Of a DNA stretch of 64,000 nt, positions 1 to 64,000 are shown piece after piece. The DNA lies in IMG/VR virus record IMGVR_UViG_3300029258_005088, one strand, 5' to 3'. The notes beneath the pieces are model-generated. The model was not told where the DNA came from. It did not search any database and saw nothing but the letters and a program-made list of their open reading frames with translations. A program made the position numbers and the translations under genes. Every line of letters begins with the position of its first letter. The first letter of the stretch is position 1. This DNA comes from a virus.

Positions 1-447
1 TCCGTAGAAAATCGCCGCAGGCTCCGCGTGAGAATCGCTCTCGAAGTACGCCAGTACGAGCTCCTGGTCGATGCACGACTTGATCTCGATCTCGAAGTCC
101 TCAAGACGTTTGATCGGGACTTCGGCATGGAAAGCGTCCAGAGCCTCGTCCTCTGTGTAATGGTCTCCTAGCCACAGCGGTGGCCGGTCCCTGTACATCT
201 CGAGATCAGCCGGATGCAACTTATCGTACTCCTTGTTCGGCTTCATGGAGACTCTCCATTGGATCTTCAGATCGGGGAGATCGGTCTTGTCATCCTCCCA
301 TTCTTTTGCTTTATTCTCAGCCTCTTCGGCTATACTCTCGAGAGAGCTCTGCAAGGCATCCTCGTGAGAACACCCAGCCCCGCTTCTGGCGTCGTCTGCC
401 AGTTCCCGAAGAAACTCTACGACCGCCTTAACTGTCAGTCTGCTCAT
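1..447 (-). CDS. hypothetical protein, truncated by window start
   Basis: Own translation from ATG 447 (MSRLTVKAVVEFLRELADD...), open to base 1; ATGA overlap with neighbour; not in the ORF track. Confidence 0.75.
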   Translation of the reverse strand, partial: MSRLTVKAVVEFLRELADDARSGAGCSHEDALQSSLESIAEEAENKAKEWEDDKTDLPDLKIQWRVSMKPNKEYDKLHPADLEMYRDRPPLWLGDHYTEDEALDAFHAEVPIKRLEDFEIEIKSCIDQELVLAYFESDSHAEPAAIFYG

Positions 448-812
448 GGTGTAGGTACCTCGAATTCCTCTGGTCCTACGAGGCAATAGTCGTAGTACCA
501 TTCGTCTTCCAGTGGGATCCAGAAGTCTGTTAGCTTGATCTCGACGCTTGTCAGACCACGCTGCCCGAACTGATGGTGTAGCTCGGCGTTGTCCATGTGG
601 TTGGCCAGATCTCCGATGTCGAAGCCTCCGATATCGAGCAGCGCCTTCCTGGCGGCCTCGTTCTCGAAACAGAACGCACTGGCCGCATCCGCGATTATGT
701 CACGGATCTCGTACCTGCTCAGCTTCTTGTCCGAGAAACCGGTGACCTCCGCGAATCTCACGGATCCATCGTCCTCGGTGTCTCTCTGAACGTATTCTCT
801 GAATTGGTTCAT
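444..812 (-). CDS. hypothetical protein
   Basis: Track ORF 444-938 trimmed to MNQFREY start (ATGA overlap). Confidence 0.7.
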   Translation of the reverse strand: MNQFREYVQRDTEDDGSVRFAEVTGFSDKKLSRYEIRDIIADAASAFCFENEAARKALLDIGGFDIGDLANHMDNAELHHQFGQRGLTSVEIKLTDFWIPLEDEWYYDYCLVGPEEFEVPTP

Positions 813-1222
813 TCGTCTTCCTTCACGGAGACAGGCAACATGGACCGTAGCCTGTCTCGCTTGTCTCTGTATGGTTGTTGATCCTGCTTGTAGCCGCTGT
901 TGGCTTCTATGCAGTTGCTCCAGTCTTCGTCTGCCCATTGAAGGGCTTCCTCGAGAGTCTCCCTGGCCGTCTTCGCGTCCATCTCGTCGGGGATCTGGAA
1001 TGTGAACGTCACGGTCTTGCCCGTGGTTACGACGGGACTCAGCACCAGGTTCAGGAACAGATCGGGATCGAGGCCTTCGCCTTCGATAAGCTCTTCCATG
1101 TCTCCGTACAGAGAATCACCCATCTCTCCGTTGGAGAGGTCGACGACCCGGAAGCCCTCGGACATATGGGTGCTCTCTTTCACGGCTACGTGCACGTCGC
1201 CTGCTATGGTCCAGCACTTCAT
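809..1222 (-). CDS. hypothetical protein
   Basis: SD AGGAG; coupled to both neighbours. Confidence 0.75.
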   Translation of the reverse strand: MKCWTIAGDVHVAVKESTHMSEGFRVVDLSNGEMGDSLYGDMEELIEGEGLDPDLFLNLVLSPVVTTGKTVTFTFQIPDEMDAKTARETLEEALQWADEDWSNCIEANSGYKQDQQPYRDKRDRLRSMLPVSVKEDE

Positions 1223-1560
1223 CGGTGGTGTCTCCTGTCCTTCTTGGAGCGGCCACGGTCACGCCATGGCTGGTCCTGTTTCTTCTGTTCCTTGATGAAC
1301 GCCTCTTCACCACGTAGCTTGGCCTCCGCTATGGAGTCTTCGTGGATGCTCTTCAAGTTCATGACCTGCGGCTCCTGCTCGATCAGCTGCTCTCCGCTTG
1401 CGACGATCGCACGGCAGCTCATGCCGGCTTCCTCGATCTTACGCTGAAGCTTGATGGCATCGAGATTGCCCTCGCATACCACGAGGACCATCTCCTGATC
1501 CGGATCGTTCAGCATAGCCTCGAGCATCTTGTTCACTTCGAAATTGCTCTCAGCCATCAT
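1219..1560 (-). CDS. hypothetical protein
   Basis: SD GGAGG; coupled. Confidence 0.75.
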   Translation of the reverse strand: MMAESNFEVNKMLEAMLNDPDQEMVLVVCEGNLDAIKLQRKIEEAGMSCRAIVASGEQLIEQEPQVMNLKSIHEDSIAEAKLRGEEAFIKEQKKQDQPWRDRGRSKKDRRHHR

Positions 1561-1831
1561 AGGCCTCCAGCCATTCCTTCTCTACCTGGGTCCAGTCCGT
1601 TGGACGGAACTCGCCTTCGACGTCCCCGAACCTGAAGTTGGGGATCGGAATGGGATCGCACCCCCAGCAGTTCTTGTGCTCGAGGTACTCGATCACCGCG
1701 CCAACGGGCAAAGGCTCGCGCTTGTCCGTCCAGGTATTGGGGGCGATGCTTACGGTGTTGGTCAGGAAAGCTCCCGCCTTCAGCACCCTGTACTCCCTGC
1801 CCTTTACCAGTTCTACGTGCTTGTCACTCAT
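1550..1831 (-). CDS. hypothetical protein
   Basis: Start trimmed to MSDKHV (SD AGGAG). Confidence 0.7.
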   Translation of the reverse strand: MSDKHVELVKGREYRVLKAGAFLTNTVSIAPNTWTDKREPLPVGAVIEYLEHKNCWGCDPIPIPNFRFGDVEGEFRPTDWTQVEKEWLEAYDG

Positions 1832-1842
1832 GTATAACTCCT

Positions 1843-2172
1843 CTACGACTCCCAGATGATGTCGTATTCCTTTACTATCTCGTCCATGTCTCTGTCGACG
1901 AAGCCGTACCACTTCTTGGCCTCTTCTTCATCGGTGAACATATGATCGTAACTGATGTTGAAGCCGCACTCTCCGAAGTCCGTGATCTCGTGGGGAAACC
2001 CGGTCATCTCTCGGAGCCTGGCCGCTACGGCCTCGGTCGCCTTCTTCATCTTCTCCAGTATCTCCGGAGGCTGTTCCCTGTCGGTATGCCACAGATGGGT
2101 AAACACGGAGATGTTCTCCTCGTAATCCCACATCATGATGGTCTCGTCGGTGTAGTCTTCAGCCTTTGGCAT
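1843..2172 (-). CDS. hypothetical acidic protein
   Basis: Minus-strand ORF in the gene array. Confidence 0.7.
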   Translation of the reverse strand: MPKAEDYTDETIMMWDYEENISVFTHLWHTDREQPPEILEKMKKATEAVAARLREMTGFPHEITDFGECGFNISYDHMFTDEEEAKKWYGFVDRDMDEIVKEYDIIWES

Positions 2173-2350
2173 CAGCTTTCTCCAGCCTGTTCAGCAACCA
2201 GGTATGCTCCTGGATGCTTACCTTGACGGTCTTCTGCAGACCTGTCACGAACGTCACCAACACTTCGATGAAATCACCATCAGTGGATTTCGTGGTTATG
2301 TACATGACATGGTCCGGATTCGCGTACAGGTCTTCTCTTATCTTCAGCAT
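2159..2350 (-). CDS. small hypothetical protein
   Basis: SD AGGAG; overlaps neighbours. Confidence 0.7.
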   Translation of the reverse strand: MLKIREDLYANPDHVMYITTKSTDGDFIEVLVTFVTGLQKTVKVSIQEHTWLLNRLEKADAKG

Positions 2351-2955
2351 TTGCTCTCCTTCTGGAGTTTTATGTGTTTCTTGATCACCTCGCAGATCTC
2401 GTCGCGTAGCTCGTGGGTATCAACGAGGACGTCGTCCAGGAACATGCGGTAGAACTCGGACTTCTCGAAGTCCTCATCCTCTACCTCGTCCACCAACACC
2501 TCGAACTCGATCTCTCCGTCTGCATGCTCCATGTGCTCCAGCTCGCAGTGCAACTTGCTCCTGTTGAAGAGCTCGTAGGCATGCTGCTCGTAGATGGAGA
2601 CCGTCTTCCTGACGGCGTCCTCCTGGGAGTCCGCTTCGATGGGCTTGAGCCGGATCATGGCCTTAGCCTTGATCAGCGTCGAGTACTTGGTCTTCGGATG
2701 TACGATCTCCAGAGGCTTGTCGCCGAGAAGACGTGTCTGGCCGCCCATGGGTTCGCACCCGAACTTGTTACCGAAGAACTCCAGTTCCGCTTCCGATACT
2801 GTCATCAGTACCTGCTTCTCCGTAGCATCCTGGCAAAAGAGATGCGTGGTTGATCCGAAGTAGTTGTTCGGGTGTTCCAGCGATCGGAACACCGGTCTGT
2901 TGAACGAGTCGATTCCGAAGAACCTCACCTGTTCCGTAGGTCGTTCCTCAGGCAT
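2344..2955 (-). CDS. hypothetical phage protein
   Basis: SD AAAGGAG; N-terminal FFGIDSFNRPVF...EPMGG segment recalls small phage proteins. Confidence 0.75.
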   Translation of the reverse strand: MPEERPTEQVRFFGIDSFNRPVFRSLEHPNNYFGSTTHLFCQDATEKQVLMTVSEAELEFFGNKFGCEPMGGQTRLLGDKPLEIVHPKTKYSTLIKAKAMIRLKPIEADSQEDAVRKTVSIYEQHAYELFNRSKLHCELEHMEHADGEIEFEVLVDEVEDEDFEKSEFYRMFLDDVLVDTHELRDEICEVIKKHIKLQKESKC

Positions 2956-3214
2956 TGCAGTCTCCTTTCTTGTAGTTCAGGCTCGAGCACTTCAAACCAT
3001 CGTCCAGATACCCGTCGATGAGCTTCTTGACTTCGACCATGGAAGTCACGGAGCATTCATTGGCGCCGTCTTCGTATGCGTCCTGGTTGGCATACAGCAG
3101 ATAGACCATGCCCGGGGACAATGGCCAGTGCTCCTGAGTGATGATCCAACCACGGTAGTCCCATACCCTGATGGGCTTGCCGGCCTTTGTCTTGCGTCTC
3201 TTCGGCCTGCTCAT
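2948..3214 (-). CDS. hypothetical protein
   Basis: Coupled minus-strand ORF. Confidence 0.7.
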   Translation of the reverse strand: MSRPKRRKTKAGKPIRVWDYRGWIITQEHWPLSPGMVYLLYANQDAYEDGANECSVTSMVEVKKLIDGYLDDGLKCSSLNYKKGDCNA

Positions 3215-3489
3215 CGTGCGCCCACTCCGTTGAATACACCCTCGCCGGGATCGTTCTCGGGCTCCACGCCCAGCTTTCTCAGACGCTCGTCGTAGCGTTC
3301 CACGGCCAGTCCGTTGTCATGTGCCTTTCCATGGCCTCCGCAGGATGCCTGCGTGTGCCTGGCGTTCTTTCTGCATTCCTTCAGGAGATTGATCTCCAAC
3401 TCCTTCAGATCCTTTCCGGTGGCAACGATCTCTCCGAAGCTCACGGCTACGAGCATGCTTTCCACCTGGACTCCATACAGCTCTAACAT
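3211..3489 (-). CDS. hypothetical protein
   Basis: SD AAAGGAG directly after the terminator at 3508-3537. Confidence 0.7.
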   Translation of the reverse strand: MLELYGVQVESMLVAVSFGEIVATGKDLKELEINLLKECRKNARHTQASCGGHGKAHDNGLAVERYDERLRKLGVEPENDPGEGVFNGVGAR

Positions 3490-3507
3490 TGTTTCTCCTT
3501 TAAAATG

Positions 3508-3537
3508 AAAAAGCCGGCCACCTAAATGGTGACCGGC
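3508..3537 (-). terminator. intrinsic terminator
   Basis: Minus-strand RNA GCCGGUCACC-AUUUA-GGUGGCCGGC followed by U5. Confidence 0.85.
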
Positions 3538-3555
3538 CCGGGATGGGGGGAGATG

Positions 3556-3584
3556 ATTCTATTCAGCGACCTTGGCCATGACGA
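3556..3584 (-). promoter_or_regulatory. possible sigma70 promoter
   Basis: TCGTCA-17 bp-TAGAAT; overlaps the upstream stop codon; -35 matches 4 of 6. Confidence 0.4.
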
Positions 3585-3789
3585 TCCAGTTCGTACAGCC
3601 CTTGGTAGGGCATTCCACCCCCAGACACAGTACGCTGTTCTCGGCTCTGGCCGCTCTCATTAGAAGCGTGTGCTTCCTCTTGGTTTCCACCTCGCAACCA
3701 CAGATGGTGCAGGCGCCTTTCAATACGTCTTCTTCCGACAACGAGCCGGGCTTGGTCACGTTGATGGCGGGTTTCGGGATCTTGGCCAT
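3559..3789 (-). CDS. small zinc-ribbon-like protein
   Basis: CTICGC and CPTKGC motifs; SD GGAGG. Confidence 0.75.
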   Translation of the reverse strand: MAKIPKPAINVTKPGSLSEEDVLKGACTICGCEVETKRKHTLLMRAARAENSVLCLGVECPTKGCTNWIVMAKVAE

Positions 3790-3815
3790 TGTATTCCTCC
3801 AAGTTGGTTTCCAAT

Positions 3816-3844
3816 AGTATAGCTCCGATCGCAGACTCGTGCCA
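3816..3844 (-). promoter_or_regulatory. possible promoter
   Basis: -10 TATACT in intergenic DNA; poor -35 (TGGCAC) at 17 bp. Confidence 0.3.
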
Positions 3845-3847
3845 GTC

Positions 3848-4264
3848 CTAGTACTCGGGCCTGCTGTCCGGAATGATCCCCAGCTCCTTCTCGCACTTCT
3901 TCTCGAACTCGTCGAGATTCATCCAGCATTCCTTGCCGTTGTGATCCACTGCCTCGGTGTAGCCCACCAGATATTTCATCTTCTCGTAGCCTATCGAACG
4001 CCACACGAAGATGTTGCCTTCCTCTTCCTTGAGGTGCTTGGAGATCATCTGGAGGAAATCGATCTCCTCCTCGAACTCCTCTCCATCGTCCATGCGATCC
4101 GGAAGGCATCCATTCTGGCCCTCGTCCAGGATGCAGAACGTGTTCTCGTCCTCGTTCACGGCCAGGAGCTTGAGCTCCGTAAACCGGGCGATGAACTTCT
4201 CGAACTCCTCGGCGTCCTTTACGTCGAAATGATTTGATCGGCCGAAGCCTACGTACGTTCCCAT
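3848..4264 (-). CDS. hypothetical phage protein
   Basis: MGTYVGFGRSNHFDVKD start recalls a small phage protein family; SD GGAG. Confidence 0.8.
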   Translation of the reverse strand: MGTYVGFGRSNHFDVKDAEEFEKFIARFTELKLLAVNEDENTFCILDEGQNGCLPDRMDDGEEFEEEIDFLQMISKHLKEEEGNIFVWRSIGYEKMKYLVGYTEAVDHNGKECWMNLDEFEKKCEKELGIIPDSRPEY

Positions 4265-4265
4265 A

Positions 4266-4625
4266 TTAGTCTCCTCCGTAAAATTCCAACAGGCCTACAC
4301 AAGATGCGTGACAACGACCACTGCAGAAGACGTGGTGACCATCCATGTGGGCGTCCTCTTCCTTCAGCTCCTTGCCGCACTCCTCGCACTGGACCATGCC
4401 GTCGTATTCCTCGTAGTCGGCGCCGACGCCCTCGGTGGGGAACTGGGTGACGGTCGGATCCACGATCGTTCCGTCTTCCTTGACGCACCACCAGTGCTGT
4501 TGCCGGCCCCACATCGGGCACCAGTACCAGCCCCGGACGAGACGCAGGGTGGGATCCTTCTCGATCTCCTTCTCCGCGTACTCCTTGCACTTGCCCCGGT
4601 ACAGGGCGTATCCTTCGTCACTCAT
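4266..4625 (-). CDS. Cys/His-rich hypothetical protein
   Basis: HWWC..EDGTIVDPT segment, then CEECG and FCSGRC zinc-finger-like motifs. Confidence 0.8.
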   Translation of the reverse strand: MSDEGYALYRGKCKEYAEKEIEKDPTLRLVRGWYWCPMWGRQQHWWCVKEDGTIVDPTVTQFPTEGVGADYEEYDGMVQCEECGKELKEEDAHMDGHHVFCSGRCHASCVGLLEFYGGD

Positions 4626-4854
4626 CGTCTTTCTCCGGGTCTTTGCCGAAGAGGGCCTTCAGTGCCACCATTCCTTTCTCGTGAGGAGGCGGTTCGTCGA
4701 TGACGATCTCCAGCCACGCCCACGAAGGAAACGGCTCTCGACCTTTCTTGAGCATGCCTGGGTTTACGTGCTTGTCCACGTATTCCCTGATGGCCACGCT
4801 TACTTCCGCATTGCTTAGCCTAAGGACTTTTCCTTCCTTTTCTCCATCAAGCAT
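4618..4854 (-). CDS. hypothetical protein
   Basis: Start trimmed to MLDGEKEG. Confidence 0.6.
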   Translation of the reverse strand: MLDGEKEGKVLRLSNAEVSVAIREYVDKHVNPGMLKKGREPFPSWAWLEIVIDEPPPHEKGMVALKALFGKDPEKDDE

Positions 4855-5077
4855 CGTCTGTTCCCTTCTCCTGGTTTTTTCTCTTTCTTCGTCTCTCGTT
4901 CTTGGCTGCCTTTCGAATCCGGGCAGTAAGGTATTCAACGAAACAGCCTCTGCAAGTACACTGGCCAGGTTGATACAGGTCACTGCAACAGTGTCCGAAC
5001 AAGCCAAGAGTCGTTGCGAGCTCTTCCGCTATATCCAGTATTGTCTCCGTTTCTTCGTGGCTTGCCTCGTCACTCAT
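4847..5077 (-). CDS. small Cys-rich protein
   Basis: HCC...CTCRGC; coupled. Confidence 0.7.
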   Translation of the reverse strand: MSDEASHEETETILDIAEELATTLGLFGHCCSDLYQPGQCTCRGCFVEYLTARIRKAAKNERRRKRKNQEKGTDDA

Positions 5078-5517
5078 GCCTTTCTCCCGATTACGGCAAA
5101 ACCCCTGAGAGTGGAGGTCATCGCCACGATTATCGTCGAGTCCGAGGGAACGGATCTCTGCAGGTTCTCACACATCGCTCTAAGGCTCTGTTCGGGAATC
5201 CACACCATTGGCAGCCAGAAACGCATGTCGTCTTCACTTGCCCATGCCATGCCTGCTATGACCTTGTCATCAGGTGCCAGGTCCATTACGAGTCCTCTGT
5301 CCACGCTTCCCACTCTGTCGGACAACTGAAAGTCCTCGTACATCGTGACGTGTATGGGAGCCTTCTCCGGTGGATCCTCGAGAAGGACCTTGTCGCCTCC
5401 GTTCAGCAGCCTGCTTATCGGACCGTCCTCCGGCCGAGTGAGCCGGTGCATCAACTCGACGTCCGCACCTACCTTCTTCGGATGTTCTCGCCTGTCGTCT
5501 AGCTTGTCATACCACAC
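5074..5517 (-). CDS. hypothetical protein
   Basis: Coupled minus-strand ORF. Confidence 0.7.
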   Translation of the reverse strand: MWYDKLDDRREHPKKVGADVELMHRLTRPEDGPISRLLNGGDKVLLEDPPEKAPIHVTMYEDFQLSDRVGSVDRGLVMDLAPDDKVIAGMAWASEDDMRFWLPMVWIPEQSLRAMCENLQRSVPSDSTIIVAMTSTLRGFAVIGRKA

Positions 5518-5983
5518 GATGCTGCTCCTTGTCTATGGCGTGCCTGATCATGGCGTCCTTGGCGATAATGAAGAGATCGTTGCAAAACTGCTGGAACGAG
5601 TCGTCGATAAGTCCGTCCTCCATATCGTCGGGATCCTTTATCGTGACTTCGCTGAGGGTGTGTCCACTCTCGATGTCGCGGATATAGATCCAGAGACCCG
5701 CATCGATCAGCTCCATGTGGAGTATGGTGCCTCCCTCGATGGTGGCACTGAGCTGACAGACGGCGTTGTAGTGGAAATCGGTTTCCAGGTCCACGGGGTT
5801 GTCGAAGAACAGTCCGTATTCCCTCGCGAGTATGTCTTGAATTCTCGACGCTATCTCCTTCAGCTCTAGGATACGGCCTTTCAAGGCAATCTCCTTGGTC
5901 ACTTCGGAGATCAAGGCTTCCCGCAGAGGAGCGAACATCCTCGTCAGCGTCGTGTCGTATTTTCCTTCTTCATTTTTGTTCAT
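5507..5983 (-). CDS. hypothetical protein
   Basis: Start trimmed to MNKNEEG (overlaps upstream stop). Confidence 0.7.
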   Translation of the reverse strand: MNKNEEGKYDTTLTRMFAPLREALISEVTKEIALKGRILELKEIASRIQDILAREYGLFFDNPVDLETDFHYNAVCQLSATIEGGTILHMELIDAGLWIYIRDIESGHTLSEVTIKDPDDMEDGLIDDSFQQFCNDLFIIAKDAMIRHAIDKEQHRVV

Positions 5984-6171
5984 AAAGCATCCACTCTTGC
6001 TATGTGGTATCCCATCTGGGTGGCGAGTCTCAGTGCCTCGTTTCTCGTACGCCGGTAGCGCCATGCGGCGTTGTCGGGCTTGGTGCCGACCGGCTCGATC
6101 TTCCACTCGTTGGGATAGCACGGGGTTTTGATTATCTCTACGACAACCTGTTGATTACGTTCCTGGTTCAT
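5980..6171 (-). CDS. small hypothetical protein
   Basis: SD GGAAGG; coupled. Confidence 0.65.
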   Translation of the reverse strand: MNQERNQQVVVEIIKTPCYPNEWKIEPVGTKPDNAAWRYRRTRNEALRLATQMGYHIARVDAL

Positions 6172-6601
6172 AACCTTCCATTATCCTCTTCTGTCTTTTC
6201 ACGTACCACTTCCAGCACCTATCCAATAGATCTCGTCCTCTCGGGCGTATCGTGAACCATCCGGGCATGTTCCTTTCGGTCCATTCCGTGACCAAGTCCT
6301 TCCTGGCCAGTGCTCTGCCGGCGTTCAGCCAGTGTATCTTGTTCTTTCCGCAGAGTTTCTCCGAACTGGTGACGAACAGGTGGCGCAGCAGGATATACTG
6401 CAGGATGGGTAGTCCCGACATCCTGAGTACCTCCCGCTTCACACCGGACAACAGACCGCTATGGGGGAGAACCTCTCCCTTTCCGGGAAGGACTCTCAGC
6501 TGGATGATCGCATAACCTCTTCCATAGAGATGTTCCGCGGTTTCCACTACGTGATCGTCACGGACTCCCGCGTATATGTGCATGTTGTCACGCTTGACCA
6601 T
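6155..6601 (-). CDS. hypothetical protein, possible C-terminal winged helix
   Basis: Start trimmed to MVKRDN; ALARKDLV...FTIRPRGRDLL resembles a wHTH wing. Confidence 0.6.
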   Translation of the reverse strand: MVKRDNMHIYAGVRDDHVVETAEHLYGRGYAIIQLRVLPGKGEVLPHSGLLSGVKREVLRMSGLPILQYILLRHLFVTSSEKLCGKNKIHWLNAGRALARKDLVTEWTERNMPGWFTIRPRGRDLLDRCWKWYVKRQKRIMEGYEPGT

Positions 6602-6831
6602 CAGACGTCCTCCGAATCTGGAGATACACTGGTGCCGCACTTGAAGCAGCTGTCGTAGTAGGGCTTGTCGTTCCCGTCAACGCCATCCGGCTGATATGCA
6701 CTGTAGGAGTACAGCGCGAACGTCTCTCCGCATCTCCTGCAGTAAACTCCGGGGAAGTTCTGGAATGGGGAGCCGTCCTTCGGCATGGGCTTTATGGAAT
6801 GGTACGTCTTCTCGTCGATAGGTCCTCTCAC
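6601..6831 (-). CDS. small zinc-ribbon protein
   Basis: GTG start overlapping upstream TGA; CRRCG and CFKCG. Confidence 0.7.
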   Translation of the reverse strand: MRGPIDEKTYHSIKPMPKDGSPFQNFPGVYCRRCGETFALYSYSAYQPDGVDGNDKPYYDSCFKCGTSVSPDSEDV

Positions 6832-7610
6832 GACTTCTCCTTGCCCTTTCCCCGCATGTGCTCCAGCAGCTTCTCGAGGATGTAGTCCCCGGCCGCCTGC
6901 TCGCATTCCGCGGTACATACCAACACGGTATCGTACTTGCAGGTGACGATGCCGTGGGCATGGCTGTGGGCGAACTCTCCGATGGTCTCCGGCTCCACCT
7001 GGTCGCCTTCCGCATCCCTGCAGATCTGGTCGTAGTCCTTCAGGAGCTCGTCGTAGTCCAGCGCGTTGAGCTCGAACTTCATATCCGTGGTCAACGGATC
7101 CATGACGTGCTTGATCCTGTCCAGTACGGACTCCCACTCCTGTCTCCACGACACGCCGTGGTGATAGTCCTGGGTGTCGATCATGGCGTCGGCATTGGCG
7201 GCCACCTTCAGGAAGTCCTCGAGGATCTCCCTCTCGATGCTGACGTATGCTTCCTTCACTTCGTGATCCTCCAACATGTCCTTCTGGGCCTCTCGCAGGG
7301 GATGCGTCGGAACGTCGCCCTTGTTGAGATCCTCGAGAACCTTGTTGTTCGCCTGCAGCTCCTTCACCCGGTTGTCCAACAGGATGATCTTGTGCTGGAG
7401 GTTGGCGATGCAGACGTCCGGGGTATGAGGCAGGGGCCTGCCGCATTTGGTACATACTGAATACGCGTGTTCACTTTTCACGGACTCGTGCGGCGTCTTC
7501 CGGTTGCATTCGGGACAGTAGACGGCAACTCCCATGAGGACTTTGTCCGGTGTTCCCTTGTAGTGGTTTGGTCCGGACTCGTGTCCGCAATCCAGGCATT
7601 TTATCTTCAT
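6828..7610 (-). CDS. protein with N-terminal CxxC motifs and coiled coil
   Basis: CLDCG, CPECN, CTKCG, followed by a heptad region. Confidence 0.8.
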   Translation of the reverse strand: MKIKCLDCGHESGPNHYKGTPDKVLMGVAVYCPECNRKTPHESVKSEHAYSVCTKCGRPLPHTPDVCIANLQHKIILLDNRVKELQANNKVLEDLNKGDVPTHPLREAQKDMLEDHEVKEAYVSIEREILEDFLKVAANADAMIDTQDYHHGVSWRQEWESVLDRIKHVMDPLTTDMKFELNALDYDELLKDYDQICRDAEGDQVEPETIGEFAHSHAHGIVTCKYDTVLVCTAECEQAAGDYILEKLLEHMRGKGKEKS

Positions 7611-7774
7611 CAGTGTATCTCCACGAGTTCGACGTTCGTGATCATAGGCATCTCCATCATGATGGTCTCCGCCATGTCCACGGCTTCGTCGTAGTCATCT
7701 TCCATAAGCTCTTCCAGCCTCTTCTTCTGAGAGTCCGTCAGCTCCATTTCCACTCTAAGTCTGGTTTCGCTCAT
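7610..7774 (-). CDS. small acidic protein
   Basis: Start trimmed to MSETRLR. Confidence 0.65.
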   Translation of the reverse strand: MSETRLRVEMELTDSQKKRLEELMEDDYDEAVDMAETIMMEMPMITNVELVEIH

Positions 7775-7920
7775 TTGCTCTTTCCTTGTTGTAGGGCGTA
7801 GATCAGGTGCAGGGGCACCGTCACGAACAAGGCCGGGAAGAAGAACAGCAGGGCGCACCCGTGAAGGGCCACCCAGATGCATCCCACGCAGCCTTCGCTA
7901 AGTTGTCCGTCGTCGCTCAC
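7771..7920 (-). CDS. 49-aa membrane protein, not in track
   Basis: MSDDGQLSEGCVGCIWVALHGCALLFFFPALFVTVPLHLIYALQQGKSK; fills the gap exactly, with overlaps at both ends. Confidence 0.65.
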   Translation of the reverse strand: MSDDGQLSEGCVGCIWVALHGCALLFFFPALFVTVPLHLIYALQQGKSK

Positions 7921-8720
7921 TTCATGTCCTCCTTCTTGAACTCCAGCCTGGCCGGGGTGTACACGGCGTCCACGATACGGAAGGTCTCATCCGGGCAGCT
8001 CTCGACGAGGGCCTCCGCATGGTGCTTGACTTCAAGCCCTGTATGACACACCCCCGATCCCATGGAACATGGAGCGATCTGCTTGGACTCGTTCAGGAAC
8101 ACCTGGACCTTCAACGGCGTGAAGTCGTCGGTGAGGTAGTCCTCGTTGTCTCCGCGAACGATCAAGCCCTTCACCACTGTGTCGGACTCCGGAGGTTCGG
8201 TGGCTTCGTGGAATTCGCACAGGTCTCCGCCCTCTACGGAGGAGCAGTGGCAGTCCTCGAAGGAACACTCCTCGAACAGTTCCTTCACTGCGATGGGTCC
8301 GTGGATACGAAGAGTCTCGCCATCGTCCATATTCAGGGGGATGCCAAGCTCTTTGGCGATGATCTTCGGATCCGCTCCGGACTCGTCCGCTCTCGGACTG
8401 GTGAACAAGTAGAGGTTCTGATCGAGATCTCCGTTGAAGACGTACTCCACCACATAGGTGTGTTCCCGGCTCTCACGCGTACGCGCCCGTGTGCGCGAGT
8501 CGGTGTGTCCTTCTGTAAGACTCCCGATCTCGGTGTCAACCTTGGGAGACAATACCTTGAGAGTCTCATCGTCGTCCATCTTCATCACCGCTTTTATCGT
8601 GTACAGGGAGTTCCTGCTGGTGCAGTCCACGGCGTAGTCTTTGTCTATCAAGGACTGGATAAACCTGACCCCTTCCTTCTCGTAGATCTTGGATGACATC
8701 TGTATCGTATGTGATTTCAT
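7917..8720 (-). CDS. hypothetical protein
   Basis: 267 aa; central CxxxxC/CxxH cluster; SD GAAGGA. Confidence 0.8.
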   Translation of the reverse strand: MKSHTIQMSSKIYEKEGVRFIQSLIDKDYAVDCTSRNSLYTIKAVMKMDDDETLKVLSPKVDTEIGSLTEGHTDSRTRARTRESREHTYVVEYVFNGDLDQNLYLFTSPRADESGADPKIIAKELGIPLNMDDGETLRIHGPIAVKELFEECSFEDCHCSSVEGGDLCEFHEATEPPESDTVVKGLIVRGDNEDYLTDDFTPLKVQVFLNESKQIAPCSMGSGVCHTGLEVKHHAEALVESCPDETFRIVDAVYTPARLEFKKEDMK

Positions 8721-8723
8721 GTG

Positions 8724-8746
8724 TGTATCCTTCTGTGTTTTATTCC
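8724..8746. repeat. 23-bp direct repeat, copy 1
   Basis: TGTATCCTTCTGTGTTTTATTCC, identical to 9109-9131. Confidence 0.95.
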
Positions 8747-9093
8747 TTCGCGTTTCTTATGAGGCGCTCCAGTGCGGCAACCGCTCGTCTCCGTAGGATC
8801 TCCGACACTTCTTCGCACTCCTCATCGGTCAATACGCGTCCTTCTTCTCTTTCCGGACTCATCGATCGCCATCCCTCCACGGCCTCTTCCCTGGATGGGT
8901 AAAAGCCGCTCTTGTCCGGATTGCGATGTACCCACCGGAGTTCTCTCCTTGGCCTGTTCCTGATTTCTTCGTCGTCCTCGTGATGTATGCGGTAACCGTG
9001 AGTGGTCTCGTGATAAACGAAATGTTCGAAGAGCATGACGCAAGACTTTCCACGGTACTCCGTAGGTAGGTAGCTGTACAGCTTCTTTCTCAC
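8740..9093 (-). CDS. hypothetical protein between the 23-bp repeats
   Basis: GTG start (MRKKLYSY) overlapping upstream TGA, SD GGAG. Confidence 0.7.
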   Translation of the reverse strand: MRKKLYSYLPTEYRGKSCVMLFEHFVYHETTHGYRIHHEDDEEIRNRPRRELRWVHRNPDKSGFYPSREEAVEGWRSMSPEREEGRVLTDEECEEVSEILRRRAVAALERLIRNAKE

Positions 9094-9440
9094 GACCGAT
9101 TCTCCGTCTGTATCCTTCTGTGTTTTATTCCGTCGCCCAGGCTTACCGGGTATACTTCGTGGTGACCCTCCACTATTGTCCAAGAGCCCGTGGTCAGGCC
9201 TATCACGGAGTAACCGCTTGTACAGGGTACGCCAGTGAACAGCTTGAGTTTGTTGACGAGCTGTTCGTCTATGTCCGGTTCCTCGGGCTTGGGCTCGTCC
9301 CACTTCCCGTAGCTATCGTGGAGGTAGGTCTCGAGATCATCCGCATATAGAAAGAGCTGGGGGAAGTCTCCCGCCGTCTGCAGCTCTTCCAGTCTTACTC
9401 TATTCACGTGGTCGGTCTCTCCGTTTTGACTGTGTGACAA
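9090..9440 (-). CDS. hypothetical protein
   Basis: Minus-strand ORF in the array. Confidence 0.65.
   Translation of the reverse strand: MSHSQNGETDHVNRVRLEELQTAGDFPQLFLYADDLETYLHDSYGKWDEPKPEEPDIDEQLVNKLKLFTGVPCTSGYSVIGLTTGSWTIVEGHHEVYPVSLGDGIKHRRIQTENRS
9109..9131. repeat. 23-bp direct repeat, copy 2
   Basis: Identical to 8724-8746. Confidence 0.95.
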
Positions 9441-9452
9441 GACCCGTCGTCG

Positions 9453-9785
9453 CTAAGTTTGAATCTTTGCATCGTCAGATCGATCTTCCTCTATTCGTTG
9501 ATCTATTAACTGCATCGCCAGGAAGTCGTAGGTCCACCTGATCGGGTAACCATGACACATCCTGGCGAATGCCGTTCGAAGACGCCTGCAGTCGATGTAA
9601 CCTCTCGCCGCGAAAGCGTCTCTATACCATTTGGGGTTCCGGGATACCGCCACACGGACCTGATGCATGCAGTGCATGGGCTCCGGGGCGGGGACGAGGA
9701 CCACCTCAAGGCGTTGCTCGCACATCTCCTGCAGGAGAGTGTAGGCAACCGCCTGTTGATCGAAGGTAGGTTCCTCGTATTCCAT
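9453..9785 (-). CDS. hypothetical protein
   Basis: Coupled to upstream stop. Confidence 0.7.
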   Translation of the reverse strand: MEYEEPTFDQQAVAYTLLQEMCEQRLEVVLVPAPEPMHCMHQVRVAVSRNPKWYRDAFAARGYIDCRRLRTAFARMCHGYPIRWTYDFLAMQLIDQRIEEDRSDDAKIQT

Positions 9786-10288
9786 CAGCTTTCCAACAGA
9801 CTGACGTGCCTGGCCTTCTTCCGCTTCTTCTTGATGGGCTCCTCGGTCTTCTCCACGACCTCGTGCTCCACCTCTATGGGACCGGTTCCGTACTGGGCCT
9901 CGAACTCCGCCGCTATCTTGTCGTATTCCGCCTTCATCTCGAGGAACGGGATGATCTTCTTGGAGAACGCCTGCTTGGCCGCGTCGAGCTTTTCGTACTT
10001 GCTCGGAGGATACAGCTCGTCTTCACTGCCCTTGGGCCAGAAACGGCCGTTGTAGCTGTAGCGGCCGACGTAGTCCAGGCCCTTGCCCGATACCTCGAAC
10101 ACCATACCGGTGACGGGTCCCCAGTTTCCTCCTCCGAGGTTGTGCTCGTCTCTGTACCATACAGCCGCTTCCCGGAACTCGTCCTCCCAGTCCTCGCCGT
10201 CATAGGCATAGTTCAACGGATCCATCACGTCGGCGAACTGCCCATGATCGGGGTTGCCGTATGCCTTCAGGGTCATTATATGCCTCAT
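9785..10288 (-). CDS. hypothetical phage protein
   Basis: GNPDHGQ...LGGGNW...YSYNGRFW motifs recall a phage hypothetical family. Confidence 0.8.
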   Translation of the reverse strand: MRHIMTLKAYGNPDHGQFADVMDPLNYAYDGEDWEDEFREAAVWYRDEHNLGGGNWGPVTGMVFEVSGKGLDYVGRYSYNGRFWPKGSEDELYPPSKYEKLDAAKQAFSKKIIPFLEMKAEYDKIAAEFEAQYGTGPIEVEHEVVEKTEEPIKKKRKKARHVSLLES

Positions 10289-10289
10289 G

Positions 10290-10475
10290 CTACTCTCCTT
10301 CCACCAGTTCGTATTCCTCGCCTTCCCACTCGATGAGATCGATGACGCTGTCGCTGTCCTTCACGCACAGGACGTCTCCGTTCTTTATGAGGCAGACCTT
10401 GTCTTTTAAGATCCTCACGATCTCGAGCGTGCCGGCGATGCCTTCGTATCTCTGTCCTTCTTCCAGCTTGGTCAT
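10290..10475 (-). CDS. small hypothetical protein
   Basis: SD GGAGG. Confidence 0.7.
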   Translation of the reverse strand: MTKLEEGQRYEGIAGTLEIVRILKDKVCLIKNGDVLCVKDSDSVIDLIEWEGEEYELVEGE

Positions 10476-10484
10476 GATGACCTC

Positions 10485-10691
10485 CTACTGTGATTCGTAT
10501 GCGTAGTCCACGAGCTCGTCGGTATCACCCGTAAGCTCCACTTCACCCACCACTTCCACTTCCTTGGCATCAGCCTGGAAATAGTCCTTCGGCGAGTGTC
10601 CCTCACTCTCCATGTCTTCTTTGTTGATGAGCACCGTCGAGATCCTTTCGTAAGGACTTCCGATCAATGCCCGTGCTATGACCATAATCAT
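10485..10691 (-). CDS. small acidic protein
   Basis: Start trimmed to MIMVIAR (SD AGGAG). Confidence 0.65.
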   Translation of the reverse strand: MIMVIARALIGSPYERISTVLINKEDMESEGHSPKDYFQADAKEVEVVGEVELTGDTDELVDYAYESQ

Positions 10692-10747
10692 TTTAACTCC
10701 TAAAATCAGGGGGGTAAGACGGACTTCGACTGGAAAATCATCCATGG

Positions 10748-10775
10748 AAAAAAGCAGGGCATCCCGCCCTGCTTT
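10748..10775 (-). terminator. intrinsic terminator directly after a promoter
   Basis: AAAGCAGGGC-GGGAU-GCCCUGCUUUUUU. Confidence 0.85.
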
Positions 10776-10784
10776 GGACAATAC

Positions 10785-10813
10785 ATCCTACGTCAAGTCC
10801 GCGTACAAGTCAA
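10785..10813 (-). promoter_or_regulatory. sigma70-like promoter
   Basis: TTGACT-17 bp-TAGGAT, intergenic. Confidence 0.75.
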
Positions 10814-10830
10814 GTTTCGATGCGAAAACC

Positions 10831-11082
10831 CTAGCTCAGAGCCCTCGCCTCCTTGGAGATCAGAACCACTCTCGGAAGCTTCCACAGAGCGATGCCGACG
10901 TCTCCTCGGACGTCTCCTTCTCCACCGCACTCCCTGTTCAGACTGTCGAACTCCGGGGTCTTCATCACCTTGTCGTAGGCATCTCTCTTCGACATGCCCT
11001 CGGGAACGAAGAACGTCAGCGCGGTATCCAGCTTCATGTCATAGCTGTCGTAAATGCCTATCACACGGTCGTATCTATTCAC
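10831..11082 (-). CDS. hypothetical protein
   Basis: Start trimmed to GTG (MNRYDRV). Confidence 0.65.
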   Translation of the reverse strand: MNRYDRVIGIYDSYDMKLDTALTFFVPEGMSKRDAYDKVMKTPEFDSLNRECGGEGDVRGDVGIALWKLPRVVLISKEARALS

Positions 11083-11300
11083 TTCTTTCTCCTGAATTTG
11101 AACGCATCGCACAGTCCCAGAGGATGCGTGCCTATCCTGTGATAGTCGGCATCGCTGGGCTCTCCGTGTATTTCGCATGCGAAGAGGTATTCCGCGCTCT
11201 TGGGCTCCGCGAGGTCTTCGCAGAACATACAGTTGGCACAGCACTCGACGTGCTCTTGAACTCTGTAGCCTCTCGGCTGGTTTCCGCCGTTCTTAGCCAT
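11079..11300 (-). CDS. small Cys-rich protein
   Basis: CCANCMFC...C...CDAF. Confidence 0.7.
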   Translation of the reverse strand: MAKNGGNQPRGYRVQEHVECCANCMFCEDLAEPKSAEYLFACEIHGEPSDADYHRIGTHPLGLCDAFKFRRKK

Positions 11301-11806
11301 CAGACGTCGATCCCGAGCTCTTCCTTGAACTTCTCACGGAGGAAATCCGTGACTGCATCCTCGAAGCCGTAGTAGGCCCACCACGGAACGCTGGTCCGGT
11401 TCACGGCCTCTACGTCGACCACGAACTTGCCGAGGTCGTAGAGCAATGGCTGTATCGGGCAGGGATCCTCGTCATGCTCCCCGCACCTGTGCCAGGCACC
11501 TGTCTTGGCACGGACCTTGGTACGGACGTTATATTGCTTGACGCCGTCCAGAAGACTGATCCTGTCAAGCATGATGGTTCCGTCACACAACGGACACGCG
11601 CTCTTGTAGACGTCGCTCAGTCCCGTGCATCCCCATTTCACCTTGAGCTTGCGCTTGATGATCGGGGCCTCGATTACAGGACCTCCCTGCAGTGGGTGAT
11701 CGGTCGACTGTTCCTTGAACTGGTGGGGCTGCCCGGATGGACAGCTTATCTTTCTCCGGCCACCGATCTCTACCGGCGGCCCGTCGGGAAACATACTTCC
11801 TCGCAT
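11300..11806 (-). CDS. hypothetical protein with CxxC motif
   Basis: CPLCDG; SD AAAGGAG. Confidence 0.75.
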   Translation of the reverse strand: MRGSMFPDGPPVEIGGRRKISCPSGQPHQFKEQSTDHPLQGGPVIEAPIIKRKLKVKWGCTGLSDVYKSACPLCDGTIMLDRISLLDGVKQYNVRTKVRAKTGAWHRCGEHDEDPCPIQPLLYDLGKFVVDVEAVNRTSVPWWAYYGFEDAVTDFLREKFKEELGIDV

Positions 11807-11807
11807 G

Positions 11808-12245
11808 CTACTCTCCTTTTAGCTTGTCTACGGGACTCTCACCGTGAATCACGAATGCAACGACGAGCTCGTCCATTTCCTGCAGGCCCATCATCTTACC
11901 ATAGCTGTAGTAACCGATGTAGTTACCGCTCACCACCACTCGGAAGGTCTCGCCGTCCTTGGAGCTTATCGTCAGCTTGGGCGGGTACTGATCGTGGCCG
12001 TTGCCCGGGGGATGTCTCTTGACCTCACAGTACTCCGCAGGCCCCGTCCATACCTCGCAACTGACGCTGTACTCCCTCTCCGTCTTCTTCCTCGGGGAGG
12101 TCGGCAGGTCCTTGTAACGATCGAAGATCCATCTCGCATGTTCCAGCGCGGTCTTCCGGTCGCTCTCTTTCTTCTCTTCTTCGTACTTCTTCCTCAAATC
12201 CACCATGTCCATAGTGGCTGCCAACGCTTCCGATACGTCGCTCAT
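11808..12245 (-). CDS. hypothetical protein
   Basis: SD GAGG; coupled. Confidence 0.75.
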   Translation of the reverse strand: MSDVSEALAATMDMVDLRKKYEEEKKESDRKTALEHARWIFDRYKDLPTSPRKKTEREYSVSCEVWTGPAEYCEVKRHPPGNGHDQYPPKLTISSKDGETFRVVVSGNYIGYYSYGKMMGLQEMDELVVAFVIHGESPVDKLKGE

Positions 12246-12418
12246 GATTCCTCTCTTCGTTGTTTCTTCAGAAATTTCCTGTACTGCTTGCCGGTCATGC
12301 CGAGTGCCTTGCGCCGTCTACGATCGTCGTTGACGTCTGCCCTGCGGTATACCGTAGGACCTTTCCTGGAGCCGTACGGCACTCCCGCTCTTAGATATAC
12401 GTTGTCGCCTTCGTGCAT
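12242..12418 (-). CDS. 58-aa basic protein, not in track
   Basis: MHEGDNVYLRAGVPYGSRKGPTVYRRADVNDDRRRRKALGMTGKQYRKFLKKQRREES; SD GGAGG; ATGA overlap. Confidence 0.7.
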   Translation of the reverse strand: MHEGDNVYLRAGVPYGSRKGPTVYRRADVNDDRRRRKALGMTGKQYRKFLKKQRREES

Positions 12419-12427
12419 ATAACCTCC

Positions 12428-12460
12428 AAGGGCCCCCGTAGGGGGGCCCTTTCTTTTCTT
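12428..12460. terminator. GC-rich hairpin; T-tract is on the plus-strand side
   Basis: AAGGGCCCCC-GTAG-GGGGGCCCTTTTCTTTT. Confidence 0.6.
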
Positions 12461-12474
12461 TAGCTATGACTCGG

Positions 12475-14316
12475 CTACTTCCGGAACATATCCAGATTGG
12501 CCGTCTTCCTGGGTTTCTTCTTCGGACGCATCCGTATCGCCTCGGCGGCGGCCAGCTTGGCCTCGACCTTGGAGGTATCCACCTCTACATGCCTATGGCC
12601 CTTGGCCGCAAGAACCAGCTTGCTGAGATCCTCGAAGGCCTCTCCGGCAAGCTCGGCGCTGTCTTTCTTGTCCAGTAGCGAGTTCAGGTTCTTCGTCGTC
12701 TTGGCCATCTCAGCCTTTACGTCGTTCTCCAAGTTGGAGAATACGTCCTGGACGAACTTGTCGACCAAACAGTGCTGGTCGTGGAAACGCTCGTAGAACT
12801 CAGGATCGTGATTAGACGTCTCCTGGGAGTCTTCCTCGTGACATAGCTCGTGCAACATCAGTCGGCCGAGCTTCACCACGTCTCCGATCTTGGAGTAGCT
12901 GAGGTTCTTCAGGAAGTCCCGATTGATCGCTATGTACGATCTGCCGTCCGTCCATCCGTTTACGCCCTCGGCTATTCCGACCTTGAGCTTGCGCACGGTG
13001 TCCAGTCCCTGATCCGCCGCTTCCTTATAGGACAGCGGGGTGCCGAACCGCGAATACCGGGCATACCCCTGCGGGAACCTGCGAGCAAGCCTCAGCCACA
13101 ACCGCTCCCGCGGACGCAAGTCCTTGTCGGGAACGATCTGGGTGTCGTTGAACAGCTTGTCGGTCAGCGTCTTCAGCAAGCGGACGTCTGGAGTCAACAC
13201 GGGGCCGCCGGCAGTCTTCACCAGATCGCACAGCTCCTGTATGGAGTTGACCTCGAACCTCTCCAAGGTATCCTCGGAGAGGACGTAGGCAAGGCCTGTC
13301 GTCATCACCCTGTCCGCCATGCGATCGCCTCGCTTGGCCAGGCTTATCGGTCCCTGCCTCATCTTGTTGACGAAGGACTGGAACGTGATGTGCTTGCCTC
13401 TGCAGTCCGTGATGATGCGCTGGTCCCTTACCTTCCGATAGACGTTCTCCTCTTCGGCCCATCCATGCAGACCCATGGCCAGACGGCGCCGTGCGGCATC
13501 GTCCAGAGGCTTCTTTCGGATAACGTCGGACGCACGCTTGTCGACTATCTTGCGGACCTTCTGCCAGACCTTGCAGGAACTCAGTATGTCGTTCCTCGCG
13601 AAGTTGACGTCCAGCTCCTTAGTCGACACCACGGTACCGCCCGTACCCCACTGCCAGCTGTCGTAGCCACGGACGAATACGCCCATGTTGTATACGTCCA
13701 GCGTGCCGGAGTCCTTGAACTTGACTAGGCAACTGTCGTCCTTGTGATCCCACTTGGCATGGGATCTGTCGACCGTGATGCGCTCCGGCTCGTCCGGGTG
13801 ATGATACCAGTAGACCGGTATCTCCAGATACTTCAGACCCCTGGTGACCTCGCGCTTCAGGTTCTGCAGGCCGAGACGGGTGAGGCGGTCGTACAAGGTA
13901 ACGACGATCTTGCAACCCTGGGCGTCCTTCTCCTTCTCCTCGAGCTTGTACTCCAGGCCCTTGGTCTTGACGTCGACGGTCATCGCCCACTTGCCGGTAC
14001 GCCAGTGGTTGTGGCCATAGGAGAAGATCTGGCCACGGCCCATACGGAACTTGCCGTAATGGGCATCTCCCTCTTCGTGAGGCTGGCCAAAGACCTCGAA
14101 GAACGTCTCCACCTCCTCCCGGCTGACGAAGCCCTTGCCGTTGTCCTCCATGATGACGGTGTCGTCATCCACGGAGATGTCGAACCTGGTGGCACCTGCG
14201 TCCACAGCATTCATGGCACCCTCCATGATCGCCTTGGACAAGGTGCCGGCCTGCTTCTGGATTACGTCCAGAAGCAACTTAGGGTGCATGATGAATCTTC
14301 TAGTCTCTTGCTTCAT
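12475..14316 (-). CDS. GHKL (Hsp90/MORC/rIIA-like) ATPase with C-terminal HExxH zincin-like domain
   Basis: EGAMNAVDA (N box), DNGKG (G1), GKFRMGRG (G2); HELCH...NHDPEFY near the C-terminus. Confidence 0.85.
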   Translation of the reverse strand: MKQETRRFIMHPKLLLDVIQKQAGTLSKAIMEGAMNAVDAGATRFDISVDDDTVIMEDNGKGFVSREEVETFFEVFGQPHEEGDAHYGKFRMGRGQIFSYGHNHWRTGKWAMTVDVKTKGLEYKLEEKEKDAQGCKIVVTLYDRLTRLGLQNLKREVTRGLKYLEIPVYWYHHPDEPERITVDRSHAKWDHKDDSCLVKFKDSGTLDVYNMGVFVRGYDSWQWGTGGTVVSTKELDVNFARNDILSSCKVWQKVRKIVDKRASDVIRKKPLDDAARRRLAMGLHGWAEEENVYRKVRDQRIITDCRGKHITFQSFVNKMRQGPISLAKRGDRMADRVMTTGLAYVLSEDTLERFEVNSIQELCDLVKTAGGPVLTPDVRLLKTLTDKLFNDTQIVPDKDLRPRERLWLRLARRFPQGYARYSRFGTPLSYKEAADQGLDTVRKLKVGIAEGVNGWTDGRSYIAINRDFLKNLSYSKIGDVVKLGRLMLHELCHEEDSQETSNHDPEFYERFHDQHCLVDKFVQDVFSNLENDVKAEMAKTTKNLNSLLDKKDSAELAGEAFEDLSKLVLAAKGHRHVEVDTSKVEAKLAAAEAIRMRPKKKPRKTANLDMFRK

Positions 14317-14873
14317 TAAGATTCTCCTTGCGTTGTGGGCGCCAGAGAGGCGGCCGCTTTTCTGTATGCCTCAGCTGCAACCTCCTCATCATCGAAAGTC
14401 CCAAGGTACCTGGTATCTCCAGAGACATGTATTTGAGCACACCACCTACCGGAAGGCTTCAGACACACTCCTGGGTATTTCGATGTTTGCTTAAGCCGCT
14501 TCAGCCCACTTACTACGTTCTCCCGCTGAGAGCATACCTTCAGCATCTTCCTGCGGTTGTCCAAACCATTGCCGTCGACATGATCAACGGTTTCTGAGGA
14601 CTTTATGTCAGGAAATATGAGCCTGTGGATCTTGTGAGCACTTTCTCTATAATAGACACAGGCATAAGTGGTCCTAGCCCTTGAGTTTCTATGGCCATAG
14701 ACCTTTCCTATGCCAAGAGATTTCAAGTACTCCCAGTCTTCCTTGTCTATGAGCATTACTGCATCTGGGTACTTCGGAGTGGATACGTCGACCTCCAAGT
14801 ACCCGGCGTGCTCCTTTAAGATCTTGTTTGATCCCTTGGGCCTTCCTCCTTTATTCTGTCTGTTCTCTGCCAT
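14316..14873 (-). mobile_element. free-standing HNH-AP2 homing endonuclease gene
   Basis: TVDHVDGNGLDNRRKMLKVCSQREN (HNH) plus SKYPGV...RWCAQI...YLGTFDDEEVAAEAY (AP2); looks AT-richer than neighbours by eye. Confidence 0.9.
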
Positions 14874-14881
14874 TGTTCCTC

Positions 14882-15346
14882 CTAGGTCTTTCTTCTCCAC
14901 GTGCTATGCTTCTCGGCGCGGTCCGTACGACGGATGATGACGACTTCGTGCTCTGACTCGCGCTTGGCGGGCAGTGCCTCGAGCATCTCTCCGCCAACGA
15001 CGAATTCACCCCTCTCGGGGATGCGATAGTCGACGAACTCCCAGAAGTAATAACCCGCTTTGTTGTCGGCATCCTTCGGAAACCATATCACCCAGGGTAT
15101 GTCCCACGACGTGCCGTCGTGATCTATCTGGATGGTCTCTCCGTGCGAGACGCCTTCGTTGGAGATCCCTCTCCTGGCCTCTCGCACGCCACGGTCATAG
15201 GACTTCTTCCGTATCTCCGCCGCCTCGTCGACGATCTCTTGCGCCATGGAACTCACGTCCCTGGAGGAAGGATTGCCGACGATGGCTCGCTGGATGACGT
15301 CCTTGACCATCTTCTTGAAGGCTCTGGTCCAAGTCCTACCAGGCAT
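14882..15346 (-). CDS. hypothetical protein
   Basis: SD AGGAGGT. Confidence 0.75.
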   Translation of the reverse strand: MPGRTWTRAFKKMVKDVIQRAIVGNPSSRDVSSMAQEIVDEAAEIRKKSYDRGVREARRGISNEGVSHGETIQIDHDGTSWDIPWVIWFPKDADNKAGYYFWEFVDYRIPERGEFVVGGEMLEALPAKRESEHEVVIIRRTDRAEKHSTWRRKT

Positions 15347-15602
15347 GGAAACCCACCTCCTTCTTCGGGACGTGCTTATGAACGAACGCCATCATCTTGT
15401 CCGCCCAGTGGACGGTGCTGATGCTCTCGAGATGGTTCCACAGTCTGTTGTTGTTGGCATCGTCCTTGGTGAACGTGTCGGTCTGGCGAACCTTCCTGGT
15501 ATACCAGTCCATGCCGGTCACCACGATCGCTTCGCCTTTGATCTCGATTTTCCAGCGACCGTAGTAGCTGTACTCACCAATGTTAAAAGTCTTCTGGGGC
15601 AT
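15336..15602 (-). CDS. hypothetical protein
   Basis: Start trimmed to MPQKTF (SD GGAGG). Confidence 0.7.
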   Translation of the reverse strand: MPQKTFNIGEYSYYGRWKIEIKGEAIVVTGMDWYTRKVRQTDTFTKDDANNNRLWNHLESISTVHWADKMMAFVHKHVPKKEVGFHAW

Positions 15603-15876
15603 TGTCTTCCTCCAGTGCTTCGAATTCGAACGTGAACAGGTCTTCGTCATGCGTCGGGCAGTATGCCGCGTAGCCCTTGTCGGAGCAGGACTTCGTCGGG
15701 TAGACGTACCCGCCGCATCGACTGCAGTGACCTATGGGTTTCGAGGTGGATAGGATCACGCGATCCTCTCCTGCCTGGTTGACGATATGGACGATGTCTT
15801 CGCCCTGCTCGGTGGTCACCCTCATCTGCGAGGGATACACCGCTATCAATTCTCTGAGCTTACCTATATCAAGCAT
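15583..15876 (-). CDS. protein with C-terminal zinc ribbon
   Basis: CSRCGG...YCPTHDEDLF; start trimmed to MLDIGK. Confidence 0.7.
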   Translation of the reverse strand: MLDIGKLRELIAVYPSQMRVTTEQGEDIVHIVNQAGEDRVILSTSKPIGHCSRCGGYVYPTKSCSDKGYAAYCPTHDEDLFTFEFEALEEDNAPEDF

Positions 15877-16432
15877 CGCCGGCCTCGTCAAACTTCTCAC
15901 GCCACTCAGCGCCTGCCTTCTCCAACTCACCGGTACACACGTTCTTTGGAACGTCGCCGTGATCCTTTACCATATCCTCGAAGATTGCCAGTGCCTGCTT
16001 CTCGGACATCGCCAGTACCTCTTCTCGCTCGTCCTCTGCATCGGTCACCTTGACGTAACCCGCTGCATGACGCATGGGCCAGAGGATATTCCACAGAGTG
16101 GCATCTATCACGTCCCAGTTGATGCCGATCGTGGCATCATGGTTCCTGTCCATGGTGTGAAGGACGTATCGTGCAGCCTCGTCGCTCATCTCGGGATACT
16201 TTCTGTGGAAATGTCCCTGGACGTCTTCTATGCACCATCCGCTCTCGATGCGATCATGAGGTTTCATGTTCGCGATGCTCTCCGCGGTATAGCCGGCATC
16301 ATTGAGCTTGAACGCTACCTGCGCCGCCGTTTCGAACGTCCAGTCCTTACACGCCTGTTCGAAGGAGAGTGTCTTACCGTCCTTGGTGTACAGAACCGTG
16401 AGTATGTTCTTGATCAGTTCCTGATCGGTCAT
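15869..16432 (-). CDS. hypothetical protein
   Basis: Coupled minus-strand ORF. Confidence 0.75.
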   Translation of the reverse strand: MTDQELIKNILTVLYTKDGKTLSFEQACKDWTFETAAQVAFKLNDAGYTAESIANMKPHDRIESGWCIEDVQGHFHRKYPEMSDEAARYVLHTMDRNHDATIGINWDVIDATLWNILWPMRHAAGYVKVTDAEDEREEVLAMSEKQALAIFEDMVKDHGDVPKNVCTGELEKAGAEWREKFDEAGDA

Positions 16433-16929
16433 GCTTCTATCCTTGCGGGTTCGATGACTTCGACCGTGATGTCTCCGTCATTGCGTTCTTGTTCAGGGGG
16501 CGTCGAGAAGTAGGTGGCCGCGAGCTTGGCCTGATCCCACAGCTCCTTCACCCGCTGCCTGTACCATGACGACGCATGATTGTATGCATCCTGGGTGATG
16601 CGCCACGCCGTCGCGTTCTCGTCTTTGTGCTTCCAGTCGGCTATTCCGATGGCCATGACGATGAAGCCGCTGGGAGTTACCTCCGGACGGATCCAGCACT
16701 TGCGCAGCCTACCGTCAAGACGGCCCTGCCTTATGATCTCGACTACGAAGCTCATCGGTACGGCGTCGGAGCACACCCCGAATACCAGCCTGGTCTCTTC
16801 GCTACAGCCTTTCTTGAAAAATTCCTTCTCCGGACGAAACGCCGGGAAGTACAACGTCAGGCCGAAGCCTTCGTTCTTCAGCCAGAACGGGGCATTGCCC
16901 TTGAAGTCCATTTCTGGTGCTACTCTCAT
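16429..16929 (-). CDS. hypothetical protein
   Basis: Start trimmed to MRVAPEM. Confidence 0.7.
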   Translation of the reverse strand: MRVAPEMDFKGNAPFWLKNEGFGLTLYFPAFRPEKEFFKKGCSEETRLVFGVCSDAVPMSFVVEIIRQGRLDGRLRKCWIRPEVTPSGFIVMAIGIADWKHKDENATAWRITQDAYNHASSWYRQRVKELWDQAKLAATYFSTPPEQERNDGDITVEVIEPARIEA

Positions 16930-16931
16930 AT

Positions 16932-17195
16932 CTAATCTTCCTTCTCTTCTGTTTTGTGCCAGAAAGGCTTGTTCACCATTACGCTCGTCAGCCACGACGC
17001 ATCCAGGATGATCTCCTGATCGTTGCAGGCATCGACGAATTCGGACAAGGTATACGTCTTTATGGGGACGCCCTTGTAGTACTTCTCGAAATGTGCGTAA
17101 ACGTCCTCTACCGTCTTGAAGACCCTCTGCTCCATATCCTCCAGGAACTGCCGGGTAACCGGCGTCACCGGAGCCATTACCATACATGTCGTCAT
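16932..17195 (-). CDS. hypothetical protein
   Basis: Start trimmed to MTTCMV. Confidence 0.7.
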   Translation of the reverse strand: MTTCMVMAPVTPVTRQFLEDMEQRVFKTVEDVYAHFEKYYKGVPIKTYTLSEFVDACNDQEIILDASWLTSVMVNKPFWHKTEEKED

Positions 17196-17557
17196 TCTTC
17201 TTCCTCGATGGTTCCGAAGTTCCTGATGTGGTTCAGGAGTTCTTCCAGTTCCTCGTATGACGTCTCCAGAGGAGCGGAATCCCGTTCGCTGCAGAGGATC
17301 TCGACGGTGTCCATTATGGACGTACACTCGATGCCTTCGACATCCTCCAACTGCGATACGAGCTTGCGCGTCTGCAGGTAGTGGTACATCAGATCTCTGA
17401 CGATGACGTGCTCCCGCTTCTGCTTGAACACTTTCTCCAGCTCGAAAGGATCCTGCTTCGCGCAGTCCCTCTCAGCCTGTTTGAGGCAAGAGGATTCCAT
17501 CATGTAACGGAACCCTCTGCCGTCCTCCGTTTTCTTGACGATTATGAATCTGTCCAT
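17192..17557 (-). CDS. hypothetical protein
   Basis: Start trimmed to MDRFII. Confidence 0.7.
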   Translation of the reverse strand: MDRFIIVKKTEDGRGFRYMMESSCLKQAERDCAKQDPFELEKVFKQKREHVIVRDLMYHYLQTRKLVSQLEDVEGIECTSIMDTVEILCSERDSAPLETSYEELEELLNHIRNFGTIEEEE

Positions 17558-18135
17558 GGTTTGATCTTGTATCCTTTGTACTCGAACTCTCCTTCGTCGT
17601 TCTCGTCTGCCCATTTCTTCAGAGCGTCCTTCACGTCCTCGGGAATGTCTATGCACTCGTCCTGCCAGCCCCAGTCGAAGTAGTTGTCTCCCGGAGGGCC
17701 ATCAAGATACCACCCGTCACCCCCGGGCTTCAGGTATGTCTCTATCCAGCCGTTCCAGTTGTACTTCTCCGACTTGCCTATAACGGAGTAGCCGATGAAC
17801 TCTTCGTTCTCGGACTTGCACTCCAAGGCATCGTCCCAGGCCTTGTTGATCGCCTTGCGGATCTCGTCGAGGTCCTGGGTGTGGGGTATGAAGGTCTGGC
17901 CATAGCCCTCTGTGTCGAAGTCATCCGATACGGAAGCCTCTATCCCGAGCATGCCTGACCCGCTGCAGGTTATTTTACCGGACGCTATCTCGTGCTTGCT
18001 GGCGTACCAGCCCGTGGTCCATTCGAACGACGGCCCCCGGGCGAGTGCCTTGACGATGTTCTCTTCGAGATCGCTGTACCAATCACCCAGACCCCGGTGG
18101 GATCCGTCGCATCCGCTGTGCTTGACTACGTACAT
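17542..18135 (-). CDS. Trp/Gly-rich hypothetical protein
   Basis: SD AAGGAGG; coupled. Confidence 0.8.
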   Translation of the reverse strand: MYVVKHSGCDGSHRGLGDWYSDLEENIVKALARGPSFEWTTGWYASKHEIASGKITCSGSGMLGIEASVSDDFDTEGYGQTFIPHTQDLDEIRKAINKAWDDALECKSENEEFIGYSVIGKSEKYNWNGWIETYLKPGGDGWYLDGPPGDNYFDWGWQDECIDIPEDVKDALKKWADENDEGEFEYKGYKIKPWTDS

Positions 18136-18446
18136 CAGGAGTCCTCCTTCTTGAGGGAGGGCGCCTTCAGCTCCGTCTCCAGCTCCAGTGCGTCTCTGTC
18201 TTCGAACGACAGGATGGTATGACGATGTCCCAGTGGTCGATCATAGATCAGCTGAACATAGGACTTGAGGTCGTGCTCGTTGTCGACGGTAGAGCACCGG
18301 AACGAACCGGTAATCATCCTGTCGACGTCTACATAGTGAATGTGGGTGCCGTCCCAGAACGCGCCCATTCTCTGGCCGTGCTCCGTGTACATGCATCCCG
18401 TGTTCCAAAAGAACCGCTCATCGCGGATTGACTTGAACCCAAACAT
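18135..18446 (-). CDS. hypothetical phage protein
   Basis: Start trimmed to MFGFKS (SD AAGGAG); FWNTGCMYTEHGQRM motif. Confidence 0.75.
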   Translation of the reverse strand: MFGFKSIRDERFFWNTGCMYTEHGQRMGAFWDGTHIHYVDVDRMITGSFRCSTVDNEHDLKSYVQLIYDRPLGHRHTILSFEDRDALELETELKAPSLKKEDS

Positions 18447-18458
18447 TCTTATCTCCTT

Positions 18459-18558
18459 GTGGGCTGGCCCCACTTGGAGCGGACGTTGCTGTGTTCGCCC
18501 GTTTAACTGGTCCACACCGGCTCAGGCCGGCAAACCAAACCAGACCCCTTGCGGGGCA
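18459..18558 (-). ncRNA. candidate structured intergenic RNA (four hairpins)
   Basis: GCCCC-GCAA-GGGGU; CUGGUU..GCCGGC-CUGA-GCCGGU..GACCAG; CGGGCG-10 nt-CGUCCG; GUGGG-GCCAG-CCCAC; folded by eye. Confidence 0.4.
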
Positions 18559-18563
18559 TAAGA

Positions 18564-18821
18564 TTATTCTTCGATTACGTCTACGTGTCGTTTCAGTTCT
18601 TCAAGGGACCCATAGGTCAGATCCCCGTCGGTGTAGGACCCGTCTTCTTGCCGGGTGAAGGCATAGCCATCCTCGGTCCGGATCTTTTTCGGGCACGTCG
18701 GGTATGCGACTTGCCGAATCTCGCTGGCTAGGTCAGGCAGGTACCCTTCCTCATCGAGCTTCTCAGCTACCTCGTTCAGCCAGTCACGGTCTACGACGAC
18801 CTCGTGCTTATCAATGGTCAT
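18564..18821 (-). CDS. hypothetical protein
   Basis: Coupled minus-strand ORF. Confidence 0.7.
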   Translation of the reverse strand: MTIDKHEVVVDRDWLNEVAEKLDEEGYLPDLASEIRQVAYPTCPKKIRTEDGYAFTRQEDGSYTDGDLTYGSLEELKRHVDVIEE

Positions 18822-19204
18822 TCTTCTTCTCCTACGTATTGCTTCTGGAGATCCTCTAGGGATATCCTCAGGTGATTACGGTCTCTCAGCAGGCACCTAC
18901 GATCGCGTGTGTCCAGGAAAAGAGCTATGTATTTGCAACGCCGATTCCTGGTCCAACTCCAGTCCTTGTGCTGGATAAGCTCCAGGATGGTTTCGACCGG
19001 CTGCCATTCGACGGGCGGCTCGAAGAACTCGGCGCGTTTGTCGCTCCAGTCGTCGAGCATGTTCAACAGGCCCTGGAGAGCGTCTTCGCACTTCTTTCCC
19101 ATGGCCTTACACACGTCTGGGTTTAGCAAGGCTTCCACCAGGCGGAGCCTCTGCTTGTCCAGCATCTCGGTGTCGACGTTTTCGATTACGAGTAGATCAC
19201 TCAT
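18818..19204 (-). CDS. hypothetical protein
   Basis: Start trimmed to MSDLLV. Confidence 0.7.
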   Translation of the reverse strand: MSDLLVIENVDTEMLDKQRLRLVEALLNPDVCKAMGKKCEDALQGLLNMLDDWSDKRAEFFEPPVEWQPVETILELIQHKDWSWTRNRRCKYIALFLDTRDRRCLLRDRNHLRISLEDLQKQYVGEEE

Positions 19205-19725
19205 GTCACAAGCTCCTCGGGTTCCCATCTGTACTGCTCATTGGAGTATTTCCACTCCTCTTTGCTGATGAAGAACTGATAGCGGTTGACGAAGTGAAGT
19301 CCTGCGATGATGTGAAGACCATTGCCGGTCTCCACGATCGTCCAGACAGTCTTCCTGTTCTTCTGGGCTTGTACGACCACGGCCGAGAGCTCGTCTCCGT
19401 ATGTTTCCTGGATACCGTCCATGTCAGATGACTCCGAACGGAAATCCGGGTCCCCGTGATACTTCTTGTCGAAGTCGTCCGGGCTTCCGGTCTCCCATGG
19501 CTCCGGGGACTCCTCGTCCATCTTCCAGTCTTCGTCTCCGGGGAACGTTCCGTCGTCTTCCATGACGTCCGAGCCTACCCAGCCATCGTGCTCGTTCAAA
19601 CACAGCATAAAAGCTGCGAGCTCATCAGCAGTGGCGAACTCGTATGTGTCGATCGGACGCTCTTCCTTCGGCCACATCTCGCCCCAGCGGACGGTGATGC
19701 TGAATGGTTTATCTTTCTCTGACAA
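19201..19725 (-). CDS. acidic hypothetical protein
   Basis: TTG start, SD GGAGG. Confidence 0.7.
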   Translation of the reverse strand: MSEKDKPFSITVRWGEMWPKEERPIDTYEFATADELAAFMLCLNEHDGWVGSDVMEDDGTFPGDEDWKMDEESPEPWETGSPDDFDKKYHGDPDFRSESSDMDGIQETYGDELSAVVVQAQKNRKTVWTIVETGNGLHIIAGLHFVNRYQFFISKEEWKYSNEQYRWEPEELVT

Positions 19726-20038
19726 CTAACATGCCCTCCGCTATCGCTGCCGCGATGTCTCTCGCGAGCTTGGCCTGACCACTTCCCGTGGACAGTTCGT
19801 ACTCTTTCGTCTTTATCGTATAAAACCTAGCCGGACGGGCAGCGCAGTAGACCTCTGCCACATCTCCGTCACTCTCGTCTCCTGGCTTGTACACGGCCAC
19901 CAACTCTTCAGGATTCCCATACCGAGACGGTCCGCACCAAGCATCTCCGAAGATACTCCGGTCATTGTCCGAATCGTAAAGGAATGCCAAGGGATCATTC
20001 TGGTTCGACACTTTCAATCTCCTTTTCCGTGCATTCAC
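19709..20038 (-). CDS. hypothetical protein
   Basis: Minus-strand ORF in the array. Confidence 0.7.
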   Translation of the reverse strand: MNARKRRLKVSNQNDPLAFLYDSDNDRSIFGDAWCGPSRYGNPEELVAVYKPGDESDGDVAEVYCAARPARFYTIKTKEYELSTGSGQAKLARDIAAAIAEGMLVVRER

Positions 20039-20528
20039 GGTTCTTCTTGATTGTTTCTATCTGCTCCTTCGTGAGCTGCTTCGAGTAGGGGAAGTTCTCC
20101 AAGGTAGGCACCTCTCCGGACATAGCCGAATCGCAGACATAACTCTGACAAGTCCAGGGACGAGTCCAGTAACACGTGCAGTTCCCGGTCTCTTGATCGA
20201 ATTGATCACAGGTATAGGGGTACTGCGTTATGTAACCTCCTTCTCCGACGGGCTTTCCGTCTTCGTTGACAACGCCTTCCACCGGCTTGAAATGGTCCAT
20301 TCCAAACCGAGCGCTCTCCGTTGCCTTCGCCTGCTCGGATATCCTGATCAGCAAGCACATGCTCGGATCCTCCGTCTTCGACAGAGACTTCAGCAGGCCC
20401 CTCAACTCGGACAGGGCCTCTCTGTATACCGACTCCATCTCCCCATGTTCTACGGGAAGAAACATGAGCTTGCAACAGAATCCCGGACATTCCCTACACA
20501 CGGACACGCCGCTTACCTGAGGCATCAA
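19995..20528 (-). CDS. YkgJ-like Cys-cluster (Zn or Fe-S) protein
   Basis: CRECPGFCC...CDQFD...CTCYWTRPWTC matches the CxxCxxCC..C..C..RPxxC pattern. Confidence 0.8.
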   Translation of the reverse strand: MMPQVSGVSVCRECPGFCCKLMFLPVEHGEMESVYREALSELRGLLKSLSKTEDPSMCLLIRISEQAKATESARFGMDHFKPVEGVVNEDGKPVGEGGYITQYPYTCDQFDQETGNCTCYWTRPWTCQSYVCDSAMSGEVPTLENFPYSKQLTKEQIETIKKNRECTEKEIESVEPE

Positions 20529-21175
20529 CGACTCTCCTGCAGATAGTTGGACGGCCTACGAGGACTGTCCGTCTCGTGCTGCTTGTTATACTCCTCGATC
20601 GCTGTCTTGATAGCGTCGTACTCCCTCTGGTCGATGATCATCGGGATGTTGTCGAGCTTTCCGAAAGCGTTCTGGACGTTGAAGTGGACGTCTCCCTTGG
20701 AGTCCGTCCAGACTCTGGGAGTCGCCGATTCCACGTTGGTGCCGCTGTGCAGGGTGACGTCTTTCTTCTCCACCGAGGTGGTGAACGAGTCTCCCATGCT
20801 GTAACGCCTGCTCTTGTTCCTGTCGGCGAACTCCACGCCTCTATGCGACTGCATAACGATCTGGATCACGTACCAGGTGTCATGAGGCTTGTCCGGGCGG
20901 CTGCCCTTCATCCTCACGAGGATCTGCAGGTACCGTCCGTTTCCTACCTCTGCAGGTATGAGTTCGTTGACTGCTTCCGAGAGCGCGTTCTGCACTCCAG
21001 GCAGGTTGGTGTTCATGATCATGAACGAAGGCTTCCTCTCGGCCGCCTTTTGTCTGCAGTACTCCTCGGCCTCCGGATCGTTGTCCAGCATATACTTCGG
21101 GCAATACTTCGTATCCAGGACGTCGTCCACCGTAGTCGCTTTCAGTCTTCCGCACTCAGGACATTCCTTACTCAT
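20525..21175 (-). CDS. hypothetical protein with N-terminal CxxC
   Basis: Start trimmed to MSKECPECG. Confidence 0.7.
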   Translation of the reverse strand: MSKECPECGRLKATTVDDVLDTKYCPKYMLDNDPEAEEYCRQKAAERKPSFMIMNTNLPGVQNALSEAVNELIPAEVGNGRYLQILVRMKGSRPDKPHDTWYVIQIVMQSHRGVEFADRNKSRRYSMGDSFTTSVEKKDVTLHSGTNVESATPRVWTDSKGDVHFNVQNAFGKLDNIPMIIDQREYDAIKTAIEEYNKQHETDSPRRPSNYLQESR

Positions 21176-21711
21176 GAGTCCTCCAATTCTGAACACGTAT
21201 TCAGTTTTACGACGGCATACGCGATGTGGTTGATTCTACTGGTTCGGTAGCCCTTCTTCTCCAGTGCTTCGCCGAACTTCCTGACGTTATCCGTCTCGAG
21301 GTAGTTGTGGTTCAGCAGAGGAGCGAAGTCCCCGCCGTCACACATCACCACGCAACGCGCCTCTTCCGGAATGGGCAGGCAATTGTCGAGGAACGCCTCA
21401 AGCTCCAGCTCCTTGTACTGGTCGATGGTGAAGAACGCTTTGCATCCTCCCGTCCAAATACCCTCTTCGCTAATGGATTCGGCGGCCTCTCTTGTGATGA
21501 GCGCCGCTGTATTGGCCTCGGCATCTCCGATGTTACAGCAAAGATCCTTCTCGTTGTCGATCTCCGACATGATCCGTGCGACGTCATCGGTATGAGCGAA
21601 CAGCTTCTGATCCGTGGTGATCTTGAACGGGATCTTATCCTTGGTCTCCAATTCCACCAACATGTAGTCGACGGGCTTGAGGTCCCTATACGTCAACAGA
21701 ACGTACTTCAT
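21172..21711 (-). CDS. hypothetical protein
   Basis: Start trimmed to MKYVLL. Confidence 0.7.
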   Translation of the reverse strand: MKYVLLTYRDLKPVDYMLVELETKDKIPFKITTDQKLFAHTDDVARIMSEIDNEKDLCCNIGDAEANTAALITREAAESISEEGIWTGGCKAFFTIDQYKELELEAFLDNCLPIPEEARCVVMCDGGDFAPLLNHNYLETDNVRKFGEALEKKGYRTSRINHIAYAVVKLNTCSELEDS

Positions 21712-21940
21712 CTTGTAGCTCCTTGATTCGTGCGTCACGCACTTCGTTGAACAGTCTGGAACTGCAGTGGCCCGAGAACATCGGGAACTCGCAGTCCTTC
21801 TCCACCTCCACGATCTGGTCGTGGATGGCACACATGTTGTCCTCGGTCAGTTGCTTGCATCTCTTTCGATCGATATCCCACGTCCCATAAGGACATGCGC
21901 AACGAGTACAACACCATCCGCAGTTCACGCACCCAATCAT
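21686..21940 (-). CDS. second YkgJ-like Cys-cluster protein (short)
   Basis: MIGCVNCGWCCTRCAC...CKQL...CAIH...C; ATGA overlap. Confidence 0.75.
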   Translation of the reverse strand: MIGCVNCGWCCTRCACPYGTWDIDRKRCKQLTEDNMCAIHDQIVEVEKDCEFPMFSGHCSSRLFNEVRDARIKELQDEVRSVDV

Positions 21941-22170
21941 CTTCTCGTCCTGGGTATCTCCCCCGTCTTCAGGAACTTGTCCAGATCTTTCTGGGCCTTG
22001 TTCTCGTGGGAGTAGTAATCCGTTTCTCTGGTCCACGGCCCGCAGTTGTCGCAGTAGTATCCAAGGTAGTATCCCGCGGAACTCCTGCACACCTGCAGAG
22101 GCATCATGCCTTTGCAATCCATGCATTCCACCTCCTTGTGGAAGCCTCCTGTATCTCCTGGTATCGCCAT
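21937..22170 (-). CDS. small Cys-containing phage protein
   Basis: CMDC...SSAGYYLGYYCDNCGPWTRETDYY; recalls a widespread small mobile-element family. Confidence 0.8.
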   Translation of the reverse strand: MAIPGDTGGFHKEVECMDCKGMMPLQVCRSSAGYYLGYYCDNCGPWTRETDYYSHENKAQKDLDKFLKTGEIPRTRR

Positions 22171-22171
22171 G

Positions 22172-22483
22172 TCACTCTCCTTCTTCGGTATGCTGCTTGG
22201 CGACCCACTGCCAGTAGCCGGTGCTGGTGTCGTTTTTCTGGACAGAGTGTACCCAGTCCTCTCTAGGAAACTCCGGGTGTGCGGCCCACCATCCGTACTT
22301 CTCGATAAGCTTCAGCTCTTCGATGCGTTCGCGGACGCCGTCCATGATCCTGTCGATATCTTCCTCGTGCGGCGTCTCCTTGACGCCTGGGTGACAGGGC
22401 ATGCGCTCCTTCAAACTCTTGGAAGCATAGCTCTCCAAATAGTCCCGTACATAATCAAACACACCTTGGGGTATGTCCATCAA
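22172..22483 (-). CDS. hypothetical protein
   Basis: HPEFPREDW...TGYWQWV segment; coupled. Confidence 0.75.
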   Translation of the reverse strand: MMDIPQGVFDYVRDYLESYASKSLKERMPCHPGVKETPHEEDIDRIMDGVRERIEELKLIEKYGWWAAHPEFPREDWVHSVQKNDTSTGYWQWVAKQHTEEGE

Positions 22484-22680
22484 TCCACCTCCTCGTAGTC
22501 AAGTCCGTCTTTCTTGGCGGCCAACCACGCCGGAATGCGACACTCGTAGGAGTCGTCTGCATCCCTGCGCTGGTAGCTGATCTGTGATTTCGGGAGCCAG
22601 AACTCCCCTTCGTCCTGCTTGATGAGGACGGCCGCTTCGCTTTCTCTCACGAAGCGGCCTTCGACTTTTGCCTGTGCCAT
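22480..22680 (-). CDS. small hypothetical phage protein
   Basis: SEAAVLI...WLPKSQI...IPAWLA motif. Confidence 0.75.
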   Translation of the reverse strand: MAQAKVEGRFVRESEAAVLIKQDEGEFWLPKSQISYQRRDADDSYECRIPAWLAAKKDGLDYEEVD

Positions 22681-23012
22681 CAGGACTGGAGGTACGCCAC
22701 GTCTTTCTTGTGACGTAGTTGGAATGCTTCTTCACGGGTGAGTCCGACGAACTCACTGGGGCTGAAGCTGATTTCATCCGGATAATACTGGAAGAGCTCT
22801 TCCTTCTCCCCGTCTTCATACACCACCGTCACGCGAGGCATGGGGCCGAACATCGACTCAGGCATCTTGCCTGTGTCTGCCGACACGATCTTGCGATCCT
22901 TGCGGAGCTGCTCCTGTGCCGCTTCCACGGCTTTCTTCGTGTCTTCCAGAGAACCGCCCACGAACGCGTCATGGATCTTGTCGATGTGTTTTTCTGCTTC
23001 TGCTCTTGTCAT
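22680..23012 (-). CDS. hypothetical phage protein
   Basis: LFQYYPDEISF...EFVGLT motif. Confidence 0.8.
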   Translation of the reverse strand: MTRAEAEKHIDKIHDAFVGGSLEDTKKAVEAAQEQLRKDRKIVSADTGKMPESMFGPMPRVTVVYEDGEKEELFQYYPDEISFSPSEFVGLTREEAFQLRHKKDVAYLQS

Positions 23013-23028
23013 GGTTCTATCCTTCTGG

Positions 23029-23205
23029 TTAGTCTGTGTGGCAGCACTTCACTGCCTTTCTCTTGTCCTCGTGCCACGTACTGCAGTGAGCACAGGCCCA
23101 TCCCTTCTGGATGCGCCAGGCACAACAGCGCATGGCCTGGAGCTTGGTGTTCTTCTGTTCCATACAGCACGCGCAAAAGAACACTCGCTTAGCCCTGCCT
23201 TTCAT
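23029..23205 (-). CDS. 58-aa Cys-rich protein, not in track
   Basis: MKGRAKRVFFCACCMEQKNTKLQAMRCCAWRIQKGWACAHCSTWHEDKRKAVKCCHTD; SD AGGAGG. Confidence 0.75.
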   Translation of the reverse strand: MKGRAKRVFFCACCMEQKNTKLQAMRCCAWRIQKGWACAHCSTWHEDKRKAVKCCHTD

Positions 23206-23224
23206 GGGTCCTCCTGCTTAAATT

Positions 23225-23243
23225 AAAAAGGGCGCCTAGCCCT
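23225..23243 (-). terminator. short terminator-like hairpin
   Basis: AGGGC-UAGGC-GCCCU then U4; contains the upstream stop codon. Confidence 0.5.
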
Positions 23244-23472
23244 CGTCGCCGATCAACTCGGCTAGTTCGTTCTTGGCGGATTCGATCTCGTCACGCTTCT
23301 CTTGCAAGATGTAGACGTTCTCTTCCATTTCAGCCGCACGTTGCTCCATAGATTCGGGAACGTTGTCTGCGGCTTCCTGCTCTTCATCAGCGATCTCGTC
23401 CAAAGCCTGGTAGGCCTCGTCCAGATGTGCGATGACTCTCTTACGGATTTGGGCGCGTCTTTCGTCGTTCAT
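23236..23472 (-). CDS. small coiled-coil phage protein
   Basis: MNDERRAQI...EEQEAADNVPES; SD AGGAG. Confidence 0.8.
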   Translation of the reverse strand: MNDERRAQIRKRVIAHLDEAYQALDEIADEEQEAADNVPESMEQRAAEMEENVYILQEKRDEIESAKNELAELIGDEG

Positions 23473-23490
23473 ATAATCTCCTAGGGGATG

Positions 23491-23517
23491 AAAAAAGACC
23501 GGCCTAAATAACCGGTC
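23491..23517 (-). terminator. intrinsic terminator
   Basis: GACCGGUU-AUUUA-GGCCGGUC-U6. Confidence 0.85.
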
Positions 23518-23544
23518 CTGGATATGGTAGGGCTTATCGCCCTA
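23491..23544 (-). ncRNA. candidate ~55-nt small RNA or attenuator leader
   Basis: Predicted +1 near 23543; 5' hairpin AGGGC-GAUAA-GCCCU, linker ACCAUAUCCA, then terminator. Confidence 0.5.
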
Positions 23545-23550
23545 TGCTAG

Positions 23551-23579
23551 ACAATACTCTTCTTGTCGGCCGTAGTCAA
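23551..23579 (-). promoter_or_regulatory. sigma70-like promoter
   Basis: TTGACT-17 bp-TATTGT, fully intergenic. Confidence 0.7.
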
Positions 23580-23581
23580 TA

Positions 23582-24895
23582 TCAAGGCTTCTTTATTGAC
23601 GACGACAGCTCTCCTGACAACGGCCGCAGTACGTCGGTTATGTCCTTGAACACCTCGTCTCTGTCTTTCAACGTCTTCGCAATCTCGGGAATGATGGCAT
23701 ACATGCCTTCGAACCTCTCGTGGATGGTTCCGAGACACCTCATGTCCTCGTCCGAGACAGCGGGACTGTCGACGACCTGCTGCAGAGCGTCTACCACCTT
23801 CTGCTGCTCGGCCAGTTTCTTCTTTTCCTCCTCCAGCATGGCCGGAGCCTTGGAGTGCACCTCTACGTCATGCGCTATCTCGTCTATGAATGCCTGGCAT
23901 GCGGCATGCTCCTTCTTGAAAGAAGCCATGTCCGAGGGAATAGGCTTCGTCAGATCCAGTCCGTCATATGGCTTCTTCTCTTCCGAAGTCTCCTGCGCCT
24001 CTCCGTTCGCGCACTTCGCCGCTATCTCCCGGGAGACGACCTTGCTCAGGACGTCGGAGAAAGGCGTGATGTCTTTCCATATGAAAGAACTGCCGACCCT
24101 GTTCCTGACCATGGGCTTGAGCCCTTGCATCGTCTCGACGTCGAGAACGAGATCACCGCCGGGATTCACCTCCCTCGGCTCGTCCGAAGACACGTTCCAT
24201 GCTTTCTCGGCTATCCTTTTGGCTTCCTTTGAGTGCCCGGAGGGATGCTCCCCTACGTTCAGTCTCCACAGGTAACGGTCGGGTACCCGGAACTTTCGGG
24301 TATCTTCGGGAAACAAGGTCGAGTACAGTTTCTGGAGATTCCCAGGAGTGGCGTAAGCCCCCTCGAACCTGGGACTCACAACCATGAGAGCCTCGTTGCT
24401 AGGAGTCGACGCGCCTACCAAGTTCGCCTCCACTACCTCGGCTACGTGGAAGTACTGACCATCCGTTATGTAGATCTTCACTCCCTTTCCCGGGAACCGG
24501 TAGTTTATTCTTTCCTTCTCATACTTGCTTATTGCCTTGCCGCCTTCCTTGAACGACAACACTATGGCGGAAAGGACGCACTTCGCCCTGCCCTCGGAAA
24601 CCTCGTTGTCCGAGAAATAACTCCGGATATCCTCGAGTATGGCAAGGGCACTCTTCAGGCGCACGCCTATAAGAGACAGGAACAATCCCTCTCCCAGAGG
24701 TCCTTCCTCAATTTCCTCTATGCGCTTGTCCAGCTTCCCGGTTCTCTTACCGGTTATCGTATGGACGCATACGTCGGCGAAGTCCCTGAACGTCTTGTCC
24801 GCGACTCCGCCATCCACGCAACCGGCCACGTACCCGGCTATCTGGGTCCATAGTTCGCTGCACCTCTGTGCCTTCTGTTTGTCTACCTCAGTCAT
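23582..24895 (-). CDS. 437-aa hypothetical protein, helical C-terminus
   Basis: SD AAAGGAG after a terminator; no motif recognised. Confidence 0.85.
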   Translation of the reverse strand: MTEVDKQKAQRCSELWTQIAGYVAGCVDGGVADKTFRDFADVCVHTITGKRTGKLDKRIEEIEEGPLGEGLFLSLIGVRLKSALAILEDIRSYFSDNEVSEGRAKCVLSAIVLSFKEGGKAISKYEKERINYRFPGKGVKIYITDGQYFHVAEVVEANLVGASTPSNEALMVVSPRFEGAYATPGNLQKLYSTLFPEDTRKFRVPDRYLWRLNVGEHPSGHSKEAKRIAEKAWNVSSDEPREVNPGGDLVLDVETMQGLKPMVRNRVGSSFIWKDITPFSDVLSKVVSREIAAKCANGEAQETSEEKKPYDGLDLTKPIPSDMASFKKEHAACQAFIDEIAHDVEVHSKAPAMLEEEKKKLAEQQKVVDALQQVVDSPAVSDEDMRCLGTIHERFEGMYAIIPEIAKTLKDRDEVFKDITDVLRPLSGELSSSIKKP

Positions 24896-24913
24896 GTTTT
24901 CTCCTTTCGATTA

Positions 24914-24944
24914 AAAGGGCCGCCGGCACTGAACCGACGGCCCC
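24914..24944 (-). terminator. intrinsic terminator
   Basis: GGGCCGUCGG-UUCAGUG-CCGGCGGCCC-UUUU. Confidence 0.8.
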
Positions 24945-24968
24945 TCGGATGGTGGGACGTAAAACGTC

Positions 24969-25640
24969 TTATGCAAGTGCGTCACGCAACCGAGAAGCTA
25001 CCTCCGGATGCGTCTTGGTGATGTCGTCCACGATCGTGTGGACCTTCTTGAGCTTTTCGCAGGCCTGGACGGTTTTCCGCATATCCATGACTTGTATCGG
25101 ATGCTTCTTGCGGTAGTACAGCTTCAACAGATCCTCTACCGTGTCCTTTCCGTAGGCCATACGGTAGTCGGTGTTGATCCACTCCGGATTCTCCATCAGA
25201 GCGTCGGTAAGCTGCTCGCAGAACTTCATGACCTCGTCCAGAAAGATCCTGCTCATCCAATAATCCGGATCCTTGCTGTAGTGGTGCCTCGTGAACAGGC
25301 CGGCGGCGTCCATGAAGAAGCCCTCGACAAATCTGGAATCCTCGACTGCCAGGTTCTTCTGCGGGGGTTGGTTTCCCCACAACGACTCGGACATTTCCCG
25401 AACGAGTACCGTCAGTACTTCGTAGTCGATGACCTCGTGCTTTCTTCCGAGCCATGCCGGCTTCTTCACCTCCAGATCCGCAAGAGGACCGAGGTCTTCT
25501 AGCAACGCCTCCATCGCCGTACTGAGAGCGATGGTTACGGAAGAATCCTTCGCATCGCTCTCCTCGAGGTGCTGTGCCCTTACCAGGCTCTTTGCCGCCT
25601 TTTCTATCGCTTCGTTTATCGTTACCATACTTTTATCCAC
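24969..25640 (-). CDS. hypothetical protein
   Basis: GTG start, SD GGAG. Confidence 0.75.
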   Translation of the reverse strand: MDKSMVTINEAIEKAAKSLVRAQHLEESDAKDSSVTIALSTAMEALLEDLGPLADLEVKKPAWLGRKHEVIDYEVLTVLVREMSESLWGNQPPQKNLAVEDSRFVEGFFMDAAGLFTRHHYSKDPDYWMSRIFLDEVMKFCEQLTDALMENPEWINTDYRMAYGKDTVEDLLKLYYRKKHPIQVMDMRKTVQACEKLKKVHTIVDDITKTHPEVASRLRDALA

Positions 25641-25837
25641 TCCAGTGGGTTTTCTGTCATCTGTTTGATGGCCTCCTTGGCCTGCTCCTCGCTGTGCCCG
25701 TAGCTCACCAGCTCATCCACTACGGCGCCCACGCTATGGCGGACGACGTAGGTATTGAACGGAGGAACCACGGTGGCACTGCGAATCTCGGTGTCTCCGT
25801 CTTCGTGGACGTACACCAGATATATATCTTTGCTCAT
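25622..25837 (-). CDS. small hypothetical protein
   Basis: SD AAGGAG; ATGA overlap. Confidence 0.7.
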   Translation of the reverse strand: MSKDIYLVYVHEDGDTEIRSATVVPPFNTYVVRHSVGAVVDELVSYGHSEEQAKEAIKQMTENPLEWIKVW

Positions 25838-26913
25838 TTGGACTCCTTCATTTCCATCAGCTCTTCGTACCTTCCGATTATGTCTCGAGGAAGGAGGTAT
25901 TGGCAGTTCAGCTTCAGAACGGTATGCAGCATGGCGCGCATTCGGGCAAGCTGCCCTGCCTGCTCCATGGTCGGCACCTGGGTGGGCCAGCCCTTGGTAT
26001 ACTGCATCTCGACTGGAATGGCATCGGACGCTTCCCTGCGCATGGAGGACTTGTGCTTAACCTCCGCTATGATCTCATGGGAGAACGGGCCCAGGAAGGA
26101 CGGCTGCCTTTCACAGAGCCAGTCGTTCGGCTTGAAGCTGAACGAGGATCTTATCTCCAGATCTATCAGCCTCTTGTACGAAGCGTGATTTCCCTGACAG
26201 GCCAATGCCGCCAAGTGGTCGGAGTTAGTGGCCAGTACGCAGTACGCACAGCTCAACCGATCGGATCCGTACTCCGTGTACGCCGGATGAAGCGGTAGAC
26301 CGGCCTCCTTGTGAACTTCGAATACGTCGTCAACCGTATAGTCCAGTATGGGATTCCACTGCCAGCCACGCGTGCCTTTGGTCTTCACTTTCAGTGTCGA
26401 CATCTCGCTCAGGACAGGCTTCTTCGCCCTTCCCGTGCTCTCCTGCTTCCGAATTCCTACCAGGTTCAGTATGTCCCTTCCGGGAAACATCTTCTTCAGG
26501 GCGGCTACTATGGGCGCTACCTTCAGTTCTCCCGTGCAGAAGCGCCACTGAGAGTTGGACCATGGCGTGATAAGCTTGACGCAGCTCATCTCCTCGAACC
26601 GCTTCACGTTGTCTTCCCATCGCTGCTCCCACCTGTCCACCATATCGCCTTTAGTACGACGCACGATCTTCAGCTGGGTGCCTGCATGGGCGTTCTGGAG
26701 CCTGACCCACTCCGGGGTCTGCGGCCAGTCTATTATCCCTAGATCCGCATGGAAGCATATCCTGCTCTCCATGGGATGTCCTACCTCGTCCAGCCATTGC
26801 GATACCTCGTGCACCATAGTGCCCGAGTCCTTGCCTCCGGATATTCCAAAAGCGACAACGGCGTTGTTTCGGACGAGCTCTATGACTTCAGGCGTCAGAC
26901 TCAGCTTCCTCAT
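25834..26913 (-). CDS. PP-loop PAPS-reductase-family protein 1 (DndC/SspD-like type)
   Basis: ISGGKDS PP-loop, HADLG, RFCTGELK, GIRKQES..RA, WNPI, RLSCAYC; start trimmed to MRKLSL. Confidence 0.9.
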   Translation of the reverse strand: MRKLSLTPEVIELVRNNAVVAFGISGGKDSGTMVHEVSQWLDEVGHPMESRICFHADLGIIDWPQTPEWVRLQNAHAGTQLKIVRRTKGDMVDRWEQRWEDNVKRFEEMSCVKLITPWSNSQWRFCTGELKVAPIVAALKKMFPGRDILNLVGIRKQESTGRAKKPVLSEMSTLKVKTKGTRGWQWNPILDYTVDDVFEVHKEAGLPLHPAYTEYGSDRLSCAYCVLATNSDHLAALACQGNHASYKRLIDLEIRSSFSFKPNDWLCERQPSFLGPFSHEIIAEVKHKSSMRREASDAIPVEMQYTKGWPTQVPTMEQAGQLARMRAMLHTVLKLNCQYLLPRDIIGRYEELMEMKESK

Positions 26914-27235
26914 CGAGGAGCTCCAGCATGTCGTCTTCTTCGTTCCAGTCGCAATAACCATCGAGCATCAAGGACACCGCCTCGTCTGCGTCGATCTCCA
27001 TCGCTCCTTCGAAATGCCTCTCGGCGGATTCCAAGAGACTGTCGAACTCCAGAGCCTTCCCCGATTCGTCCGTGCGCTCGGCACAGAATATCATCAGGTC
27101 GGCAAGAAAGTCCGATACGGTGGCCTTGACGTCATTGGGATCCCCTCCTCCGTATTCCGCCAGGAGAGCTTCTATCTCCTCGGCTCTTTTCGCGTTCTTG
27201 GGATTCCCTTCGAAGTTTCTCTTCACTTCGGACAT
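26888..27235 (-). CDS. hypothetical protein
   Basis: Start trimmed to MSEVKR; DFLADLMIFC segment. Confidence 0.7.
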   Translation of the reverse strand: MSEVKRNFEGNPKNAKRAEEIEALLAEYGGGDPNDVKATVSDFLADLMIFCAERTDESGKALEFDSLLESAERHFEGAMEIDADEAVSLMLDGYCDWNEEDDMLELLDEEAESDA

Positions 27236-27459
27236 AAACTCTCCATGCAATGTTCTTCGTAACCACAGGACCACAGACCGTCGCCGATGTATTCACATCC
27301 GCACGCCTTCTGATCGTGTCCTTGCTTCAGGCCCTTCAGGACCTTGTCCAGCTGCTCTTCCGCCAGACAGTCCAGCAGGACGTTTATCGTTGGATGGAGT
27401 CTCCCTTTCTCATCTGTCATGAGCTCGCGGATCTCCTCCTTCTTCTGTTCGCTAGTCAA
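27223..27459 (-). CDS. small hypothetical protein
   Basis: CGC...WSCG...C cluster. Confidence 0.65.
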   Translation of the reverse strand: MTSEQKKEEIRELMTDEKGRLHPTINVLLDCLAEEQLDKVLKGLKQGHDQKACGCEYIGDGLWSCGYEEHCMESLCPK

Positions 27460-27682
27460 GGGGCACCGCCTTTCCGTCCTTCCAGACGTAGTTCACGGGA
27501 TCCTCGGAGGGCTCGACTCTGTACTCTCGTACGGAAGTCCAGCGCCATTGCAGATCCTTGGCGTATCCCTCGGCCTCGTCTCTAGTCAGAAAACGCAGGG
27601 TGTTTCGGCACCAGTCTCCGTTTCTTTCCGCGATTACATCCACCGCATAGCTGCGGGCCTCTTCCATAATCGGCTGCGACAT
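27452..27682 (-). CDS. small hypothetical phage protein
   Basis: NTLRFLTRDEA...DLQWRW...DPVNYVW motif; SD GGAGG. Confidence 0.8.
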   Translation of the reverse strand: MSQPIMEEARSYAVDVIAERNGDWCRNTLRFLTRDEAEGYAKDLQWRWTSVREYRVEPSEDPVNYVWKDGKAVPLD

Positions 27683-28517
27683 CCACTTCCTCCACTTTTA
27701 TCTGGTGGGGGTTTTCTTTAATTACGGCCTTTTCGATAATATCCATTAGCCCTTCTTCCTCGAGGAACTTGCGCCAGCTTCCCGGCCGCTTGCTCTCAGG
27801 CTTCCGCGTTCCCTTGACGCCATTGCGCCACAAACCCTCTATGGCTTTGAGGTTAGGTCTCGCGTTGTCTTCCATCTGGACGGCTCGCAGTGCGAGATCC
27901 GGATGTTCGTGGACCATTCTTATCAGCTCGTGCTTCTGCGTACTGGGGCAGTAGAAACACGCGGATTTCACGGGAACCGGCAGACCAACCGCCGCTACCT
28001 CTTCCGCGCACCTGTCTCTGTCCCAGTGCCACTCTCGCAGAGGATACCTGTACTCGTACTTGGGATCCTCTTTGGTGGCTCCTCGCTTGGAGTCCTTGGG
28101 CCCGTCGTCATACCCGATGAGGCGCGTGATGCGTCCTCCTCCCCGTATCCATTCCTGGAACGGTTCGTAGGTATCGACGTACTTGTCCATGGGACCTGCC
28201 TTCCATTTCAAACTGCAGCTCTTGCGGCCGAAGGCCAGGCTGGGAAGGGTCTTGTTCATCAGACAGTTACCTTCTAGGGTACTGTATGGTCCGTACTTGA
28301 ACCTCTTCGGAACGTACCTCACGACAGTGACCTCCGGAAAACCATGCTTCCGGAGGTACTCGTTCATGATTGGTATGTAGGCATAGGTCTCCGGCCACTC
28401 GTCTCCGACGTCTGCGAAGAGTATCAAATCCGGGCGCCACGCCCTATTGATCATCCCCACCAACATGGCGGACGAGTCCAGTCCTGCGCCGTAGCTAACT
28501 ACCACGGGCTGTTTCAT
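27582..28517 (-). CDS. PP-loop PAPS-reductase-family protein 2
   Basis: SYGAGLDS PP-loop variant, FADVGDEWPETY, SCSLKWK, YPLREW, KSACFYCP. Confidence 0.9.
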   Translation of the reverse strand: MKQPVVVSYGAGLDSSAMLVGMINRAWRPDLILFADVGDEWPETYAYIPIMNEYLRKHGFPEVTVVRYVPKRFKYGPYSTLEGNCLMNKTLPSLAFGRKSCSLKWKAGPMDKYVDTYEPFQEWIRGGGRITRLIGYDDGPKDSKRGATKEDPKYEYRYPLREWHWDRDRCAEEVAAVGLPVPVKSACFYCPSTQKHELIRMVHEHPDLALRAVQMEDNARPNLKAIEGLWRNGVKGTRKPESKRPGSWRKFLEEEGLMDIIEKAVIKENPHQIKVEEVDVAADYGRGPQLCGGCNRGKKRRLVPKHPAFSD

Positions 28518-28723
28518 ATATAGATTTCCCAGGTGTGGTCGTCGTACACCTTGAGCAACCAGATGGATCCATCCGGAAGCTGCCAGCTCGTTAGCCTGAA
28601 TGACTTTCCACGAACCGGGTGGTGGTACCCGCCATCCACTCTCTGGGTTGCCTTATGTTCAATCAGGAGCGCCTTCAACTGGCTCCGCCCCGTCTTCTCC
28701 GTAGTCTGGGTCTTCGCCTTCAT
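28514..28723 (-). CDS. small hypothetical protein
   Basis: SD AGGAG; ATGA overlap. Confidence 0.7.
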   Translation of the reverse strand: MKAKTQTTEKTGRSQLKALLIEHKATQRVDGGYHHPVRGKSFRLTSWQLPDGSIWLLKVYDDHTWEIYI

Positions 28724-29087
28724 TGAGTTGCTCCTCTATCCTATTTACGAGGTTGTACGTCACGGTGTCGTGACTCTCCGAGATTATCGCCTCTATAGGA
28801 TCTACCATTTCTTTTCTAATGATCGAAGCCTCTATCCTGAGAACTTCCTTCAAAGTCTCGACCTTTTCTTCTTTGGTCAGACTATCGTACTTCTGCCTGG
28901 TCGTCGCCTCGGTAACCGCAGACAACAACCTTCCGCGTATCTGCATGCCAAGAACGACGCGCCTCTGTGCAACGGTCTCCGCTGCCTTGCGGTCCATGCC
29001 TTTCTTCGTCAAGCGCACTACCTCTGCGGCGACGTCCATCTTCGTCTGCTGGGACATCGCCTCGACCCAGCTATCCGTATCGCTCAT
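28659..29087 (-). CDS. helical hypothetical protein
   Basis: Start trimmed to MSDTDSW. Confidence 0.65.
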   Translation of the reverse strand: MSDTDSWVEAMSQQTKMDVAAEVVRLTKKGMDRKAAETVAQRRVVLGMQIRGRLLSAVTEATTRQKYDSLTKEEKVETLKEVLRIEASIIRKEMVDPIEAIISESHDTVTYNLVNRIEEQLNEGEDPDYGEDGAEPVEGAPD

Positions 29088-29089
29088 GT

Positions 29090-29311
29090 CTACTCCGGGG
29101 GTTTGTAGTTCACGGTACACAAGCTATAACCCTTCCTGGACGCGACTTCAAGAACGTTGTCGTAGTCTTCTTCGTCAAACCCCAGATCTCCCCAGAGTTC
29201 TTTCAGAAGCTTTCCGCTCTCGTCGTCATCCGCCATGAAGGAACGTCGAATATGCCGGACCTTGATCTCCGGAGAGAAGAACTTCTCCATTCTATCCGTC
29301 ATGGTCGTCAT
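29090..29311 (-). CDS. small hypothetical protein
   Basis: SD GAGGAG. Confidence 0.7.
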   Translation of the reverse strand: MTTMTDRMEKFFSPEIKVRHIRRSFMADDDESGKLLKELWGDLGFDEEDYDNVLEVASRKGYSLCTVNYKPPE

Positions 29312-29711
29312 GCCTGAGCTCCTCTATGGTTCTTCCGCAGACGTGGGGAAGAAACCCGTCGCACTGCATCTCGTCCGCCGTTTCCATCTCCTCTTCGGAA
29401 GTTGTCTCATGCCCTTGGGCCGCAAGCCAGTGATCCACCTGGATGAGGTAATCTCCATAGGCCATATCGCATACGTCCTGCTCCAGCTCTCCGCCTATCC
29501 ACTCCTCAAGGAAGCCGACGGCAACCGTTCTGACGTACTCCTCGATATTGCCTTTGTCGTCCTTCACCTCGAACAGCAGAGGCTGATCCGAGAACTCTAT
29601 GATTTCGACTAGCGTGCTTAGATCGTCGACTTCGCAGTACTTCCTCGCGAACGCGTCGATCTCATGCATGCTCTGCCGGCATCTATCCAGCAATTCTTTC
29701 AGTTTCTTCAT
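29292..29711 (-). CDS. acidic hypothetical protein
   Basis: SD AAGGAG. Confidence 0.75.
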   Translation of the reverse strand: MKKLKELLDRCRQSMHEIDAFARKYCEVDDLSTLVEIIEFSDQPLLFEVKDDKGNIEEYVRTVAVGFLEEWIGGELEQDVCDMAYGDYLIQVDHWLAAQGHETTSEEEMETADEMQCDGFLPHVCGRTIEELRHDDHDG

Positions 29712-30159
29712 CGGACTCCTTCGCTACGAAACACCACCCGTCGATGGTCCAGTACTCCGTACCGTCTATCTCGCACTTCCTGGCTTCGTACGTATTCAAT
29801 TCTCGCTGATCGGATCCGGGCTCGGAACCGTCGTCGTAGAAAAACTGAATACGGTGTTCAGTTTCTTCCTCCAGGGTGAAACCCTCTGCCTTCAGGAATC
29901 GGAGCATCTCCGGCTTCTCGAAGTAAGGCTCTCTCCATCCGTTCCAGTAGGAGTTGTGATCCATCATGCAGTCGAACCACTCCTCCGTGTTGATGGCCAC
30001 CTTTGCAGGCGCCCAGTCCATGCTATAGGTGGTCTCCTCCGCGGCCGTCTTCGGAATGCGGCACTGGAATCCCCCGCCAAGAGGGAAGCAAATGTAATGA
30101 TCACGCTCTTCTTCGCGTACGTCATAGTACATCTCGTCTACTTTAATCAATCGACTCAC
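29683..30159 (-). CDS. hypothetical protein
   Basis: Start trimmed to GTG (MSRLIK); WNGW..PYFEK...YWTIDGWCF motif. Confidence 0.7.
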   Translation of the reverse strand: MSRLIKVDEMYYDVREEERDHYICFPLGGGFQCRIPKTAAEETTYSMDWAPAKVAINTEEWFDCMMDHNSYWNGWREPYFEKPEMLRFLKAEGFTLEEETEHRIQFFYDDGSEPGSDQRELNTYEARKCEIDGTEYWTIDGWCFVAKESDEETERIAG

Positions 30160-30670
30160 ACTGTATCTCCGCTTCGTATTCGGGATCGGACTCCGATACC
30201 TGGTTGAAATTGAGACCACCTGCCTTCTCCAAGGCCTTCTCCTCGGCTTCCGCAACGGAGCGGGCCTTGACGATGACCTTCATCGTACGGGTGGTCGTTC
30301 GCTTGAGCTCTCCCGAGAACTTCCGCTCCCGTGGGGGAAAGTCTATCCGAATGCCAAGCTGATCCGCAAGCTCTCCGGACTCCAGAGCCTCTCTGACGAT
30401 AGCTTCATGGAACTCTCTTCCTCGGGATGCTCTCATCTTCTCCAGCCTGCCGTCGTGCTTCTGTCTGTAGCAGGGCAGGTCTCTGACGTCGAACTCGTGA
30501 CCGGCCTCGGGATCCCACAGGTCTTCCTCGTTCTCGAAGACCTTGTACCAGTCTGACAGGGCAACTCTCTCGGAGAGGTCGGTCTCGTCGTTCTTGTAGA
30601 CGTGGTAAATCGGATAGCCTTCTACTAGGAAGGCCAGATCCGGCTTGACCCAATCACTTACGTATGGCAT
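30143..30670 (-). CDS. hypothetical protein
   Basis: Minus-strand ORF in the array. Confidence 0.75.
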   Translation of the reverse strand: MPYVSDWVKPDLAFLVEGYPIYHVYKNDETDLSERVALSDWYKVFENEEDLWDPEAGHEFDVRDLPCYRQKHDGRLEKMRASRGREFHEAIVREALESGELADQLGIRIDFPPRERKFSGELKRTTTRTMKVIVKARSVAEAEEKALEKAGGLNFNQVSESDPEYEAEIQCESID

Positions 30671-30815
30671 CGTCTTGCTTCCTGGCCTCCGTGGCCTTCA
30701 GGGTTACCGTAGCGAGCCATCGCACGCAAGCGATGACCATTCGGAAAGCGGACAGCAGACAGTTCTTCAACTCTTCCAATGCCTCTTTGCCCTCAGGCTG
30801 TTTCTTTTTCGTCAT
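30654..30815 (-). CDS. 53-aa protein, not in track
   Basis: MTKKKQPEGKEALEELKNCLLSAFRMVIACVRWLATVTLKATEARKQDDAIRK; SD AAGGAGG; fills the gap. Confidence 0.6.
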   Translation of the reverse strand: MTKKKQPEGKEALEELKNCLLSAFRMVIACVRWLATVTLKATEARKQDDAIRK

Positions 30816-31005
30816 TCTCGAATTCCTCCTTTCCTTTTCTGCACGGCCTGCAGAGACCGTCTTCTATGGGACCGAACGTGGTCCAGCCCTCTTGTTCGAA
30901 CAGCAGCATATCGTAGCTGCCTTCCGGCTCGTCGTCGGCTTCATGGCCACACAGCCTGCAGAACTGGTCTACCACTCGATCTTCTTCTTTCTCGGTACTT
31001 TCCAT
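30793..31005 (-). CDS. small zinc-finger-like protein
   Basis: CRLCG...CRPC. Confidence 0.7.
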   Translation of the reverse strand: MESTEKEEDRVVDQFCRLCGHEADDEPEGSYDMLLFEQEGWTTFGPIEDGLCRPCRKGKEEFENDEKETA

Positions 31006-31274
31006 TTCAACTTTCCGTGCTTTTCTTCGAACTTGTCCATCGCCTCATTTCTACTGGAGGCTCTGACGAAGTCCTGGAAACCGTGGTCGTTCATGGCGCA
31101 ATACAAGTTGGCCGGCATGCCCCAGAAGGCACCGCCCTCGTCATAGCAACCATCTATGAACCGTACGTAGAAACAACGCATCGGCTTGTCCTTCCCGTCG
31201 GTGCATCTCGAACGCCCCATGGGGGCTCCGTACCGACACGGAACCGGGGGAAGCTGTGGGTTTTTCATCGACAT
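30969..31274 (-). CDS. hypothetical phage protein
   Basis: GAPMGR...YDEGGAFWG...VRASSR motif. Confidence 0.8.
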   Translation of the reverse strand: MSMKNPQLPPVPCRYGAPMGRSRCTDGKDKPMRCFYVRFIDGCYDEGGAFWGMPANLYCAMNDHGFQDFVRASSRNEAMDKFEEKHGKLKWKVPRKKKIEW

Positions 31275-31552
31275 CAGGCACCTGCCAGACGGGATCCCGC
31301 CATGAATTCACGAACATCTGCTGGGTGTATCCGTAGCTGCTGTCCGATTTTAATGATCGGGATGCTTCCCGCGTTTATGAGTCTTCGTACACTCGTCGAG
31401 GATATGTTCAGGAAGTGGGCCACAGATCCTTCCGTAAGCAGCTCTTCAAGAGGAAGTTCCTGCTTCACAGATTTAGTGTTGACCTCTATGCTTCCGGTTA
31501 TCTCCGCACGGAAAACCATCAGGTTAGCTTTCTTTCTTTTCTTACTCTTCAT
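31274..31552 (-). CDS. excisionase-type helix-turn-helix DNA-binding protein
   Basis: LLTEGSVAHFLNISSTSVRRLINAGSIPIIKIGQQLRIHPADV fits the HTH_17/Xis pattern. Confidence 0.85.
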   Translation of the reverse strand: MKSKKRKKANLMVFRAEITGSIEVNTKSVKQELPLEELLTEGSVAHFLNISSTSVRRLINAGSIPIIKIGQQLRIHPADVREFMAGSRLAGA

Positions 31553-32448
31553 CAGTAACTACTATTGTTGCAATGGCCGTGGCTGAAGCGGTACTCTCTG
31601 AGTTCCTCCGCAGTCATGTGGCCGTATTTCTCTTTGGCAACCTCGAGCATCTCGGGGAGCGTCTTCTCGTTTCCCCAGACACCGACGTTGCGCTCCTTGT
31701 CCTTGCTCTTTTCCATCTTGACGCGCTCCTGCCTTACCCAGTCTTCGTATACCTCCGGGAAATCCGTTGCAAGCCACAGGAGCTCCTGCAGGTTCGCCCA
31801 CGGACACTTCAGACAACAGCTGGGCCAAGGGACTCTGTCTCCATGGCTACGCATGTAATCCTGGCACTTCTGCCTGTCCATACCTCTGTCTATCAAGGGA
31901 TAGGACTTCTCCAGACAAAGCTCCTGCCACTTGGCATGATGCCGGGCCTTGGCTACGCGCTTCTCCTCGCCGGCGGCTATGCCCAGCAGGATCCGGATCT
32001 TACCGAAGCTTCTGACGAACGCCACGATCGGCGCCTTGCCCCGGTACTTCTTCTCGGGGTTCTCTATGTCGTAGTGCTTCTCGATCCAGTACGCGAGCCA
32101 ACGATAGATCACCTGCACCTTGAGCTTGTCCGTACAACTCTTGGGAAACGCCTTCGAGAAGACAGTCCCGTGAGTGTCCATCTGCTCGTCCAGGCTATGC
32201 CACTTGGGACTATGGAATCCGAGATCCGGTGTCAGCCACCAGAACTCGATTCCGTCCCTCATGCATATCTCGTTCACCTCTTGCGCGTACTCATACGTCT
32301 GTGGAAGCTCGTTGCCCGTATCGCTGAAGACCACTGCGAACTGGTTAGGTGCATACTCCTTCCTGAACTCGGGATCGTGCCGGTACATCGACAACAACGC
32401 GCCGCTGTCCTGGCCCATACCCATGCTCAGTATGGTAAGTTCAGACAT
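31552..32448 (-). CDS. PP-loop PAPS-reductase-family protein 3
   Basis: SMGMGQDS PP-loop variant, FSDTGNELPQTY, SCTDKLK, YPLID, PSCCLKCP. Confidence 0.88.
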   Translation of the reverse strand: MSELTILSMGMGQDSGALLSMYRHDPEFRKEYAPNQFAVVFSDTGNELPQTYEYAQEVNEICMRDGIEFWWLTPDLGFHSPKWHSLDEQMDTHGTVFSKAFPKSCTDKLKVQVIYRWLAYWIEKHYDIENPEKKYRGKAPIVAFVRSFGKIRILLGIAAGEEKRVAKARHHAKWQELCLEKSYPLIDRGMDRQKCQDYMRSHGDRVPWPSCCLKCPWANLQELLWLATDFPEVYEDWVRQERVKMEKSKDKERNVGVWGNEKTLPEMLEVAKEKYGHMTAEELREYRFSHGHCNNSSY

Positions 32449-32719
32449 CTCTGTACTGGGGGTTCTCTTCGTTGTCCTTGCGTATGGCCCGGAAAAGCTC
32501 TACGAGAGCTGCCCGGGTGTGAGGGGATCCCCCTCCACCGGAGCTCAGCTCGCAGAACTCCACGGACTTGGTATAGCGCATGATCTCCGAAGGATCCGGA
32601 TTTATGTAGACGATGATGTCTCCGTCTTCCTGAACCACAAGGCCGAGACGGCCTCTGTGAGACATGTCTTCGAACCTCTCAGCAGATTCGTTCGGTTTTA
32701 TGTCGGATAGGTCTATCAT
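32441..32719 (-). CDS. hypothetical protein
   Basis: Coupled minus-strand ORF. Confidence 0.75.
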   Translation of the reverse strand: MIDLSDIKPNESAERFEDMSHRGRLGLVVQEDGDIIVYINPDPSEIMRYTKSVEFCELSSGGGGSPHTRAALVELFRAIRKDNEENPQYRDV

Positions 32720-33120
32720 CTAGACTCCTTGCTGAACGGGACCATGTGCGGATCGCATCCGTACGGACACATGTAGGCTCTGTGGAAGTCGTTGGTGCAC
32801 GTGGCGTATGCCTCGGCCCGCTCCCATATCTCATCTGCGAGGGCTTCCTTGCCCACACGTTCCATGATGACCTTGGCCTCTTTCAGTTGCTCTTTGTAAT
32901 AGTCCTGGTCAAAGTCATGGCTCTCCAGAACGGAATCGGGATCGAATGTCCAGCCGTTCTCTTCGGCTTCCTTCCGCTCCTCTTCCCGTTTCTCGGCCTG
33001 AGCCTTCTGGTGTGTCTTCCACTCCGCCCAGATGACCGCGATCTTCGTCTTGGCCAACTTATGGAGCTTGTTTCTGGCGTACTCGTGGCCGTCTCTGGTG
33101 TGTGACCAACTCATTGCCAT
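32716..33120 (-). CDS. hypothetical protein
   Basis: TCTND...MCPYGCDPH motif. Confidence 0.75.
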   Translation of the reverse strand: MAMSWSHTRDGHEYARNKLHKLAKTKIAVIWAEWKTHQKAQAEKREEERKEAEENGWTFDPDSVLESHDFDQDYYKEQLKEAKVIMERVGKEALADEIWERAEAYATCTNDFHRAYMCPYGCDPHMVPFSKESR

Positions 33121-33590
33121 CAGCAGGGTATCCTGTATTTCTTGGCGTTACACGCCCGTTTACGATTCAACTCGGCTCTGACGTCGTCCGGGTGCTCCGT
33201 CTGGAAGCGCTGCAGGTTCCTGTTCCAGAACCACGCGCCCCAGTTCGTTTCTCCGAATACGTTCTGGTAGCCGTAGTACTGGAGCATGGTCGATACCAGG
33301 TGCTTGATGTCCTGGGACAGGAAGTCCTCCACGGACATCCCCGCGAAAGAGGCTACGCCTCCCCAGTCATCGACCCAGTTCCATTCCTTCTTCGGATCCA
33401 CGTCCCTCTTCAGAGAGCCGTTGTCGAATGCCACATAGTTTCCGGATTCATCCGTTCGGATACCGTAGAAGAATTCGATCTCGTCACTGTCCGGATCGTC
33501 GAACCACGCCAGGCCATACTCCTCGAGGGCTATGTCCAGCGTTGCATCGACACCGGCCAGGTGCTTGTACGATCTTACCATATCGGACAT
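33120..33590 (-). CDS. hypothetical protein
   Basis: SD GGAG; coupled. Confidence 0.75.
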   Translation of the reverse strand: MSDMVRSYKHLAGVDATLDIALEEYGLAWFDDPDSDEIEFFYGIRTDESGNYVAFDNGSLKRDVDPKKEWNWVDDWGGVASFAGMSVEDFLSQDIKHLVSTMLQYYGYQNVFGETNWGAWFWNRNLQRFQTEHPDDVRAELNRKRACNAKKYRIPC

Positions 33591-34294
33591 TCGTGGTAGT
33601 CTCCGCGCACTTGGTCGAGAAGCTGTTTATAGGCTTCCTCGTCCTCGTACATATCTGTGTTCAAAGGCGTAGGACGCCACTGATTCTGGTCGTCTATGTA
33701 CTCCATATACCGACTGCACCTGACGTAATGGATCTCATCCACGGGACTGGACATGATCTCCATGTCCGCTTCGTCGGTGATCTGCTCATCCGGGTCCTCG
33801 TGCTCCGCAACATACGTGATGTACCAGAAGCAGTAGTTCCTCTCAGCTGAACAGATGGTCGTCGTCTCGTTCTTGTCTACGAGATAGACGTTGCTGATCT
33901 TCTTGATCTTGTGCTTGCTGAGGAAGCCCTTGTTCCAGTACTCGGTCTCATCGACCTTTACGACCCAGAAGTCCGGGGCGTTCTTTCTGCTACCGTCCTC
34001 AGTATCCTCGAGATACATCGACTCGATGTCATCAGCAAGACCTGGCCAGAACGTAGGTCCTCGGCCGCCGTCGTGATTGTTCTGTACGTGCTCGACAAGA
34101 TACTCCAGCTCGTCATCGGCCAGCACAAGCTCCATCTCCTCGGCAACGTTAAGAATCTCCCTGGGAGACACGACGTGAACGAGGAATTCCTTGAAATACT
34201 CGGTCATCACGTCCTTTACCTTCTGCCTGGTTATAACGACTTCGTCGCCATCCAGGGCATGGCCCGTGAGATCTCCTGCTATCTGGTTAATCAT
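33575..34294 (-). CDS. acidic hypothetical protein
   Basis: Start trimmed to MINQIAG (alternative MPLHAS at 34312). Confidence 0.75.
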   Translation of the reverse strand: MINQIAGDLTGHALDGDEVVITRQKVKDVMTEYFKEFLVHVVSPREILNVAEEMELVLADDELEYLVEHVQNNHDGGRGPTFWPGLADDIESMYLEDTEDGSRKNAPDFWVVKVDETEYWNKGFLSKHKIKKISNVYLVDKNETTTICSAERNYCFWYITYVAEHEDPDEQITDEADMEIMSSPVDEIHYVRCSRYMEYIDDQNQWRPTPLNTDMYEDEEAYKQLLDQVRGDYHECPIW

Positions 34295-34661
34295 CGATGC
34301 GTGTAAAGGCATTATTCCTCCTATCGAAAACGGGAAGGCCCAATGCACAGGCCGTCTCGTACATGTTGTCGGTTCCAGGCCCACCGGGGAACACGACTAG
34401 GGCTCCGACGCCCTTGACGTATTCCGCCATCTGCCTGTTTCGTATCGGGCCGGCGGCGTTTCCAAGCTCGCGCCAGTTCGGAGGGAACCTCTTCACGGAG
34501 ATGCCTCGGCTCACGGCCCAGTCCTCCCCGCAGGTGTCCACTCCACTGGCCGTACCACTTACGACCTCGGTGACGGGCACCTCTGCATGGATCCAGTCCA
34601 GCAAGGCATAGTCCTCGTCATCGAGCATGACGTCCCGGCCGCCTGCGATTATTAGTCTCAC
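34287..34661 (-). CDS. YspA/SLOG-family (DUF2493-like) protein
   Basis: MRLIIAGGRD...VVSGTASGVD..GEDWA...AGPIRNRQMA...FPGGPGT..M; GTG start overlapping TGA. Confidence 0.88.
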   Translation of the reverse strand: MRLIIAGGRDVMLDDEDYALLDWIHAEVPVTEVVSGTASGVDTCGEDWAVSRGISVKRFPPNWRELGNAAGPIRNRQMAEYVKGVGALVVFPGGPGTDNMYETACALGLPVFDRRNNAFTRIDD

Positions 34662-34864
34662 AGGTACAGGTCGTTGAGGTCTCTGCCGCCCGGAAGGTTG
34701 ACCAAGGCCTCGGATATGTTTCCACGCCACCAACCTCTCTCTACGAGCCTGCGTCCGACGTTACGGAAAATCTCCCGCTGCCTCTCGGTTACTTCCGAAG
34801 TATCGATCATGGTGTCGAGCCACTTGCGGATCCTCTTCGGAGAGTTCCATGGTTCGCTAATCAT
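34658..34864 (-). CDS. small hypothetical protein
   Basis: ATGA-type coupling. Confidence 0.7.
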   Translation of the reverse strand: MISEPWNSPKRIRKWLDTMIDTSEVTERQREIFRNVGRRLVERGWWRGNISEALVNLPGGRDLNDLYL

Positions 34865-35445
34865 ACGATCTCCTCGGTCCTGTGCACGACGTACATGCCG
34901 TCATTGTCCGGAAGCTCGTCCAGACGAGCCTGAGCCTCCGCCCTTGTCTTGAAGGACTGCTCTTCTTCATTCCAGACCACGGGGGTGTTCCTGAAGTTCT
35001 CGTCGAAGCAGATCGTATAATCCTCGAGGACCTTCGACAGATCCGGGCCGGTGTACATCCAGTTTCCGCAGGCGACGATCCGTTGCCGGGGAATGTCTAT
35101 GATCGGCTCGGTGTACGGATTTCCGCTCTTTCCGTTGCTGTCCAATGCAAGCTTCCTGGCCTTTGCCACGGATCCCTTCAACAGAAGATCCCTGATCTCG
35201 TCTCGGAATGCCTTGCCGTTGTTCACGAGGATGAAGCAGTGGATGGCTTTGTCCGTCTTCGCGAATATGTTCTTCTCCTTGAGCAGAGAAGGGGGAACCG
35301 AGAATCCGGTAGCCCGTAACGTACCGCTCTCCACCTCGGACACGCGGATGTATCTGTAGTGGTAGGAGAAGCCTCCGTTGCCACCGCCAAAACTGACGAT
35401 GAGATGAGGAGTCTGCTCCAGCTCCTTGCCGTTGAGTATGAGCAT
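34861..35445 (-). CDS. hypothetical protein
   Basis: Coupled minus-strand ORF. Confidence 0.75.
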   Translation of the reverse strand: MLILNGKELEQTPHLIVSFGGGNGGFSYHYRYIRVSEVESGTLRATGFSVPPSLLKEKNIFAKTDKAIHCFILVNNGKAFRDEIRDLLLKGSVAKARKLALDSNGKSGNPYTEPIIDIPRQRIVACGNWMYTGPDLSKVLEDYTICFDENFRNTPVVWNEEEQSFKTRAEAQARLDELPDNDGMYVVHRTEEIV

Positions 35446-36212
35446 CAGTACCCTCTCCTTGGACTGCTCTTCCAGTCGTCGCTACGTTGTAGCGCGTCTT
35501 TGATATCCTTGATATCTTCCCAGTAGAACGCACGTCCTACCGCTCCGGTACCCGGACATCCTCCGTGGAACGTCACCACGGGCTCCACGAACCTGTGCCT
35601 GACGTTCTCCGACCTGACGTCGTTTCTCGCGGAACCGTGGTTCGTACGGTACTCACACCTATACCTGACCCATTGCTGGGTGTGGAGTACCTGCGCCTTC
35701 ACTCGCATGACGATGTCTCCGCCGTCCGCGTGCGTGTCTCCGTCCTCGATCATCTCCGACACCTTGGTGTACCACTCGAAGTACAGGTACGTGGAGCCGC
35801 CGTCAGCCACGTGAGAAGCCTGTGCCCACACCGGACAGATCGAAATGATCTTTGTGCGTTCGCTCTCGTAATCGTGATCGTGTCCTTTCTCCCGGTGCCC
35901 GACGGGTTGTACCCAGACGCAGCTGGACACGACTCGTTCCACGGGTTCCGGAGGCAACGCCTCGAAGTAATAGCCGAGTTCTTCGACTACCTGTTCCGCA
36001 TCTCCGTCCAGCTCGATGTTTATGGAACCTTCCGATCCGAAGAGAGGGTACGTGCTGACCCCCGTCACGACGAGGCCCGGAGGAAGAGACCGAAGGATGC
36101 GCAGCTTGTTTTTGCGCTCCCTCTCGATCTTCTCCATATCCAGCCTATCTTTCTCCACCTTCTCGATCAGATCGGAGGTGGTGTACGTCTTGCTCTTGTA
36201 TACCATGTTCAT
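35445..36212 (-). CDS. hypothetical protein
   Basis: 255-aa minus-strand ORF. Confidence 0.75.
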   Translation of the reverse strand: MNMVYKSKTYTTSDLIEKVEKDRLDMEKIERERKNKLRILRSLPPGLVVTGVSTYPLFGSEGSINIELDGDAEQVVEELGYYFEALPPEPVERVVSSCVWVQPVGHREKGHDHDYESERTKIISICPVWAQASHVADGGSTYLYFEWYTKVSEMIEDGDTHADGGDIVMRVKAQVLHTQQWVRYRCEYRTNHGSARNDVRSENVRHRFVEPVVTFHGGCPGTGAVGRAFYWEDIKDIKDALQRSDDWKSSPRRGY

Positions 36213-36610
36213 GTCCAGATTATATCCAGTGCTCCGACCGACTTGGCGTGGTCCGCTATCTTGTCGATGCGCTCCGCGTCCGTGGTCATTCCTTCGTAGG
36301 GTACGCTCTCCCGTTCGAGCATCAAGCGCTCGAGCTCGGAATCCGGCTCCGAAAGGACGTAGGTGCCCTGGAAGTTCTTTACCTCATCTGCGTTTTCTAC
36401 GTAACGATAGAACGGCTTCTTGCGCTCCTCCTCGTTACGGTTGATGATGCAGACGTACGCATGGCCGTGTACCTTGATCACGGCCCGTATGATGTCTCGG
36501 GATGCGTCGTTTATGCTTTCGCAGGCTTCCGGCAGGTTGCACCCATCGTAGTGGATTGCGAATTGCCGGTTGAGCTCTGCGACTGCTTCTTCGATGATGT
36601 CTTTGCCCAT
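36209..36610 (-). CDS. hypothetical protein
   Basis: Start trimmed to MGKDII (SD GGAG). Confidence 0.7.
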   Translation of the reverse strand: MGKDIIEEAVAELNRQFAIHYDGCNLPEACESINDASRDIIRAVIKVHGHAYVCIINRNEEERKKPFYRYVENADEVKNFQGTYVLSEPDSELERLMLERESVPYEGMTTDAERIDKIADHAKSVGALDIIWT

Positions 36611-37131
36611 AGGTTCTCCATTCTTTCGGCGAAGTCCTCGCCCCATTTGTCAGTTACGAAGCTCTGCATACTTCCGTGCGTGTCCTCGTCGTATCCGTGT
36701 TCCTTGTGGAGATGGTCGTCGAACTCGAGAATAGGAAAGCAGAACAGACCATATGCCGTCATCATGTACGATCCTTTGTACACGTCGAAGCCGGTCTTCT
36801 CTTTGATGATGTCCAGCATCTCCGGATCCCGGCAATTCTTGGCGATGACCATATATACCGGGACGCATATCTCCGCACAAGTAAGGTTGTCGCAACAGTA
36901 CTGATACGCTACGTGCTTTCCGTAGGTATCCCACAGCCTGCGGATCTCCGCATAGGTCCAAGGAACCTTGGCCTCTATGTCGAGTACCGACGTGTTATTC
37001 TTCAGGATCTTGACGTATCCCTTTCCTTTGACGAAGATCTTGTAGTACCTGGTCGTTTCTTCAGAGGACCAGTCGTGAGCGTAATACTCCGTTTCCTTCC
37101 CTCTGTTTTTCTTTACTTCATAGATTTTCAT
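36511..37131 (-). CDS. hypothetical protein, possibly a two-domain fusion
   Basis: SD AGAGGA; FPILEFDDHLH...SMQSFV..KWG segment; tail overlaps the next gene by ~100 nt. Confidence 0.7.
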   Translation of the reverse strand: MKIYEVKKNRGKETEYYAHDWSSEETTRYYKIFVKGKGYVKILKNNTSVLDIEAKVPWTYAEIRRLWDTYGKHVAYQYCCDNLTCAEICVPVYMVIAKNCRDPEMLDIIKEKTGFDVYKGSYMMTAYGLFCFPILEFDDHLHKEHGYDEDTHGSMQSFVTDKWGEDFAERMENLWAKTSSKKQSQSSTGNSQSTTMGATCRKPAKA

Positions 37132-37447
37132 TGAATCCTCTTTCCGGAACGAAGATATACTCTATGTGTGAATGCACAAAGAAATACACCCTCTTTCCTC
37201 TGTATTTTGACCGGTAATATCCGATGTGCCAGTCGCTGGCCATGGTCAGTCCTCGAGACGGATGTCTCTCGTAGCCCATGTTCTCTGCGATAGCCACAAG
37301 ACTGTCCGTATCGACGTGCCTTAGGAACGTGCGCCTGGTGATCTCGATCTTGTCGTCGATCATGTCCATAAGCCCTCGGTGTTTCGGGCCCGAGGTCGGA
37401 AAGTCACAGCAGCACTTCCAGTACTGGTACCTAGACATCTTCAGCAA
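37118..37447 (-). CDS. hypothetical phage protein
   Basis: EITRRTFLRHV...DWHIGYYRSKYRGKRVYFFVHSHIEYIF motif. Confidence 0.8.
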   Translation of the reverse strand: MLKMSRYQYWKCCCDFPTSGPKHRGLMDMIDDKIEITRRTFLRHVDTDSLVAIAENMGYERHPSRGLTMASDWHIGYYRSKYRGKRVYFFVHSHIEYIFVPERGFNENL

Positions 37448-37649
37448 GGTCCGCAGGCTCTGCGAAATCGTCCTGGAGGCCCAGCTCGCTGTTGGACACC
37501 CAGATGGAGGCGACTACCCGAGCGCCGCCTTCGGTGTCCAAGTCTATGTCTCCCTCGTCGTCGTACACGTCGATCTCTCCGTCGCCGAGTACGGCCGCCT
37601 TCGCTTTGGCGACCTCGTACGCTTTCGCTTTGATCTCTTCCAATTTCAT
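37431..37649 (-). CDS. small acidic protein
   Basis: SD AAAGGA; DIDLDTEGGARVVASIWVS. Confidence 0.75.
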   Translation of the reverse strand: MKLEEIKAKAYEVAKAKAAVLGDGEIDVYDDEGDIDLDTEGGARVVASIWVSNSELGLQDDFAEPADLAEDV

Positions 37650-37658
37650 ACCTATATT
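37630..37658 (+). promoter_or_regulatory. sigma70-like promoter for a leaderless transcript
   Basis: TTGATC-17 bp-TATATT, 5 nt before ATG 37664; no SD. Confidence 0.65.
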
Positions 37659-37663
37659 CCTTT

Positions 37664-38320
37664 ATGATTGATTCTTGTCGAAAACAGATAGCGGAAGAGG
37701 ATGCCGACGCCATCGCCGACATCCTCTGCAATGACGAAAAAGATCGGGCACCTCTACTTGATCTTCTTCGCAACACGCCCGATATCCGGGACGATGTCCT
37801 TGACGATCCACGGCTTGTCGCATCCGTAATGGAGATAGCGGACAAGTCCACTCTGCCTCCTCGTCTATACTTCTACGTAGGCGTCCGACACTTCCTGTCC
37901 AAAAAGGGCATGAACGACCGTGAGCTCGCAGATTATCTGAGTACGATGTGCATACACTTCCTGTTCCATACCCCGTGGGGAACGGACAATCCGATGATGC
38001 ACCCGGATCTCTACATAAGCCGCGTCGTCGAAGTTTTGTCGGACGCCGTGGAGACTGAGGACTGGAACAAAGCTCACTGCCTCCACAGCCATCTGGGGCA
38101 CTATCTCCTCTTCTTCACCGGGCTGTTGCACAAGGTGCTCAAGTCGATGATACGACAAGGAGGAAGGCCCATGGAGAACTACGAGGAAATAGGCAGAGCT
38201 CATTTCAAGCACGCATCGAACTTCGACGTTCCGATCGCGGACCTCTACGAGAAGCTACACAAAGACTTCCCGACCATACGGCTCTGTCTGAACGAACTCT
38301 CCATAAGCTCTTTCCTCTAG
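37664..38320 (+). CDS. host-like conserved hypothetical protein; the only clear plus-strand gene
   Basis: Fits exactly between a divergent and a convergent minus-strand gene (CTAG stop overlap); resembles, from memory, a Verrucomicrobia/PVC family (CR..., LDDPRL, LYFYV.VRH, LADY, H.G.Y.LF..G, YE..GR). Confidence 0.85.
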   Translation: MIDSCRKQIAEEDADAIADILCNDEKDRAPLLDLLRNTPDIRDDVLDDPRLVASVMEIADKSTLPPRLYFYVGVRHFLSKKGMNDRELADYLSTMCIHFLFHTPWGTDNPMMHPDLYISRVVEVLSDAVETEDWNKAHCLHSHLGHYLLFFTGLLHKVLKSMIRQGGRPMENYEEIGRAHFKHASNFDVPIADLYEKLHKDFPTIRLCLNELSISSFL

Positions 38321-38688
38321 GCGAGCTGCAGATTCGAATCTTCCGGCCAGAAGTCGGCCAGGCTGTTGAGCTTGACTTTCTTCTTGTTGCACTTCTGGCA
38401 GCGCTTCCTACGACGGAAATCACCCGTTCCTCCGCAGACCTTGCAAGGCTTGTGGGTACGGCGCCATTCCCAGCGAAATCCCTTTCCGGCACATCTGTTG
38501 CACTCGCGTACGATGAACTTGTGCTTCGAAACCTTCCGCACGTACCTGCCTTCGGAGCAGGCTTTGCAATCCTCCCTCACCTTCTCGAAACGCCTTCCCG
38601 TCCCTTTGCACTCTCTGCACTCCTCCGTTCCCTCGATGAACTTCTTTCCACGACAGGCACTGCATTGCTCTACGCTTTCTTTGGACAT
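38317..38688 (-). CDS. DnaJ-type zinc-finger-only protein
   Basis: CSACRGKK, CRECKGTG, CKACSEG, CNRCAGKG, CKVCGGTG, CQKC; SD TTGGAGG; start MSKESV. Confidence 0.85.
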   Translation of the reverse strand: MSKESVEQCSACRGKKFIEGTEECRECKGTGRRFEKVREDCKACSEGRYVRKVSKHKFIVRECNRCAGKGFRWEWRRTHKPCKVCGGTGDFRRRKRCQKCNKKKVKLNSLADFWPEDSNLQLA

Positions 38689-38714
38689 TGTAACCTCCAA
38701 GACCTTTAAAATTG

Positions 38715-38754
38715 AAAAGGCCTCCCGGCGCTCGGTCGGAAGCGCTAGGAGACC
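38715..38754 (-). terminator. intrinsic terminator of a structured leader
   Basis: GGUCUCC..GCGCU-8 nt-AGCGC..GGAGGCC-UUUU. Confidence 0.8.
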
Positions 38755-38804
38755 TGCTTGGAGGCAGAAGCATGCCCATTGCTCCTGAAGGGTCCGAAAC
38801 CCTC
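38715..38804 (-). ncRNA. candidate riboswitch/attenuator leader (~90 nt)
   Basis: 5' hairpin AGGGU-UUCGG-ACCCU; AGGAGCA-7 nt-UGCUUCU; anti-SD GCCUCCAAG; terminator. Confidence 0.55.
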
Positions 38805-38810
38805 GCAGTT

Positions 38811-38839
38811 ACTATAGGCATACGACCACCTCCAGACAA
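38811..38839 (-). promoter_or_regulatory. sigma70-like promoter
   Basis: TTGTCT-17 bp-TATAGT, fully intergenic. Confidence 0.75.
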
Positions 38840-38841
38840 AC

Positions 38842-39273
38842 CTATTCCCGTGTTATTGCATAAGATATGTCGCCATGGAGCCGTAACCGGTCCCATCGGC
38901 GGACGTCGACGCGGGAATCTCCGTATAGCCCTCTGTAGTTGGCCAGACTAAGCCAGTTCTCCTCCATCTCAACCACGAGGGCTGCGTGATTGGTGGCCTC
39001 ATCGACTTGGATAAGAAGCATGACAGGGATGTTTTCCCGTACGATCTCAATATCCGATTCGATAGGTGTCATTCTCAGGTTTAAGTGTTCCGCCGCCTCC
39101 CGCACCCGGAACATCTCCGGCATGCAGTAGCGACACTTGGTCATTGCCAGCAGTTGCATCCAGCCGTATCCCTGTACAGGCACGCTCTTCTCTCCGAAGA
39201 AAATGAGCGCGTTCAACAGAGCCAGTACGTGACAACAGTAGCCGTGATGCTGACGCTGCTGGACGTACCTCAG
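38842..39273 (-). CDS. C39/papain-like peptidase domain protein, probable CTG start
   Basis: YVQQRQHHGYCCHVLALLNAL (Gln/Cys), NHAALVV (His), SLAN; CTG overlaps the MTase TGA. Confidence 0.65.
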   Translation of the reverse strand: MRYVQQRQHHGYCCHVLALLNALIFFGEKSVPVQGYGWMQLLAMTKCRYCMPEMFRVREAAEHLNLRMTPIESDIEIVRENIPVMLLIQVDEATNHAALVVEMEENWLSLANYRGLYGDSRVDVRRWDRLRLHGDISYAITRE

Positions 39274-40778
39274 GCCGCCAAGGCGTCCAGGCAGTGCAAT
39301 ATCTGGGCCCGGCACAAGTTCCTTGCCGTCTGCACGGGAACCGCGTTCCCTATCTGCCTTATCTGATCTCCCTTGTTTCCGCAAAAGGTATACTCCTTCG
39401 GGAAGCTCATCGCCGCGGCCAGTTCATGCGGCTGAAGCATTCTGTAGTAGATGTCCAGACCTACCTGAACCAATCCGTACTTGTTGCTGCTGGCCAATAT
39501 GGTCGGGATCGGGTAGTCGACGGAATGTGGCTTGGTGTTGCCGTAGTAGTCGATCAAAAACCCGCTCTGCACCATTCCGAAACGACCCTTGGTAGGAATC
39601 GTGGCCAACGGTTTGTCCAGGCTGTGAGGAACTTTCCCGGATCCCGACCCATAGTACTGGATCAGGAAACTCTCCACCAGAGAGATCGCACCTTTCGTCG
39701 CGATCGTCGGAAGAGGGTTCTCCACAGGCCTGGGTGCGCTGCCTCCGTGCTGGCCTATGATCATCGGAGTTGCCAGGCCGAATCTGTTCCCACCTGCCGT
39801 CACAGTGTGCAGCGGATGGTTCAGGTCTCCCGTCCTCGGCGTCACTCCTCCATAGTACTCCACCAAATACGGCTCCACGAGCCCGTGGTGGGTCCCTCCT
39901 GCCGTTATTCCGTTCAGAGGGAGGTTTACGTCGCGAGCGCCTCCCGTGCCTCTCAGAATCGTTAAAAACGGCTCCATGAGATCTCCGCCGTATCTCTCGA
40001 GACCTGCGATGATCTTGTTCATGGTGTTTTCGGCAAGAGGCTTCTTGCGATCGAAGATGGACTGACTCGGGTATTCCCAGTCGATGATGTCCCTGGCAGG
40101 TATCCACGGCTTGAGACCGAACCTGGCCTCCTTGTCGTGACTAAAGGCCGGAAACGCGGGAGCGTCGGAACGACGAGCGAGAAGGAAGAACCTCCGCCTC
40201 GTCGTTGGATCTCCGTAGTCGGCGCAGTTCACGACTGCGTAACTCACGTAGTATCCACATGCCCTCAGTGCGTTCATCCATGCCTGGAAGATCTCACCCT
40301 TCTTCTCCGGATCGGGAATCATCCAGGGATCCCCGCCTTTGTTGTACATCCGCTTGCCCTTGGCATCTCTCTTCTGGATCAGAGGTCCCCAGTCCTGGAA
40401 CTCGGGGACGTTCTCGACGATGACGACTTCCGGACACAAGGCTTCCGCCCATCGGAGAACGTGCCAGGCCGTAGCCCGACTTTGATCGTCCGACGGCTTT
40501 CCGCCCTTGGCCACGGAATGATTCGTGCACTCCGGACTGGCGATCAGCATGTGAAGCTGCTTGCCTTTGTAGATCTTGCGAGGATCGACGTTATCCAGCG
40601 AGTCGCACACCGGAGTTACGTGAGGGTGATTGGCGCAGTGCGTCTTCAGCGCCTTTTCGTTGTGATTGAACGCATGCATTCTGATGTCTACACCGACGTC
40701 CGCTCCGGCCTGGAAACAGCCCTCGGCCGTTCCCCCTGCGCCAGCGAACAGATCCGCGACGTTTATGCATTTACACAT
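39270..40778 (-). CDS. dcm: DNA (cytosine-5) methyltransferase with five tandem variable-region repeats
   Basis: FAGAGG (motif I), SPEC (IV), ENV (VI), RRRFF (VIII), IGNAVP (X); repeated PLxT(I/V) units. Confidence 0.95.
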   Translation of the reverse strand: MCKCINVADLFAGAGGTAEGCFQAGADVGVDIRMHAFNHNEKALKTHCANHPHVTPVCDSLDNVDPRKIYKGKQLHMLIASPECTNHSVAKGGKPSDDQSRATAWHVLRWAEALCPEVVIVENVPEFQDWGPLIQKRDAKGKRMYNKGGDPWMIPDPEKKGEIFQAWMNALRACGYYVSYAVVNCADYGDPTTRRRFFLLARRSDAPAFPAFSHDKEARFGLKPWIPARDIIDWEYPSQSIFDRKKPLAENTMNKIIAGLERYGGDLMEPFLTILRGTGGARDVNLPLNGITAGGTHHGLVEPYLVEYYGGVTPRTGDLNHPLHTVTAGGNRFGLATPMIIGQHGGSAPRPVENPLPTIATKGAISLVESFLIQYYGSGSGKVPHSLDKPLATIPTKGRFGMVQSGFLIDYYGNTKPHSVDYPIPTILASSNKYGLVQVGLDIYYRMLQPHELAAAMSFPKEYTFCGNKGDQIRQIGNAVPVQTARNLCRAQILHCLDALAA

Positions 40779-41044
40779 AGGGCGGATGCCCTCCTATTCA
40801 GTACGTTCGACGGATAGAGCACGCCTCTGTCACTGGTAATCAGCACAAGAGGTACCCTAAGGGCGTTGAGCAGGACGTCCAAAAACGTCAGATTGGTGCT
40901 GGTTCTCCGACACACCACGAGGAGAAGCTTGCCGTCTGCCTTGGCCACGCCTTCGATATCTCTTATGAGATCATGGACTTCGCCTGCAGTACGATAATTG
41001 CCGCTCATCTCTCTGGAACCCTTGGTGGTTATGATTTCGATCAC
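40763..41044 (-). CDS. hypothetical protein
   Basis: Start trimmed to a GTG overlapping the GP88 TAG. Confidence 0.55.
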   Translation of the reverse strand: MIEIITTKGSREMSGNYRTAGEVHDLIRDIEGVAKADGKLLLVVCRRTSTNLTFLDVLLNALRVPLVLITSDRGVLYPSNVLNRRASALCVNA

Positions 41045-41676
41045 TAATGCACTCCGTACGAAACATGTTTTACCGTGTGCATCCAGCAGGCTCTGCATTT
41101 GCCGCACGGTGACTTCGTCTTCACCGCCTGACATATGTGAGCCCCCGGGACTTTCTCCTCGGACGTATGTACCGAGGACACCAACATATCCGTATCTGGT
41201 ATTTCATTGAAGTTATGACCCGACAATCGGATCACGAGGTTCGTAGGAACGTCCTCGTCCTTGACGACTGATTCCACGAATCTGTACTCCCTCGTCGGCA
41301 GCCAGTGCATGACGTCGGGAGTCTTTCTACACACCTCGAAGATGTTCTTCAGATGTCTGTGGCCCTGCAGATCTCCGCTGTCATGCCAGCGGAAGTGCGT
41401 GTGGCCTTTCTCGTACCTGAACGTAATCTCGAATACCATACACTCGATCCAGCGAGGATCCATGAGAGAATCCAGCCGTCTGTACATGGCCTTGATCACG
41501 TTTGGGAATACGTAACGCCCCTTTAGAGCGTAACAATGCGAGCAGACCGTGTTCTCGTGTCTGCGCAGTCTGGAGCCCACGATACATTTCTCCGCTGGGA
41601 GGTTGTAGCTGTATCCGGGCATCTTCGAGGGATTCGACAGCCCACCTGTGACTGCCTGAGCTTCTTTAAGAAACAT
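41044..41676 (-). CDS. GP88-like protein
   Basis: GGLSNPSKMPGYSYNLPA..C..G......VCSHCYA, FRWHDSGD, HWLPTRE, NLVIRLS, C....PCGKCRACW; start MFLKEA. Confidence 0.85.
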   Translation of the reverse strand: MFLKEAQAVTGGLSNPSKMPGYSYNLPAEKCIVGSRLRRHENTVCSHCYALKGRYVFPNVIKAMYRRLDSLMDPRWIECMVFEITFRYEKGHTHFRWHDSGDLQGHRHLKNIFEVCRKTPDVMHWLPTREYRFVESVVKDEDVPTNLVIRLSGHNFNEIPDTDMLVSSVHTSEEKVPGAHICQAVKTKSPCGKCRACWMHTVKHVSYGVH

Positions 41677-41735
41677 ATACCGGTCCCTTGTATAGGGGTC
41701 CACGTTACATGATTTCTTACAAAAGATATTTACAA

Positions 41736-41761
41736 TAAAAAGGCGCCCCCGAAGGGGCGCC
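41736..41761 (-). terminator. intrinsic terminator
   Basis: GGCGCCCC-UUCG-GGGGCGCC-U5. Confidence 0.85.
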
Positions 41762-41835
41762 CCGTGTTCTTGCTTCCGCGTCCGTGACCAGGTCCGGGAC
41801 GCTTCCACAACCGTGTTTTCTGCAGATCTCCTAGC

Positions 41836-42996
41836 TTAGGCGTCCACCGCGACTTTCTGTAACAGTTTTCCCGCCACAGTGTCGATTTCCATGCGCTTGT
41901 CAGCCCATGTCTCGCGCTGGGAGATACGGCTCAGCCCGTTTGCAATGCCCCAGGCACTCGTCGGATCGAGATCGCTCTCGAAACGAACGCATGCCTCCCA
42001 TGCCTTGCCAGCGAGGTTGCGAGTCATCAACCGCTTGCCGAACAAGAAGTCGAGGACTTCGTCCTTGTCCTGGCCCATGATGAAGGACTTCGACTTGGCT
42101 ATCATCAGTCGGTCGTCTTCGGTCGAAGCGTTCGCGTACTCCGTAAGGCGGCACTGCAACTGGGTGAATGCACGCTCGTCCAGGTCGGCACCGACGTGAC
42201 GGAGTTTGATCTCTTTAACGTCGCTGGCGCCCCATACTATGTGATTACCGCAGGTACCACGAAATTTGAATTCCGTATAGAGGAAGCTGGACTTGCCGAC
42301 TTCCGAGTTTCCGACGATGAAGCCGCGGCTCAAACCGCCATCGCTCCCATCGTCTATTCTTGCGTCATCGTTGACGAGGAACGCGAACATGTCGCGATCG
42401 CCACGATACAGCCCGGCGGGGCCGATCATGTCGCCTTCCTTCAACCAAGTACTCTTGGTAAGGTCTTCCGCCGTAGCGGGCCTGGCTCCGGGAGCGTCCG
42501 GCTTTACCGGCCGTGCCGGCGGAACCTTCCACCCATGCTCCTGCAAAGGCAAGAGCCTGTCCAGGATGTCGACGTCGTGGATACGGGAGTATCTCTGACT
42601 CGTGATGGAACGGAGAAGCCCGGTGTCGTCATGATACAGAGACAACCCCGACGACCGTTCGTTGGCGTCGAGCGTCCGAAGACCGTCGGTAAGACATTCC
42701 GCAACCAGTCCGGAATCGTTCAGCGTGGACAGATAACCGGACGGGGCCTGCACCATGGAGCACAGCTGACCGAACGTCCAGTTGTTGAGATCGAAGCTCT
42801 TGCCACAGGTAGTGTCCAGGGACAAGGAACCTGCATGCTCCCCGACGTGGGCGAGCTCAAAGAGAGGATCGATGTCGTAGGCCTCGGAACGTTCCTTGCT
42901 CTCCCGTGCGTTGTCTCGCATCTCTTCCAGCGTCCAGAAGCGCTCGTCCGAAGGACGGGTGCGCCACTGGTTGTAAGCCATCATCAGTTCGGTCAT
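41836..42996 (-). CDS. DUF932-like phage protein
   Basis: MTELMMAYNQWRTRPSDERF, WTFGQLC, DRDMFAFL, NSEVGKSS, TCGNHIVWG, H.G; start trimmed. Confidence 0.8.
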   Translation of the reverse strand: MTELMMAYNQWRTRPSDERFWTLEEMRDNARESKERSEAYDIDPLFELAHVGEHAGSLSLDTTCGKSFDLNNWTFGQLCSMVQAPSGYLSTLNDSGLVAECLTDGLRTLDANERSSGLSLYHDDTGLLRSITSQRYSRIHDVDILDRLLPLQEHGWKVPPARPVKPDAPGARPATAEDLTKSTWLKEGDMIGPAGLYRGDRDMFAFLVNDDARIDDGSDGGLSRGFIVGNSEVGKSSFLYTEFKFRGTCGNHIVWGASDVKEIKLRHVGADLDERAFTQLQCRLTEYANASTEDDRLMIAKSKSFIMGQDKDEVLDFLFGKRLMTRNLAGKAWEACVRFESDLDPTSAWGIANGLSRISQRETWADKRMEIDTVAGKLLQKVAVDA

Positions 42997-43490
42997 GTCA
43001 ATAGATCCTTTGCTGCTTGTGGTGGAAGTTCCTCGGCCAGTTTCGCTCTCAACGTGCTCCGCAATTCGCGGACACCGCCGATCACGTCCTTGGTGACCTT
43101 GAACTCGGTGAAATCGACGTAGTCCGGGCGATCCATGTGGACGAGATCGGTCTCGATCTCCCATCCCTTGTCGATCCACCCCTTCAGCTTGCCGTAGAGC
43201 CTGACGAGATCGTCAACGCCGTTGGGCAGCGGAATCGGGGACGAACCGCAGGCATCCAAGTATCCCAGACGCTGGATGAAGTCCACCAGAACGAACTGGT
43301 CGACTCGGCCCAGCTTGACCGCCAGCATCACCATCGGCAGCTGATACCCGAGGTGATCTCCCTTCGCGTCGGGAGGGAAAGAGTAATCGCTGTTGATCAT
43401 GCAGTTGTCGTTCATTGTCAAGCCCAGCTTGGACTCGAGTTCCTTCGGATCGGTGATCACCTCTCCGTTCACGATGTTTTGTACCTTCAT
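42993..43490 (-). CDS. hypothetical protein
   Basis: ATGA overlaps at both ends. Confidence 0.75.
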   Translation of the reverse strand: MKVQNIVNGEVITDPKELESKLGLTMNDNCMINSDYSFPPDAKGDHLGYQLPMVMLAVKLGRVDQFVLVDFIQRLGYLDACGSSPIPLPNGVDDLVRLYGKLKGWIDKGWEIETDLVHMDRPDYVDFTEFKVTKDVIGGVRELRSTLRAKLAEELPPQAAKDLLT

Positions 43491-43672
43491 GCTTTCTTCT
43501 TGTTGGCTATGGTCACCATGTCCCGGACGACTCCTGCGTCTCCGGAGCTTACGATGACGGGTTCCTGTTTCTTGTCGATCGGAAGACCGACGATTACGAA
43601 GGCGGAGAAAACCTCTTCCAGCTGCCGCTTGGCGGCCTCGGCTCTCTCCCGCAGTATGTTATTGATCTTCAT
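43487..43672 (-). CDS. small hypothetical protein
   Basis: SD GAGGA. Confidence 0.7.
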   Translation of the reverse strand: MKINNILRERAEAAKRQLEEVFSAFVIVGLPIDKKQEPVIVSSGDAGVVRDMVTIANKKKA

Positions 43673-43699
43673 GATATCCTCGGGATTGGTCGTCGCCTC

Positions 43700-44305
43700 C
43701 TACAAGGATGATTTGATGGACTTGGCCTCCTCCTTGTCATAAGGTCCGTCGAGAACGGCGAAAGCGGGAAAGCGGCCGAAGTAGCCCTTGCCTCCCGTCT
43801 CCTTCACGTCCTGCTTGGCGAAACCGTACTTTACCAGATCGACCACGCGGCCGACCATGACGACGAAATATTTCTTTTTCCTGTGCCAGACCTTGGCCCG
43901 AACGGCCCTGGCTTCGTATTCTTCTCTGGGATCTCTCAGCGACGACTTTCCCACGACGTAGTTCGCGGTCTGTCCGAAGTCTCTGAGTACGTGGACTTCT
44001 CCGGTCTCGTGCCTTCCCACGACGTAATACCCACGGGCGACGAACTTGCCGTCCCTGGATATCCCGAAGAAGCGTATGCTGGGATCATTGGTGCAGTCGC
44101 GCCATTCCCACTCCCTCTGTCTGAGCATGGTGAGAAGCCCCATAACTTCTCTGTTGTCCGGATGACACTCCTCCAACATCTCCACTGTCGGCTGAATGTA
44201 CTCGTATCCTTCTACCTTGGCGACACCTGCCAGTTCCTTTGCCCACTTGCGGGGTTCGTCTTGGAAGTAGCACGATGCGTGCACAAGGGTAGCGTTGTTG
44301 TCCAT
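43700..44305 (-). CDS. hypothetical protein
   Basis: SD AAAGGAG. Confidence 0.75.
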   Translation of the reverse strand: MDNNATLVHASCYFQDEPRKWAKELAGVAKVEGYEYIQPTVEMLEECHPDNREVMGLLTMLRQREWEWRDCTNDPSIRFFGISRDGKFVARGYYVVGRHETGEVHVLRDFGQTANYVVGKSSLRDPREEYEARAVRAKVWHRKKKYFVVMVGRVVDLVKYGFAKQDVKETGGKGYFGRFPAFAVLDGPYDKEEAKSIKSSL

Positions 44306-44345
44306 AAGGATCTCCTTTGGAAAGGTATTTACAATATAGGGGGGA

Positions 44346-44519
44346 CTACCGGCCGCAGCAGCCGCGGCGGCGTTTACGAGTGGACCTCACGGCCTCTTTC
44401 GTGATTCGATCCTTTCTGAGGTTCGAGGATCCGCACCGCTCACAGATCGATATGTGCCGTGCGTTGTAGGTATACTTCTTGCAGGCTCTGCAGAAATACC
44501 TGAATACCTCTTGTGTCAT
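44346..44519 (-). CDS. 57-aa zinc-ribbon protein, not in track
   Basis: MTQEVFRYFCRACKKYTYNARHISICERCGSSNLRKDRITKEAVRSTRKRRRGCCGR; ATGA overlap. Confidence 0.75.
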   Translation of the reverse strand: MTQEVFRYFCRACKKYTYNARHISICERCGSSNLRKDRITKEAVRSTRKRRRGCCGR

Positions 44520-44887
44520 GTCGCGGCCTCTACCGCCGGCTCCGCTTCCGGAACCGGCTTTGTCGCCGCTTTCCTTCTGGCCTTGGGCTTGGTCTTCGCC
44601 TTCGGCTTTGCCTCCGCCTTGGCCTTTCTCTTGGCCGCGGCCTCCGCTTTCTTGCGTACTCTCTCCTCCATCTCCGACATAGCCTCCCGGCTTTTCCCTA
44701 TGAGACTGAAGATTATCTCAGACACAGGGTGGTTGTGGGGGACTTCCCGTATATCCTCCATCCAGAAGTCAAGGAGTCTATGAACGTCCTTCTCCGGGAT
44801 GCTGAGGTTCACGTAGCGATCCGGATCGTAATGATCGGACAGCTCTTCCTCGTAGGTTATGGGTTCTGTTCCGTCTAATGATGACAT
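44516..44887 (-). CDS. protein with acidic N-terminus and Lys/Ala/Pro-rich tail
   Basis: AAAKRKAKAEAKPKAKTKPKARRKAATKP. Confidence 0.75.
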   Translation of the reverse strand: MSSLDGTEPITYEEELSDHYDPDRYVNLSIPEKDVHRLLDFWMEDIREVPHNHPVSEIIFSLIGKSREAMSEMEERVRKKAEAAAKRKAKAEAKPKAKTKPKARRKAATKPVPEAEPAVEAAT

Positions 44888-44924
44888 AGTTCTATTATAC
44901 CTCTGATTTCAAATATAGGAAGAC

Positions 44925-46046
44925 TTATGCCTCCCTGCAAACCAAATCTTCTCCGAACGAGGAACAAAACATCTGTATAACCTCCCGGCAGAGAGCCGAT
45001 TTAGCCGAATTCTTCCTGCGTTTCCTCAACCACTCTCTGTAGTCTTCCGCTGTCGCCCCCACCGCATCCAGTTCGAAGAACATCTTCCGCATCTTCATGT
45101 GGAATCCGTTCTTTCCTGCAAGCTGATCAGGTGTCCTGGACATGAGAAATTTCATCTTCATGCAAAAGTTGAAGTACTGTACGTCCCCTCTGGCATAGCT
45201 GCTGTTGTCGGGATTGCCGTATCGCATCGCGAACCAGTTCTCTATCTTCAACGCCGTCTCTTTGGAGCAGAGGTCTGGTGTGTGCGCTCTCATCTGATGC
45301 AGGTACAACTGCTCGTTGACGAGAGCGGTAGCCACTACGTCTACGTCGGATGACGGAGAGAAGAACTGGGGAAAGTCCCTCATATACCGGGTAAGGCGTT
45401 CCTTTACGAGAACTGCCGCGGGAAGAGTCTCCTTCTTCTCTAAATAACGAACAAGCGTAGCGCAGTCCTCTTTTTCCTTTTCCTTTTCAGTTTCAGTTTT
45501 CTTCTCTGTAGTTATCTCTGTTGTTATCTCTGGTAATGCACGTCCATTTTGAACGTTGTCATGTTCAATATGAACATTGGGAGGACCGTTTTGAACCATG
45601 CATTGTTCGGCTTTTTCAGGCAGATCATACCCTTCCAGAGGATACCCCATAGCCATGAGATCGTCACGAATCTTGACCAGATTCACTCTGTACTGGAGGG
45701 TTCTATCCCTCCTGTCTCTCGGGTTGTTTCTTTTGTCGACCCACTTATTTTCTACAAGGTCCGACAGCTTTCTCTCCGCCGTCTGTCTGGAGGAAGTTAT
45801 CAGAGAATCCTTTATGAGTTCGGACTGAGTCTTGTACACCCAGCCGCTCGTCAGGGGAGGCATGTCCGGCTCCTCTCCGTGCGCGGCCGCTCTTCTGCGC
45901 TCCTCTTCCATGAACTCGTCGAAGTCCCGGCGCATGCCCGTCAGGAATATCAGCTGTTGCAGTATTATCGCCGATATGGTGTCCCCGGTGAGTTCCACCA
46001 GTTCTTCCTTCAACGCCACTCTCTTAAGTTTCCTCGGTTCTCTCAC
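44925..46046 (-). CDS. phage replication initiator-like protein (N-terminal wHTH)
   Basis: KRVALKEELVELTGDTISAIILQQL...WVYKT..EL...R.L..LV...W...LQYRVNL; ITTEITTE linker typical of lambda-O-like initiators. Confidence 0.75.
   Translation of the reverse strand: MREPRKLKRVALKEELVELTGDTISAIILQQLIFLTGMRRDFDEFMEEERRRAAAHGEEPDMPPLTSGWVYKTQSELIKDSLITSSRQTAERKLSDLVENKWVDKRNNPRDRRDRTLQYRVNLVKIRDDLMAMGYPLEGYDLPEKAEQCMVQNGPPNVHIEHDNVQNGRALPEITTEITTEKKTETEKEKEKEDCATLVRYLEKKETLPAAVLVKERLTRYMRDFPQFFSPSSDVDVVATALVNEQLYLHQMRAHTPDLCSKETALKIENWFAMRYGNPDNSSYARGDVQYFNFCMKMKFLMSRTPDQLAGKNGFHMKMRKMFFELDAVGATAEDYREWLRKRRKNSAKSALCREVIQMFCSSFGEDLVCREA
45470..45600. repeat. iteron-like repeats and pyrimidine-rich tract inside the initiator gene
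   Basis: TCTCTG x3 at 12-bp spacing (45503, 45515, 45527); CCnTTTTGAAC x2; inverted ATGTTCA-ATA-TGAACAT (45561-45577). Confidence 0.6.
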
Positions 46047-46672
46047 TCGGGTACCTCCGATGCATATACGGCCATGGCCAGAGCCGGCCAGGCATGTGAT
46101 GAAATTCCGTAGAGCGGCCCGGGAGGATATTCCCAGGTCGTTCCGTTACAGGCCGGGCAGGTGTCCTTGACGGGCATCTCGCCGCAGCATTCCTTGTTCT
46201 TGTTCTTGCCGCAGATCCGGCACTTCGACCGACCGACGACTCCGTTGCCGTTGCAGTTCTTGCACCGCTTTCCGCCTATGGCTACGTCTGCATAACCCCA
46301 TCTCTCTATCAAGGCGGCGCGGACGTTGCTGTCCTTGCCCCTGGGAGAGCCTGTGACGTGCGTGACGTAGTTCTTGCGGTACACCAGACGGAAGGGCAGG
46401 CCGGAGTCCTTGCAGACGCGTCTAAGCTCCCCTATCCATATGCAGGTGGAGAACACGTCGTCTCCCACCGCCATGCCGTACGACTTCACTCCCTCGACCA
46501 CCACTACGGATACGTCGTGCTGGGGAAAGGGCGGTGCGCAGGATCTCACGAGATTTATGAGACCTTCGTTGTCGTCGTCGAACGTGTTTTTGTACGGCAC
46601 CTCGTTCTTGTCCGAATCATAGATGACGACCCCGCTGTACCTGTTGCCCGGGTCTATGCTCAGTATTCTCAT
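46043..46672 (-). CDS. ruvC: RuvC-like Holliday junction resolvase with inserted zinc finger
   Basis: ILSIDPG, VVVEG, HVTG..RGKDSNV, HAWPALAMA; insert CKNCNGNG...CPACNG. Confidence 0.8.
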   Translation of the reverse strand: MRILSIDPGNRYSGVVIYDSDKNEVPYKNTFDDDNEGLINLVRSCAPPFPQHDVSVVVVEGVKSYGMAVGDDVFSTCIWIGELRRVCKDSGLPFRLVYRKNYVTHVTGSPRGKDSNVRAALIERWGYADVAIGGKRCKNCNGNGVVGRSKCRICGKNKNKECCGEMPVKDTCPACNGTTWEYPPGPLYGISSHAWPALAMAVYASEVPE

Positions 46673-46687
46673 GACATCCTCCTAGGT

Positions 46688-46719
46688 AAAGAGGTCGCCG
46701 ACCGCGAAGGCCGGCGACC
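46688..46719 (-). terminator. terminator-like hairpin
   Basis: GGUCGCCGGCC-UUCGC-GGUCGGCGACC-UCUUU. Confidence 0.7.
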
Positions 46720-46730
46720 GGAACAGGGCA

Positions 46731-48056
46731 TCAGTCCATCAACTTCTTCAGAAGATCTTCCTTGGTCATGAGACCATCGGTGGATGCCTCTGCGGCGCCT
46801 ACCTGGTCCTTGGCCTTGGTCAATCCTCCGATGAGGTTTTCAAGCATGTTGCCGACCACTCCGAGACGTTCCTTGAGAGTGAGCGCCTCGCCCGTGGACT
46901 CCGCTTTCTCCACGATATACCCATGGGAGATGAGAATTGTCCTGCAGAACTCTTCGAGCCTGTCGCAGACGTCCTCTTCTTCCTGTTCGTCCGTCAGCAA
47001 CTGGAACGCTTTGTCCAGCTTGTCCGCACGGATCTCCTCCTTGGTTCGCCTGGCGGGCTTCTTCGACTCGGGCTTTTCCGCGTCGGTACCAGGCGCTTCC
47101 TCCTGCGTACCCTCTTCCGAGGGGGTCAAAGGTGGTTTGGTCGTTGCTTCCGGTGCCGGAGCGGGTGCCGGAGGCTCCGGCGTGGGTGCCGGCGTGGGCT
47201 CTGGAGCTGGAGCCGGGGGTTCCGGCGTTGTCTTAGCCGCGCACACGCAAGGACCGCCCTTGCTGTTCAGTCCCGTATCTCCGCAGGCCTTGCAGTTCGG
47301 CTCGGGTGTCTCCGTTTCCGGGTTGGTTTCCGTCTCTGGTTCCGTGATGGCCGGGGGTGCCGGTGCAGTTGCCTGTTTACGTCCTCGTCTTGCCTTTGGC
47401 ATAACGTACGAATCTCCTTCTATTGTTGGTGCGCGGTCTCTCTCGAGGCTTCCTCGCAGATTGTTGAGCTCCTCTATGGAGCCTGGTTCGTGAAGCTCGG
47501 TCGCTATCCAGTACTCCGGCACCCTGTTCGAAAAGAACAAGATCTTCTCGGGGTGCTTGGAGTTGTACATGACCTCCGCTTCTTCGTTGTTCGTGTCGTA
47601 GTAGTCCGGTACCGGTATGATGCCGTCCACTTCCTCCACTTCGAAGCTCTCCATCGAGCCCTCCGACGTCGAAGTCCTCAGTATGAATCTCGCGGACTCG
47701 AACAGCTGCTGGGTATTGTTGTTGAATACCTGCAGCTCCAGCTCGTCCCGTTTCTTGAGATCCACCAGGCGTGTGTGCGACTCGTTGAACTTGTCGCGTC
47801 CGACGACCTTTATCATACGAGCCTGGTTGCAGTGCATGCCGGATGCATTGGCGTACTTCTTGACCGGTAGCTCCGCACAGGCATGAAGCTCGTAAGACCT
47901 GCCGTCGTTCGTCGTGAACGGCATATGCAGATCTGTCACCAGCTTCTTCTTGTGGAGCTGTATGAAGAACGGATGATCCTTCACTCCGGGAAGAGCGCCT
48001 GTCTTGGTGGCTATGCGGAATTCCTCCGCTTTCGTTTTGAAACAGAACGTCGTCAT
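46731..48056 (-). CDS. hypothetical protein with Pro/Thr/Glu-rich linker and CxxC motif
   Basis: CKACGDTGLNSKGGPCVC inside a low-complexity region. Confidence 0.85.
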   Translation of the reverse strand: MTTFCFKTKAEEFRIATKTGALPGVKDHPFFIQLHKKKLVTDLHMPFTTNDGRSYELHACAELPVKKYANASGMHCNQARMIKVVGRDKFNESHTRLVDLKKRDELELQVFNNNTQQLFESARFILRTSTSEGSMESFEVEEVDGIIPVPDYYDTNNEEAEVMYNSKHPEKILFFSNRVPEYWIATELHEPGSIEELNNLRGSLERDRAPTIEGDSYVMPKARRGRKQATAPAPPAITEPETETNPETETPEPNCKACGDTGLNSKGGPCVCAAKTTPEPPAPAPEPTPAPTPEPPAPAPAPEATTKPPLTPSEEGTQEEAPGTDAEKPESKKPARRTKEEIRADKLDKAFQLLTDEQEEEDVCDRLEEFCRTILISHGYIVEKAESTGEALTLKERLGVVGNMLENLIGGLTKAKDQVGAAEASTDGLMTKEDLLKKLMD

Positions 48057-48679
48057 CGATCAAGTATCGCGGACCACAGTGCCTGAAGCATGTAGACCGT
48101 CCTCTCCAGTTTTGGGGTGCTTCCCGTTAGGTATGCGTCCGGAGTGTCTCCGTCTATGCCGGGGATTATCCTAGCGCATACCTCTTCGAATTTATACCCG
48201 CCCTTCACCTGGAACGTCGCCTTTCGCATACGCTCGCTGAGTTCGGATACCGTGAGGTCGTCCACCGGAAGCTCCATCTTCTGCTCCAGGGCCTTCACCA
48301 GCGGAGCCGCGTCGAGCATCTCCTTGCCGATGAACAGGTCCGGAAGTACGTACTCAAGCCAAGACTTCGAGTACTGTGCGTACCAGATCACGAGAAAGTC
48401 CGCGTCTTCCACGAGAGGGGTTATCTGCTCTTCCACCGTGTTCAGGGGCAGAGCGTTCCTTTCGTAGTCGTCCACGGAAACACCGGTGATGTCCTTTACC
48501 TTGTCTGCATCCGCTCCCGCCACGAAGGCGGTACCGAAATCCGCCCCGGGCCAACAACCGGTGATGCTTATGGACAGGATATTGTCTCTGTCCTTCTTGA
48601 ACCCGTCCGTCGCCGGATGGACAATCAGCACCTTCCCGTGGGGGATGCCTTTGTCAGTCAGCCATTGTCTTATCGTCAT
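48053..48679 (-). CDS. degenerate DnaQ/DEDDh-like exonuclease fold
   Basis: LIVHPATDGF...ILSISI, FLVIWYAQYSKSWL and MLDA align with Exo motifs but lack the acidic residues. Confidence 0.55.
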   Translation of the reverse strand: MTIRQWLTDKGIPHGKVLIVHPATDGFKKDRDNILSISITGCWPGADFGTAFVAGADADKVKDITGVSVDDYERNALPLNTVEEQITPLVEDADFLVIWYAQYSKSWLEYVLPDLFIGKEMLDAAPLVKALEQKMELPVDDLTVSELSERMRKATFQVKGGYKFEEVCARIIPGIDGDTPDAYLTGSTPKLERTVYMLQALWSAILDR

Positions 48680-48704
48680 GTAATCTCCAATTGTGAATAC
48701 GTGT

Positions 48705-49502
48705 TCACCTTTTGAATTCCATCTGATCGCTCGAGTCGTCGAACGTCCTCATCGGAGTCGAATACCAGGTACCGAACGGTTTGCCGGAATCCGACGCATC
48801 GGCCGCCAACACTCCTCTTCCGTAGAAGAAAGCGAAGGGGAAGCCGACCTGTCCTGCTCCTGCATCGATCACTATGTCCTCTCGCATAGCCTTGGCGTTC
48901 TGATCCGACGACAACAAGGAGTCGTACGAATCGAACCCTCTGAGAAACTCGAGGGTGCTCTGGTTCCTGCGAAGCCTTGGCATATGCGTGTCCGTACGCT
49001 TCTTGCAAGTGTAGAAGTCCGGTGCCGTCGCTCTCGGCCTTATCACCAGTACCCTCCTCTGCGTGCAGAAGTTCTCCAGAAGATCTATCACTATCTGATC
49101 TCCCTTCCTGCGAGGAGAGAAGCAATCCGGCTTGTTGCCGGCTTTCAGCCACTTCTTCAGGCCTGCGTCTCTATAGCGTTCGTCTTCCCGTACGTCATAC
49201 GAAGGAACGACCTTGCCTCTACGCGGTCCGTCCACGACCTTGAAGACCGCGGACAGGCTGTACCGGATGTAAGGTTCCTCATGTCCTTCTCCGCCACCAC
49301 CGCATATGCATGCGGGACAACGAAGGAACATAGGCGGTTCGTCCTTTGCAAAGGGCCTGCGGAGTATCACGTTCAAGAACGTTTTGTCCGCACGCACCAG
49401 TTTATGTTCAAGATCGAAGAAGACACCCGACCAGCAGTAGGCCATATGGCCCTCCTGCAATCCGTCCAGCTTCTCAGTACTTCGATCCAAGATGTTCTTC
49501 AT
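48705..49502 (-). CDS. hypothetical protein
   Basis: Continuous ORF in the replication module; CPACIC motif. Confidence 0.75.
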   Translation of the reverse strand: MKNILDRSTEKLDGLQEGHMAYCWSGVFFDLEHKLVRADKTFLNVILRRPFAKDEPPMFLRCPACICGGGGEGHEEPYIRYSLSAVFKVVDGPRRGKVVPSYDVREDERYRDAGLKKWLKAGNKPDCFSPRRKGDQIVIDLLENFCTQRRVLVIRPRATAPDFYTCKKRTDTHMPRLRRNQSTLEFLRGFDSYDSLLSSDQNAKAMREDIVIDAGAGQVGFPFAFFYGRGVLAADASDSGKPFGTWYSTPMRTFDDSSDQMEFKR

Positions 49503-50400
49503 GAAACAATCCTTTCATTAGACAGGAGAAACAGTAGACGTCCGACGCGCTCTGCATCAGGCCTACGTGTCCGTTGCGGCAGTCGCCGTCCCTGTCGAAT
49601 GCTTTCGAAAACCGCGACCTTGGACAACTGTCCCTGGCCACGGGGCATGGGGCACAGGTCTTTCCACGCATATAGGCGCAGGGACCCGTGCATATCTTCG
49701 CTCTCGCTTGCAACAGACGACGGTTGTAGTCCTGGTGACAGTGATCGAACCGTATCTCGTGAAAGACCAGCCTGGCTTCTACGAACTGAAGCTTGGCTAT
49801 GAAATACATACCGGAGATATCGTCGTCCCGGTACTTCTTGAACTTGGCCACTCCGGTTTCCCGTATCATCTGCTGTATGCGGCCGCCCGTAAGCTCGGAG
49901 CTCCACTTCGTACCCGCAGGCACTCCGGTGAACGCTTCGAACTCGACGTAATACCTGCGGCCTTTTGCCGGCTTGCGCCTAACCTCGTGGACGAACAACA
50001 GAGTCTCGACCACCTGATCGCCTCCCCACCACTTGATGGGCTCGGCGGCTCGCAGCTCGTCGTATCTCCCGGACACGACGATGCATAGCTCACGCAGCTT
50101 GTCGGTATCCAGCTTCAGACCTTCGAACGGAATGAGCAGCAGTTCGACGGAACGCTTCCTGCGGATGTAGAACTCTTCATGCACGAACTCGGAATCGACT
50201 CGGGACGCATCCCCGTATTCTTCGATTCCGGGCTCGAAGTCTCCGGCCTCGTGGACGAAGCGCATGATGAGATCTATCGCGATCTCGCGGTTCCTGCCTA
50301 CAAGGTGGTTTCCCGCGAGACCCCGACTTATGAACGAGTCCTTGAGCTCGTTATTCCGCTTCTTCAGCGCCTTCAGCGTTGGTAGTTTCTTCTCCTTCAC
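49474..50400 (-). CDS. hypothetical protein with Cys-rich C-terminus
   Basis: CTGPC...CAPCP...C...CRNGH...CFSC. Confidence 0.8.
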   Translation of the reverse strand: MKEKKLPTLKALKKRNNELKDSFISRGLAGNHLVGRNREIAIDLIMRFVHEAGDFEPGIEEYGDASRVDSEFVHEEFYIRRKRSVELLLIPFEGLKLDTDKLRELCIVVSGRYDELRAAEPIKWWGGDQVVETLLFVHEVRRKPAKGRRYYVEFEAFTGVPAGTKWSSELTGGRIQQMIRETGVAKFKKYRDDDISGMYFIAKLQFVEARLVFHEIRFDHCHQDYNRRLLQARAKICTGPCAYMRGKTCAPCPVARDSCPRSRFSKAFDRDGDCRNGHVGLMQSASDVYCFSCLMKGLFHEEHLGSKY

Positions 50401-51175
50401 TGAACGTATCCTTCAATGGGATGATGTAGTGCTCGAGCTTCTCGCGGAGAGTATCGGCCTTACCCGACACGATAACGGCCATGGGATCCTTGCCCTTGGA
50501 CTCGTCGCCTTCCACGATCGCGTTGTAATCCTCGTCGGGCGTGCGATCTTCATCGCCAACGAGCTCGAGCATGGGTCCGAGATCCTTCAGAACGTCGTCC
50601 ACCGACGATATGGCCTTGTCCAGCACCCTGTCCATCTTCATGAAGTACGACAGAGCGTTCGGTCCACTGCTCTTCGGAGCCTTGTCCTTGGGCTTGTTCT
50701 TGCCCTTGACCTCGTTCACCGCTTCCTTGACCTCTCTCACGGTCATGTTCTCGGCCTCCGCCCGTTCCTCCAGAAGCAGTCTCTGTTGAGGATCCGGGAT
50801 GCGCTGGATCTCCCGTATCGACGACCACTCGATCGCCCTGGTCTCGATATCCTGGAAGGTCGGATGATCCTTGTAGAAGTTGTGCGCATTGTACAGAAGG
50901 CGGGGATCCGCCTTGCCCTGGGCCTCTGCCACACGCTCCACGGCCTTCGAACCGTACTTTCCTTCGTCTTCCTGGATTCGTGAAATCATCTTTCCGATGT
51001 TCCACCAATATACGAGTGCGACCTTCTGGACGCCTTTCTTGTTCTCGTTGATCCATTCCGCAATGCCTTCCACGGTATCCGGAATCTGATCGTCTGGGAT
51101 CTCGAGAGCCGCGTTATACAGGGCCAGCTCGGTGCCCTTCTTGTCTTTCTTCTTCGCAGAGCTTTTCTCAGCCAT
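50351..51175 (-). CDS. DUF1016 (YhcG) N-terminal-like helical protein
   Basis: YWWNIGKMI...KYG...VERVAEA...LYNAHNFY...EWSSIREI...QR. Confidence 0.65.
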   Translation of the reverse strand: MAEKSSAKKKDKKGTELALYNAALEIPDDQIPDTVEGIAEWINENKKGVQKVALVYWWNIGKMISRIQEDEGKYGSKAVERVAEAQGKADPRLLYNAHNFYKDHPTFQDIETRAIEWSSIREIQRIPDPQQRLLLEERAEAENMTVREVKEAVNEVKGKNKPKDKAPKSSGPNALSYFMKMDRVLDKAISSVDDVLKDLGPMLELVGDEDRTPDEDYNAIVEGDESKGKDPMAVIVSGKADTLREKLEHYIIPLKDTFSEGEETTNAEGAEEAE

Positions 51176-51713
51176 TTTCTCTTTCCTTGATAAACGTTTC
51201 GATTGATAGAATCACCGCGTTCCTTCCGTCCTGGGCCGTCGGTATGACGATGGTCGGACGAAGTGTCGCGGTGTGTGATAGATCATCCAGCATGAGTACC
51301 CAGACGTCCTTTGGCTTCGTCTGGAAGAGTATCTTCGGCGAGGAATGCTCTCTAGCAGACCTAACCAGATACTTCCAGATCTCCGCCTCGAGGACGCTCT
51401 CGGATCCTATCAGCCATTTCATAAGGGTGTTTCGCACGAGCAGCCGAGGGTACACGGAGTACTCCGGACAGTCTAGCGACTCTTTCAGGACTTCCTCGTA
51501 GTCGTCGTCCACGTACTCTCTGTGGATCCTGCTTATCTCGGCAGGCTCCACGCCAAGAACGGGGGCCAGGCGTCTGTAGATCTCTTCGCTACGACGCCAC
51601 GCACTGCGATCACCCCTCTCCTTCTCCCTCTTGTCCACCGCTTGGCGGAACGCTTGGGCTCGCATCTGCGCCTGGGGGGACATAGGGCCGCTTCCGGAGG
51701 ATTCCGAGGACAT
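51168..51713 (-). CDS. hypothetical protein (start uncertain)
   Basis: ORF between recA and the DUF1016-like gene. Confidence 0.65.
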   Translation of the reverse strand: MSSESSGSGPMSPQAQMRAQAFRQAVDKREKERGDRSAWRRSEEIYRRLAPVLGVEPAEISRIHREYVDDDYEEVLKESLDCPEYSVYPRLLVRNTLMKWLIGSESVLEAEIWKYLVRSAREHSSPKILFQTKPKDVWVLMLDDLSHTATLRPTIVIPTAQDGRNAVILSIETFIKERENG

Positions 51714-52953
51714 CCTGCAACTCCTTGGTTATTTGAGGATCCGCGTGAATGGCGGCTCCGAGTTCCTGCCTCGATACCTTGGACAGCTTCAGACGAGGAC
51801 ATCCGACTTGAGAACCCGTTCCCGTTATGCCGTTCTGTCCTCCGAGTACGTCGGACAAGGCTTTGACGGGGAACAGATCGCTCGTCAACAGATCGATCAA
51901 GGCCGTATCCCAGTCGAAGTAGACGTAGTATCTCTGGACGTCGTCTTCCGTTTCCAGATCTCCCAGCGTGTCTCCCTCGGGATAGCGGGTGTTCAGCGGA
52001 CCTATGGTACGCATGAGAACGTTGATCTTCCGGCCAGTTTCCGTCAGCGATGCCTTCAAGGTCCTCATGATCACTTCGGCCCGCATCTCGGACTTGACCG
52101 AATTGGTCGATTTCTTGATCATCTCGATGGTAGCCGTATTGAGGTAGTCCTTGTGGACGCCTCCGGGCGACACCTTTTCCGGGGGCCCCTTTTTCGGAGG
52201 ACCTCCGGCTTCCGCGATCTTCTCCTTGATGTGGTTGATATAGATCAGAACGAACGGTTTGCCGGCCTGCATCGGAACCCAGGAGCGGAAATGCTCCGTG
52301 ATAAGAGCCGCGGTACGGGCACGGTCGAAACCAGCTACGTCGCCTACGTTCCCGGTCTTCTCCATTGCGGCCTGTGCAGCCGCCGAAGTGAGAGCGCCGA
52401 TACTGTCGGTCAGATAGCAGATGGGTACGTTCGCCTCCGGTACGAGCTCGTCGTACTTCTTCGAATAGAACACCATCGTCTCTATCATCTCCTGCACGTT
52501 ATGGACTTCGGTAGTGAAGATGAAGTCCAGGAGATCGTCGTTCTGAATGACGCCGCGGATCTGGTCGTCGTTCGTCTTGAACTCCGCGTCCTCGAAGAAC
52601 ACCATCCCAGGGTAAGTATACCGCAGGAACAGTGCGCAGAAGTACCAGCTCATCACCGACTTCAACGAACCCTTCTCACCTACCAGAGATAGCGTACGCT
52701 CCATGGGAAGTACGCTCACCCCGAGCAGATACTGCATGGGTAGGTTGTTGACCAGTGGTATTCCGTAGACCCTGTCTATGAGGGAGTTCTGCGGAACGGC
52801 TCCTATCTTGGCCAGATCGGTTGCCGCGGAGTTCCGCAGGGAAGTGGCCAATGCCGACATATCAAGGGGACCCGATTTGCCCGCAGGCGCCTTCTTTTTC
52901 TTCGAAGGCGCCTTTGGACTCACGGATACTCCCTTGGCTCTTTTCCGAGCCAT
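51610..52953 (-). CDS. recA: RecA/UvsX-like recombinase
   Basis: Walker A GEKGSLKS (UvsX-like), FEDAE, Walker B YLTDSIGAL, LIYINH, SPGG. Confidence 0.88.
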   Translation of the reverse strand: MARKRAKGVSVSPKAPSKKKKAPAGKSGPLDMSALATSLRNSAATDLAKIGAVPQNSLIDRVYGIPLVNNLPMQYLLGVSVLPMERTLSLVGEKGSLKSVMSWYFCALFLRYTYPGMVFFEDAEFKTNDDQIRGVIQNDDLLDFIFTTEVHNVQEMIETMVFYSKKYDELVPEANVPICYLTDSIGALTSAAAQAAMEKTGNVGDVAGFDRARTAALITEHFRSWVPMQAGKPFVLIYINHIKEKIAEAGGPPKKGPPEKVSPGGVHKDYLNTATIEMIKKSTNSVKSEMRAEVIMRTLKASLTETGRKINVLMRTIGPLNTRYPEGDTLGDLETEDDVQRYYVYFDWDTALIDLLTSDLFPVKALSDVLGGQNGITGTGSQVGCPRLKLSKVSRQELGAAIHADPQITKELQDVLGILRKRPYVPPGADASPSVPPSGGQEGEGEG

Positions 52954-52956
52954 GGG

Positions 52957-54744
52957 CTATCCTCCGTTTTGTTCTTTCAGTTTCTGGACCGTGCTCTGGA
53001 ACTTGGCTACGTCATCCGCACCCGCCACTCCTGGAGGGATGTTGACGTTCGCCTGGTTCTGGACGTCTATCGGAGGCTGAAGCCCCGGTATGTCGTCCTG
53101 TTGTTGTACGGGATGTGCTTCCTGGACCGGAGCCTCGGCTTGAGGGGGCTGGGCGAATACCGACATGTCCGGTTGCCTACGGCCTCCCGTAGCCTGCGGA
53201 GCCGGCGGTTGTGCCGGTGGAGGCGGTGCCGCAGTCGTCTGCGGAGCGTTGTTTGGCGGGAGCCCCGGAGGGGGCGGTGGAGGCGGAGCCGCAACGCTCG
53301 GAGGGGCTTGATAGCCTCCCTGCGGAGCTGTCATGGCAGGTGCCTGCTGCGCCGGTGGCGGGGGCTGCTGAGGCATCCCTCCCGCTGGAGGCGGGGGAAC
53401 TGCCGGAGCGGCCGGTGGAGGCGGTGCCGCCTGTTGCTGTGCCTGTGTGTTCCATGGCTGCTGTTGCGCCGGTGGGGGCGGTGCCGCCGGAGCAGGTGCC
53501 GGTGGCTGTTGCGGCATGCCTCCATGAGGCGCTGCCTGTGGCGTGAACGGCTGCTGTTGCACGGCCGGTGCCTGTTGTTGCTGATACCCTTGCTGCTGGT
53601 ACCCTTGCTGCTGGTACCCTTGCTGAGGCGGGGGCGTCCAAGTCGGTTGATGCGCCGGAGCGGCACCTACCGGAAGGATGTGCGCCGCACTGTTCAAGTG
53701 GACCTCGGGCACCAGATCTGCGTACTTCGTCTCGCGCAATGCGAACGCTACCGCTTGCCAGTTGTAAGCCTCGGCAAGCCATTCCATTACGTCCTCTACC
53801 TTCGGAGTGACGATGACCTGGTCCCAAGGACGCCACACGCTCTGGATGTATTCCGCTGGGAACGGCGTCGGCTCCGGATCGAGATCCGCGCCATACTTCC
53901 AGGAAGAACGACCATGGGATCCCTGATCGAACTTCTGCACGTACAGAACGCGACCGCCCTGGCTAGTCACTATGTCTCCCAACATATTGTTGTGAATGCC
54001 CAGAGGCTGTTCCGGAGTGCGTGGCGTGTTCATCTTCGTGAACAGCTGGTTCTGCACGCCCGAAGGCAGCATGAAGACGACGTTGTTCTGCCACGTCGGA
54101 TTCCCGTTGGTGTCCATGATCGGAGTGCCTTGATAGCGTCTTACGGCCACCTGCATGAAAGACGTCACCGTGGGATTCGGCAGACGGCTCTTCCGGCGCT
54201 CCTGATACTGGTTGTCCTTCCAGAACCCATTCCAATCCGCCCACTGCGGAGGAATGCTCGTGAGATGCGCCTTACCGTTCGGCCCCATGGCCAGGATCTC
54301 GGACTCTGCCTCGCGGAGTTTATTGAATATCTCCTTTACGAAGCATCTCGCCACAGACCAGTTGTCTTCGATGACCGAGCCATCGCGACAGGTCCAGGTA
54401 TCCGTCACGAACGACATCATCTTGGGTCCGGCTTTGTACATGATCTCGCCCTGCCAGGCGAAACTGCCTACCTCGGCGATGTCGTAGCTGTCACTGGGCC
54501 CGGACTCCGCTTCCACCGTATTCTCCGAATCGATGGCGTAGGGATCGTGCTCGTAACCCCCGTCGAAGCAGGGAAGCACACGGATCTCGGTCTGTCCCTT
54601 GGGGACGTCGTTCTCCGTGGGGATGTAGTAGTCCAGAAAGAGGAATCCGGATTCCGGTTTCAGGAAGTGATAGACATACTCCCGTGGTTCGTTGCTGTTC
54701 CCGCCGGAATTGCTCTGGCGGGACCGGCGTGTTCTATACGCCAT
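52957..54744 (-). CDS. probable ssDNA-binding protein with long Pro/Gln-rich tail
   Basis: Lies between recA and polA; IRVLPC N-terminal region; ~240-aa low-complexity C-terminus. Confidence 0.55.
   Translation of the reverse strand: MAYRTRRSRQSNSGGNSNEPREYVYHFLKPESGFLFLDYYIPTENDVPKGQTEIRVLPCFDGGYEHDPYAIDSENTVEAESGPSDSYDIAEVGSFAWQGEIMYKAGPKMMSFVTDTWTCRDGSVIEDNWSVARCFVKEIFNKLREAESEILAMGPNGKAHLTSIPPQWADWNGFWKDNQYQERRKSRLPNPTVTSFMQVAVRRYQGTPIMDTNGNPTWQNNVVFMLPSGVQNQLFTKMNTPRTPEQPLGIHNNMLGDIVTSQGGRVLYVQKFDQGSHGRSSWKYGADLDPEPTPFPAEYIQSVWRPWDQVIVTPKVEDVMEWLAEAYNWQAVAFALRETKYADLVPEVHLNSAAHILPVGAAPAHQPTWTPPPQQGYQQQGYQQQGYQQQQAPAVQQQPFTPQAAPHGGMPQQPPAPAPAAPPPPAQQQPWNTQAQQQAAPPPPAAPAVPPPPAGGMPQQPPPPAQQAPAMTAPQGGYQAPPSVAAPPPPPPPGLPPNNAPQTTAAPPPPAQPPAPQATGGRRQPDMSVFAQPPQAEAPVQEAHPVQQQDDIPGLQPPIDVQNQANVNIPPGVAGADDVAKFQSTVQKLKEQNGG
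53581..53625. repeat. 15-bp tandem repeat x3 encoding QQGYQ
   Basis: CTG(A/G)TACCCTTGCTG three times. Confidence 0.9.
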
Positions 54745-54753
54745 AGTTTTCTC

Positions 54754-56634
54754 CTATGCTGTTTGAGGTTCCCATATCAATAAATTACCCTGCTCGTCGT
54801 GAACAGGTACAGCGTCCTTGTACCACCTACGCATCAAGGCTCCTTCCACCTCGATGTTGACGTGCGGTATCGCCTGCTGCATGCCGAGCACCATCAGTTG
54901 GTTGATGTGCTGTATCCGGGTCTGCAGGTATTCGTCGTTCTTGAGTTCCGTGATGATCTCGTCATGCACGAAGTTCACCATCCGGTAGCTCGCAAGCCAC
55001 ATATACCACAAAGCGATCCGGGCGCCGTCGGCGGCCAGTCCCTGGAAGTGGTAGTTGCATGCGCTGCAGAAGCCGGCATTCCGTCGAATGCGTCCGGTTA
55101 TGGTCTGTGCTATGTAGCGATCCTCTTCTTTGGTGCTGAACGCGGTATCGACCTGTTGCTTGAAATGCTTGTGCATCTCGGGGAAGAAGTCGATCCACAG
55201 CTTCTTCAGCTCTCTGCATCTGTCCTCCGGCAGGCTTACCCCGTACTGGTTGAGTGCGAGATACTGGAAAGTCTTGATTCCAAGACCTCCCGGGAAGCCG
55301 AAGTTGCATGCCTTGGCCATCTGCCTCTCTTCCTTGGACACGAGATCGATGTCGTGCCCCTTTCCTACTACCTGTGCCGCAAACCACTTGTGTACGTCCA
55401 GCCCGTTGTTGATGACTTCCGCCATCTTGCTGAAACCGAACCGTATGAGACAACTCTCGGCCAGGGCGCAAAGCTCCAGCTGGGAATAGTCCGCGGCGTA
55501 AAAGAGATATCCCGGCGTCGGTATGTAGATGCCTCGGATGTTCTCCTTTCTGGGAAGATTCTGCAGGTTGGGGCCCCGACAACTCGTACGACCCGTCCTC
55601 ACCAAAGGAGTGAAGTACGGATGAACTCTGTTGTCGTCCCTAACCAGGTTTTCGTTTAGATACGTGGACAGGATCTTCTGTTCGTGTTCCGAGTCCTTGA
55701 ACGCGGTTATGAACGGATGCTCACGGTTTCCCATGGGCGCAAGACTCTCGTCCGTTATCTGTATGTCGCCTTTCTTCTCGGTCCTCTTGAACCTAAGGTC
55801 CTTGTTTCCCTCCAGGGCTTGTAGCTGTTCCTCCACAGTGAGCAGAATACTCTGCAGCACCTTCTGGTTTCCGGCCTCTCCGGTATAATACCCGAATACG
55901 GCAAGCGTTTCGTCGTTCGCCATGCGCCTCTCCGTGAAGTCCTTGTGAAGGGTCTGCATGTAGTTTCTGTCCACGTACATGCCGCGCCGTCCTATGTCGG
56001 ACAACGCCACGAAGCCCACGGTCTGATGCCATTCCGTGGGATAGGGTTCGTTCATTCCGGTAACTTCGCGGAGCTGTGCCGTGGCGGCGGCATCCGCGGC
56101 CATGTACTTGAGATGTCTCTCGGTCACGGCCATTCCCGGACGGAACGTCAGTCGGATCTCCTCGTCCTTGTCCAGCTCCAGTCTCAGCAACTGTCTGCAC
56201 ACCAGGTCGAGATTCCACTTCTTGGCGACTCTTCCCACGCTCAGTTGCCTGAGCATGTATCTTATGCCCGTGTCCGTTACGCGCTCCTGTTGAAGCGCCC
56301 GGAGCATGGGCTCGTTGTAATCATTCTTGATTCCGATCACGTCCAAGTCGAACGGCGCGTTGTGGAAAACGGCCTCGAACTCCGGATTCATGGAATAGAA
56401 CTCGATCAGGTACTTACGCATGAGGTGGGCGGGTATGACGTCCACCTGTCTCAGAGCCTGACAGCATACCTGCATGAATGCGGGTATGACGGGCTTGCCC
56501 GGAACGAGCTTCACCGTCTCCGTGTCTATCGCGTACGGGAGCCTCCTCTCGGGCCCCTGCATAGCGACCATGGACTCGTCGTATACTCTGAGGTTGTATA
56601 CGTAACTACCTACGGTTAGATGCATCTGGTCCAA
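54754..56634 (-). CDS. polA: family A DNA polymerase with 3'-5' exonuclease
   Basis: Exo DTET, HNAPFD, YMAAD; Pol TGRTS..PNLQN, ADYSQLE, RQMAKACNFG, VHDE. Confidence 0.95.
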   Translation of the reverse strand: MDQMHLTVGSYVYNLRVYDESMVAMQGPERRLPYAIDTETVKLVPGKPVIPAFMQVCCQALRQVDVIPAHLMRKYLIEFYSMNPEFEAVFHNAPFDLDVIGIKNDYNEPMLRALQQERVTDTGIRYMLRQLSVGRVAKKWNLDLVCRQLLRLELDKDEEIRLTFRPGMAVTERHLKYMAADAAATAQLREVTGMNEPYPTEWHQTVGFVALSDIGRRGMYVDRNYMQTLHKDFTERRMANDETLAVFGYYTGEAGNQKVLQSILLTVEEQLQALEGNKDLRFKRTEKKGDIQITDESLAPMGNREHPFITAFKDSEHEQKILSTYLNENLVRDDNRVHPYFTPLVRTGRTSCRGPNLQNLPRKENIRGIYIPTPGYLFYAADYSQLELCALAESCLIRFGFSKMAEVINNGLDVHKWFAAQVVGKGHDIDLVSKEERQMAKACNFGFPGGLGIKTFQYLALNQYGVSLPEDRCRELKKLWIDFFPEMHKHFKQQVDTAFSTKEEDRYIAQTITGRIRRNAGFCSACNYHFQGLAADGARIALWYMWLASYRMVNFVHDEIITELKNDEYLQTRIQHINQLMVLGMQQAIPHVNIEVEGALMRRWYKDAVPVHDEQGNLLIWEPQTA

Positions 56635-57671
56635 GCCTCCGTTTGCAACTGGTCGAGGTACGACTTCGGCAGTTTCGCCGGATCATATCCCTCTGGCAGT
56701 CTCAGCTGGGCACATCCCCGTGGGAACACCGCCTCCGATCGGAGACGCTCCACCAGGTATTCGGCCTTGGCCTGTCCTTTGGCGTCGTCGGCGTCGATGC
56801 ATACCAAGCACCTGCCTCCGAAACCAAACAGGAGTTTCAACAGTCGTATCTGATAGGCGTTCAGGTCCTTCCCGAACATGGCCATGGCATGCGGCCCGAT
56901 GCGCCAGACGTCGGTGACGCCTTCGCACAGGACTACGTCCAGGCACCTCATCGCGACGTCCCTGTTGTAGAGGCATCTAGATTTGGTGAAGCTCGAGTTC
57001 AGATACTTGAACGGATCCTTCGGCCTGTCCTCCAGCCTTCTGAGCTGGTATCCGACGAGGTGCCTACCCTGTATCACCGGGATAAGCAACCTGTCTTCGT
57101 ACAGGACCTTCTCTTCGGAGCCTTCCGTGGCTTCCTGCCATACCGTGCCCTTCGGAGCGTAATGCACGAAGAACTTGTTGGCGAGGTCCTGCGGATCGAA
57201 ATGCCTTCCGTAGAGGTACTGATGCACCTCGCCGGGGACGTCCGCCGACAATATCGGAAGACATCCCTTCGGAAGCTCCACTGACTGTTGTATGATACCT
57301 ACGAACTTCGTCGGCTTCTCCACGACTTCCCCTTGCGGGATCTCCATCTTGGATAGCTGCCTGCCGAGGTCGCATCCCTCGTTCTGGCACCTGTACAGCT
57401 TGCCGAAGTAATAGGTCACCGTTCCCTGCTTCGTGGTCTGGCCATAGAGATGGCTGAAGTAGAGACGGTTTCGGGTATCGCCACATAGCGGACAGTTTAT
57501 GGAGTAACATTCACCCCAGTGTTCCACGAAGGCATACCTCTTGGTATTTCTGGACAATCTAGTCCTCTTCACCGGAGGGCAGCTGAACATGCCTGGCTGC
57601 CCTTCGTTGCACACCACGGGCTCGTGCCCGAAGTGTCGCTGAAGAGCTATGTACAAGGCATCGTTCATCAT
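56616..57671 (-). CDS. DNA primase (zinc finger + TOPRIM)
   Basis: CPLCGDTRNRL...C...C; LCEGVTD; CIDADD. Confidence 0.9.
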   Translation of the reverse strand: MMNDALYIALQRHFGHEPVVCNEGQPGMFSCPPVKRTRLSRNTKRYAFVEHWGECYSINCPLCGDTRNRLYFSHLYGQTTKQGTVTYYFGKLYRCQNEGCDLGRQLSKMEIPQGEVVEKPTKFVGIIQQSVELPKGCLPILSADVPGEVHQYLYGRHFDPQDLANKFFVHYAPKGTVWQEATEGSEEKVLYEDRLLIPVIQGRHLVGYQLRRLEDRPKDPFKYLNSSFTKSRCLYNRDVAMRCLDVVLCEGVTDVWRIGPHAMAMFGKDLNAYQIRLLKLLFGFGGRCLVCIDADDAKGQAKAEYLVERLRSEAVFPRGCAQLRLPEGYDPAKLPKSYLDQLQTEAWTRCI

Positions 57672-59116
57672 ATCTGAACCCCTCCCAGAGCGTCGTCATT
57701 GACCATGTCGTTGGTTCTCCTAGGGACGTTGCCCAAATCGCTGAATCCCGTGGAGGTGGTCGGCTCTACGGTCTTGAACATTCCTCTGTCGCCGTCGAGC
57801 TCCAATTCGCCCGAGGTTCTTGCAGAGGATCGGGCTTTGTCGCAGTTTATCTTTGTCCTGTTGTCGGAGTCCAGCTTGCCTACGGCGAAACCGAATTCGA
57901 ACAGGTTGTTGAGGTTGGAGTCTTCCTGGGCGTCATGCGTCGTTACCTTCGCATTCGCTCCCATGCCGGCCTTGGCGCCTTTCACCTGATGGAGGACGAG
58001 CAAACGACTGTTCCTGTCCTTTATTCCCTGGATCAGGGTATCGAGCCAGTCCGATGCCGCGTTTCTGTCTCTGGCATCGGAGCTTCTCTGCATCTGCATG
58101 AGCATACGGCTACGCAGACGGCCCCACCAGTCGAGCACCACGAGGTCTATCTGCTGCCCCATGGCCAGAAGCCTGTCTATGGGTGCGAACAGATCCTCGA
58201 TACGCATGTTCGGTCCGCCTGCCTTCTTCCTGCAGTCCACGAAATGGAAGTAGGTCTTCCACTCGTTCTTCGCCACCTCGAGCCTCTCGAGTACGTCCGG
58301 GGGAGCGGCATGCCTACCCTTCTTGAGAACGGATCTCGGAGCCTGTGCGCCGAGCATCGCCTGACGCATCGCCATGTCTCCCTCGAGAGCCTGTTCCGTG
58401 GATAGATACACGACGTGCGAATGCCGGGCCACTCTATAGGCCGACAGCTGCATGCCGATGGTTGTCTTCCCGCCGCCACTGGGAGCGACGAGCAGGATGC
58501 ATTCCTTCGGAGCGGCGCCGCCGTCCAAGGCATTGTCCATGAACTGGAGTCCGAGCTTCATCCGCTCTTCCTCGTGCATGGCATCCCAGATGTTGTCCCA
58601 TGCGGTCTGTTCGTGTAGGTTGACGAAGGGGTCGCCGCGTAGGATGTCTTCGGCCTCTTCCCATGCGTTCTTTATCTCGTCCAGATCGTCGGTGCTCTGC
58701 ATGGATCTCGACAGCTTCTGTGCCTCGAATCTCTGCAAGTGATCGAGCAACCATTGTTGGCACCAGGCATCCGCCCACTGCGTTTCCTTGTACCACTCCG
58801 TCAGCTCTCTTCTGTAGGATGCCAGATACTCCTCCGGGAACGGCGGTTGTCCGCCGACGGGAGTCATCTCTATCCAGTGATCGTTGAGCTCTCTACAGAG
58901 AACGTCCAGCGGCGGAATGCCGTTGAACTCCATGAAGTACATGTGTACCGCATTGAGCAGGAAATGAAGATCGCCATCCTCCGCGAGGAAATCGCTGGCC
59001 AGCACACGCCGACCGATGGCACTCAACAGGTGAGGCCTGAGGATCAGGTGCTTCACTATTATCTTATTCCGTTGCCGCTCTTCTATTCTAGCGGGGTAGG
59101 AACTGTCTGGCAGCAT
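57668..59116 (-). CDS. dnaB: DnaB-like replicative helicase
   Basis: APSGGGKT, YLSTE, VVLDW, LHQ, DKARS. Confidence 0.9.
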   Translation of the reverse strand: MLPDSSYPARIEERQRNKIIVKHLILRPHLLSAIGRRVLASDFLAEDGDLHFLLNAVHMYFMEFNGIPPLDVLCRELNDHWIEMTPVGGQPPFPEEYLASYRRELTEWYKETQWADAWCQQWLLDHLQRFEAQKLSRSMQSTDDLDEIKNAWEEAEDILRGDPFVNLHEQTAWDNIWDAMHEEERMKLGLQFMDNALDGGAAPKECILLVAPSGGGKTTIGMQLSAYRVARHSHVVYLSTEQALEGDMAMRQAMLGAQAPRSVLKKGRHAAPPDVLERLEVAKNEWKTYFHFVDCRKKAGGPNMRIEDLFAPIDRLLAMGQQIDLVVLDWWGRLRSRMLMQMQRSSDARDRNAASDWLDTLIQGIKDRNSRLLVLHQVKGAKAGMGANAKVTTHDAQEDSNLNNLFEFGFAVGKLDSDNRTKINCDKARSSARTSGELELDGDRGMFKTVEPTTSTGFSDLGNVPRRTNDMVNDDALGGVQI

Positions 59117-59603
59117 TGGGCATCTCCAAGTAAGCGTTCAGCTTCGGTGAATGGTTTATGAACTCCGGCATCCCTCTCAGGACGTCTCCGGCGCTCGATG
59201 AGTACTTCTCCACGACTTTGCCGGGAGCCTCGAGATGTAGCGCCGCTTCCACGCGGGCCACCGGACCGATCTCGAGCATGTCGTCCATGAGCACGTCTTC
59301 CATGTCTCGCATTCTGGCGGAGGTCTTCGCCTCGTCCATGTGAATGTCCATCTGTACTCTGGCATATCGATCGCAATCCGTCTTCCATTCTAGAAAGTCG
59401 TGCCAAGTACCGTCCTTCGTCAGGAAGTTCAGCTTCTGCAGGTTGTCCAGTCTTCCCGGGCCGTTCACGTAATGGATCACCCAGAACGCGAACTCCCAGG
59501 AGGAGTACGGCGAGCTCTTTATTCTATGATCCAACTGAGACCACTGAGATGACATGTACGGTACCCATGCGCCTCCGGTATGGAAGCTTATGGCCGAGAT
59601 CAC
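59088..59603 (-). CDS. hypothetical protein
   Basis: Start trimmed to GTG just after the helicase stop. Confidence 0.65.
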   Translation of the reverse strand: MISAISFHTGGAWVPYMSSQWSQLDHRIKSSPYSSWEFAFWVIHYVNGPGRLDNLQKLNFLTKDGTWHDFLEWKTDCDRYARVQMDIHMDEAKTSARMRDMEDVLMDDMLEIGPVARVEAALHLEAPGKVVEKYSSSAGDVLRGMPEFINHSPKLNAYLEMPNAARQFLPR

Positions 59604-59604
59604 G

Positions 59605-61026
59605 TCACCATGAAGGATCCCAGTTGTCCACAAGATACCAGCCTTTTCCATGATACTGCGCTCTCCTGTTGTGTGATCTGTGTAAATACCAGTCGCCGAA
59701 ATGATCTATGAAGTCGACCAATATCCCCACCGGCTTGTGACCTATCCGGCTGAGCCGTCCAGGTATCTGGGTACATTCGATCGGCGACGTCTGTCCGTCA
59801 CCGCGTATCAACACCTTCAAGTGGGTGAAGTCCACGCCCTCGTTCCATACGGGAGTGCAGATCACTTTCTTAAGGTCGTTCGCCTCGAAGCTCTTTCGCA
59901 TGGACTCGACGTCCACTTCTCTGAGATGTTCGTCCTGATCGGCCACTATGCCCATCTCGAGGAACTGCTTCCACTTCGTATTGTCTATGCCTCTGTGCAC
60001 GATCTTGAAATGGGGAAGCAGTCTGTGTAGATGCAGTACGTGCTCGGCCGTCTTCACCATGATGAGCGTCTGAGCGTCCGGAGGGAAGGCGTTCGCCACC
60101 TCCGCTATCTTCTTGTTGCGTGCGACGTGTCTCCAGTAACCGTGCCGCTCCAGTGCGACGTTGGACTTGAACTTGAACTGTCTGCGGCTGGCTACGTTAA
60201 CCAGACGAACCTCGATAGGCGATACGATGCCGGCTTTTTCCGCCGACTTGTAGTCCACCTCGATTATGGAAGGACCGAACAGGGCCTCGACCAGTCTGTC
60301 GGAGTTGTTTCCGCGACCCTCCGGAGAGGCGCTGAATCCGAAACGACGGGCCGTGCTGAAGCGTCCCAGCTCATTGGCGACGGCAAGGCTTCCTGACCTG
60401 TGTACCTCATCGTACAGAACGAGGTCCGGCCAGTCTCCGGGTATCTTGTGGAGGGACTTGTCGGTAGCGACTATTATATCCGAATCCAGCCGCAGGCGCT
60501 TACTCCCTCCCAGCTCGGATACGGACTGTTTGCAATTATCGGCGAGATCGTCGTGAAGCCTTCCTCGAACCTCCGCGGACCTCGTAGTCACGAGGATCTT
60601 CAGGTGAGGGTATACGCGGCATATCTGCTTTATGAGAAAGGACTTTCCACTGCCCGTAGGACAGTTTATGATTCCGAAGTACGAGTGTATGACCGCGGCC
60701 AGGGACTCGGGCTGAAACTCCCGTAGAGGCTGTACCTGTGAAAGCAGTGCCTCAGGAATGGGTTCCCGCCTGTCGTCCAGCTCGGCGTCGATCTTGTACC
60801 GCTTGCAGGCCCTCAGTATTCTGGGCAGAAGACCTGAATGTACGAGAGCGGTTTTGACGCCATCGTGTCCGATCTCTTCGACGAAAAGATTCTGCCGCGT
60901 GTACTTGTAACCTTGTTTCGCACCCGGACCTCGCTGCTTGTCCCTCTGGCTATACGAGCACGAGGGGACGAGCTGCTGACTCCAAGGGCGTAGCAATAGC
61001 GTATTGCCACGAACTGTGATTCGCAT
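59605..61026 (-). CDS. superfamily 2 (UvsW-like) helicase
   Basis: PTGSGKS, DEVH, SASP, EGVD, QIPGRLSR; SD AGGAGG. Confidence 0.92.
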   Translation of the reverse strand: MRITVRGNTLLLRPWSQQLVPSCSYSQRDKQRGPGAKQGYKYTRQNLFVEEIGHDGVKTALVHSGLLPRILRACKRYKIDAELDDRREPIPEALLSQVQPLREFQPESLAAVIHSYFGIINCPTGSGKSFLIKQICRVYPHLKILVTTRSAEVRGRLHDDLADNCKQSVSELGGSKRLRLDSDIIVATDKSLHKIPGDWPDLVLYDEVHRSGSLAVANELGRFSTARRFGFSASPEGRGNNSDRLVEALFGPSIIEVDYKSAEKAGIVSPIEVRLVNVASRRQFKFKSNVALERHGYWRHVARNKKIAEVANAFPPDAQTLIMVKTAEHVLHLHRLLPHFKIVHRGIDNTKWKQFLEMGIVADQDEHLREVDVESMRKSFEANDLKKVICTPVWNEGVDFTHLKVLIRGDGQTSPIECTQIPGRLSRIGHKPVGILVDFIDHFGDWYLHRSHNRRAQYHGKGWYLVDNWDPSW

Positions 61027-61043
61027 GAATTCCTCCTAGGTCT

Positions 61044-61072
61044 AGGATAATGCGAGGGATATGAGCGTGCAA
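61044..61072 (-). promoter_or_regulatory. sigma70-like promoter for the helicase/primase/polymerase operon
   Basis: TTGCAC-17 bp-TATCCT, intergenic. Confidence 0.65.
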
Positions 61073-61088
61073 GTGGTTTGTGAGAAGA

Positions 61089-61115
61089 GAGGCGGGAATT
61101 TTTTGTTCCCGCCTC
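61089..61115 (-). terminator. hairpin downstream of sbcC
   Basis: GAGGCGGGAA-7 nt-UUCCCGCCUC; weak U tract. Confidence 0.6.
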
Positions 61116-61125
61116 CGTAACCTTC

Positions 61126-63180
61126 TTACTGCCGCTCACTTACGTCAAAAGTCCTGCTGAACGCCGGGAACAGCAGGGGCTCATGGGTAGCCACGAGAAC
61201 GAACACGCCCTTCTCCGTGACTTCCTTGGCCTTGGTAAGCACCTCGGCCAGGCGCGGCTTGTTGATCTCGTCCAACCATACGGTGGGCTCGTCCAGCACC
61301 AGGAACGGTACTGACGTGGCGGTGAGATCGCTTACCGCGAACTTGAACGCAAGGGCCAGGGCCACCTTCTGGCCGCCGCTGAGAGCCCTTGACGGCACGT
61401 CGGACTTCGTCGCAAAGCTGCAGATGAAGTCGAACTCCTCGTTTATATATGCCGTGAAGTTCGTGTCGAAGACGCTCAAGTACTGGTCCAACAAGGAGTT
61501 GAGACCGAACAGCATCTTCTGCATGACGAGCTTCGGCAATACGTCGCGATGGAGTTTCTCCCTGGCTCTCTCGAACAGGTTCCTTACGTGGCTGACTCCC
61601 TGTCTTTTGGCCTGCTCCTTCTCGAGGCCTGCTTTCTGCTGGGTAAGCGACGTCTTGCGAGATTCGGCCCCGGAGAGGTTGGCGGAGATTTGCCGCCGCT
61701 GCTCCAGGATCTCGTTGTAGTTGGTCATGAACTCGTTGGCGTTGTTACGCGCTTCGTCGTCCGTGAACGGAGCCTGCATCGCGTTCTCCAATGCGGTGGT
61801 AGCCTTGTCGACTCCCTGCTCCAACTGACGTATCTTACCTTCCTGAGCCTGCTTGGCCTGCAGATAGCTCATGTACGCTTGGTAGGCGCTCACGGCTTGC
61901 TGATAGGCTTCGGCATCGAACGTGGTCTTCGGGATCGCTTCCAGCTCTGCCTGGGCGCTCTGCCACTGAGCGGTATTGGCATCGATCCTTGCCTGCAACG
62001 ACCTCGTCGTGCTCTGGTAGGTGTCGAACTCCCGCTTGCAGGTCATGTACCCGGAATGCTTCAAGGTATATGCCTGTTGCTTCGCCTGGTAGTCCTTGAT
62101 GACCGCGTCCCTGGCTTGCTCTCCGCCTTCGAACTCGTATGGACGATTACATGTCGGACATGTCTTGTTCGTTGCGAGATCGTACCGCGGCTTGAGCTCG
62201 ATCAGCTCGTTGTTGTCCTTCTCCAGTTCCACGCGGATTGGTTCGGGGTCCTCGACTGCGACGTCGGGCATCTGCTCCTCGAGAGCGTTGCCGGCCTTCT
62301 CCAGAGCAGTCATCGAATTCTGAATACGTGTGCAGTTTTCGCTGTTGGCTTTGGCCTGCTCCATCTCCGGGCTCGGCGGCTGTGCCTCCGGTACCGGTGT
62401 CAGATTGCTCTCGGCGTTTGCCGCCGCCAGTGCCTTGTTGGCGCTGTCCAGAGCAGTCCGTGCCATATTGACGGACTGGTCGTGCTGAGCCTGCGTAGGC
62501 ATCGCCAGTATGCCCTGCACGCTGGTGAGCTGACCTTGGTACTCCTGGAACAGCTTATCGAACGTTTCGTTGCGGCTCCTCAGATCCACAAGGCTCGTTT
62601 CCAGAGCCTGCAGCTCACCGTCTATCTCCGAGATCTCCGTGGTCCGGTCGATGAAAGTCGGCAGCTTGTTTATTCCATTTTCTTGGATGATGCCTCTGAT
62701 CGTTTCCGCCTCTCTCGTACCGGCCAGGCGCTGAAAGAACGCCACTCGCACGGCATGGCTGCACGTCAGTATGTCCACTAGCGTTCCTTGAGGAGTCCAG
62801 CACGTTTCATAGAATCCTTTGAAGGACATCCCGAGAGCCGCTTCCATGAATGCATTGGCATCCCCGGATTTCAGAGGCTTCTCCAGAACGTCGCTCTCGA
62901 GCTTCACCAAGGACGTGTGTACGTTCCTGGTAAGCTTGTAGCTGTTTCCGGCATGCTTGAAGTGGAACACGGTCTTGCCGGAGTCCGCTCCCCAGCGAAG
63001 GAGATCGGACTTGTTGCAGTCGTGCCCGGTCTGACCCGTTACCGAAAAGAACAGGCCGTCGAGGAACGTGGACTTTCCGGAGCCGTTCCTGCCGATGACC
63101 CCGGTGATTCCCGTCTTGAAATCGTACTCCAGGTATTCATGCTGGAATACGTTGGTGAGTACTGTTTTTACTGGTTGCAT
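61126..63180 (-). CDS. sbcC: SbcC/Rad50/gp46-like ATPase
   Basis: GRNGSGKST, coiled coil with CPTC hook, LSGGQ, LDEPT, ATH. Confidence 0.95.
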   Translation of the reverse strand: MQPVKTVLTNVFQHEYLEYDFKTGITGVIGRNGSGKSTFLDGLFFSVTGQTGHDCNKSDLLRWGADSGKTVFHFKHAGNSYKLTRNVHTSLVKLESDVLEKPLKSGDANAFMEAALGMSFKGFYETCWTPQGTLVDILTCSHAVRVAFFQRLAGTREAETIRGIIQENGINKLPTFIDRTTEISEIDGELQALETSLVDLRSRNETFDKLFQEYQGQLTSVQGILAMPTQAQHDQSVNMARTALDSANKALAAANAESNLTPVPEAQPPSPEMEQAKANSENCTRIQNSMTALEKAGNALEEQMPDVAVEDPEPIRVELEKDNNELIELKPRYDLATNKTCPTCNRPYEFEGGEQARDAVIKDYQAKQQAYTLKHSGYMTCKREFDTYQSTTRSLQARIDANTAQWQSAQAELEAIPKTTFDAEAYQQAVSAYQAYMSYLQAKQAQEGKIRQLEQGVDKATTALENAMQAPFTDDEARNNANEFMTNYNEILEQRRQISANLSGAESRKTSLTQQKAGLEKEQAKRQGVSHVRNLFERAREKLHRDVLPKLVMQKMLFGLNSLLDQYLSVFDTNFTAYINEEFDFICSFATKSDVPSRALSGGQKVALALAFKFAVSDLTATSVPFLVLDEPTVWLDEINKPRLAEVLTKAKEVTEKGVFVLVATHEPLLFPAFSRTFDVSERQ

Positions 63181-64000
63181 ACGAATGGCTCTATCTGCGC
63201 CTCCACCACCTGCTGAGCATTGCCCTGCAGACAGCTATGGAGGAAGTCATACAATTCCTTCTCCTTCACTGGATCAACCACCATTTCCAGGGAGTTGGCC
63301 AGCGACAGCTCCTTGAAGCTCTCCTGAGCCTCTTCCAGATCCTCCTTGGACAATATCTTGCCCTTGGCGCTTGGCTTCGTGAAGAAGTGGATCTCTGGAA
63401 AGGCGTCCTCCCAGCGATCTACGATGTCGGCGAACTCCGATACGTACTTGATCTCGACCAACGGGCCAAGCCCATCCTTGCCAAGCTTCTCGATCACGGG
63501 AAGCGCGGCTTCGATGGAGGCTACGTCCCCGTCGGACATCATGGCGAACCGCCTGATCTCTCGTCCGGGAATGTCATGTCGTACCCATTCGGTCGCTCCC
63601 TTGTGCAGGGAATAGAACCCGAACGGGCCCTCCTGGCTGATCGCCGTGGGATGGAGAGCGCCCGGAGAGACGCAGGTCGTTCCGTCGACCGTCGTTACGT
63701 CGTCGACATGGATGTCGCCCACGAGAACGTGCTTGACGTGCCTCGGAACGTCCTCTAGGGAATAGTCCGCGGCCGCTTCAAACCCCATCAGGTGCTCGGT
63801 CATGCCATGCACGACCAATACCTCGACGTTCTTGGGAATGGTCTTCAGCTCCTCCTGCAGCTCCTCTCTGGTCATCCAGTCCAGGCCGTATATCACGCGA
63901 TCGTCCAGGGTGACGGACTTCTTGTGAAGGGATACCGAACCCTGAACCTCGGCGATCGACACGTCCGGATCCTGGTCGTGGTTGCCTTGTATCGCGTACA
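63168..64000 (-). CDS. sbcD: SbcD/Mre11/gp47-like nuclease, N-terminus beyond the window
   Basis: Frame open to the window end, containing YAIQGNHD; VVHG, GDIH, PGA motifs. Confidence 0.9.
   Translation of the reverse strand, partial: YAIQGNHDQDPDVSIAEVQGSVSLHKKSVTLDDRVIYGLDWMTREELQEELKTIPKNVEVLVVHGMTEHLMGFEAAADYSLEDVPRHVKHVLVGDIHVDDVTTVDGTTCVSPGALHPTAISQEGPFGFYSLHKGATEWVRHDIPGREIRRFAMMSDGDVASIEAALPVIEKLGKDGLGPLVEIKYVSEFADIVDRWEDAFPEIHFFTKPSAKGKILSKEDLEEAQESFKELSLANSLEMVVDPVKEKELYDFLHSCLQGNAQQVVEAQIEPFVCNQ

Follow-up and report, generated by a model that had tools for sequence, protein, structure and literature searches.

We found that the gap ahead of a small zinc-finger gene in an uncultured phage encodes a structured leader RNA, and comparison of seven distinct homologous sequences indicates that this leader is under selection. 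The leader RNA may gate the zinc-finger gene at two levels, through two mutually exclusive folds that would be set by where the transcript starts, a reading to which we give an even chance. The hub of the arrangement would be an antisense copy of a ribosome-binding site, consisting of the loop and 3' arm of one hairpin (P2) together with the sequence GCCUCCAAGCAG.

The window, the whole stretch of 64,000 nucleotides analysed here (IMG/VR record IMGVR_UViG_3300029258_005088), is part of a ~201-kb metagenomic contig and carries a phage replication module with SbcC, DNA polymerase, helicases and a UvsX-like protein; contig size and replication module together identify a jumbo phage. Nearly all of its genes lie on the minus strand, with strong GGAGG-type Shine-Dalgarno (SD) sequences. 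The leader gap, 153 nt long (38689-38841), separates a 157-aa gene (38842-39315, minus strand) from the 123-aa zinc-finger gene (38317-38688, minus strand). The 157-aa gene is called in all syntenic loci, with same-length homologs of 68-72% identity, and its UAG stop (38844-38842) stands 4 nt ahead of the long hairpin described below. The zinc-finger protein consists of DnaJ-type CxxCxGxG repeats only, with six CxxC pairs and no J domain; it scores 31.5 bits against PF00684 (cut-off 32.7), and this domain is given in the precomputed Pfam listing for all its relatives. Its family is small (28-41% identity, about ten clusters among 5.8 billion searched), and all 12 cysteines are invariant. The six invariant CxxC pairs would suffice for three zinc centres, compared with two in DnaJ, and a C-terminal motif N-x6-[FY]-[WM]-P is kept, with FWPE in the consensus (alignment A5).

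Downstream, a 218-aa gene (37664-38320, plus strand) converges on the zinc-finger gene and is the sole plus-strand gene nearby. The same arrangement was found in all syntenic loci (59-74% identity), and in every one of them the stops of the two genes overlap by 4 nt. The sequence TTGATC-17-TATATT ends 6 nt ahead of the ATG of the 218-aa gene and an SD is absent (window 37630-38320, plus strand), so that its mRNA may be leaderless. In the Atlas, look-alikes of the 218-aa protein are hypothetical proteins of bacteria, with Verrucomicrobiota the most frequent source, a possible hint at the phage host; the AlphaFold model of this protein is of low quality (pLDDT 65.5). The neighbouring small genes gave no matches in Pfam, PHROGs or NCBIfam.

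All features of the leader lie on the minus strand. A sigma-70-like promoter is predicted at 38811-38839 (-35 TTGTCT at 38839-38834, a 17-nt spacer, -10 TATAGT at 38816-38811; score 9/12), with its +1 at 38804. A decoy ribosome-binding site, UGUCUGGAGGU-N7-AUGCCUA (38815-38838), provides the 5' strand of the long hairpin (L-form). The P1 hairpin (38788-38804) begins with the predicted +1 base and is followed by the P2 hairpin, CAGGAGCA / UGCUUCUG (38765-38787), with a conserved GGGCA loop. The antisense ribosome-binding-site segment (38754-38778), the reverse complement of which reads CUUGGAGGC-N6-AUGCCCA, contains the core anti-SD GCCUCCAAG (38765-38757). Terminator T (38715-38754) has a 14-bp interrupted stem (38754-38719), a conserved CGACC loop and a U4 tract (38718-38715), and a GGUY box (38701-38704) lies between it and the SD. 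The true ribosome-binding site (38686-38701), complementary to the anti-SD, comprises CUUGGAGGU (38701-38693), 5 nt and the AUG (38688-38686). This site follows the pattern CUUGGAGG-N5-AUGUC, and the look-alike in the promoter spacer the pattern CUGGAGG-N7-A/CUGUCUA. A preliminary description of this DNA had proposed the promoter TTGTCT-17-TATAGT with a start near 38804, the hairpins P1 and P2, the terminator with U4 and the complementarity between anti-SD and SD; each of these is present in the sequence where it had been placed, and the complementarity recurs in all seven homologs.

We then assessed how far these signals stand out in a single genome. The leader folded from +1 at -58.4 kcal/mol (z -4.7), with the anti-SD:SD helix enclosing the terminator hairpin, and from the upstream stop codon into a different structure at -79.2 kcal/mol (z -6.4). 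The opposite strand folded poorly (-50.6 kcal/mol, z -2.0), which argues for an RNA structure of the sense strand. Promoter-like matches are no commoner in the window genome than in shuffles, and the complementarity between the ribosome-binding-site region of the zinc-finger gene and its upstream sequence ranks 9th of 111 genes, which is not beyond chance in the window genome. With both signals at chance level, the case rests on conservation in the seven homologs. A cmscan of 37500-40000 against Rfam 15, with E-values up to 10, returned four weak unrelated hits, none of them within the leader. The leader thus belongs to no catalogued RNA family; the preliminary description had likewise been unable to match it to a known class.

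Homologs were collected by an exhaustive HMMER search and by a search with the 157-aa protein, which led to syntenic loci sharing the gene order methylase, 157-aa gene, gap, zinc-finger gene and convergent 218-aa gene. Seven distinct leaders were retained (window, L004, L005, L007, L008, L011 and L012), a set that excludes P0008 and P0027; the leader copies in L001-L003, three contigs whose zinc-finger protein is identical to that of the window, are 100% identical and therefore uninformative. The zinc-finger proteins of the set are 39-41% identical to that of the window. Mean nucleotide identity is 81% in the gap (86% in its core), compared with 70% and 66% in the flanking coding DNA, and 19 nt, UGCCUCCAAGCAGGUCUCC, are invariant in all seven. 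No more homologs were found in GenBank phages, IMG/VR, JGI metagenome contigs or GTDB genomes. Covariance model R1 finds one leader per locus and no extra copies, and the leader core has no second match in the window at up to 3 mismatches. Nor is TGTCTATAGTA a recurrent phage motif.

Two of the related loci differ in layout. L013, the most distant relative (28% identity), has a 47-nt gap (1773-1819) with no promoter, hairpins or terminator, which indicates that the zinc-finger gene can be served by operon transcripts and that the leader was gained or lost within the clade. L004 has no methylase gene and a truncated copy of the 157-aa gene (102 aa), and still keeps the leader. At L004:4274-4744, the public gene call begins the zinc-finger ORF at an in-frame ATG within the leader (156 aa); the conserved SD and the ATG at 4361 point to a 127-aa protein instead.

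To describe the short fold (S-form), we scored P1, P2, the anti-SD:SD helix and the terminator together in alignment A6. The results showed that 96.5% of cells were paired, compared with 37-53% in slid controls. Changes on both sides were counted in six pairs, four of P1 and two of P2, a result matched by none of 500 shuffles, although such shuffle controls overstate significance because the leaders are only seven in number and related to each other. RNAalifold independently gave the S-form. In P1, 97.6% of cells were paired and 4/6 pairs showed changes on both sides; in P2, all cells were paired, with two pairs changed on both sides and three with G-C/G-U changes. The earlier suggestion of a phage cis-regulatory RNA is thus supported, in the sense of a conserved RNA that is either cis-regulatory or non-coding.

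In every one of the seven homologs the terminator has an energy of -22.7 to -24.8 kcal/mol and a tract of U4-U7; being a stable GC-rich hairpin with an adjoining U tract, it is predicted to be intrinsic. The opposite strand of this region has no U tract. In its stem, 99% of cells were paired, and the sole variation was a 3'-arm G->A that turns a U-G pair into U-A. The anti-SD:SD complementarity spans 8-11 bp in six homologs and is split into 4+5 bp in L007, and the CUU upstream of GGAG is kept complementary to the anti-SD in 6/7, again with split pairing in L007. Both sides of this helix are nearly invariant and no pair changed on both sides, so it represents conserved complementarity and not covariation: of the covariation looked for among homologs, the part in P1 and P2 was found and that between anti-SD and SD was not. 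Since a terminator and an SD-masking helix are both predicted, the leader can act on transcription as well as translation, as had been proposed.

The switch pairings of the preliminary description fared differently. The alternative helices GCCUCC:GGAGGC and AGGAG:CUCCU showed zero covariation, and their sole substitutions (G->A in 3/7 homologs, U->A in 1/7) break them while keeping or improving the terminator. The anti-SD:SD helix and the terminator are compatible, one nested around the other. Of the riboswitch reading there remains a conserved leader with a terminator and an SD-masking helix, but not the particular switch that had been put forward. In our fold models, the real mutually exclusive partner of the anti-SD is the decoy SD and AUG in the promoter spacer, which that description had missed.

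The internal promoter was then examined across the seven homologs. The -10 is invariant and the -35 reads TTGTNT, varying at position 5. The spacer is 17 nt in every homolog, with its middle 8 nt different in each, although indels are frequent outside it. T33 and A34, two -10 bases that have no pairing partner, do not vary, and the predicted +1 is exactly where the covarying P1 stem sets in. On these sequence features, the predicted internal promoter is probable, although pairing in the L-form could account for part of the conservation of the hexamers. At 23473-23581 and 10686-10830 (minus strand), gene starts are preceded by two more modules that each consist of a promoter-like site, a hairpin and a terminator and that share the segment TATTGTC...AGGGCG..GCCCT. 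The window has three promoter-like sites that are intergenic and on the coding strand (38839, 23579 and 10813), and a hairpin-terminator follows each of them, a sequence pattern that fits a general strategy of promoter-proximal termination in the window phage.

In the L-form, a hairpin of ~80 nt, the anti-SD is paired to CUGGAGGU from the promoter spacer, the terminator follows, and the SD is free. Both the minimum-energy fold and the consensus fold pair the decoy (38815-38838) with 38778-38755; the decoy strand is flanked by the -35 and -10, and the antisense segment (38778-38755) forms the 3' strand, the true ribosome-binding site lying 55 nt further downstream. The base helix is invariant on both sides, except that a C->U in the window gives a G-U pair. 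The central part of the L-form was paired in ~69% of cells of the fixed alignment, compared with 100% for P2; the minimum-energy fold of each homolog's own long transcript was nonetheless the long hairpin, at -71 to -79 kcal/mol. We replaced the eight variable spacer bases by random or permuted bases and refolded the sequences. The L-form was more stable with real spacers than with random bases (z -1.5 to -2.9) and than with permuted ones in all seven homologs (z -1.6 to -2.6; fraction as good 0.013-0.087). The spacer and the P2 3' arm of L012 fit each other and those of no other homolog. The P2 3' arm and the anti-SD are needed by both the L-form and the S-form, which compete for them. As the spacers favour the L-form and P1 and P2 covary, these findings indicate that both folds are selected.

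We calculated partition functions to compare transcripts with different 5' ends. In the transcript from +1, the unpaired probability of the SD was 0.00 in all seven homologs, with 5-9 bp formed to the anti-SD. In the transcript from 100 nt upstream, again in all seven, the decoy formed 8-11 bp with the anti-SD, and the anti-SD:SD helix was reduced to at most 0.2 bp. The SD was then unpaired with a probability of 0.01-0.66, and thus only partly open (0.01 in L011). In these models, the simplest trigger for the choice of fold would be the position of the transcript's 5' end.

A mechanism can be proposed on this basis. In read-through transcripts of the upstream operon, the decoy would pair with the antisense segment to give the L-form, leaving the true SD and AUG free, so that expression would be limited solely by the strong intrinsic terminator. 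Transcripts from the internal promoter (+1 ~38804) would lack the decoy, fold into P1 and P2, and mostly end as a ~90-nt RNA; in those that read through, the freed anti-SD would lock the SD into a helix that stacks on the terminator hairpin. The ~90-nt RNA, with its anti-SD exposed and invariant, may also silence long transcripts in trans. That the promoter is active, that transcripts end at the terminator, that translation is affected and that the RNA might act in trans is in each case inferred here. Read-through of the terminator would run antisense to the convergent 218-aa gene, and the terminator may therefore protect that gene. In its most novel form, which we advance only tentatively, the model is a three-part switch in which decoy, antisense and true ribosome-binding sites work together and the decoy hides a promoter; one DNA would give both a translatable long mRNA and, from the internal promoter, a ~90-nt anti-SD RNA that would shut this mRNA off in cis and in trans. 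Three conserved elements find no explanation in the best model: the CGACC loop of the terminator, the GGGCA loop of P2 and the GGUY box. The GGUY box, found 12-19 nt past the terminator in all seven homologs, can pair with the CGACC loop, as a possible pseudoknot, or with the terminator 3' end and U tract.

The products of the internal promoter would be either terminated or untranslatable, which suggests that the RNA itself is the product. A stand-alone small RNA of ~90 nt that acts in trans to repress ribosome-binding sites, its neighbour's among them, is a possible but doubtful main function, and it overlaps with the best model. The leader has the standard layout of promoter, P1, P2, single-stranded invariant seed GCCUCCAAGCAG and terminator, the seed being its most conserved part; a promoter with untranslatable read-through makes most sense for such a product, and rnTrpL offers a precedent for an attenuation-derived RNA acting in trans (PMC6614838). 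The zinc-finger gene's own ribosome-binding site ranks 2nd of 111 seed targets (-15.6 against a mean of -8.7), and CUUGGAGG-like sequences occur in three other ribosome-binding sites; however, CUUGGAGG is only weakly enriched (6 compared with 2.4 expected), and the window yielded neither additional copies nor an evident regulon. The ribosome-binding site that belongs to the gene at 30143-30670 (minus strand) is the window's best match to the 25-nt antisense segment, at -27.4 kcal/mol compared with -25.0 for the zinc-finger gene; judged by sequence, it is possibly a trans target or a chance match.

The invariant 19-mer consists of the anti-SD and the terminator 5' arm, and a protein, RNA or small molecule that bound it could block the terminator and unmask the SD. 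Such a factor-dependent ON switch, which generalises the riboswitch or attenuator idea of the preliminary description, is unlikely. It would give a role to the 19 invariant bases and to the GGGCA and CGACC loops, which exceed the needs of a plain terminator, and dual control by one RNA-binding factor has a precedent in TRAP and the B. subtilis trp leader. However, a conserved antiterminator was not found, natural variants break the proposed alternative pairings, the leader has neither an aptamer-typical multi-helix junction nor an Rfam match, a complementary RNA is absent from the window at up to 3 mismatches, and the decoy and the L-form would be left unexplained.

The long hairpin and terminator could also be no more than the structured 3' end of the upstream operon, serving stability or processing, with no internal promoter and an incidental SD match. 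The chance frequency of promoter-like sites is consistent with this, as are the L-form being both the minimum-energy fold and selected and the other gaps in the window phage that put a terminator directly before the next SD. We consider this quite unlikely, because P2 covaries though incompatible with the L-form, the CUU, which the ribosome does not need, stays complementary to the anti-SD in 6/7 homologs (split in L007), and -10 bases without a pairing partner are invariant.

It is less probable still that P1 and P2 form a cis-acting antiterminator of the put/canT type, by which polymerases from the internal promoter would pass a terminator that insulates the downstream and 218-aa genes from upstream transcription. 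The order of promoter, two hairpins and terminator resembles that of HK022 put and of Tn916 canT with its insulating T1 (PMC11658703). Replacement of P2 by the L-form in upstream transcripts would inactivate the element, and the 3/3 promoter-like sites followed by terminators agree with this design; P1 and P2, however, are short, simple and variable in sequence, and the masked SD of read-through transcripts is not accounted for. A small-molecule riboswitch acting alone is highly improbable, since neither an aptamer-like multi-helix junction nor an antiterminator was found in the leader.

Two other candidates were rejected. A small upstream ORF starting from the decoy AUG is contradicted by CUG at this position in 4/7 homologs and by indels that shift the frame, and a DNA-level operator or inverted repeat by a strand-specific structure with G-U pairs and a varying distance to the SD.

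Returning to the two-fold leader, we compared it with known systems. TRAP binds (G/U)AG repeats and works through competing antiterminator and terminator structures, and an SD-blocking hairpin for trpE exists alongside attenuation in the B. subtilis trp leader. In both leaders, one RNA governs termination and SD access in read-through transcripts (as predicted here). Unlike the trp leader with its TRAP attenuation (PMC3064811), the phage leader has no (G/U)AG repeats and no antiterminator. It is also predicted to resemble small RNAs derived from attenuation or from 5' UTRs, such as rnTrpL (PMC6614838), in being a prematurely terminated leader whose conserved single-stranded part can pair to ribosome-binding sites, but it has no leader peptide or known signal, and its trans action is only predicted.

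Lambda and HK022 were compared in the same way. Promoter-proximal terminator modules of mobile elements are found in lambda PR'-6S RNA-tR' with Q and in HK022 put. These modules, and likewise Tn916 canT, whose terminator T1 insulates (PMC11658703), have in common with the leader a terminator within ~100 nt of the promoter and, as predicted for the leader, a short RNA as the default product and possible insulation. They differ in having no SD clamp or decoy, and no Q-like or put-like sequence was identified in the leader.

The closest parallel comes from phage T4, where the DNA for the 5' strand of an RNA structure masking the ribosome-binding site also holds a promoter in genes e, soc, 49 and I-TevI (PMC3014915). 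As in those genes, the leader's predicted promoter is in the DNA of the 5' strand, and long and short transcripts are predicted to fold and be translated differently. In T4, however, the 3' strand is the ribosome-binding site itself, with long transcripts off and short ones on, whereas in the leader an antisense ribosome-binding site makes up the 3' strand and a decoy the 5' strand, so that the predicted logic is inverted; the leader also has a strong terminator between switch and gene.

This leader adds a covariation-supported RNA family from jumbo phages that are uncultured and about whose regulation hardly anything is known, and its design combines two exclusive folds, both selected, with a predicted promoter inside one of them. 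It singles out the zinc-finger protein and the gene convergent with it as being under tight control, and their functions are therefore probably dose-sensitive. If the model holds, the T4 scheme would be inverted and coupled to a terminator and possibly a small RNA; the three-part switch, if true, would be a self-contained temporal off-switch of a kind not described for phages.
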